35,354 nucleotides of DNA from Blastocatellia bacterium (GCA_017883315.1 JADGNW010000297.1:1-35354); one strand, 5' to 3'. Positions 1 to 35,354 are shown, counted from the first letter of the stretch. The notes: generated from the sequence alone by a model not told the origin. Made by a program: numbers and translations.

Positions 1-498
1 ACCATCCGTTTAGACTCGCGACGGAAAGGCAAGCTGCTCGCCCTGGAGGTGATCTCACGCATCACCAGCGCCGATCAAAAGTGCTTCGAGATTCCAGGCA
101 CTGAAGACGAAGGGATCGATATGGAATTGGAGTTCACCGATGACAAAGGCAAAGGCACCGGCAAGCGGCTGTACTTGCAATTGAAGTCAGGCAACTCGCA
201 CTTGAAAGCGCGTAAAGACGGCGTGGAGATTTTTGCGATCAAAGAGCAGCGCTGGGTGGACTACTGGATGAAGCAATCGCATCCAGTGATGCTGGTGATT
301 GGAACCTTCGCCGTAGACGACGAGCGCTCAATGGGCAGCCCGAAGTTGGAGTTCGACGAAGTTCGCTGGATGGAGATCAGCAGCTACCTGAAGCGCGAAA
401 GCCAGAACGGGAAGAAGCCGGTTAAGCAAATCGAGTTCAAAGGCGAACGCCTGGACATGACCAGCGTGCGCCGCTGGCGGGATAAGGCGTTGAGCTAA
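1..498 (+). CDS. C-terminal part of a protein ending in a DUF4365-like PD-(D/E)xK nuclease domain (5' end outside window)
   Basis: Frame is open from base 1 (TIRLDSRRKGKLLALEVISR...). Motif GIDMELEF...LYLQLKSG matches the D...QxK pattern of DUF4365. Stop TAA at 496-498. Confidence 0.75.
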   Translation, partial: TIRLDSRRKGKLLALEVISRITSADQKCFEIPGTEDEGIDMELEFTDDKGKGTGKRLYLQLKSGNSHLKARKDGVEIFAIKEQRWVDYWMKQSHPVMLVIGTFAVDDERSMGSPKLEFDEVRWMEISSYLKRESQNGKKPVKQIEFKGERLDMTSVRRWRDKALS

Positions 499-536
499 GA
501 TCTGACACCGACGCCCGAGCGCATATGCGCGAGGTT

Positions 537-1196
537 TCACTCGAACTGTTTTTTGAAATCGACAAACTGCTGCTTGAGTTCCGCCAACTCGCTGCGAACT
601 TGCGCCAGCTCTTCTTCAAGCTTTGCGATTCTTTCATTCTCCTGGCGAACCTCCAGCGTAACCGGCTCGAGTCGCGGGGCCACTTCACGCTCTTCAACTT
701 GAACCTCTCCCGCAAGCAGGTGTGCGTAGCGCGATTCTTTCGTTCCAGGCTGACGTGGCAGCTTCACTGCCAGCGGCGGGTCGGCGGTCATCAGCGCTTG
801 AAGCGTCAACTCTACTTCCTCGAGTTCTCTGAATTCATACAGCCTTCCCGTGCGGCCGCGAATCTCGCCCACCGTCTGCGGTCCGCGCAGCATCAACACG
901 CACAACACTGCCACTTCCTGTTCGGCGAGCTTGAGCGCTTCAGTAAACCGGTGCTCGTACTTTGGCACTCGACCGACGCCGGTCACCATCCACGTGAGTT
1001 TTTTCTCCCGCAAGCTCTCCAGCGCTCGCGCCACCGTTCTCTCGTCGAATGAGACTACCGGATCGCGATTAGAAATCTGATTGCACGCGTTCACGAGCGC
1101 GTTCAGCGTGAGCGGATAGTACTCGGGCGTCGTGATATCTTTTTCGATCAGCGAGCCGAGCACTCGCACTTCAACTTGCGTCAATATCTGGTCCAC
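537..1196 (-). CDS. yceH: YceH family (DUF480) protein
   Basis: EVRVLGSLIEK.ITTPEYYPLTLNALVNACNQ.SNRDPV, LMLRGPQTVGEIR.R, KESRYAHLL, and a C-terminal coiled coil. Confidence 0.92.
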   Translation of the reverse strand: MDQILTQVEVRVLGSLIEKDITTPEYYPLTLNALVNACNQISNRDPVVSFDERTVARALESLREKKLTWMVTGVGRVPKYEHRFTEALKLAEQEVAVLCVLMLRGPQTVGEIRGRTGRLYEFRELEEVELTLQALMTADPPLAVKLPRQPGTKESRYAHLLAGEVQVEEREVAPRLEPVTLEVRQENERIAKLEEELAQVRSELAELKQQFVDFKKQFE

Positions 1197-1229
1197 ATTG
1201 ATTCCTCTTCAAAAGTGCTTCGAGCGTCG

Positions 1230-1258
1230 TTGAGAAGTTATATAACAAAGTCTATACT
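1230..1258 (+). promoter_or_regulatory. sigma70-type promoter for the 1292 gene
   Basis: TTGAGA (1230-1235), 17 nt spacer, TATACT (1253-1258). A GGAGG RBS precedes ATG 1292. Confidence 0.6.
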
Positions 1259-1291
1259 CGCTGCATTACTTTTTGTTCCGGAGGCTGCCAT

Positions 1292-1945
1292 ATGAAGGAG
1301 CCTGGTAAAGCACAAGCTAAAACAGTTCTGGTTCTTGTCGTGTTAGCCTTGATGCTCGGGAACTCACAATCGTTCCTCGCGCAACAGCAGCAGAACCAAG
1401 GCTACAAGCAGCCTGTTGACCCGGCAGCGAGGCCAAAGGTCCGGGCGATGGTAGACGCGATTAACCAGCGAGCTCGCGAACTGGGGCTGATAGCGGCCAC
1501 TGATGACGATGACCAGGCTGCATTCATCCGCAGGAAACTGAACGGTCAGTTGAGCGAAGACTTCGAAAAGCTGTACTCGATCAACGTCGAGAAGATCGCC
1601 ACGCAGTCATCCGCGGCCTCCTTAGACTATAAGACTCTTTCCGACGCAACAGCCGATCTGAAGAATCGCGCAACTCGCATCAAGTACAGTGTCACGTTGC
1701 TCCAGATCGCCGATAAAGGTGAAAAAACTCGATACGAGGAGAATCCTGAGCAGCTCTCGTCGATGCTGCCCGAGCTCAGCCGGCTGATTAACAGCTTCCT
1801 GGGCAGCCCCGTCTTTCGTCTTAATTCGCCGAACGACGCCGCGCTTCGACTGAAAGCCAGTCGCGATCTGGACGGCATCATCAAACTAAGCGAAACGATC
1901 AACAAGATCACGAAGCACTCGAGCAAGACGGCGGCGTCGAGATAA
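1292..1945 (+). CDS. Secreted, probably helical hypothetical protein
   Basis: GGAGG RBS, N-terminal signal peptide (VLVLVVLALMLG...FLA|QQ), 217 aa, good upstream promoter. Confidence 0.75.
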   Translation: MKEPGKAQAKTVLVLVVLALMLGNSQSFLAQQQQNQGYKQPVDPAARPKVRAMVDAINQRARELGLIAATDDDDQAAFIRRKLNGQLSEDFEKLYSINVEKIATQSSAASLDYKTLSDATADLKNRATRIKYSVTLLQIADKGEKTRYEENPEQLSSMLPELSRLINSFLGSPVFRLNSPNDAALRLKASRDLDGIIKLSETINKITKHSSKTAASR

Positions 1946-1987
1946 ACAGCGGCGGCCCATCGCACTGGTAAAACCTGTCGCAGAAGA

Positions 1988-2917
1988 TTAAGTCCCGGTT
2001 GATTTCCGAAGCGAGCGGTCGCGGATAACCTCTACCGAACAATGCGCGCGCATCGCGACGGCTTCAGAAACGCTACCCAATAAATAACGAGTCAGTCCGC
2101 GCCGGCCGTGTGAGCCGACCACCACCAAATGAGCGCCCCACGCGCTGGCGTCTTCGACGATTCGTTTCTTCGGGTTCCCATCCAGGACCGCAGTTTCCGT
2201 TTTGAATCCGGTTTGCACCACGATTTGTTCAGCGGCGCTGACTGCGTCCTCGCAATTCTTCGCGCTGACTTCGTTACGGGTTTTGGCGACCGCACCCGCG
2301 GCGTACCAGGGATCGGCTGCCGGAATGATCCGTTCAACCACGCTTGCGATCCTGAACTCCGTATCATCAGGCCAGGGCCGCTCGGCGATTGATCGAGCCG
2401 CTGCAAACGAGAACTCCGAGCCATCCGTAGCTAACAGGATTCTCATTCGTTCTCGCGGCTCGTCAGCTCGATGGTGATCGGGATGTTCAGCGTCGTGACG
2501 AGCGTGCCGGACTATCTCGACCGAGCAAGCAGCGTTTTCGACGACCGCTTTTGCAATGCTGCCCAAAAAGAAACGAACGAATCCGCCGTGTCCGTGCGAC
2601 CCGACGAACACGAAATCAGCGCCATACTTCTCCGCCTCTTCGGCGATGCTTGCTGCCGGGTACCCTTCGACTACTTGCGCCGTCGTCCGGAGGTCTCGCC
2701 GGCTCAGGCGTTCTGCCACTTCCTGAACCAGGAGCCGCGCCGCCTTGTTTTCGCTCTTCATGAAAGGCTCGAGATACCCGACGCTGTAGGTGAGCGCGAA
2801 CAAATCGATCACGGTGAGCACACACACTTCAGTGCCGGTCGGCCAGGGTCGCGCTTCGACTTCGCTCACGACCGATTCCGACAGCGGCGACGAATCAATG
2901 GCCAAAAGTATTTTCAC
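1988..2917 (-). CDS. Universal stress protein with two UspA domains
   Basis: Two repeats of (K/R)ILLA.D.S ... VGSHG..G..R(F/Y)(F/L)LGS(I/V)...V...A.CSVE. Likely start GTG 2917 with GGAGG 8 nt upstream; the ORF track starts at 2932. Confidence 0.92.
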   Translation of the reverse strand: MKILLAIDSSPLSESVVSEVEARPWPTGTEVCVLTVIDLFALTYSVGYLEPFMKSENKAARLLVQEVAERLSRRDLRTTAQVVEGYPAASIAEEAEKYGADFVFVGSHGHGGFVRFFLGSIAKAVVENAACSVEIVRHARHDAEHPDHHRADEPRERMRILLATDGSEFSFAAARSIAERPWPDDTEFRIASVVERIIPAADPWYAAGAVAKTRNEVSAKNCEDAVSAAEQIVVQTGFKTETAVLDGNPKKRIVEDASAWGAHLVVVGSHGRRGLTRYLLGSVSEAVAMRAHCSVEVIRDRSLRKSTGT

Positions 2918-3022
2918 GATCTTATCCTCCAAACTGTTGCAGCAAGACTGCTGCCAGGCTCTATTTTACGACAGCCAACCGGGAGCTTCCAATCGGGCGG
3001 TGACATCGCGAACCTCTGGGAG

Positions 3023-3050
3023 CGTAGGCCCACGTAGGCCCCACGTAGGC
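3023..3050. repeat. Short tandem repeat CGTAGGCCC(C)A, about 3 copies
   Basis: cgtaggccca cgtaggcccca cgtaggc in the usp / kinase intergenic region. Confidence 0.7.
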
Positions 3051-3100
3051 ATGGATGCCTGCGCCCTCAGGGCGGGAGGGGAACATCTCGGTGTTTGAGC

Positions 3101-3137
3101 CGGTTCGTCACGCGATAAATCCCATCGGTCACAAAGT
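3101..3137 (+). promoter_or_regulatory. Putative LytTR operator A (autoregulatory, upstream of kinase)
   Basis: CGGTTCGTCAC (3101) and CCATCGGTCAC (3122) at a 21-bp period. TCGTCACGCGAT and TCACAAAGT recur with identical spacing at 5276 and 5300. Confidence 0.65.
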
Positions 3138-3258
3138 TGTTCCACTAATGAACCTGCAGATACAGAATGGCGGCGCTACAACGAATGCTGGAAGTGTAAG
3201 AAGCCGGCGGGGTCGCGCTCGCCGTTCGCACTCAAACAATCCCAGGGGGAAAAATTAT

Positions 3259-3294
3259 TATAGGACGTATAGGACATATAGGACCTATAGGACG
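3259..3294. repeat. 9-bp tandem repeat TATAGGACN x4
   Basis: tataggacg tataggaca tataggacc tataggacg. Confidence 0.9.
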
Positions 3295-3325
3295 CATCAG
3301 TTAGAATGAAGATCTCAGGGGATTA

Positions 3326-4438
3326 ATGATCAGCAGACTCTTGAATCGTCGTTGGTTTCGCGCGGTTCTGGTAATGGCCGCGTGGACAGTCTTCGCGATT
3401 TTTCTGTCCAGCCAGATGTATCTTGCCTACAGCCGCGGCACGACGCCGATTCGATATCAGCGCATATTCTTAGTCGAGCTGATCTACGCATACATCTGGG
3501 CTTCACTGACTCCGTTCATTCTGTGGCTCGCGCGCCGCTTCAGGATCGACCGAGGTAGATGGCTTCGCGGGTTACTGGTCCATCTCAGCGCTTCATTATT
3601 GATCGGCGTCGCGACCCGAGTGTTGCACGATTTGATGCTCTTCTTCTTTCTCGCCGATTACGGCACGAGCTTCTCGGTCGTCAAGCTTCTGTTGAGTGTC
3701 TATTACATGACGGACTATGGCGCAATGGTCTATTGGCTAATACTTCTCGTCAGCTATGCCTTCGACTATCACCGGCGCGTCAGGGAAGGCGAGGTGCGAG
3801 CGACGCGGCTGAAAGCGCAGCTCGCGCAAGCTCAGCTTGATGCGCTCAAGATGCAGCTTCAACCTCATTTCCTGTTCAACACTCTTCACTCAATCTCGGC
3901 GCTGGTTCACAAGAACGCCAACGCAGCCGACCGAATGATCGCGCGGCTTGGAGACTTCTTGCGCCAAACGCTTGAGAATGCCGGAACTCAGGAAGTCTCA
4001 CTTCAGCAGGAACTCGAGTTTCTGAAATGCTATCTGGATATCGAGCGCATACGTTTCGAGGACCGGCTCACTGTTCAGATTGACATCGAGCCGCGAACAC
4101 TTGACGCGCAATTGCCAAACCTGATCCTGCAACCGATCGTTGAAAACGCTATTCGCCACGGCATCTCTCATCGAACCTCTCTCGGCCGAATCGAGATCGA
4201 AGCGCGGCGGCTGAATGGCACGCTTCAAGTTCAGGTCACAGACAACGGGCCGGGCCTTCCCTCCAACTCAAACTCGGGCGCCATAGTCAAAGAGGGCATA
4301 GGGCTTGCGAACACCCAGGCCCGGTTGAAACAACTCTACGGCGAAGATCATCGTCTCGACCTATCCAACACCGCTCGCGGCGGTCTCACAGTAACTCTAG
4401 AGATTCCCTTTCGAGAAGTAACTTCGAAGCAAAAATGA
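3326..4438 (+). CDS. LytS/YehU-family membrane sensor histidine kinase
   Basis: About 4 TM helices, then LKMQLQPHFLFNTLHSI (H-box), LQPIVENAIRHG (N-box), VTDNGPG and GIGLANTQARL. Confidence 0.95.
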   Translation: MISRLLNRRWFRAVLVMAAWTVFAIFLSSQMYLAYSRGTTPIRYQRIFLVELIYAYIWASLTPFILWLARRFRIDRGRWLRGLLVHLSASLLIGVATRVLHDLMLFFFLADYGTSFSVVKLLLSVYYMTDYGAMVYWLILLVSYAFDYHRRVREGEVRATRLKAQLAQAQLDALKMQLQPHFLFNTLHSISALVHKNANAADRMIARLGDFLRQTLENAGTQEVSLQQELEFLKCYLDIERIRFEDRLTVQIDIEPRTLDAQLPNLILQPIVENAIRHGISHRTSLGRIEIEARRLNGTLQVQVTDNGPGLPSNSNSGAIVKEGIGLANTQARLKQLYGEDHRLDLSNTARGGLTVTLEIPFREVTSKQK

Positions 4439-4483
4439 ACTCAGGGCGCCGCGCTGACGTTTAAGGCGGCAAAGGGAGTACTC

Positions 4484-5263
4484 ATGTCAGGCGCGACGTG
4501 TATTCGAACTCTGATTGTCGATGACGAATCCCTCGCACGCGAGCGGATTCGCGACATGCTCGCATCCGATCCGGCTATCGAGATTGTTGCCGAGTGCGCA
4601 AACGGCCAGGAAGCAATAGAAGCGATTCAGCAGTATTCACCCGACCTTGTCTTTCTCGACGTCGAGATGCCCGGCATCGACGGCTTCGCTGTCCTCGAGG
4701 CGCTGCCCGCTGATCGAATGCCGACACTGATATTCGTGACGGCGTACGATCAATACGCGGTGCGGGCTTTTGAGGTCTATGCGCTGGACTATCTATTGAA
4801 GCCGTTTGATCAGGAGCGTTTCGACAGGGCACTCAAACGGGCGAAGGAGCAGATTGCGAGCGAGCAGACCGAAGCTTTGAGCCAGCGAATTCTGAGAGCG
4901 ATCGAAGACATAAAGACCAAGCCGGTTCATCTGGAGCGCCTGGTAATCAAGCTGAACGGCCACGTCTTTTTCATGAAAGCCGAAGAGATAGACTGGCTCG
5001 AAGCCGAAGGCAACTACGTGCGTCTTCACTCGGGTAAGGAATCCTACCTGTTGAGAGACACGATAAGCGCGCTGGAATCACAACTCGATCCGAAGCGGTT
5101 CATACGGGTCCATCGCTCTGCCATCGTCAACGTCGATCGAATTTCAGAATTGCAGCCCTGGTTCCACGGCGAATACCGCATCGTCCTTCGCGAAGGCGTT
5201 CAACTCACGCTGTCGCGCACCTACAGAGAAAAGCTCCACGAGTTGTTGGGAAGGCCGTTGTAA
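4484..5263 (+). CDS. LytTR-family DNA-binding response regulator
   Basis: Receiver domain (IVDDE, FLDVEMP, FVTAYD, YLLKP) and LytTR domain (IDWLEAEGNYVRLH, FIRVHRSAIVN, LSRTY). Confidence 0.96.
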   Translation: MSGATCIRTLIVDDESLARERIRDMLASDPAIEIVAECANGQEAIEAIQQYSPDLVFLDVEMPGIDGFAVLEALPADRMPTLIFVTAYDQYAVRAFEVYALDYLLKPFDQERFDRALKRAKEQIASEQTEALSQRILRAIEDIKTKPVHLERLVIKLNGHVFFMKAEEIDWLEAEGNYVRLHSGKESYLLRDTISALESQLDPKRFIRVHRSAIVNVDRISELQPWFHGEYRIVLREGVQLTLSRTYREKLHELLGRPL

Positions 5264-5271
5264 GAGCACGC

Positions 5272-5360
5272 TTCCTCGTCACGCGATTCCGCCATCCCAT
5301 CACAAAGTCCCTTAGCTTCATCCCAAAACTGTTCTTCCAAAAAACCATCGCACCTAAACT
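5272..5360 (+). promoter_or_regulatory. Putative LytTR operator B with -10 box
   Basis: TCGTCAC (5276), CCATCAC (5297) and TCATCCC (5318) at an exact 21-bp period. TAAACT at 5355-5360. Confidence 0.7.
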
Positions 5361-5468
5361 CCTACGGTAACAGGCGCGCGTTTGGGCGGGAACGCGCGTA
5401 GGTTAACGCCGCGCTCCAGTCACGCAGTCGAGTTAGCGCGGCCAATCCCGATCGGGTGGAGGTCGTTT

Positions 5469-6020
5469 ATGAAGAGGATTGTGCGACTTATCACTGCGAC
5501 TGTCGCGCTGACCGCTGCAGCGATTCCAGCTCATAGCTTTAACCTGTCGGTCGGTGTGTCGCGCTCGCTCCTGGACGCGGTTGCGGCCACCAGAACACGC
5601 ACCAGCGCGGATTACGCGATGTCCAAGGTCGATAAAGGGATCGTGAAAGCCTTTGGGAAGGCCTGGCAAAGGTCGGGCGATGGAACGTCATCGCTGGAGG
5701 GTGTGGTCTTGATTCTGCGAATGGCTGACGGCAGCTTCAGTGGAAGGGACATGGGCGCGACCAACGAGTATAAGCGCTTCACTTTTCCATGGCACCCGGC
5801 AGCGATTGCGATCGTGCACACTCATCCAAACGGATCCGATCCGAAGCCGTGCGACCAGGACATCGTTGCCGCCGACAAGCGTGGGGTTCCCGTTTTCACC
5901 ATCACACGACGGGGGATGTATGTGTACGACCCCGGCACCAGGAAAATCAGCAAAGTGATGAACGATCTTGACTGGCTCGATCAATCGAGTTGGAGCAACG
6001 CGGTGTTTGTAAAACGGTAA
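5469..6020 (+). CDS. Exported protein with a JAB/MPN (JAMM)-like metal-binding motif
   Basis: GGAGG RBS then ATG 5469 (ORF track starts at 5382). Signal peptide MKRIVRLITATVALTAAAIPAHS. E in SLEGVVLI and HTHPNGSDPKPCDQD resemble E...HxH...S-x2-D. Confidence 0.7.
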   Translation: MKRIVRLITATVALTAAAIPAHSFNLSVGVSRSLLDAVAATRTRTSADYAMSKVDKGIVKAFGKAWQRSGDGTSSLEGVVLILRMADGSFSGRDMGATNEYKRFTFPWHPAAIAIVHTHPNGSDPKPCDQDIVAADKRGVPVFTITRRGMYVYDPGTRKISKVMNDLDWLDQSSWSNAVFVKR

Positions 6021-6056
6021 GACATCGTTGCTCTCAAACTGCTCACAAGTTTCCTC

Positions 6057-6098
6057 GCGGCCTTCGAGACACACTGCTCGAAGGCCGCATCCGTCTTT
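6057..6098 (+). terminator. Hairpin after the JAB-like gene, possible terminator
   Basis: Perfect 12-bp stem GCGGCCTTCGAG/CTCGAAGGCCGC with an 8-nt loop; only a weak T-tract follows. Confidence 0.5.
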
Positions 6099-6128
6099 AA
6101 ACGCTATCGGTCGGTTGCATATCAAATT

Positions 6129-6217
6129 TCGCTCGTCAGTCTTTTTGGCCACTCCGGCCCACGATGATCCGTCTTCATCCCAAATCTGTTTGCCGGTTCT
6201 ATTACTCCGCCTAGACT
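6129..6217 (+). promoter_or_regulatory. Putative LytTR operator C with -10 box, upstream of TonB receptor 1
   Basis: TCGTCAG (6133), CCGGCCC (6154) and TCATCCC (6175) at a 21-bp period. 6173-6190 matches 5316-5333 at 17/18 positions. TAGACT at 6212-6217 has the same offset as in operator B. Confidence 0.68.
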
Positions 6218-6360
6218 CGACGAGCACATTCTTGTTTGTGCGAGGCACGACGACGGAACGAAGTTGTGAGACTTGGGAGGGTCTCGGTGTTTCGCCAATG
6301 ACTAAATTGATTCAGCCCGCTCTGGAAGAAAACGAATTCTCAGTTTCAAGGAGAAGACAA

Positions 6361-9300
6361 ATGAGGCACCTTAGAAAAATGAAATCGCTGGCAGTCACCG
6401 CAGCATCTCTGATGATCGCGGTATTGCTGCTACCGCTATTCAGTAGTTCGGTTCTTGCGCAGTCCAGTAAAGGAATAATCGTAGGAACTACAAAGGACCC
6501 GTCTGGCGCAGTAGTCGACGGGGCCAGCATCAAGATCACTAACAAGGCTACGAATACATCACGCGAAACAACTACGACCGCAGAGGGCGGCTATCGCCTG
6601 GACGCGGTCGACCCGGGTTCATACAAAGTCGAGGCAACAGCGGGCGGCTTCAAGACCAGTACGCGTGACAACGTGGTCGTGGAAGCAGCCCAGGCTACGA
6701 CGATTGACTTTGCTTTTGAAGTGGGCGCCCAGACAGAAGTGGTCAACGTCAACGCAGATTCGAGCGTGATTCTGCAAAAGCAGGACGGCGCTCGTGCAAG
6801 CACTCTTGAGTCTCGCCAGATAGTTGACCTGCCCGTGGGAGCGCTCAATCCGGTGAATCTTGTCTTCACGCTTCCGGGCGTCACCAATCCCGGAGTGCTC
6901 GCAGGCGGATTCGTCCAGGGCACCGAGTTCAACATCAACGGGTTGAGAGCGCGCGCCAACAACCAGTTGATCGACGGCGCCGACAACAATGATAACTCGA
7001 TCACCGGCCAGCAGCTTCAACCGGGTCTGCGCGACGGATTCAAAGAGGTGACCGTGTTGGGCGGCGACAACTCCGCCGAATACGGCCGCGCCGGCGGCGC
7101 GGTGATCAATGTCGTCACCAAGAGCGGAACGAACCAGTTCCACGGTTCTGTTTACGACGTGATCGACACCAGCGCGCTTTCGTCGTTGAGCGCGGGCCAG
7201 AAGGCAAACGAAGGTCTAACCTCTGTGCCGGTGTACATCCAGAACGCGTTCGGTTTCTCCTTTGGCGGGCCGATAAAAAAGGACAAGCTGTTTTTCTTCG
7301 GGACGTTTCAGCCGACGCTGACTCGCATCGGGGCCGCAAACGGCTCGGCGGTCATTCCTACAGAACAGGGCTTCAACACCCTTCGCTCGCTTTTCCCGCA
7401 AGGCGCAAGCGCGAACCTGGATCGCTACCTCGGCGTTGTTGGAGGCCTTCGCGGCGCGACCAATACGTTCAATGTGCCCCTGGGAGGCGGACGGCCCGAC
7501 GTGCAGTTTGGAACAGTGACCGCCGCCGCACCCGCGCCCATCAACACCTATGATCTTCTAGCGCGCGTCGATTGGACGCCGAATGAGAGAGACAACTTCT
7601 CGGCGCGTTATATCTTCAACAACCAGGTGGTCACCAACCAGTTCCCCACGCCGTTTCAGGGCTTCGCTGTCGATGTTCCGGGGCGCGTGCAGAACCTCTA
7701 CGGCAACTACACTCGCATTCTCTCGTCGAGAATGACCAACGAGCTGCGGTTTTCGTATGGACGATTCAACGTGCTGTTCGGCGCTCAGGATCCAGCGGCG
7801 CTCAACTTTGGACCGCAGTTCCTGTTTTCAGGCGCTTCCATCACCGGCGTAGGCATACTCGGCGGTCTCACGACCACCTTCTTCCCTCAAGGCCGCGTGT
7901 TCAACAACTATCAGATTCAGGACACGATCACCTACACCAGCGGCGCACACACCATCCGAGCCGGGACGGACATGATGCGCCAGGCCGCTAAGCAGTTCGT
8001 TCCCTTCAACGCGCAGGGCACGCTGACCTTCTCAGCGGGCGGCGGGTTCCCGGCTTTCGGCAATTTCGTTGATGGATTCTCGGGGACGCAGGGAACATTC
8101 GCGGCGATTACGTTTGGCAGCCCGGTGACTCATCCCAACGCGTTTCAACAAGCGTATTTCGTCAACGACACGTGGCGGGTCAAGCCGAACCTGAGTTTGA
8201 ATCTGGGCCTTCGATACGAGAACTACGGGACGCGTTACAACGTGGTGCCGTTCCCGGCCTTCGCGGGCTTCGACAAACCGTTTGACGCTGTAGCGAAGCA
8301 GAAGGGTGACAACAACAACTTCGCTCCACGGGTGAGCTTCGCGTACACGCCGCACCTCGCGAGCTGGCTGTTCGGCGAAGACAAGACGGTGATTCGTGGT
8401 GGAGTTGGAGTCGGTTACGATGTCTACTTCAACAACATCCTGAGCAACACCGCGGCTTCGCCTCCGAACGCGTTTGGAGTCTCGCTTCTGGGCTCGACCG
8501 CAGGCGGCCGCGGACTCGCGAACGCAGGCGTCCACTCATTGCCAACGACGGGTTCTCCAAATCCGAAAGCTGCGGTCACCAGTATCGACCCGAACCTGGT
8601 CAACCCGATGACCTGGACCTGGAACCTTGACGTCCAGCGCGAGTTGCCGGGCAACTTCATCGTCGATGCGGCGTATGTTGGAACCCGCGGAATTCGACTG
8701 TTCATCAATGAGCAGTTGAACCCCGGAGTTAATAACGTGCGGCTGCATCCCGACCGCGGATCGATCGTGCTTCGAACAAACGGAGGCGATTCGATCTACC
8801 ACTCTCTGCAAACGCGTGTCGAGCGCGGATTCAAGAACGGCCTGCTCTTCCGCTTTGCATATACCTACTCGAAGGCGATAGACGACGTGAACAGCGAAGT
8901 CTTCGTCACGTCAGGCGGCGCAAGCAGGGCGTCGAACCCGTTTGATCGCAGGGCAGACCGCAGTGTGGCGAGCTTCGATGTTCCGCATCGAGGCGTGCTG
9001 TCTTTCATCTACGATGTTCCGGGTCCAAAGCGAGGGTTTCTCGGACAGGTTGGCGGTCTCTGGACGCTAGGAGGGATCTATCGGATACAGTCAGGGTCGG
9101 TCGAGACTCCCTTTGTCGGAGGGATCGATCTGAACGGCGATCTGGAGAACACCAATGACCGGCCGGCTATCGCGAACCTCAACGCACCTCCGACATCGGT
9201 GGCCATTCTCGCGTCGTTGCTGGGCGCCACGTCGCCGACCGGCTACGTTGATGCGAACGGGACTCCGGTGAATCCGGCGAACGTCCGATACATTGTGGAT

Positions 9301-9609
9301 CCAGCGATTCGCACTAACATCGCGGGCCGCAACACCCTGCGCGGGAACATAACTAACACAATGGACCTGAGCTTGAACAAGGGGTTCAGGCTGCCGTTTG
9401 AAGGTCACAAGCTCGAAGTGCGCTTTGATCTCTTCAACGTCTTCAACCACCCCAACTTCACCTGGGCGTTCTTGGGAGCCGACAATAGCAACGGCGACGT
9501 GACGAATCCGTTCTTCAACAACGTCCGGTTGAACGACGGCGGAATCACGGGACCGGTCGGCACGCAGGTCGGCCGTTACGGGCGGGTTCAGTTGCGCTAC
9601 AGCTTCTGA
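6361..9609 (+). CDS. TonB-dependent receptor 1 (Oar-like, N-terminal carboxypeptidase-regulatory-like domain)
   Basis: Signal peptide; GTTKDPSGAVVDGA; plug motifs INGLR..ANNQLIDG and SAEYGRAGGAVINVVTKSGTN; barrel NLGLRYE; C-terminal LRYSF. Likely start ATG 6361 after AGGAG; the ORF track starts at 6028. Confidence 0.93.
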   Translation: MRHLRKMKSLAVTAASLMIAVLLLPLFSSSVLAQSSKGIIVGTTKDPSGAVVDGASIKITNKATNTSRETTTTAEGGYRLDAVDPGSYKVEATAGGFKTSTRDNVVVEAAQATTIDFAFEVGAQTEVVNVNADSSVILQKQDGARASTLESRQIVDLPVGALNPVNLVFTLPGVTNPGVLAGGFVQGTEFNINGLRARANNQLIDGADNNDNSITGQQLQPGLRDGFKEVTVLGGDNSAEYGRAGGAVINVVTKSGTNQFHGSVYDVIDTSALSSLSAGQKANEGLTSVPVYIQNAFGFSFGGPIKKDKLFFFGTFQPTLTRIGAANGSAVIPTEQGFNTLRSLFPQGASANLDRYLGVVGGLRGATNTFNVPLGGGRPDVQFGTVTAAAPAPINTYDLLARVDWTPNERDNFSARYIFNNQVVTNQFPTPFQGFAVDVPGRVQNLYGNYTRILSSRMTNELRFSYGRFNVLFGAQDPAALNFGPQFLFSGASITGVGILGGLTTTFFPQGRVFNNYQIQDTITYTSGAHTIRAGTDMMRQAAKQFVPFNAQGTLTFSAGGGFPAFGNFVDGFSGTQGTFAAITFGSPVTHPNAFQQAYFVNDTWRVKPNLSLNLGLRYENYGTRYNVVPFPAFAGFDKPFDAVAKQKGDNNNFAPRVSFAYTPHLASWLFGEDKTVIRGGVGVGYDVYFNNILSNTAASPPNAFGVSLLGSTAGGRGLANAGVHSLPTTGSPNPKAAVTSIDPNLVNPMTWTWNLDVQRELPGNFIVDAAYVGTRGIRLFINEQLNPGVNNVRLHPDRGSIVLRTNGGDSIYHSLQTRVERGFKNGLLFRFAYTYSKAIDDVNSEVFVTSGGASRASNPFDRRADRSVASFDVPHRGVLSFIYDVPGPKRGFLGQVGGLWTLGGIYRIQSGSVETPFVGGIDLNGDLENTNDRPAIANLNAPPTSVAILASLLGATSPTGYVDANGTPVNPANVRYIVDPAIRTNIAGRNTLRGNITNTMDLSLNKGFRLPFEGHKLEVRFDLFNVFNHPNFTWAFLGADNSNGDVTNPFFNNVRLNDGGITGPVGTQVGRYGRVQLRYSF

Positions 9610-9649
9610 GTTGCAGTAAGGATCTTCCTCGTGTGAGTACCTCCTCAAT

Positions 9650-9675
9650 GGGAGCCTTCGGGCTCCCTTTTTTTT
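9650..9675 (+). terminator. Rho-independent terminator
   Basis: GGGAGCC-TTCG-GGCTCCC followed by T8. Confidence 0.9.
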
Positions 9676-9698
9676 CTTTTCAGACTGCTTATCTGGCC

Positions 9699-9731
9699 TA
9701 TAGGACCTATTAGACCTATGGGACCTATCGG
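9699..9731. repeat. Degenerate 9-bp tandem repeat, same family as 3259-3294
   Basis: tataggacc tattagacc tatgggacc tatcgg. Confidence 0.8.
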
Positions 9732-9763
9732 TTGCGGAGGAAGTCCAAAGAGCCGAGCTACTC

Positions 9764-12700
9764 TCAGTTGCAAGTGCACTGATTACCTGCGATCGATCGA
9801 TCAGTGATCTGGCAGGAATGCGCTCCGAATGTCTGAATGAAAGCGGCGCCGGCGCCCGCACCGTTGCTCGAGACGGTGTCCGCCTGGATGAACACTCGTC
9901 GATCTCCCTTCTGGTGCTCAATCGTGACAACGCACCCATGCGCGTTCAAGACGCCCCGGCCGCTCGCCACCACGACTCCTTTGCAACAGTAACGGTAATC
10001 ACCAGTGATTGCATTTATCAGGACGACATTCCCCGGATTGCCATCATCAACCAGGCAAAGGCTGAACACATTCAATTGGAAGGTGCAGGTAGCCACGTTA
10101 CCCGCGCCGTCCGCAGCAGCGCAGTTCACTGTGGTCGTGCCGACGGGGAAGGTTGATCCGGTTGGCGGGTTGCAGGTAACCGCAAGGCCTCCGTGGCAGT
10201 TTTCAGTTGCAGTTGGATACGCATAGCTCACCGGTGCGCTTGTGGCTATGGGACACGAAGCGCTAACGGCAGTGTAGACATTCGCGCGGCAGTTCGTGAA
10301 CACCGGCGGCTGCGTGTCATTGACAGTGACATTGAAACGACAACTCGCCTGGTTGCTATGGGCATCGAGCACCGTGCAAAGCACTGTTGTAGTGCCTTTC
10401 GGGAAGATCGATCCGGAAGCCGGATTGCAAGCAGGAACCAGCGGCGTGTCGGGCTGCATTCCCTTCGGGCCGGGTGCTGCTGTGGCTCCACAGTTGTCAA
10501 TCACCGTAGGAGCCGGGTACGTGACCATAGCCGTGCACTTATTTGGATCAGTAGGTTTGATTACGGTCGCAGGACACGTGATCGCTGGCGGCTGGGTGTC
10601 GCTGATCGTTACCGTGAACGAACATGGGGCTGCGCTGGTCACTCTAGATTTGGGCGGCGCTGCGTTGCCAGGCGACTCCGAGCAAGTCACCGTAGTTGTG
10701 CCGAGAGGAAAGAGTGAACCCGGCGCAGGCACGCAACTGATCGTGTTGCAATCCCCGGTAGTGATGGGCGAGTAAGCGACTACCGCGCCGCACTGGCCGA
10801 TATCGTTCGATCTGGTGATGTTTGCCGGACAGCTAAGGGCGCAAGGAGTTGGAAAGGTGAAATAAGCAACCGCCATGTCGTGATCGGAGATTCGCTCGGG
10901 CCGGTTGGAATCGTTGCGGAACGATTCAGGAAAGTCAGCATCGTTGCGAGCATAGTTTATGTGCGCGAAACGCGTGAGCAGATTCGAGGTGATCAACTCG
11001 TGATCGAGCGCCTGTGCGTCGCCGTCGAGACTATAAGAATATTTCTGATCAGCCGAGGCAGAACCGATCAAGTCCGTGAGATCGGGATTCACCAGATCGC
11101 CGCTGGCGAGCACTACTTGATTCACGGGAGTCGGTGTGCCTTTTATCGTGCCGATGCTGTCTACATACCCATCATTGAACTCGAAAGCATTGTAGTCACC
11201 AAGAGACACAATGTGCTCGGTCGAATCGGCCACCTGGCGCGCTTGAATCAGGTTTGCCAGGTATTCAGCTTGCGCGCGACGCTTTGTCCGAACGCGATTG
11301 CCGTCCACCGGATCGTCAACTCCTGAGAGCGAGCGAAGATGATTGGCGATCACCGTAATGGAATAGACGGGTCCGGAGGCCGGTTGAATAGTAGCTCGCA
11401 GCACAAGCGGTGGCCGATCGTTGAGAAGTTCCGGTTGACCGTTATTCGGATTGATGTACGTTGTGGTTAAGCCAAACTGGGTTACGTCGATCACGTTTAC
11501 GCGCGCCGACTTGACCAGGAATCCTACGTCAATTCCCCCAATGTCGTTACCTTCCACAAGGTAAGGCTGGTAGAGAGGATTTGGCTGACCGGCTGCGACT
11601 GCATCCGCGTTTACCTTGTTGGCGACAGCCTGCAGCGTCGTCAGATTCTCCATCTCCTCGACGCCGACAATATCCGGTGTGCGCATTACATTTCGAATGG
11701 CTAGCGAGGCTTTCTTCAACCGGTTGTTGAATGCGGTTGTGGTCAGGACAACGTCGTCAGTATTCGGATCGTCTACCGTGTCGAAGAATCGCTCCATGTT
11801 GAAAGAAGCGACGGTGAATTCATTGGCCGTAGGAACCGGCACCGGTGTTGCGCTGATGTTGCCGGAGACCGAAGGCGGCGTGGCTGGGTCCGGAAGAATT
11901 GTATAGGTTCGAAAAGCATAATCCAGCGGTCCCGTCAGATTAGTAACGACGGCTCCAGAGGTGACTTCAAGCGCGGCTGCGCCGGTTAGGCCGTCGCTAT
12001 CGACACGCACACGTTCGGGATTCGCATCAAAGCGCGGCACGCAACACGGCGAACCGGGCGGCAACGGATCCGGCACCTGAACTCCCGGTTCGCGGAACGG
12101 GCGAGAGACTCCGGTGATCACTCCATAGAAAACTCCGTTCGATGTAGACGTGGCGTTTGGTTCGTTGACGGTGCCCTGGGTTGGCGCTATGACCGTCAGC
12201 GAATCGACATGCACTCGCATCCCTTCGTACTTCTCAAGGTTGTTGAGATCGTTCACCAGCGTCGCCGCTGCCGTGATGGTTATCGGAGATGGAAGCGGAT
12301 TGCCTGTTGAAAGCAACGACACTGTCGGTGATCCTGCAATCTCGGTAGCCGGCGGGCTGTTTGGATCCGCTGAAGGAATGAACTCCTGCACAAGGCCCAT
12401 CACCGCTACATAGTTGCCGACGGCTGCGGCCGCGGGAGGCGTGCTCGAAGTAAATACCAATATCCCCTCCGACGTATTTGGATCACCATCAACCTGCGCA
12501 TCCGGCGTTTGAAGGAAGAACCCGTTGCTCTTTACTCCGGTGACGATTCCGATAGTTGTTACCGTGCTACCTGCTAAGGGCGACGAATTGCCGTTACCTT
12601 GAATGGTGTGGATTGGCGTGGACACGAAATCGTCGTTTGAGATCGTGCCAACTCCCTGCGCATCTCCAATGGTCGCCCCCATGACATTAGTCACGTTGAC

Positions 12701-13729
12701 AAGGAAGGTTTCGTTCGGCTCGACGTTCGTATCACCGTTGACGGTTACATCGAAGGTATAAGTCTGGTTACCCTGGGTAATGCTCTGTGCAGTGAGCGCG
12801 CGAGCAACATAATCATTGTCGAGGGTGGTTGCCGTTTGGTCCTGGGTTGCGATATCGAATGTGACGCCACTGGGAAGCGCGGGTGACGACAGGCTCACGG
12901 TGAACCTGGCGATCGTCGTGCCGGAGTCGCCTTCCAGGACGACAACATCGTTGATCGAGAGCGATGGCGGTGGATTCGGGGTCAGCGAGAAGTCATCCAC
13001 CGCGAGCCCATCGTCTGAGCCGGAAGCATTAAAGTCGGTCCAGCGCATAAAGAAAGTCGCGCCGCTCGGGATGCTCAATCCGCCGATCGTGGAGCCGACT
13101 GCCGTGCGATTCGCAGCAGCATTGCCATCAAGCGCCCCGGCAGTTCCAGTAGTCACCGGGCTAGAAAAATCAAGTGCGTTTACATCTACCCATGTTCCGT
13201 CCGCTAAACCCGTTGCATTCAAGCTGTATTGAAAATCGATTCGATCGGCGCGCCCGGTTGCGCCTAAGCGCCATTGCTCACCCGTATAGGCGATCGCGAG
13301 GGAAGTGATAGTGCTGCCGGTGTCGTTGGTGAAACAGGCTCCGATGGTGGGGATGAGGCTGCCGCTCTGAAGACCTCCGAATGCGCGTTCAGTGTTGCCG
13401 CTAGCGCCAAAGCTATAGGTGTCGCCGGTCGTGCCTGAACCTGTTCCGGCTGCGTAAGTGGTATTAGCGGCAGAGCCGGACTCGCTGAGAGCCCAGCCGG
13501 TTGGAAGCGTGCTTGATAGTCCGGTGCTAGCCAGCGTATTGAAGTCCTGCGTGTATGCCGATCCCAATGTCGCGAGACTAATGCACGTTGACGCGGCAGC
13601 GCCGTGAGTAATTGACATGACAATGACAGCGACGGCTACAGAGGCTAACACGCTCAGTCCAATGAATGACCGAAGCCACGAAGCGGAGTCTGTGAACTCC
13701 TTGAGTATGGGAGAGAATTGTTTTTTCAT
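9764..13729 (-). CDS. Secreted multidomain endonuclease/exonuclease/phosphatase (ExeM/NucH-like) with Calx-beta, OB-fold and HYR repeats
   Basis: N-terminal hydrophobic segment; Calx-beta (SINDVVVLEGDSG...VEPNETF); IHTIQG...SPL.G..VTT.GIVT; EEP motifs FNMERF, GVEEME, GDYN, LDH, SDHD; about 3 HYR repeats (CP..I...GS.FP.GTTTV.C). Likely start ATG 13729. Confidence 0.9.
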   Translation of the reverse strand: MKKQFSPILKEFTDSASWLRSFIGLSVLASVAVAVIVMSITHGAAASTCISLATLGSAYTQDFNTLASTGLSSTLPTGWALSESGSAANTTYAAGTGSGTTGDTYSFGASGNTERAFGGLQSGSLIPTIGACFTNDTGSTITSLAIAYTGEQWRLGATGRADRIDFQYSLNATGLADGTWVDVNALDFSSPVTTGTAGALDGNAAANRTAVGSTIGGLSIPSGATFFMRWTDFNASGSDDGLAVDDFSLTPNPPPSLSINDVVVLEGDSGTTIARFTVSLSSPALPSGVTFDIATQDQTATTLDNDYVARALTAQSITQGNQTYTFDVTVNGDTNVEPNETFLVNVTNVMGATIGDAQGVGTISNDDFVSTPIHTIQGNGNSSPLAGSTVTTIGIVTGVKSNGFFLQTPDAQVDGDPNTSEGILVFTSSTPPAAAAVGNYVAVMGLVQEFIPSADPNSPPATEIAGSPTVSLLSTGNPLPSPITITAAATLVNDLNNLEKYEGMRVHVDSLTVIAPTQGTVNEPNATSTSNGVFYGVITGVSRPFREPGVQVPDPLPPGSPCCVPRFDANPERVRVDSDGLTGAAALEVTSGAVVTNLTGPLDYAFRTYTILPDPATPPSVSGNISATPVPVPTANEFTVASFNMERFFDTVDDPNTDDVVLTTTAFNNRLKKASLAIRNVMRTPDIVGVEEMENLTTLQAVANKVNADAVAAGQPNPLYQPYLVEGNDIGGIDVGFLVKSARVNVIDVTQFGLTTTYINPNNGQPELLNDRPPLVLRATIQPASGPVYSITVIANHLRSLSGVDDPVDGNRVRTKRRAQAEYLANLIQARQVADSTEHIVSLGDYNAFEFNDGYVDSIGTIKGTPTPVNQVVLASGDLVNPDLTDLIGSASADQKYSYSLDGDAQALDHELITSNLLTRFAHINYARNDADFPESFRNDSNRPERISDHDMAVAYFTFPTPCALSCPANITRSNDIGQCGAVVAYSPITTGDCNTISCVPAPGSLFPLGTTTVTCSESPGNAAPPKSRVTSAAPCSFTVTISDTQPPAITCPATVIKPTDPNKCTAMVTYPAPTVIDNCGATAAPGPKGMQPDTPLVPACNPASGSIFPKGTTTVLCTVLDAHSNQASCRFNVTVNDTQPPVFTNCRANVYTAVSASCPIATSAPVSYAYPTATENCHGGLAVTCNPPTGSTFPVGTTTVNCAAADGAGNVATCTFQLNVFSLCLVDDGNPGNVVLINAITGDYRYCCKGVVVASGRGVLNAHGCVVTIEHQKGDRRVFIQADTVSSNGAGAGAAFIQTFGAHSCQITDRSIAGNQCTCN

Positions 13730-14040
13730 TTCGTGCCTAAGCCCGGCTCTTGCCGCGGACCGGAAGTGGATATGCCCGGGGCAGTCGAAACCGATGGGCA
13801 ATCCTATTACCTAACCACGTGTTCTGGAAATTTGGCGGATGGAAGGAATCCGTTTTAAAGCAGCCCAAATTCTAGCTTAGGCTGAACTACTCTACAAGCG
13901 AACTGGGGATCGGAGCAATTTATTCTTTCATCAAGGACAAATACGTAGATTTTCAATTTCAATTTATCGAAGGATGCGGTAAAACAGCAGTGCAGCAAGT
14001 CGTCAATCACACAATCTGTCTGAAGTACACTGGAGGCCCT

Positions 14041-14361
14041 TTGATCGAACGCAGAAGAGCGAAGCGGTTTCAGGTAGATTGGCAAATTCGAGTTGAAGTA
14101 ACCGGCGGCAGTGGCAACACCCTTGTTGAGACGGGCGCACTGCGTAATATAAGTTCCAATGGCGCGTTGCTGTCTTTGGCAAAGCCGCTGACAACAGGAA
14201 CCAAGCTCGACGTATACATCAAGCTTCCGCTTCAAGGAAAAAAGTGGATGAAATATCCGGCTCGCGTAGTGCGGATTGAACCCGGCGATGCTGCTATTAC
14301 CGCCGCGATCAAGTTCGATAGCGTGCGTCCTAATTTTGGAATGCCGCTCGTTCCAGCTTGA
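14041..14361 (+). CDS. Stand-alone PilZ-domain (c-di-GMP-binding) protein
   Basis: ERRRAKRF (RxxxR) and NISSNG ((D/N)xSxxG). Likely TTG start 14041 after GGAGG; the ORF track starts at 13990. Confidence 0.88.
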   Translation: MIERRRAKRFQVDWQIRVEVTGGSGNTLVETGALRNISSNGALLSLAKPLTTGTKLDVYIKLPLQGKKWMKYPARVVRIEPGDAAITAAIKFDSVRPNFGMPLVPA

Positions 14362-14363
14362 TG

Positions 14364-14990
14364 CTAAGGCGCGAGTCTCTCGATCACCCATTCGCGCTCA
14401 GTCCTGGTATAACGAAGCCGATCGTGCAGACGGCTTGGCCGGCTTTGCCAGAACTCAAGGACGAACGGTGCGACGCGGTAGCCTCCCCAATACGGCGGGA
14501 GTGGGATCTCCTTGCCCTCATACTTCCTCACAAGGTCTTCCATTCTTGCTTCAAGGACGTCGCGGCTCGAGATCACCTCGCTCTGATTTGATGCCCACGC
14601 TCCCAGTTGGCTATCAACCGGGCGCGTATGAAAATACGCCTCAGACTCCTCCCGGGAAGTTCTGGACACCGTGCCCGTGATTCGTACCTGGCGGCCGAGC
14701 TCGGCCCAGTAAAAGCACAGCGACGCGACGGCGTTCTCGCCCAGTTCTTTGCCTTTCGGGCTCTCACAGTTCGTGTAGAAAACGAACCCGCGCTCATCGA
14801 AGTCCTTCAGCAAGACCACTCGCGCAGACGGCACGCTATCCCTGCTTGCCGTCGCCAGCGTCATAGCGTTTGGCAGAATGGGGACCGCGGCCTCTGCCTG
14901 CTTGAACCATTTCTCGAATTGCTTGAACGGATTTGGGTCGGCGTCCTTCTCGTTAAGCTCGGGATAGTTGGGTGCGACAGGCTCAGACAT
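14364..14990 (-). CDS. pdxH: Pyridoxine/pyridoxamine 5'-phosphate oxidase
   Basis: AMTLAT, PSARVVLLK, FYTN.ES.KG, RQVRI.G, SQLGAWAS.QS, EFWQ.R.SRLHDR, ERLAP. Confidence 0.96.
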   Translation of the reverse strand: MSEPVAPNYPELNEKDADPNPFKQFEKWFKQAEAAVPILPNAMTLATASRDSVPSARVVLLKDFDERGFVFYTNCESPKGKELGENAVASLCFYWAELGRQVRITGTVSRTSREESEAYFHTRPVDSQLGAWASNQSEVISSRDVLEARMEDLVRKYEGKEIPLPPYWGGYRVAPFVLEFWQSRPSRLHDRLRYTRTEREWVIERLAP

Positions 14991-15030
14991 GAGTAGTTGG
15001 TTTCCTTGCTATCGTTCGGCCCTCTGGCTT

Positions 15031-16029
15031 CTAAACAGCTTCGGCTTGAACGGCGGTTATCGCTATTGCATCACGAATATCTTCCGCTTTGCATCCGCGC
15101 GAGAGGTCATTCGCGGGGCGCGCGAGTCCCTGAAGAATTGGACCGACGGCCGCGGCGCCGGCAAGGCGCTCGACCAATTTGTAAGCTATGTTTCCGGCCT
15201 CGAGGTTCGGGAAAATCAAAGTATTTGCTCGCCCTGCAACCTGGCTGCCAGGCGCCTTCTTTTGCCCGATCGCATCAACGAGCGCGGCATCGGCCTGGAG
15301 CTCGCCGTCAACCAGCAACGACGGCGCGCGTGCTTTGACGGTGCGCGTCGCTTCGACGACTTTATCGACCAGCGGATGACTGGCGCTGCCCTTCGTCGAG
15401 AATGAAAGCATCGCGACGCGCGGCTCGACACCGAGCAGCGCGCGCGCGGAATCCGCCGAAGCAATCGCTATATCGGCAAGCTCAGACGCCGAAGGATCAA
15501 TAACGACTCCGCAGTCAGCGAAGATAAAGGCGCCGTCCTCTCCGAACTGGCATCCGGGAACGGCCATCAGGAAGAAACTGGAGACGGTCTTTAAGCCGGA
15601 CCTGGGTCCTATGCACCGAAGGGCGGCGCTGACAGTGTGTCCTGTCGTATGCGTGGCGCCCGATACGCTCCCATCCGCTCGGCCTTCTCGCACCATCATA
15701 TTTCCGAAAAAGAGCGGATCGTCCATCTGCTGCCGAGCTTCATCGAGGGTCACACCTTTCGCGCGACGTGCTTCGTAGTAGCGCGCCGCGTACTGCTCGC
15801 GATCACTCGACCGCCGGTGGTCGATTATCGAAACTCCGGTGAGCGTGACACCAATCTTCGAGGCCTTGTCTCGAATCACCTCTTCGTTGCCGAGCAGCGT
15901 GAGCCGAGCGATGCACTCTTGAATGCAGAGCGACGCCGCCCGAATAGTTCGCTCATCTTCGCCTTCGGGCAAGACAATGTGTTTTGGAGCGGACGCCGCG
16001 CGCGCGCGAATTTTTTCTAGAACGTGCAT
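15031..16029 (-). CDS. pta: Phosphate acetyltransferase (short form)
   Basis: [71 protein letters not shown]. Likely start ATG 16029. Confidence 0.95.
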
Positions 16030-16238
16030 GACCGAAGCAGGACTCCGAGGCTCGCGTTCAACCCTCCGACAACAATGGATCGAGCACGATGATAGCTCAT
16101 TTTGATACCCGGTGGCGAGCAACGAGTCGAACCCTTGAAGACACAGCCGCAGAGGAGTACGATGCTCGGGTTCTCGCAGCTCTCCCGACAGCACGGACCA
16201 GCTTTCTCCCGGACACAACCACAGGGGTACTGATCATC

Positions 16239-16646
16239 ATGCAAGCACTCGTGATTGTATGGAGCTTGTCGCTCTTTTTGACATTCGCGCCCTCGGTTCA
16301 ACGCGATACGTTGCGTGACCAGACCAGCCAACGGGGGCCTGCGGCAAGACAGTTGGCAGCGGTCCGGGGCGAGATAATAAAAATAGCTAAGCCGAGTAAG
16401 GGCATGTTACTCATAACCGTAAAACCGGCGAAGGAGTTTCCGGAGATCACCGTGCTCGCACGCGAGAACGATCTGGTAGGGACTGCGGTTGGACGCTCGG
16501 GTGAAGCCGACCTGTTAGGCTTGCTCTCCGACGACACGCACGACGACGAAACCATCACCGCAGCCGAGCTGAATCAGAGCGACATAATATCGGTCATCTA
16601 CGATCCTCAGCTGCAGAATCGAGTGCTTGAGATTTACTTGCACTGA
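16239..16646 (+). CDS. Secreted hypothetical protein
   Basis: Likely ATG 16239 after AGGGG, hydrophobic N-terminus, beta-rich body. No family recognised. Confidence 0.6.
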   Translation: MQALVIVWSLSLFLTFAPSVQRDTLRDQTSQRGPAARQLAAVRGEIIKIAKPSKGMLLITVKPAKEFPEITVLARENDLVGTAVGRSGEADLLGLLSDDTHDDETITAAELNQSDIISVIYDPQLQNRVLEIYLH

Positions 16647-16668
16647 GGTGTCGAGATAATAGCCCGCT

Positions 16669-16697
16669 TTGCGTGACGAAGCCGCAATCGGTATAAT
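16669..16697 (+). promoter_or_regulatory. sigma70-type promoter for the YHS protein
   Basis: TTGCGT, 17 nt spacer, TATAAT. An AAGGAG RBS lies downstream. Confidence 0.65.
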
Positions 16698-16749
16698 CGA
16701 CCGTGGCTTTGGGCCAATCAATTGACACGTAAGGAGTGGAATTAAGATC

Positions 16750-17148
16750 ATGAGAAAGCTTGCGATTGCAATCCTTCTAGTTGGAATACTCTCAAGCGCG
16801 GTAGCGGCCGGCGCGTACTCGGACGGCTCCGAGAAGAAGAACGTCACCAACAAACTGTGTCCCGTCAGCGGCGGGCCTGTGAGCGAGAAGTATCGCACGG
16901 AATACAAAGGCCAGTACGTTTATACTTGCTGCGAAGGCTGCCTTGGGGAGTTCAACAAGACTCCCGAAGTGTTCGTAGCGAAGATGTCGAAGGAAGAGCG
17001 CGACGCGATCGCAATTAATGAGGTCTGTCCCGTGTCGGGCGAGCCGATAGACAAGACCAAGTCCCTGGAGTTCGAGGGCCGCAAGGTCTACTTCTGTTGC
17101 GACCACTGCGTGGACAAATACAAGAAGGACCATCCGACGGCGAAGTGA
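16750..17148 (+). CDS. Exported protein with two YHS/TRASH metal-binding domains
   Basis: Signal peptide; CPVSG...YKGQYVYTCCEGC and CPVSG...FEGRKVYFCCDHC. Confidence 0.88.
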   Translation: MRKLAIAILLVGILSSAVAAGAYSDGSEKKNVTNKLCPVSGGPVSEKYRTEYKGQYVYTCCEGCLGEFNKTPEVFVAKMSKEERDAIAINEVCPVSGEPIDKTKSLEFEGRKVYFCCDHCVDKYKKDHPTAK

Positions 17149-17214
17149 TCGCGCGCTTATTTACCGTGCTTAACGCAGCGCTTGTTGCTGCGACGGTGTA
17201 AACCAGAATCCAAA

Positions 17215-17266
17215 GCGGCGGCGCGTCGCGCATTCATCGCGCAGCGCTCGCCGCCTCTGCTTTTTT
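17215..17266 (+). terminator. Possible terminator hairpin between the YHS and cyclophilin genes
   Basis: Interrupted GC-rich stem GCGGCG.GCGC...GCGC.CGCCGC followed shortly by T6. Confidence 0.35.
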
Positions 17267-17280
17267 GAGGAGTTGCTCAA

Positions 17281-17928
17281 ATGAGTTCCAACGAGAGTCC
17301 CATAAGTGTCGGGCGCCGTCGAATCGGGCGGGGCAATCAAACGTCTCTTGGTGTGATCGTAATGCTCTTCTCGATTCTGATGGGCGCGTGCAGCGAAAAG
17401 CAGAGCGAACCCGCGAAATCACCGCGCCAGAATCAGCCTAATCGAACTGCCGTGATTGAAACCGATGCCGGCAACATAAAGTTCGAGCTACTCGAAAACG
17501 AAACTCCCAAAACAGCCGAGAACTTTCGCTTGCTCGCAGAACGTGGCTATTACAACGGCACGATCTTTCATCGAGTGATCAGCGGCTTCATGATTCAAGG
17601 CGGCGATCCGAACGGCGATGGAACTGGGGGGCAGACTGCCACCGGGCAGCCGTTGCCCAACGAAATCAATCGAAGCTCGCCAACCTATCAAGGCGGTTAC
17701 CGCCGCGGGCTGGTCGCGATGGCGAATAAGGGAATACCAGAAACCGGGTCGAGCCAGTTCTTCATCATGCATCAGACCTACCCGCTTCAGCCGAACTACA
17801 CAATTTTCGGTCGCGTGATCGAAGGGATGGATGTTGTCGACAAGATCGCTGCAGCTCCAAACACCGGACCATCGAATCAGAATCGTCCGGTCACGCCCGT
17901 GAAAATGAACAAAGTGTATGTCCAGTAA
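17281..17928 (+). CDS. Cyclophilin-type peptidyl-prolyl cis-trans isomerase, probable lipoprotein
   Basis: PKTAENF..L...GYY.GT.FHRVI.GFMIQGGDP, VAMAN, SQFFI, YTIFGRVIEGMDVVDKI; lipobox LMGAC. Confidence 0.95.
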   Translation: MSSNESPISVGRRRIGRGNQTSLGVIVMLFSILMGACSEKQSEPAKSPRQNQPNRTAVIETDAGNIKFELLENETPKTAENFRLLAERGYYNGTIFHRVISGFMIQGGDPNGDGTGGQTATGQPLPNEINRSSPTYQGGYRRGLVAMANKGIPETGSSQFFIMHQTYPLQPNYTIFGRVIEGMDVVDKIAAAPNTGPSNQNRPVTPVKMNKVYVQ

Positions 17929-17983
17929 GCAAAGTCATGGGTCTTGATGGGTTCGCCGGTGGAATGGAGAGATCCGTGCGCGT

Positions 17984-19486
17984 GTGATTGCGGACAGAGA
18001 AATGGGCGATTTAGATCAGCCTGTGAAACCCGGCCTCAGCGCAGACCACTCAGCTAACAGCGAGAAAGTCGGAATAGAAAGCGGTGCTCCGAGAACTCCC
18101 GCGCTTGCCCGCCAGGCCGTCGCAAGCGTCCGGCTGGCAAGGCGACGCATTGCCGGCGCTCTGATCAGGTCTCTTATTGCGGTTCTTGTGGGGAGTTTGA
18201 TTCTGCGCCTTGCGAGTCAAGCGACGGGTCAGATGACCCAATTCTACCTTGGTTACATAAGCCACAATTTTCACCACATTTCTCACACGACTCGGGGCTA
18301 CGTCATTGCTTCTTTCTTCATCACGGAACTCGTTGGCTCTCTGGTGCTCGGAGCGATGAGCGATCGATACGGCAGAAAGCTATTCATTATGCTGGGACCG
18401 GCGTTCGGCGTTATCGCCGTCCAACTGACCGCGATGACTTCCGTACTCTGGCTGCTCGTGCTGGCGAGATTGCTCGAGGGACTCTCGACCGGCAGTTCCA
18501 TCCCCTCGACACTGGGCTACATTTCCGAGGCGACTGTCGGGCGCCCCAGCCTGCGTGCGCGGGTGATGGGGATGTTTGAAATAACACTTGTCGGCGGCAT
18601 TGCGCTGGGCGCGGTAATCGGAGGCTATCTCTGGAAGTTCCTCGATAGCCCGCGGACTGTAGCGGGTATCACAATGCAAAGCCCCGCGTTCAGCATCATC
18701 GGATTGGTCTACCTTATCAGCCTTGCGGTTTTTGCGTGGGGCCTAAAAGATGTGAGTCGCAGGTCGAGTGTAGCCGACGCCGAGAAGACTGATCCTTCGC
18801 GTGCGGGAGCGTTGCGCACGAAGTTGAAGCACTATTACGAGGTCTTCAAGTCGCCCCCGGTATGGATGTTCATCCCGGCCTGGCTGTCTATCTTTTCGGT
18901 AATCGGAATCTGGACAAACAACAGCGTAGGACTCTTAACCGGGGAGCATTTCAAGGGTCAAGGGCTCACGGGTACTGTCACGCCGGAGAGTTTCGGAAAC
19001 GGATTCGCTGCGCTGGCAGTTTTCTTCGCGGTGGGCGTCCTGGCATGGAGCTTTGTCCTCGCGCGCTTTCGCAAGACTAACGTCATGCTCATCGGCACAC
19101 TAAGTCTGTTCGCGCTGTTGCTCACGGTGTTCGGACTCAATCATCTGGGTTCTTTCTCCAGTTCGTTCTACTATCTGCTGCTAGGTGCGTTGCTGATCGA
19201 GGTGCTCGTGATGAGTGGCTTCACACCTGCCGCGCTAACCTATCTGGCTGATGTGACTGAGAACTACGCAGCAGATCGAGGCTCGATAATGGGATTGTAT
19301 TCAGTCTTCCTTGGGGTCGGGCAATTGATCGGAACATCGATTGGTGGATACTTCGCGGACTGGAATGGCGTCGATGGATTGATACTCTTAAGCGCGATTC
19401 TTGGCGGCATAACAGCGATCAGTCTCTTGGCGCTTCGCAGACGGGAGATGTCTGCGGCGAGCCGCCTTGAGCTGGCAGTAGATTAG
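17984..19486 (+). CDS. Major facilitator superfamily transporter
   Basis: Motif A GAMSDRYGRK, ARLLEG, about 12 hydrophobic segments, DRGSIMGLYS. Start codon uncertain. Confidence 0.92.
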   Translation: MIADREMGDLDQPVKPGLSADHSANSEKVGIESGAPRTPALARQAVASVRLARRRIAGALIRSLIAVLVGSLILRLASQATGQMTQFYLGYISHNFHHISHTTRGYVIASFFITELVGSLVLGAMSDRYGRKLFIMLGPAFGVIAVQLTAMTSVLWLLVLARLLEGLSTGSSIPSTLGYISEATVGRPSLRARVMGMFEITLVGGIALGAVIGGYLWKFLDSPRTVAGITMQSPAFSIIGLVYLISLAVFAWGLKDVSRRSSVADAEKTDPSRAGALRTKLKHYYEVFKSPPVWMFIPAWLSIFSVIGIWTNNSVGLLTGEHFKGQGLTGTVTPESFGNGFAALAVFFAVGVLAWSFVLARFRKTNVMLIGTLSLFALLLTVFGLNHLGSFSSSFYYLLLGALLIEVLVMSGFTPAALTYLADVTENYAADRGSIMGLYSVFLGVGQLIGTSIGGYFADWNGVDGLILLSAILGGITAISLLALRRREMSAASRLELAVD

Positions 19487-20043
19487 AGATCGTTAGCGCA
19501 GGCTTGCTCCGATCTGTATTGATCAATCGTCTGGTCCAAACTTCGGTCGAATATCCAAATGAATGGATATTTTCCAAAAATTTGAAATCGTCACCGCGAT
19601 GACAAAGTACTTCGCGACGCCGATTATTTTTCTAAGTCAAACAGCCGGAAACGTTACCGTAACTATGCGCAGAGACAGCGTTTGGGTATATGAGTTGCCT
19701 CAATACAGGTGCCTCGGGCGACGAATCGTTGAGGCCAGCATATAACAAGGGGCCGAAGACCTCTTTCTGTAGTCAGTACGAGCAAGGGCTCAAGTAAGAA
19801 ATAACAAGATTTTTTGGCATTATGGTTCAAGCGTCTCTTTCCAACTCCGCGTCACATCAAGCTAGCGGTAAGAAGTTAAGGCCGGGTCACCGGCTCGCCC
19901 GTTTTAGCTCGCTTGAACATCCGTTACCGCAGAACGATTAGACTACGAACAAACCTCCTGATTAGTCAGGAGAAGTTACGACAAAGGTACTCAAGATGGC
20001 GAAGCAGACAAAGCGAGTCACCGATCGAGGCGTCGAGCTTTTT

Positions 20044-20059
20044 TGGTATGGCCATCGCA
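20044..20059 (+). promoter_or_regulatory. Putative sigma54 (-24/-12) promoter for TonB receptor 2
   Basis: TGGTATGGCCATCGCA against consensus TGGCACG-N4-TTGCW: GG and GC have the correct spacing. About 115 nt upstream of ATG 20175. Confidence 0.55.
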
Positions 20060-20174
20060 GTCATTTGCCGGTTGTCACCGAAGAGCCGGCGTCGTCAGCA
20101 GCTATGAAGATCGACTCAGCGCCCGTGTTTGAGTTGAATTTCAGTCGCTGCTTTAACTCTTAGGAGGAAGATAA

Positions 20175-23100
20175 ATGAAAGTCAAAAGGAGAGTATTGAA
20201 GGAGGCACTCGCAAGCCTTCTTACAGCTTTTCTACTCTTGTCTCTAGGCTCGGCCTCAGTGTTCGCACAGACTGAGACCGGCCAGATCATTGTGAAAGCA
20301 ACCGATCCAACCGGCGCGGTCGTTCCCGGCGCTACTGTCAACGTCACCCAGGTTAATACCGGACGAAAGCTCCCGCAGACCACAACAAGTGAGGAGGGCT
20401 CCGCAACGTTCACCAACCTTCAGCCCGGTCGGTATGAAGTTACAGTATCGGGAGCCGGGTTCGCGGCCTATACGCAGCAGGTAGAGGTGACGGTCGGCGC
20501 GAAGATAAGCATCGAGGCCACTCTCTCGGCGACGGCCAGGGGAGAAACAGTTACGGTAGTAGCGGGTGAGGGAGGCGTCGAGGTCAACACTCAAAATCAG
20601 GAGTTGTCCAACGTCGTCTCGGCAAAACAGATCACAGAGATGCCCACGCTCACCAGAAACATCTATGACCTGGTAGGGCTGTCGGGCAACGTGGCCCAAG
20701 ATCCGCAGGGATCAAGCGTGCGCGGGGTTGGCTTTAGCATCAACGGCCAGCGCTCCTCGAGCACGGCGATTCTGCTTGACGGCGGTGACAACACCGACAC
20801 ATTCACGGCAACCGCAGGCCAAAGTGTACCGCTCGATTCCGTGCAAGAGTTCCGCGTCATCACGAGCAACTTCTCTGCCGAGTACGGGCGCGCCAGCGGC
20901 GGCGTCGTTAACGTCGCCACCAAAGGCGGATCTAACACTTTCCATGGCTCGCTCTACGAGTTCAACCGCATTTCGGCACTGGCGTCCAACAGCTTCAACA
21001 ACAACGCCAACAGCGTTCCGAAGGGCGTGTTCACACGAAACCAGTTCGGCTATTCCATCGGCGGGCGCATCATTAAGGACAAACTCTTCTTCTTCAGCAG
21101 CACCGAATGGACGCGCGTCCGGAGCGCGGAGGAAGCCATCAACCTCGTGCCGACGCCGCAACTGATCGCTGCTTCAAATGCCAACACGCAGGCGTTCTTC
21201 AGTGCGTTCGGTCAGCTTCCGACACCGATCAACGGCACGATCCTCACTGTCCACGATGTCACGGTAGCGCGCGGTCTGGCTGCGGGCAGCGCCTTCACGA
21301 ATCTGCCAGCGAATCTCCCGGCCTTCGGTCAGGTGCGCTACTCGATTCCGAGCGACGTGGGCGCAGGATTTCCAACTGATACCTATCAAACGGTAAATCG
21401 CGTTGACTGGAACTGGAGCGACAAGACGCAGATCTATGGCCGCTATGCCTTGGAGAGCATTATCAATCCTCCAGGGGCGGTCAGCGTCAGCCCGTATCAG
21501 GGCTACAGCACCATCAACACCAATTTCAACAACAACTTCCTGCTGTCGGTAACGCACAGCTTTTCGTCCAACCTGGTTTCGCAGACCAAAGGTGTCTACA
21601 ACCGGTTAAACAACGCGCAGCCGCTTTCCAGTCGCGGTGATGTGCCGACGCTGTATTTCTTCTCGAGCGGCGCCGGGAGCATCGAAGGCTTTCCCGTGGC
21701 TCTGCCCGGCTTCCTGCCCTTCGCACCCGGGAGCGGCGTGCCGTTCGGCGGCCCGCAGAACCTGCTCCAGTTCTTTGAAGACCTAAACTGGACGAAGGGC
21801 AAACATCAGTTCCGGTTTGGCGGCCAGTACGTCTATATCGCCGACAATCGACTCTTCGGTGCTTACGAGACGGCGAGCGAAGCGCTAGGCAGTAACTACA
21901 ACACTGCGCTTTCAAACTTTGTCTCCGGTCAGCTTACGCAGTTCCAGGCCGCAGTTGATCCGCAAGGCAAGTTCCCGGGCCAGTCCGTGACGCTGCCGGT
22001 CAGTCCGCCGCAGTTTACCCGCAACAATCGTTACAGCGACTGGGCGGTTTATGCTAATGACGCATGGCGGGTCAAGCCGCGCGTGACGCTCAACCTCGGC
22101 GTGCGTTATGAGTATTACGGCACTCAGCACAACACTGACCCGAAGCTGGACTCGAACTTCTACTTCGGCCAGGGCACGACGCTCTTTGATCGCATCCGCA
22201 ACGGCAGCGCGCTGGTTGCGCCCAACAGCCCGATTGGCAAACTCTGGGCTTCTGATCCGAACAACCTCGCGCCGCGTTTGGGCCTCGCTTGGGACGTGTT
22301 TGGCGACGGCAAGATGAGCGTTCGCGGCGGCTACGGCATGGCTTACGAGCGTAACTTCGGCAACGTGACGTTCAACGTCATTCAAAACCCACCCGGCTAC
22401 GCGGTGGTTTCGCTGGTCGCACCAACGGACGTCGCTTCGATCCCGATCACCACCAATAACGCCGGCCCGCTGGCCGGCTCCAGCGGCACGAAAATTTTGC
22501 CTGCAACCAGCTTGCGCGCCGTTGACCCGAACATCAAGACCGCTTACGCCCACTTCTGGAGCGCGGCGATCGAGCGCCAACTCGGCAGCACGGTCTTGTC
22601 GGTTGAATACTCCGGCTCGGCTGGCCGCAACCTGTACTCGATTGCCAACATCAACCGCAGCGGCACGGGCCTCCAGTATCTGGGCAGCTCGTCACACAAC
22701 CCGTTCACCAACGCAGCATCAAGCCGTTTGAACGGCCAGTACAGCAATATCAACTTCCGAGGCAGCGATGGCCGCTCCAACTACGACGCGATGATCGTCT
22801 CGGTTGAGAGCAACGCTTTCCGTAAGGTGGGCCTGCACTTTACGGGCCGTTACACCTATTCCCAGGCGAGAGACAATCTCAGCTCAACGTTCAGCGAAGG
22901 TCAGATCGGTGGCTTCGGACTCGGGTACGTCGATCCGTTCAACCCCGGTTTGGATTACGGGCGTGCGGACATTGACATCCGCCATCGTATGACCGCGAGT
23001 TGGAACTGGGAGATCCCGGCTCCGAAGGGTGGTAATGAGTTCGCTAAGAGACTGATCGGCGGTTGGGAGTTGACGGGCATCTTCACGGCTCGCAGCGGCG

Positions 23101-23561
23101 CGCCGTTCAGCGTCTATGATTGCTCGTTCGCGATCACGGCGTGCGCGCGCCTGGTTAACGGCCCGGACGGTTCGGTGGCAACGACCGGGACGAGCCACCC
23201 GGCGGAGGATCCGACGGGAGTGCCGAATCACCTGGTCTACATTGACCTGAGCAGAACGAATGCCATCGCCTTCTTTAACCCGATTGCGGGAAATGGAGAG
23301 GTGGGACCGTTCCCGGCCGACATGACCAAGCGCAACATATTCAATGGGCCGGGCGCGTGGAATCTCGATTCGGGCCTCTACAAGCGCATTAGCTTTAACG
23401 AGCGTTTTAGCTTGCAACTGCGCCTTGAAGCCTACAACGTGTTCAACCACGCGAATATGTTTGTGAGCGGTGGCGAGGCCGACGTAAGTTCGCTCGACTT
23501 TGTCCCCGCATTCCGCAATGGCCGCCGAAACGTGCAGTTGGCCGCGAAGCTCCTATTCTAG
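20175..23561 (+). CDS. TonB-dependent receptor 2 (Oar-like)
   Basis: AGGAGG RBS, signal peptide, DPTGAVVPGATV, SINGQR, DSVQEFRV.TSNFSAEYGRASGGVVNV.TKGG, NLGVRYEY, C-terminal KLLF. Confidence 0.94.
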   Translation: MKVKRRVLKEALASLLTAFLLLSLGSASVFAQTETGQIIVKATDPTGAVVPGATVNVTQVNTGRKLPQTTTSEEGSATFTNLQPGRYEVTVSGAGFAAYTQQVEVTVGAKISIEATLSATARGETVTVVAGEGGVEVNTQNQELSNVVSAKQITEMPTLTRNIYDLVGLSGNVAQDPQGSSVRGVGFSINGQRSSSTAILLDGGDNTDTFTATAGQSVPLDSVQEFRVITSNFSAEYGRASGGVVNVATKGGSNTFHGSLYEFNRISALASNSFNNNANSVPKGVFTRNQFGYSIGGRIIKDKLFFFSSTEWTRVRSAEEAINLVPTPQLIAASNANTQAFFSAFGQLPTPINGTILTVHDVTVARGLAAGSAFTNLPANLPAFGQVRYSIPSDVGAGFPTDTYQTVNRVDWNWSDKTQIYGRYALESIINPPGAVSVSPYQGYSTINTNFNNNFLLSVTHSFSSNLVSQTKGVYNRLNNAQPLSSRGDVPTLYFFSSGAGSIEGFPVALPGFLPFAPGSGVPFGGPQNLLQFFEDLNWTKGKHQFRFGGQYVYIADNRLFGAYETASEALGSNYNTALSNFVSGQLTQFQAAVDPQGKFPGQSVTLPVSPPQFTRNNRYSDWAVYANDAWRVKPRVTLNLGVRYEYYGTQHNTDPKLDSNFYFGQGTTLFDRIRNGSALVAPNSPIGKLWASDPNNLAPRLGLAWDVFGDGKMSVRGGYGMAYERNFGNVTFNVIQNPPGYAVVSLVAPTDVASIPITTNNAGPLAGSSGTKILPATSLRAVDPNIKTAYAHFWSAAIERQLGSTVLSVEYSGSAGRNLYSIANINRSGTGLQYLGSSSHNPFTNAASSRLNGQYSNINFRGSDGRSNYDAMIVSVESNAFRKVGLHFTGRYTYSQARDNLSSTFSEGQIGGFGLGYVDPFNPGLDYGRADIDIRHRMTASWNWEIPAPKGGNEFAKRLIGGWELTGIFTARSGAPFSVYDCSFAITACARLVNGPDGSVATTGTSHPAEDPTGVPNHLVYIDLSRTNAIAFFNPIAGNGEVGPFPADMTKRNIFNGPGAWNLDSGLYKRISFNERFSLQLRLEAYNVFNHANMFVSGGEADVSSLDFVPAFRNGRRNVQLAAKLLF

Positions 23562-23584
23562 GTTCTTCGCCCAGCGGCTTTTAG

Positions 23585-23619
23585 AAAAAGGGGGGGGTCT
23601 CGCGACTCCCCCCTTCTTT
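23585..23619 (+). terminator. Rho-independent terminator
   Basis: AAGGGGGGGGTC-TCGC-GACTCCCCCCTT, preceded by an A-run and followed by CTTT. Confidence 0.85.
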
Positions 23620-23723
23620 ACGTGCTACGGGCCGCGCAGGTCTGGGATAATTGATTCCGTTAAGCGCGTATGATAGCCTGAGCTAACGTTAGCTACCTCG
23701 CTTGATTCGCGGAGGGTTCCCGT

Positions 23724-24539
23724 ATGAGGACAATTCTTCGTAGCCTTTGTACAGTCACTATGATCACACTCTCTGTGTCCGCGGGCGCACAGGATAAGGA
23801 AAAACGGTTGGACGCGTCGGAAATCATCGCGAGCCATCTGGAGGCCTGCGGCGGCAGGGCGGCGCTCTCGAAATTCAAATCGCGCGTCGCTGTCGGAACA
23901 GTTCAAAAAGAAAGCGCGGCCGCTGTGCCGTTTGCGATTATGTCGGAGGCGCCTAACCGCGTGTCTGCCATATATCAGTTTCAGGATACTACCCCATGGC
24001 AACTCACCTACGACGCAGGCAAGACTGTTTTTCGTCCTCAGTTTCCCCGTGCCTACGCTCGTATTGAGGAAAAGTACCGCGAGATGCTCGGCACCGGCAC
24101 GCTTTTCAATGGCATCTCGCTATACAATATCCTGCTTCAAGGCGAGGGTTCAGGTGTCAAGTTTGAGGGCAAGGGCACGAAGAAAGTTAAAGATCGGCTG
24201 GCTTACGTCGTAGAAGCGAAACTCGGTAAGAGCCTCAACGTCAGACTGTATTTCGACACGAAAACGTTCATGTGGGTCCGCACGGATTACGGGCGCACAA
24301 CTGTTACGCACCCGATGAGCACGTTCACCAATGACGCCACCTCCAAAGACGAAGAGACGACCTATGATTTCTATGTCGAGACTTCGGATTTCAAACAGGT
24401 AGACGGCGTGAAACTGCCGTTCCGAGTCGAGATGGTGACGACTCGTCCCATACTGCGGGAGAAGGATTCGGGCATCGTTGTAGGGTTAATCAGTGAATAT
24501 CACCACAACATTCCAATTGACCCCAAGATGTTTCATTAA
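23724..24539 (+). CDS. Exported hypothetical protein, possibly LolA/lipoprotein-sorting-like fold
   Basis: GGAGG RBS, signal peptide, HLEACGG..AL, LYFDTKTF, SDFKQVDGVKLPF, C-terminal IDPKMF. Confidence 0.75.
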   Translation: MRTILRSLCTVTMITLSVSAGAQDKEKRLDASEIIASHLEACGGRAALSKFKSRVAVGTVQKESAAAVPFAIMSEAPNRVSAIYQFQDTTPWQLTYDAGKTVFRPQFPRAYARIEEKYREMLGTGTLFNGISLYNILLQGEGSGVKFEGKGTKKVKDRLAYVVEAKLGKSLNVRLYFDTKTFMWVRTDYGRTTVTHPMSTFTNDATSKDEETTYDFYVETSDFKQVDGVKLPFRVEMVTTRPILREKDSGIVVGLISEYHHNIPIDPKMFH

Positions 24540-24736
24540 GGATGAATCGCGCGCTGCGCGGCGCGCGTCAAAAAAGGGCCGCAATATTGCCACTTTTATG
24601 CGCTTTGCCACCCTGCGGAAAGGGGCTGCGTACTAGCGGTGGAGGAGTTCGGCAGTGCTAGAACTGAGGAGCTGCCTTGACTGACATTCTCGCGGCGTCC
24701 CCTCGTGGCGCGATACATTTCATATTTACACAGATC

Positions 24737-26173
24737 ATGCGCAACGCTTTTTCTTTGATTGCGATCGTTGCTCTTTTCCCGGTGTCCTACGGGGCCCAGT
24801 CGCGCGCCGCACCAAAACCGCGGCCGGCTGTAGTGTATCTATCTTATGAAGACGCGCGTCCGGTCCTCGATTCGCTAAAGGAAGTCTTGCCGTCGGAATT
24901 GGGTGATGCGTCGCCGGAAAAATTACCACTTGTGTGGCGCGATTGGGTAGCACGGCGCGACCATGATATTCGTTCGCGTCTCAACAAGGGTGATGAAGAC
25001 TCTCTTGTGAACTTCCTGCTTTTTGGGACGTCCTTCACGCTCCGCCCGCGGCTGACCCTCGCAGACATAGCGCGCGCAGGCCAGAAAGAGAACTCCGAAG
25101 AGGCGACCAAAGCCTTCGCATTGATTCAAGCGCGCGCGGAGGATCTGATCCAGGGTATTGTCGCGCCGAGAGACAATGAGCGATTGCTGTTTGCGCGGCG
25201 GCTGTATGAAGCGAAAGGCTACGATTTGAACAACCCAGCGGCGCTTCAGCAAGCGAAGATTGATTTGATCAAGAACCTGGCGCGGGTGCTAGAAGAGCAA
25301 GCGGGCTATGGGCGACTGCTCGATTCCGCGAGGCTGATGGGCGACACGTCACAGGAACTCGCCCTGCGGTCGAAGCTCTACAAAGACCGCGGTTTGAGTT
25401 CGGACACGTCGCTGAAGCCGAACTACGCGATCGAGCGCGCGCTTGCGTCAATTAAGGCCAACGCTTGGCTCGCGCGCGCAAGCGTGCGACGTGTAGCGAT
25501 AGTCGGACCTGGCCTCGATTTCACCGACAAACAGGATGGCTTTGACTTCTATCCACAACAAACGATTCAACCATTCGCCATCGTCGATTCGCTGACGAGA
25601 CTAGGTCTTGCGAAGCCGGACGACTTGCGCATTGTCACCTTCGATCTTAGTCCGCGTATCAACGATCACCTTGCGCAGGCGCGAGCACGCGCCGCGAAGG
25701 GTGCGTCCTATGTTGTGCAGGTGCCGCGCGATCTGGAATGGAACTCGGAGCTGGCGGCGTACTGGTCGCGGTTCGGCGATCGGATCGGGGTTCCGGTGAT
25801 GCCCGTAACCGTTCCCGCCGCGCTCGGCATGTTGAAAGTCAGGGCCGTGAGTATTCGTCCGGCCGTTGTTTCCGGAATAGACTCGGAAGATGTGAACATA
25901 GTTTTGCAGCATCTGAACCTGGCGCCTCCCGAATCATTCGATCTCATCATCGCAACGAACATCCTTGTATACTACGACACCCTCGAGCAGAGCCTTGCGC
26001 TGGCGAACATCGAACGGATGCTTAGGCCGGGCGGCTTCCTGCTTTCTAACAACGCGCTGCTCGAGCTCCCCAGCTCTCGAATGCGCTCGGTGGGTTATGA
26101 GACTGTTGTCTACTCAGACAAGCCGAACGACGGTGATCACATTGTCTGGTATCAACGCTCCGCTGACAAATAA
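24737..26173 (+). CDS. Class I SAM-dependent methyltransferase-fold protein with a signal peptide
   Basis: VAIVGPGLD (motif I-like), FDLS, FDLIIATNILVYY, LRPGGFLL. Likely ATG 24737 begins a signal peptide; the ORF track starts at 24677. Confidence 0.72.
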   Translation: MRNAFSLIAIVALFPVSYGAQSRAAPKPRPAVVYLSYEDARPVLDSLKEVLPSELGDASPEKLPLVWRDWVARRDHDIRSRLNKGDEDSLVNFLLFGTSFTLRPRLTLADIARAGQKENSEEATKAFALIQARAEDLIQGIVAPRDNERLLFARRLYEAKGYDLNNPAALQQAKIDLIKNLARVLEEQAGYGRLLDSARLMGDTSQELALRSKLYKDRGLSSDTSLKPNYAIERALASIKANAWLARASVRRVAIVGPGLDFTDKQDGFDFYPQQTIQPFAIVDSLTRLGLAKPDDLRIVTFDLSPRINDHLAQARARAAKGASYVVQVPRDLEWNSELAAYWSRFGDRIGVPVMPVTVPAALGMLKVRAVSIRPAVVSGIDSEDVNIVLQHLNLAPPESFDLIIATNILVYYDTLEQSLALANIERMLRPGGFLLSNNALLELPSSRMRSVGYETVVYSDKPNDGDHIVWYQRSADK

Positions 26174-26299
26174 GCACTGGATAGAATCGCGGCGCGCGAG
26201 TCTTTTGGGCTGCCGGGCTTTGTGGTATCATCGCCGTGGTTTAATCTAGCCACTTCGCTCATTTCCGCTTTGCTCAGCCAACCAAGAAGGAGGTAGAAG

Positions 26300-27385
26300 A
26301 TGTACACCTCGCTCGCATCACTTCAGCAACTCTTCTCCAGGTACTCTCTTCCTGTTGCCCTTCGCCTGGGGCTGCTGATTGCGATATGCTCTTCGACAGC
26401 TTTCGCCCAAATCGGAGGTATCGATTCTGATCCCGGCGAACCTGGAACTGGCGGTGTCAATACGATACAGGGAAACATCTTTGTGCCTGGCGGTCGCCGA
26501 CTGGGTCTGCGGGCGCAGGTCAAGCTCCGCCCCGTAACCGGCGGCGCCGAACAGTATCAACTATCAGACGACAGCGGAGCGTTTTCATTCAGAAGACTGA
26601 CCGGCGGTTCGTACACTCTGATCATAGATGCTGGAAAGGACTACGAGGTCACAGTCGAATCGGTGGACATAATCCAGCCGGCCCGGCGTCGAGGTGACCC
26701 CGGCATTGTTGTGCCGGTGAACATCGAATTGAGACTGAAGTCGAATGTGAGTCCAGGCAAAGTAGGGACGGTTGATGCGTCGGGAGGCGGAGCCCCCGAA
26801 GCCGCAGTTGACCTCTACAAGCAAGCCGTTGAGTCTTCAAAGGCCGGCGATAGGAAGAAAGCCATAGAACAGTTGAAGCAGGCCGTCACGATATACCCAA
26901 ATTTCATGACCGCGCTGAACGAGCTGGGCGTTCAGTACATGGCTCTCCAGGAGTGGCGGAAGGCTGCCGAGGCTCTGCGTGCGGCGCTTAAGATCGGGCC
27001 CGAAGCTTTTCACCCGCGCCTCAACTACGGCATCGTGCTATTTCAGCTGAAGGATTATAAGGCGGCGGCCGCTGAGCTTCAGATTGCTGTTCAGAAGGAT
27101 AGCTCGTCGGTGGTGGCTCATTTCCAATTTGGCCGCGCTCTGGTTAACGTCGGCAATTACGACGCCGCTGAGAAGGAATTGAAACAGTCAATCAGCATCG
27201 ATGGCGGAGAATCCGCGGAAGCGCACCGATATCTGGGCGCGGTCTACATTGAAAAGCGCGACAGCGTGCGCGCCGCCGATGAGTTGGATGCGTACCTGAA
27301 GCTGGCGCCAAACGCGAAAGACGCGGATAGGATTCGAGCCATAATCAAGGATCTGCGTAGCCAGGCATCAGCGAAACATGGGTAG
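26300..27385 (+). CDS. Exported carboxypeptidase-regulatory-like domain + TPR protein
   Basis: AGGAGG RBS, signal peptide, SDDSGAFSFRRL..GSY, and about 5 TPR-like units (ALNELG, PRLNYG, AHFQFG, AHRYLG). Confidence 0.88.
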   Translation: MYTSLASLQQLFSRYSLPVALRLGLLIAICSSTAFAQIGGIDSDPGEPGTGGVNTIQGNIFVPGGRRLGLRAQVKLRPVTGGAEQYQLSDDSGAFSFRRLTGGSYTLIIDAGKDYEVTVESVDIIQPARRRGDPGIVVPVNIELRLKSNVSPGKVGTVDASGGGAPEAAVDLYKQAVESSKAGDRKKAIEQLKQAVTIYPNFMTALNELGVQYMALQEWRKAAEALRAALKIGPEAFHPRLNYGIVLFQLKDYKAAAAELQIAVQKDSSSVVAHFQFGRALVNVGNYDAAEKELKQSISIDGGESAEAHRYLGAVYIEKRDSVRAADELDAYLKLAPNAKDADRIRAIIKDLRSQASAKHG

Positions 27386-27432
27386 CACTGTTGTGTATTG
27401 GCGACTTACTCAGCCACACGCATCAACACGGT

Positions 27433-28533
27433 TCACATAACCGGCACGTTGGCCGGTAAGAAAAAGAACGCAATCGCGAAGATCAAGTAAACCGCCAGCA
27501 GCAGCACGCCCTCCATCCAGTTCGATTCTCCATCTGCCGCCACCAGGCTGACTATAGCCACGCCCAGCCCGACCGTTATCACCTCAAAAGTCGTGAACAG
27601 CAGATCCATCGGGCGTCCGAGCGCATAGCTCGCAAACACGAGCACCGGCGCGACCAACAGCGCGATCTGCATACTCGACCCCACCGCTATGTGATAAGCC
27701 AGGTCCATCTGATTCTTCATCGCCATCAGCACCGCAGTGCTGTGCTCGGCTGCGTTTCCGATGATCGCTACGGCTATTACTCCGACGAAGACCTCTGTAA
27801 GCCCGAGCGCTTTAGACGCCGGTTCAACAGCCCCGACCAACAACTCACTCATCCACGCTACCAGAGCCGTAGCGCCAAGCAACGTAGCGACGGCAGTTCT
27901 CGGACGCATCTTTGAAACATGCTCACGCGGCAGGCCCGGCCCAAGATAGAGCTCGCGGTGAGTCTTGAGAGAAAAGATCAGGCTTAGAATGTAGGTGACA
28001 AACAATACGATAGAAATCTCGAGACTCAGATTCCTTTCCGCGGTTCCCGAAGCCCCGTGGGTGACCCAGTGAAACAGCGCCGGCACCAGCAACGCAATCG
28101 CGCTCAACGCCATAAGCGTCGCGCTCATCGTCGCCGCAGCGCGGTTGAATTTCTGGCTTCGGTGCTTGAGTCCGCCGGCCAAAATGCTGGCGCCTAACAC
28201 AAGCAGGATGTTCCCGAGGATCGATCCCGTGAGCGATGCCTTGACCACTTCGGTCAAACCCGCGCGCAGACCCTGGAAGGCTATGATCATCTCGGCTGCG
28301 TTGCCGAAGGTTGCGTTCAACAATCCGCCGATCCCTGCGCCCATTCTTTCTGCGAGACTCTCCGTAGCCTTGCCCATCCAACCGGCGAGCGGAACGATCG
28401 CAAGCCCTGACGCGACAAATGTCCAGAGTTCCGGCGCGTGCAAATAATGGAGAATCGCGGCGACTGGAATGAAGATCAGCAGCAAGTCGAGGGCGTGCGC
28501 GATCAGGTGTTTATTGTTGGCGGGTTTCTTCAC
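27433..28533 (-). CDS. cax: Calcium/proton exchanger (CaCA family)
   Basis: Alpha-repeats [13 protein letters not shown] and [26 protein letters not shown]. Confidence 0.95.
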
Positions 28534-28549
28534 GAAGTTTGCGATTCAG

Positions 28550-28636
28550 AATAGAACACAGATAACACTGATGCAATTGATCGACGCAAATCTGATCCGT
28601 GTTGATCAGTTCAGTCCGCATCATCCGCGGTCTATT
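28550..28636. repeat. 87-nt imperfect palindrome (REP/MITE-like)
   Basis: 43-nt arms at 28550-28592 and 28594-28636 align without gaps; termini AATAGA/TCTATT; most mismatches are transitions. Confidence 0.75.
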
Positions 28637-30170
28637 TTCTGGCCTTTTCAATCGCCGCAGCCATCTGATCCATCATCTCGCGCTCGGTAAAAGCCATCCA
28701 CCCGTGACCCTTCCCGGCGCCGTAGATGATCTTCCCCTCGTAAGGCGGATTGGCTTTCGAAAGAAACGCGTCGAGCAAATGAACAGCATTGTTCAGGAAG
28801 TAATCGTCCGCTTCGCCAACCCAAATCGTGAGCTTGCCCCGCAGCTTCGGACCAAGCGTCTTCCAATTCTGCTCGAGCACCATTCGAAGATCATACTTCT
28901 TCCAATGCTCAGCCAGTTCGTGGTTGATCTTTCCCGTCTTCGGATCCCAAAGAGGCGCAGGGCGTCCGTCCGCGCCCCGAGGTCCGTACGTCGCATTCCA
29001 GGCGCCCCATTGCTCGCCCGACATCGTGTAGATGTCACCCAGGCCCATGACGTTTTCCATCTGGCACTCGTGACGAATCGTGAAGCGCACGTCACCGTTC
29101 AAGTCTCGAGCGCTGGGCCGTTCAAATCCGTGCTTGTTCACATACGCGTTCCCGTCCTCGTAGATGTTGATCAGTTGAAACGCGCGGAAGTCGACGCCGT
29201 CGGGAAACCCTGACCACGTTCCGTTGAAGAAATCCGGATAGAAGATCTGAAGCGCAAGCGAAACCCATCCGCCTGTCGAACCGCCATCGAGCACGCGAGC
29301 CCACGGCTGGCCGACGCAGTGAAACTTTTGTTCGACGTAAGGAATCAGCTCTTGCGTGATCGCGTCGCCGTACGGTCCGTTGTTGTCTGAGTTCACCTGA
29401 TAGCAATCGCCGTAAGGTCCATCACCATCAAGATACAGCAGGACCATTCGAGGTCTACCGTCCGCGAGCCAGGTAGTGCGGAAGCTCGAACCTTCTCTCA
29501 TCATCTGCCGCACCCCGGTGAAACGATCGCCATAACCGCCGATATGAACGCGCAATGGATACTGCCTGTTTTGGTCGGCGGTGAAACCTGTAGGTAAGAT
29601 CACGCCGGCTCGCAAGTACATTGGCCTCCCGTGAAACTTGCTTAGCAGAGCCGACTGAATCCTGACGTACTTGACGTACTCGGTGTCGGGAGGCAACTGC
29701 TCATCCGGGACCTTTTGTGTCAGCTCGATCTTCACCGCTGCCCCGCGAGCAGGATCGAGATGGACCCTTTGCGGTGGGCTGTACAGGTTGCCCGGCGCGT
29801 TCAACGATTTCAGATCAATGTTCGAATCGAACAAGGCTTGCACGTAGTAATCGCCGGCCGGAAGGTGTGCGAGGCTGTCGATTGGAAACGCAGCACACGT
29901 TTCATCGATTGTGCCCGTGACACCCTGGCCGAAGTTACGAATGTCACGAGCGAATACTGGCGAGGCGTCCAGACCGGTCTCGCCGATTGTGAGCCTCGGT
30001 TCCGGCTGGCTCTTCGGACTCATCACCACGAATAAGCGTCCGCTTTGCGGTGATGAAACCAGGGCCGGCGCGATTGTGACCTCAAATCTCAGTGACGAAG
30101 GCTGCGCACCGGGCGCCGCAGATGGGAGAAGCAGAATCAGACCGCCCACAAGAGCCGCTATCCTTTTCAT
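28632..30170 (-). CDS. Exported alpha/beta-hydrolase, putative esterase (Fes-like)
   Basis: Signal peptide, nucleophile elbow GGSTGG, NNGPYGDA...ELIPYVE, GEADD, GKGH. Likely ATG 30170 after GGAG. Confidence 0.85.
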   Translation of the reverse strand: MKRIAALVGGLILLLPSAAPGAQPSSLRFEVTIAPALVSSPQSGRLFVVMSPKSQPEPRLTIGETGLDASPVFARDIRNFGQGVTGTIDETCAAFPIDSLAHLPAGDYYVQALFDSNIDLKSLNAPGNLYSPPQRVHLDPARGAAVKIELTQKVPDEQLPPDTEYVKYVRIQSALLSKFHGRPMYLRAGVILPTGFTADQNRQYPLRVHIGGYGDRFTGVRQMMREGSSFRTTWLADGRPRMVLLYLDGDGPYGDCYQVNSDNNGPYGDAITQELIPYVEQKFHCVGQPWARVLDGGSTGGWVSLALQIFYPDFFNGTWSGFPDGVDFRAFQLINIYEDGNAYVNKHGFERPSARDLNGDVRFTIRHECQMENVMGLGDIYTMSGEQWGAWNATYGPRGADGRPAPLWDPKTGKINHELAEHWKKYDLRMVLEQNWKTLGPKLRGKLTIWVGEADDYFLNNAVHLLDAFLSKANPPYEGKIIYGAGKGHGWMAFTEREMMDQMAAAIEKARK

Positions 30171-30523
30171 CGATATGCTCCGCATTGTCAGATACGCGAC
30201 CTGATCAGGCCTTTACTCTGCCTTGAGCCGGCGGGTCCAGCGTTGCGTACTATTGCTTCGTTGGCGCCGCGCTCCCTTCGTCCGCTCGTCGAGGGTTTGG
30301 ATCCGTTTGGTCAGACTATTTTTATCACAGAACCGCTGTGACGATGAAGTGATGCCCACCCCCGACGAAGCGCGTTCGAGGACCCTTCAAGTTGAACGCT
30401 TCGAGACTTCAGCCGTTAGAGTCCTGGTCCTCGATCCAACATCGGCAGAGGCAAGACGAACAATCACGCCCGCCGCAGAGCTTTCTTAGTTGGAACTCAT
30501 CCTTTAATCTAATCATCTTTGAT

Positions 30524-32959
30524 ATGAACAAGCGTTTCGTTTGCATCCACGGCCACTTTTATCAGCCTCCGCGCGAGAATCCCTGGCTCGAAGACGTCGA
30601 GGTCGAGGACTCGGCCGCGCCCTATCACGACTGGAACGAGCGAATCACCACCGAGTGCTACGCCCCGAATGCTGTCTCCCGTATCCTCGACGGCAGCGGG
30701 AAGATTATCGAACTGGTCAATAACTACGAGAAGATGAGCTTTAACTTCGGGCCGACGCTCTTGTCGTGGCTCGAGAGACATCGCGGCGAGGTCTACAACG
30801 AAGTCATCGAAGCGGATCGCATCAGTCTTAGTGCCCACGCCGGACACGGCAATGCAATCGCTCAATGCTACAACCACGCGATCATGCCGCTGGCGTCGGA
30901 GCGCGACAAGCTGACGCAGGTTCGATGGGGAATTGCCGATTTCCAGTTCAGATTCGGCCGCAAGCCCGAAGGTATGTGGCTTCCCGAAACCGCAGTCGAC
31001 CTCGCGACGCTACAGGTTCTCGCCGAACACGACATCAGGTTCACCATCCTTTCTCCTCATCAAGCCGAAGCCGTTCGCGCACCGGGCGAGGACTGGCAAG
31101 ACGTGTCGCACCGCCGCATCGATCCTACTCGGGCTTATCGCTGCCCGCTCGAGAACGGAAAGCATATCGATCTGTTCTTCTACAATGCCCACGTGTCACA
31201 CGACATCTCTTTCGAGAGCTTGCTCAGAAGCGGTGACAGATTCGCTGAGCGATTGGCCTCCAGCTTTGATGATCGTCGCGACCATGCTCAATTGGTGAAC
31301 GTGGCGACGGACGGCGAAACCTTTGGCCATCATTCCAAGTTTGGCGAGATGGCCCTGGCTTACGCGATCGGCAAGATCGAGCGTGAAGGGATCGCGCGAA
31401 TAATGAACTACGGCGAGTATCTCGCGCTGCACCCGCCAACGCACGAAGTAAAGATAAGCGAGAACACTTCGTGGAGCTGCGGGCACGGCGTCGAACGCTG
31501 GCGAAGTGACTGCGGCTGCAATAGCGGCAACACGCATTGCCATCAGCGCTGGAGAGGACCGTTGCGGCAGGCGCTGGATTGGCTTCGAGCAAAGCTCGAC
31601 ATAGTCTTCGAACACGAGGGTTCGGTCTTCTTGAAAGACGTGTGGATGGCACTCGATGACTACATCTTTCTTATGCTTGACCGCTCGGCTCAAGCTCGCG
31701 AAGCGTTTCTGGATATGCACGCTCGGCGTCAATTGTCGGAAGTCGACAGGGTCAATGTCTGGCGCTTGCTTGAAATGCAACGGCACGCTGCGTTGATGTA
31801 TACAAGCTGCGGCTGGTTCTTCGATGACATATCCAACATCGAAACCGTTAAGAACATCGAGTACGCGGCGAGGGCGATTCAGCTTGCGCGTGAGGCATCG
31901 GGCACCGATCTGGAGCCACAATTCATCGCGAATCTCGAGAAGGTGCCCGGCAGCAAGCCTCAGCTTTCCGATGGCGCGAAGGTCTATGACCAACTGGTGA
32001 AGCCTTCAATTACCAACCTCAAGAAGGGCCTGGCGCACTACGGAATCAGCTCGCTGGTGGAAGAGTACGCGCCCGAGCAACGAATCTTCTCATTCGAATT
32101 TGATCGTCAGGACTACCGTCGCGAGAAAACCCTTGGGCGAACGCTCGCGATGGGAGCTGTCAACGTGCGTTCTGAGATAGCCCGAGAACAGTTTGAAGGG
32201 ATGTTCGTTGTGCTGCACCTGGGCGGCTACGATTTTCACTGCGCGGTCCGCGAGCGCTTGTCTGCTGATGAGTATGAAAAGCTAATAGAAACGTTATTTC
32301 GCAGCTTCAACGAAGACTCAACTCGAAACCTGTTACGCGCGATCGATGCCGGCGTCGACGGCGACAGTTTCGCGCTCAAAGATCTGTTCGACGATGAGCG
32401 CAGAAAGATCGGCCGGCTGCTTTTGGGAGACGCATTGGAGCGATCCCGCGATCACTACCGGCGCATCTACGAAGAGAGCCGCGATGTGATGAGGCTGCTT
32501 GCGAGCATGAAGATTCCGGTGCCCGATAGTTTGAAAAAGCCGGCAGAGTACGTGCTGAGTCAGAGGCTCGATCAGGCATGCTCGGAGCTGAAGAGTGAAG
32601 CACGCTCAGAGGCGCAACTCAGCGAGGCGGCGGCTTCCATCTTGCGGGAAGCTGAATCGCTCGGCTGCGAGGTTGACCTCTCAGGCTTGAAAGGCGCGCT
32701 CGAAGAGTTTGTGCATTCCAGCCTCGTCGCGTATCGCGCGCATCGCGATGAAGCAAAAGCCGAATCGGCGATTCATTTCCTGCGACTCGCCGAGCAATTG
32801 GGTGTCAGTCTCGATTTGTGGCGATCGCAGAATCTGTTTTGGGCGCTCCTAGATGAGTCTGACGAGGAGATTGTAACCGCCACAGCATTAATTGTTGAGT
32901 TGCGCGACAGACTCAGTTTCAGTGAGCGAACGGCTCGCACAAGGCTTCTCGGTATTTAG
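30524..32959 (+). CDS. Glycoside hydrolase family 57 / DUF3536 protein
   Basis: IHGHFYQPPRENPW, SFNFGPTLL, YNHAIMPL, GMWLPET, ATDGETFGHH, SWSC.HGVERW, LMYTSCGWFFD. Likely ATG 30524. Confidence 0.93.
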   Translation: MNKRFVCIHGHFYQPPRENPWLEDVEVEDSAAPYHDWNERITTECYAPNAVSRILDGSGKIIELVNNYEKMSFNFGPTLLSWLERHRGEVYNEVIEADRISLSAHAGHGNAIAQCYNHAIMPLASERDKLTQVRWGIADFQFRFGRKPEGMWLPETAVDLATLQVLAEHDIRFTILSPHQAEAVRAPGEDWQDVSHRRIDPTRAYRCPLENGKHIDLFFYNAHVSHDISFESLLRSGDRFAERLASSFDDRRDHAQLVNVATDGETFGHHSKFGEMALAYAIGKIEREGIARIMNYGEYLALHPPTHEVKISENTSWSCGHGVERWRSDCGCNSGNTHCHQRWRGPLRQALDWLRAKLDIVFEHEGSVFLKDVWMALDDYIFLMLDRSAQAREAFLDMHARRQLSEVDRVNVWRLLEMQRHAALMYTSCGWFFDDISNIETVKNIEYAARAIQLAREASGTDLEPQFIANLEKVPGSKPQLSDGAKVYDQLVKPSITNLKKGLAHYGISSLVEEYAPEQRIFSFEFDRQDYRREKTLGRTLAMGAVNVRSEIAREQFEGMFVVLHLGGYDFHCAVRERLSADEYEKLIETLFRSFNEDSTRNLLRAIDAGVDGDSFALKDLFDDERRKIGRLLLGDALERSRDHYRRIYEESRDVMRLLASMKIPVPDSLKKPAEYVLSQRLDQACSELKSEARSEAQLSEAAASILREAESLGCEVDLSGLKGALEEFVHSSLVAYRAHRDEAKAESAIHFLRLAEQLGVSLDLWRSQNLFWALLDESDEEIVTATALIVELRDRLSFSERTARTRLLGI

Positions 32960-32984
32960 GGTTAAGCGCAATCTAAGCGCATGC

Positions 32985-33233
32985 TCATGATGGCTGCTCA
33001 CTGTACGTGCCGTAGTCGACGGTTAGTTCTTCGCCCGGCTCGATATCTCTCAACGCGAAGAACTCATAGTCCTCGTTTCAACGCACGTTGGGCTTCTGTG
33101 AACCGTTAGGCTCGTTTAGATACCAAGAGATTCTCAAGCGGTTAAAATTCTTAGGGCAGCCAAAGCGCGTTTCGCCTTCCCCATCTGTATCTACTTCGAC
33201 TGGCACGCCGCTCTTCTTTACGCAGCAAACCAT
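32985..33233 (-). pseudogene. SET-domain protein remnant with an in-frame TGA
   Basis: My translation: MVCCVKK...GCPKNFNRLRISWYLNEP...KPNVR*NEDYEFFALRDIEPGEELTVDYGTYSEQPS*. ALRDI..GEELTVDY is the SET signature. TGA at 33080-33078. The N-terminal half is missing. Absent from the ORF track. Confidence 0.8.
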
Positions 33234-33308
33234 CTGTCATAGAATCTCGACAGCGATGTGAGAACGTGCTGCGTGAACGAATTAACTTAACAGAGAAAAG
33301 GACGAGAC

Positions 33309-33716
33309 ATGAGCCACGCTAACCAAGCGTTGACAGACGCGATCGCGGCCGCTGAGCGCCTGCCATTGAAACTACAACGTCATCTGGCGGAACAACTGCT
33401 GGCAAAGACTGCTCGGAAGCACACAACCGTCACGGTGCGCCTTCAGCGCCTTCCTCACGAACAGCAAACCCGTCTTGCTGAACTCATGGACAAGTGCAAC
33501 GAGGGTAAGGTTAGTCTATCAGAGCAAGCGGAACTCACTAGAATTGGTTCAGAAGTGGATGAGCTGATGTTGGCTAACTCTGTAGCGTTAGCCCGCGCCC
33601 TCCGACCAGAGCTCTTCGACGCGAAGGGGAGAACTGTTACGAGTCGTATTCGACAAGCGGCTGGGCAGCAGTCGTCCAAAGTTGGACATACCAACCGGGA
33701 GAAGACGCACAGGTGA
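33309..33716 (+). CDS. Hypothetical protein, antitoxin-like partner of the HNH gene
   Basis: 135 aa, QQTRLAELMDKCNEGKVSLSEQAEL helical motif; its stop overlaps the HNH start (GTGA). Confidence 0.7.
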   Translation: MSHANQALTDAIAAAERLPLKLQRHLAEQLLAKTARKHTTVTVRLQRLPHEQQTRLAELMDKCNEGKVSLSEQAELTRIGSEVDELMLANSVALARALRPELFDAKGRTVTSRIRQAAGQQSSKVGHTNREKTHR

Positions 33717-34130
33717 CTTCGAGCGTCACTCCCGCTTTGGCCACCCAGGTAAGAGCACGCGCGGTCGGGCGCTGTGAGTACTGTCACGCTCCGCAAATCC
33801 TCATCGGACAAGCATTCCATATTGATCACATAGTGCCGAGATCGGTTGGTGGACAAACGGCAAGCGCGAATCTCTGTCTGGCTTGCTCGCACTGCAACAT
33901 AGCCAAGGGCAATCAAACGCATGCGAGAGATTCTCGCACAGGCAGAGTCGTGTCACTGTTCAATCCACGCGCAGAGTTTTTGGGAAACGCACTTTCGCTG
34001 GAGTTCAGACTGGACAAGACTGATTGGTCGGAATGCTGTAGGACGAGCCACGGTGGCGGCTTTGAATATGAACGCATCCATTCTCAAGCGTGCCAGACCC
34101 TACTGGCGCGTTGTGGGTTTCATTCCCTAG
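33713..34130 (+). pseudogene. HNH endonuclease with a single-base frameshift
   Basis: RCEYC...HIDHIVP...GG....NLCLACSHCNIAKG...LFNPR in one frame continues as WETHFRWS...GRATVAALNMN in the next. Deleting one T of the T5 run at 33977-33981 gives a continuous 138-aa protein. Confidence 0.85.
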
Positions 34131-35354
34131 CAGATTTCTCCTCTTGTTCCTGGCGCTGAGGTTTTAGCACAACCACTGCAAGCGGAGGCAACGTCAGCTC
34201 AAGAAGGCACGGCCAGCCGGCCCATTCCTCAGCTCTTGCCGTCACGCCGCCTTGATTTCCCATGTTGCTTCCCCCGTACGATGACGAATCGCTGTTCAGC
34301 ACCTCTTTGTAGAACACTTCTTCAGGCACTCCCAAGCGATACCCCGATCGCGGCACCGGCGTGAAGTTCAAAGCAAAGATCAAGTAATCGTCTTCGTTCT
34401 TCGCTTTGCGCATGAACGCGATCGTGCTGCCCTCGGCGTCGTGAAAGTCGAGCCATTGAAAACCCGCCGAGTCGAAATCAACTTCATAGAGCGAAGGCTC
34501 GCTCGAGTAAAGACGATTCAGGTCCTTCACATACTCTTGGATCTGGCGGTGCGAGTCGTAATCAAGCAGATGCCAGTCGAGACTGCGCTGATGATTCCAC
34601 TCGATCCACTGGCCGAACTCGCCGCCCATAAACAAAAGCTTCTTGCCGGGATGCCCGTACATGTAGCCATACAGCGCGCGCAGGTTTGCGAATTTCTGCC
34701 AAACGTCGCCAGGCATCTTGTCTAACAGCGAGCGCTTGCCATGAACAACCTCATCGTGAGAAAGCGGCAGCACGAAGTTCTCGCTAAACGCATACATCAA
34801 GCTGAAAGTCAGCTTGCCCTGATGATACTTTCGATAGAGCGGATCGGTAGCGAAGTACTTGAGCGTGTCGTTCATCCAGCCCATGTTCCATTTGAAATCA
34901 AACCCGAGACCTCCGTCATGAGTCGGCCGCGAAACCAGAGGCCAGGCCGTCGACTCTTCCGCGAACGTGATCGCGCCCGGATGCTGCTCGTGAACCAACT
35001 CGTTGAACTTCTTGACGAAGTTGACCGCTTCGAGGTTCTCGCGTCCGCCGTAAATATTCGGCAGCCAGCGGCCCTCCTTGCGCGAGTAATCGAGATACAG
35101 CATCGATGCAACAGCATCAACTCTCAGCCCGTCGATGTGATACTTCTCAAGCCAGAAGAGCGCGTTGCCGAGCAGATAATTTCTAACTTCGTTGCGTTCG
35201 TAGTTGAAGATCAGCGTGCCCCAATCCTGATGCTCGCCTTTGCGAGGGTCTGCGTATTCGTACAAATGAGTTCCGTCGAAGTAGGCCAGTCCGTGCCCGT
35301 CTTTTGGGAAATGAGCCGGCACCCAATCGAGGATTACGCCTACGCCATTGCGGT
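34120..35354 (-). CDS. glgB: 1,4-alpha-glucan branching enzyme (3' portion; start outside window)
   Basis: [65 protein letters not shown]. The frame is open to the window edge. Confidence 0.97.

Follow-up and report, generated by a model that had tools for sequence, protein, structure and literature searches.

Direct repeats phased at 21 nt as probable operators of an adjacent LytTR regulator in a Blastocatellia bacterium and its relatives

Three intergenic regions in a 35,354-nt stretch of DNA from a Blastocatellia bacterium (the whole stretch is referred to as the window) contain imperfect direct repeats with an exact 21-nt period, followed a short distance downstream by a conserved -10-like hexamer. 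These repeats are very probably the operators of the LytS-type sensor kinase and LytTR response regulator encoded beside them, and would serve to activate promoters with a poor -35 element. The putative operator repeats are conserved across many related soil bacteria, and the most likely reading is that of a well-supported regulon of an ordinary kind.

The original prediction had assigned heptamer repeats and -10 hexamers to each of the three regions, designated A, B and C, and a check against the sequence showed that all of the coordinates were correct (Table 1). The same check showed that operators A and B have TCGTCACGCGAT and TCACAAAGT in common at a 24-nt offset, that operators B and C agree in 17 of 18 nt, and that the hexamers CAGAAT at 3163, TAAACT at 5355 and TAGACT at 6212 each begin 37 nt after the start of the last heptamer, which in A is the one at 3126; counted from the TTC start of the proximal A repeat the distance is 38 nt. 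In line with the claim that B and C have no good -35, no canonical sigma-70 promoter (-35/-10 pair) was detected on the + strand of the three intergenic regions. In operator A the first repeat carries the 5′ extension GCCGG, while the second, which is weak in the window (TCGGTCAC), is followed by AGTTGTTCC. The last repeats of operators B and C are followed by AACTGTTC and ATCTGTTTGC, respectively. The second repeat of C is degenerate in the source genome, where it reads CCGGCCC without the TC core, the family consensus being tCCgTCCCA. Operator B begins 12 nt past the stop codon of the regulator gene. The transcription starts are predicted near 3175 for promoter A, 5367 for promoter B and 6224 for promoter C.

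Table 1. Features of the operator-containing part of the window, with the repeats as read from the sequence
Feature	Position	Strand	Remarks
Operator A	3099..3143	+	upstream of kinase/regulator operon; two direct repeats, 21 nt apart: TTCGTCACGC at 3104-3113, TCGGTCACAA at 3125-3134; heptamers TCGTCAC 3105, CGGTCAC 3126
Putative -10 hexamer, promoter A, CAGAAT	3163..3168	+	TAGAAT in most orthologues
Sensor histidine kinase, LytS/AlgZ type	3326..4438	+	PF06580 3.8e-27, PF02518 7.1e-11
Response regulator, receiver + LytTR domains	4484..5263	+	PF04397 7.9e-28, PF00072 1.6e-25
Operator B	5275..5334	+	three direct repeats, 21-nt period: CTCGTCACGC at 5275-5284, CCCATCACAA at 5296-5305, TTCATCCCAA at 5317-5326; heptamers TCGTCAC 5276, CCATCAC 5297, TCATCCC 5318
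Putative -10 hexamer, promoter B, TAAACT	5355..5360	+	family consensus CCTAAACTC
GC-rich hairpin / inverted repeat, leader of small gene	5375..5398	+	GCGCGCGTT-loop-AACGCGCG; conserved
Small protein, putative JAB/MPN-like fold	5469..6020	+	N-terminal signal-peptide-like segment
Operator C	6132..6192	+	upstream of TonB-dependent receptor; three repeats, 21-nt period: CTCGTCAGTC at 6132-6141, TCCGGCCCAC at 6153-6162, TTCATCCCAA at 6174-6183; heptamers TCGTCAG 6133, CCGGCCC 6154, TCATCCC 6175
Putative -10 hexamer, promoter C, TAGACT	6212..6217	+	37 nt after start of last C heptamer
TonB-dependent receptor	6361..9609	+	PF25183 3.3e-135, PF13620 4.6e-20, PF07715 5.2e-06

The conservation of the repeats was analyzed in 15 orthologous loci from relatives, in all of which (15/15) synteny extends over the kinase, regulator and small gene; 45 sites were aligned, comprising 15 A, 16 B and 14 C sites. 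The data showed that TTC[GA]TC[AC]C repeats recur in the relatives at an exact 21-nt period, two of them in A and three in B and C, and that the conserved columns of the alignment are the repeat cores, the TTGTT block and the -10 hexamer, while the spacers vary. The MAFFT alignment contained no gap in columns 1-64, and the 21-nt spacing is therefore invariant in 45/45 sites. The 10-nt core at this period leaves an 11-nt spacer, so that the repeats fall within the 9-11-nt direct repeats with 11-13-nt spacing by which LytTR-type sites are recognized. The description of the unit as a heptamer was right as to its phased repetition and too short as to its length, as the repeat unit is GGyC-n2-3-TTCRTCMCAA, to which the proximal copy adds nnTTGTT. 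The AAnnTTGTT block is kept at each promoter of the orthologous loci, as is a TAAACT/TAGAAT hexamer, which follows the start of the last repeat at a distance of 38 nt. Each class of sites was conserved throughout its alignment: the pattern GCCGgTTCGTCAC-N-aGGCCgGTTCGTCACAAtcTTGTTc was found in 15/15 A sites, and the B and C sites were conserved in 16/16 and 14/14 cases. Counting against the operator reading, site C is also present in two genomes without a full-length receptor after it. When the 75 distinct proximal-repeat matches from all fetched loci were considered, the best upstream heptamer was located at exactly -21 in 52, elsewhere in nine, and no upstream heptamer of at least 5 bits was present in 14; a TAnAnT hexamer was located at +38 in 45/75 matches, and between +37 and +39 in 60/75. 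Chance or a remnant of duplication was rejected as the origin of the repeats, because every class of sites has been kept in its own right in different genera, whereas the spacers have diverged.

The leader of the small gene contains a further conserved element, a GC-rich inverted repeat, which RNAalifold predicted as the stem of a hairpin. Only one of eight stem pairs was changed on both sides, so that an RNA structure at this position is without covariation support, and such changes affected 2 of the 12 pairs predicted in the leader as a whole. An inverted repeat acting as DNA is an equally possible reading, and a scan of positions 2900-6500 gave no Rfam match at E ≤ 1.

The specificity of the sites was assessed in the 4,628,963-base source genome on both strands. 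The exact sequence TCGTCACGCGAT occurs twice, at 3105 and 5276, and the 18-mer common to B and C occurs twice with up to one mismatch, at 5316 and 6173. Within the window, the pattern YCRTCMC-N14-YCRTCMC with up to two mismatches gave 20 matches against 8.65 expected, a number reached in 0 of 100 shuffles; with up to one mismatch, four of its six window matches lie in the three operators. The bare heptamer pair, being too degenerate and moderately specific, was rejected as the sole definition of the regulon. In the comparison between genomes, which gave the stronger evidence, a matrix of 49 columns was built from 28 sites of types B and C in other genomes, with the window sites left out, and its five best matches genome-wide were, in order, window sites B and C, sites C220 and C472 on other contigs, and window site A, with scores from 54.5 to 23.8; the next match, inside a gene, scored 20.7 and the following ones at most 13. 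A second matrix, built from 14 A sites of other genomes only, ranked A first, C472 second and C third, while site B appeared fifth one repeat out of register and eighth in register. Of about 9.3 million positions scored, the three window sites thus took ranks within the first five with the B/C matrix and within the first eight with the A matrix, and a genome scan with orthologous sites, as had been suggested, did pick them out. The same five sites were returned by nhmmer, although its A-type and B-type models found each other weakly (E ~4-6), so that the link between A and B rests on the repeat-core matrix.

These data uphold the assignment of the three window sites to one regulon but not its purely local character, since the source genome has at least two further sites on other contigs. 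One of them precedes a gene for a degenerate sigma-54-activator-like protein, which is receiver-less and has neither the GAFTGA loop nor the Walker B Asp-Glu, and the other a TPR/propeller-amidohydrolase operon. A site recurs before the activator-like gene in six genomes, and before the TPR/propeller gene in three.

The gene next to operator B does encode a LytTR regulator, as had been claimed, with REC and LytTR domains, and beside it lies the gene of a PF06580-type kinase, in which a membrane-spanning N-terminus is followed by His_kinase and HATPase_c domains. The leading NCBIfam models for the regulator were BtsR and LytR, both below their cut-offs. The best match, to BtsR (NF008677), had an E-value of 1.2e-55 and reached 188.5 bits against a cut-off of 246 bits, and the regulator is therefore not a BtsR equivalog. 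No AlgR-specific model was found among the best 25 of its 93 NCBIfam matches.

The regulator is the proposed binder of the repeats, and its distribution was compared with that of a sequence-only motif model, R1, run on 31 family genomes from 20 genera. Matches were found in 26 of these genomes and in 17 of the genera, mostly three to six per matching genome, with six genomes having one. All 21 genomes that encode an orthologue of the regulator with at least 67% identity contained motif matches; among the 10 genomes without such an orthologue, five had no match, four had one weak match, and one, which is 82% complete, had three. These counts are not independent, because the related genomes are kin.

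The product of the small gene between operators B and C matched Prok-JAB (PF14464) with E 0.0084, which is below the cut-off, but the same model matched 9 of 23 family members of this protein, the best with 1.6e-8. All 23 sequences have E77 and D131, and H117 and H119, which form H117-x-H119, are conserved in at least 90% of them. The canonical JAMM motif is HxHx7Sx2D; here an invariant P127 replaces the Ser, and the Asp is shifted by one position. An AlphaFold2 model had a mean pLDDT of 77, and the top Foldseek matches in the PDB were all JAMM/MPN proteins but weak, the best being 5lda with E 8.5e-4 and TM scores of 0.38 (query length) and 0.51 (target length). A PDB sequence-profile search with the alignment of the small protein returned topoisomerase II only, a spurious match with E 0.41. 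The gene downstream of operator C encodes a receptor with CarboxypepD_reg, Plug and OMP beta-barrel domains.

A mechanism consistent with this arrangement can be proposed, in which the phosphorylated regulator would bind, in head-to-tail order, direct repeats about 16 nt long, each consisting of the core TTC[GA]TC[AC]CAA with its GGyC 5′ extension. With an exact spacing of 21 bp, all protomers would lie on one face of the helix. The proximal repeat, at about -50 to -41, would abut the TTGTTY block, which is placed about 20 nt upstream of the TAAACT/TAGAAT hexamer; this geometry suggests a poor or mis-spaced -35, and hence the recruitment of RNA polymerase by the bound regulator. Promoter A, with two repeats, would then provide positive autoregulation of the kinase-regulator operon, and promoters B and C, with three repeats each, would drive the secreted JAB/MPN-like protein and the TonB-dependent receptor. 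The promoters on other contigs would add the degenerate sigma-54-activator-like DNA-binding protein and the TPR/beta-propeller-amidohydrolase operon.

The repeats could also belong to a different binder, either a paralogous LytTR regulator or an unrelated direct-repeat binder, so that the adjacency would be incidental or reflect cross-regulation. The source genome does encode at least one paralogous LytTR regulator (59% identity, a partial match), and in three of the four genomes with one weak motif match that match follows directly after a paralogous regulator with 53-60% identity, which suggests that recognition codes overlap within the family and that cross-recognition may occur. We nevertheless consider this distinctly unlikely, as site B lies directly after the regulator gene in 16/16 loci, site A lies before its operon, and at least three motif matches were found in 20 of 21 genomes with the orthologue of at least 67% identity compared with 1 of 10 without it. 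Even less probable, to a degree that makes it hard to credit, is that the conserved blocks are core promoter or UP-like elements of an alternative sigma factor, the promoters merely having a sigma specificity in common. The TTGTTY block and the CCTAAACTC hexamer indeed equal the repeats in conservation and lie at a fixed distance, and there is no canonical sigma-70 promoter on the + strand of the three regions; on the other hand, conservation reaches to about -92, in two or three copies of a unit with an exact 21-nt period, which no sigma factor needs, there are five sites only in 4.63 Mb, and TAAACT/TAGAAT resemble an ordinary -10. A sigma-54 promoter was considered because a sigma-54-activator-like gene is among the targets. 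The element of such promoters is GG-N10-GC; none was seen by eye, the conserved hexamers are -10-like, and this reading was rejected.

It is also highly unlikely that the adjacent regulator binds the sites but represses the promoters, or has a dual role at them. AlgR is described as both activating and repressing, for example at rhlA, in an excerpt of PMC4064291, and the proximal repeat with the TTGTT block overlaps the expected position of the -35. However, the sites stop near -32, upstream of the -10 hexamer, leaving the -10 and the start free of overlap, and the -35 is poor or mis-spaced by ~20 nt, as is typical of the activator-dependent agr P3, whose sub-optimal -35/-10 spacing is given as 20 bp in the excerpted text of PMC5600425.

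Activation by the adjacent regulator would define an operator, a half-site and a regulon for a two-component system conserved in 17 or more genera of an acidobacterial family, largely uncultured, in which, to our knowledge, almost no transcription-factor binding sites are known; a limited literature search (LytTR in Acidobacteria) found no published description of this regulon. It would also join a secreted JAB/MPN-like protein, a TonB-dependent receptor and a degenerate sigma-54-activator-like protein under one signal. As natural data on the geometry of LytTR sites, the sites show phasing that is strictly 21 bp, a third repeat that is optional and a fixed distance of 38 nt to the -10, and they do not overturn prior knowledge of LytTR regulators. 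A more far-reaching and unlikely reading is that of a family-wide, two-tier circuit of Blastocatellia leading from the envelope to the genes. There, the kinase, which has no obvious outside sensing domain, would act via three-protomer phased operators on an outer-membrane uptake module of the TonB-dependent receptor and a secreted JAB/MPN-like peptidase, the activator-like protein would relay the signal to a second gene tier, and the JAB-like enzyme or the receptor would make or import the signal of the kinase, closing a positive feedback loop. If this were true, the TTCGTC shared with Pseudomonas AlgR could mean that the LytTR recognition code is conserved across phyla.

The layout of the putative operators can be compared with known LytTR systems as they appear in excerpts of the cited papers. 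LytTR sites are described there as repeats of 9-11 nt, separated by 11-13 nt and placed just upstream of the -35 (PMC4847170; PMC5600425; PMC4064291), and the AgrC/AgrA sites of S. aureus agr P2/P3 as imperfect repeats of ~9-11 nt with 12-13-nt spacers (PMC5600425; PMC4064291), the sites of ComE, PlnC/D, VirR and FsrA being grouped with them as similar. The likeness to AgrA extends to the LytTR regulator, the direct repeats ~21 bp apart from center to center, the predicted autoregulation of the regulator's own operon and the putatively sub-optimal promoter. The half-site, however, is TTCGTCAC here as opposed to [TA][AC][CA]GTTN[AG][TG] in the AgrA group, and promoters B and C each have three phased repeats and not the usual two. 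Unlike the AgrC-type peptide receptor, the kinase is of the LytS/AlgZ type (PF06580), no autoinducer peptide genes were noticed here, and the phylum is Acidobacteriota.

The AlgZ (FimS)/AlgR pair of Pseudomonas aeruginosa is of the same kind as the one described here, AlgZ/FimS being a kinase of the PF06580 multi-pass-membrane type, and the regulator here combining REC and LytTR. The AlgR consensus is given as CCGTTCGTC, and also as CCGTTCATC, in the excerpts of PMC4064291 and PMC4787818. The core TTCGTC equals the six 3′ bases of CCGTTCGTC, which is a resemblance of motifs only; the core here, TTCGTC or TTCATC, is in operator A preceded by GCCG, and the GCCGGTTCGTC found there equals the AlgR 9-mer with one extra base. 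In the excerpted text of PMC4064291, the sites of AlgR often occur singly, far upstream or within genes, and are not necessarily direct repeats with 12-bp spacing, while the spacing here is strictly 21 nt and promoter-proximal, and the regulon content differs. The BtsS/BtsR (YehU/YehT) and YpdA/YpdB systems of Escherichia coli are likewise LytS/LytTR pairs with small transport-gene regulons, and their sites consist of two repeats with 11-13-nt spacers according to the excerpt of PMC4847170; the YpdB repeat given there, GGCATTTCAT, is unrelated to TTCGTCAC. Instead of a pyruvate transporter, the candidate targets in the present case comprise an outer-membrane receptor, a JAB-like protein and a regulator. 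As judged from their sequence, the putative operators are AgrA-like in layout and AlgR-like in their half-site core, TTCGTC.

The direct-repeat sites located upstream of the kinase operon (operator A), the gene of a small JAB-like protein (operator B), and the TonB-dependent receptor gene (operator C) were compared with those in 15 fetched orthologous loci. The window is the complete contig C12 (35,354 bases) of a 4.63-Mb genome consisting of 522 contigs with 56% G+C, and the genes concerned are listed in the table together with the conserved patterns of the sites. All 15 loci kept the genes of the kinase, the regulator, and the small protein in synteny, with the kinase of locus L029 truncated by the end of the fetched stretch. 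The next gene was an orthologous receptor (at least 75% identity) in 10 loci and a 32%-identity paralogue in one, while in four loci the receptor was absent or a remnant, one of these four being cut by the contig end. In genome G011 (L032, ~4193) a C-type operator is kept where the receptor gene is missing and an open reading frame of 1,694 codons lies next in convergent orientation, and in G018 (L034, ~4288–4913) a C-type operator is kept beside a 158-codon remnant, which matches only the last 90 residues of the receptor. The stretch from the divergent universal-stress-protein gene to operator A contains, at 3023–3050, a tandem repeat, CGTAGGCCCCA, with 2.6 copies and an 11-nt period.

Genes of the locus and of a further site, and conserved patterns of the three site classes
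Feature	Position	Strand	Domains or pattern
Universal-stress-protein gene	1988–2932	minus	
Histidine kinase	3326–4438	+	PF06580 + HATPase_c
Response regulator	4484–5263	+	receiver + LytTR
Small protein, 183 residues	5469–6020	+	no above-threshold Pfam match
TonB-dependent receptor	6361–9609	+	CarboxypepD_reg, Plug, beta-barrel
Activator-like gene (contig C220 of the same genome, G000)	L036:5921–6940	minus	
Site class A			GCCGgTTCGTCAC ... aGGCCgGTTCGTCACAAtcTTGTTc ... TAGAATgg
Site class B			CTCGTCACG..TTTCGGTCAG.CCATCACAAAGT ...... CTTCATCCCAAA.t.GTTC ... CCTAAACTCC
Site class C			cTCGTCAGtc.TTTcGtCCAc.tCCgTCCCA ...... TTCATCCCAAA.tTGTTTC ... CCTAAACTCGAC

In anchored alignments (15 sites of class A, 16 of B, and 14 of C), all three classes showed sharp footprints. 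Most of the information was contained in the cores of the repeats, in the TTGTT block, and in the −10-like hexamer, and little of it in the spacers. The MAFFT alignment of the 45 rows was gapless over the first 64 columns, which means that successive repeats are 21 nt apart in each of the 45 sites, and the core of the proximal repeat has four positions that were invariant in all of them. The offsets were left free in a search of all fetched loci that used the proximal repeat alone (19-nt matrix) and gave 75 distinct hits, including the training sites. Between −30 and −12, the upstream heptamer that matched best lay at −21 in 52 of these hits, at −22 in three and elsewhere in six, and 14 hits had none; a TAnAnT hexamer was located at +38 in 45 of the 75 hits, and between +37 and +39 in 60.

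The original prediction had described the three sites as 21-bp-period operators of a local LytTR regulon, and when its heptamers, hexamers, and shared blocks were re-read from the sequence, each of them lay where it had been placed. The whole genome contains exactly two copies of the 12-mer common to A and B and, when up to one mismatch is allowed, exactly two of the 18-mer common to B and C, all of them within this locus. The degenerate heptamer pair at 21 nt had 20 matches in the window where 8.65 would be expected, and 0 of 100 shuffles reached 20, but by itself it was only moderately informative; with at most one mismatch, four of the six window matches fell in the operators. For a genome-wide scan, a matrix of 49 columns covering the two proximal repeats only was derived from the B and C sites of other genomes (28 sites). 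Over ~9.3 million positions its five best hits were window B, window C, sites on contigs C220 and C472 of the same genome, and window A (scores 54.5, 41.2, 34.2, 24.2, and 23.8, respectively), while the sixth, scoring 20.7, was within apparent coding sequence and the remainder scored at most 13. With a matrix derived from the A sites of other genomes (14 sites), the top three ranks went to A, C472, and C, in that order, and B came fifth when shifted exactly one repeat and eighth in register. The nhmmer profiles recovered the same five sites. Hence, A, B, and C are sites of a single motif, which is rare in the genome. The three repeat sites of the predicted regulon were borne out, but its description as local was too narrow, because the same motif is also present on C220 and C472.

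The C220 site consists of three repeats, with TAAACT at +38, and precedes a gene whose 339-residue product combines a partial Sigma54_activat domain with an AAA lid and an HTH of the Fis type; a domain search detected no receiver domain in this protein. Inspection of the protein sequence revealed neither a GAFTGA loop nor a Walker B Asp-Glu, which are usual motifs of sigma-54 activators, and the position expected for the latter reads GTLYVEGL. The protein is likely an ATPase-dead, DNA-binding derivative of a sigma-54 activator. The C472 site, which has two repeats, belongs to the A type and precedes a TPR + SGL/beta-propeller gene followed by an amidohydrolase gene. Among the family genomes, sites were also located upstream of activator-like homologues (G010, G012, G015, G016, and G048), the TPR/propeller gene (G018 and G051), paralogous receptors and one paralogous JAB-like gene.

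The 45 sites were turned into a sequence-only covariance model, which was used to analyze the distribution of the motif among 31 family genomes with a match cut-off of E ≤ 0.01. Matches were found in 26 of the 31 genomes, representing 17 of 20 genera; most of these genomes had three to six matches, often clustered, and six had only one. An orthologue of the regulator with at least 67% identity was present in 21 of the 31 genomes, all 21 of which contained operator matches, with at least three matches in 20, although these co-occurrence counts are descriptive rather than a statistical test because the genomes are relatives. Among the 10 genomes lacking such an orthologue, five had no match, four had one weak match, and one, which is 82% complete, had three. 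In three of the four genomes with one weak match (G024, G050, and G055), the match is located directly 3′ of a paralogous regulator with 53%–60% identity.

The leader of the small gene, which is ~100 nt long and extends to ~5468, contains a GC-rich hairpin or inverted repeat (5375–5398) that is strongly conserved, as is its loop TTCGGGCGGGAA. The Shine-Dalgarno sequence is enclosed in most orthologues by a second element, GACCnGTTGGAGTTGGTC. The hairpin displayed little covariation among orthologues and had no Rfam match; this leader element could be a cis-regulatory RNA or, alternatively, a second operator. In the leader of the kinase operon, the conserved stem–loop GCCGGCGGGG-n-CTCGCCGTTCGCA (3203–3230) is followed in most orthologues by CAATCnCAAGGGGAAA, and the different stem sequences at the same position in loci L031 and L033 hint at structure. 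Just upstream of the kinase gene there are four copies of the tandem repeat TATAGGACG with a 9-nt period (3259–3294), which was not seen at the same place in the 14 orthologous upstream regions compared. Most orthologues instead carry there a conserved TGTGCTATTGT, which resembles an extended −10 and may serve as a second, basal promoter.

The JAB-like label proposed for the small gene appeared reasonable in view of its conserved residues, Prok-JAB matches, and JAMM/MPN fold matches. In 23 sequences of the family E77 and D131 were invariant and H117-x-H119 was at least 90% conserved, and Prok-JAB matched nine of the 23 members (best 1.6e-8), with a weak match to the protein from the window (E 0.0084). 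The AlphaFold2 model had a mean pLDDT of 77 with residues 1–42 disordered, and its best PDB matches were all JAMM/MPN proteins, with modest scores. By eye, the N-terminus resembles a Sec signal peptide, which is unusual for a JAB/MPN-like protein because JAB domains are mostly cytoplasmic. Relatives were present in 24 of 24 genomes of the same family, whereas the 16 genomes representing other families of the class had none. Among the genomes searched, this protein family is confined to one acidobacterial family, with several paralogues per genome.

In published accounts, LytTR sites are described as 9–11-nt direct repeats with 11–13-nt spacers, located just upstream of −35 (PMC4847170, PMC5600425, PMC4064291), and the agr P3 promoter as sub-optimal, with a −35 to −10 distance of 20 bp (PMC5600425). 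On the + strand of the three intergenic regions no canonical −35/−10 pair was detected. If the conserved hexamer is taken as the −10, the proximal repeat falls at ~−50 to −41 and the TTGTTY block, which is 20 nt from this putative −10 hexamer, at ~−38 to −33, while the centres of repeats 2 and 3 would lie one and two double turns upstream of the proximal repeat. This LytTR-like layout together with the lack of a canonical −35/−10 pair suggests regulator-dependent activation. Activation of the A, B, and C promoters would depend on the adjacent regulator, which would positively autoregulate its own operon from promoter A, with transcription starts predicted near 3175 (A), 5367 (B), and 6224 (C). 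Based on these sequence features, regulator-dependent activation with positive autoregulation at A is most likely how the system would work. Speculatively, the third repeat in B and C could hold a third protomer, or it could offer two overlapping dimer registers.

A limited literature search found no published account of a LytTR regulon with a TonB-dependent receptor in Acidobacteria. The regulator scored 188.5 bits in the BtsR equivalog test, below the cut-off of 246, and in this it differs from BtsR, of which it is not an equivalog. In the AlgR consensus CCGTTCGTC (or CCGTTCATC), the 3′ part is the same as the repeat core TTCGTC (or TTCATC), which is a resemblance of motif only. The system in the window most likely adds a new member to the established class of LytTR-operated promoters.
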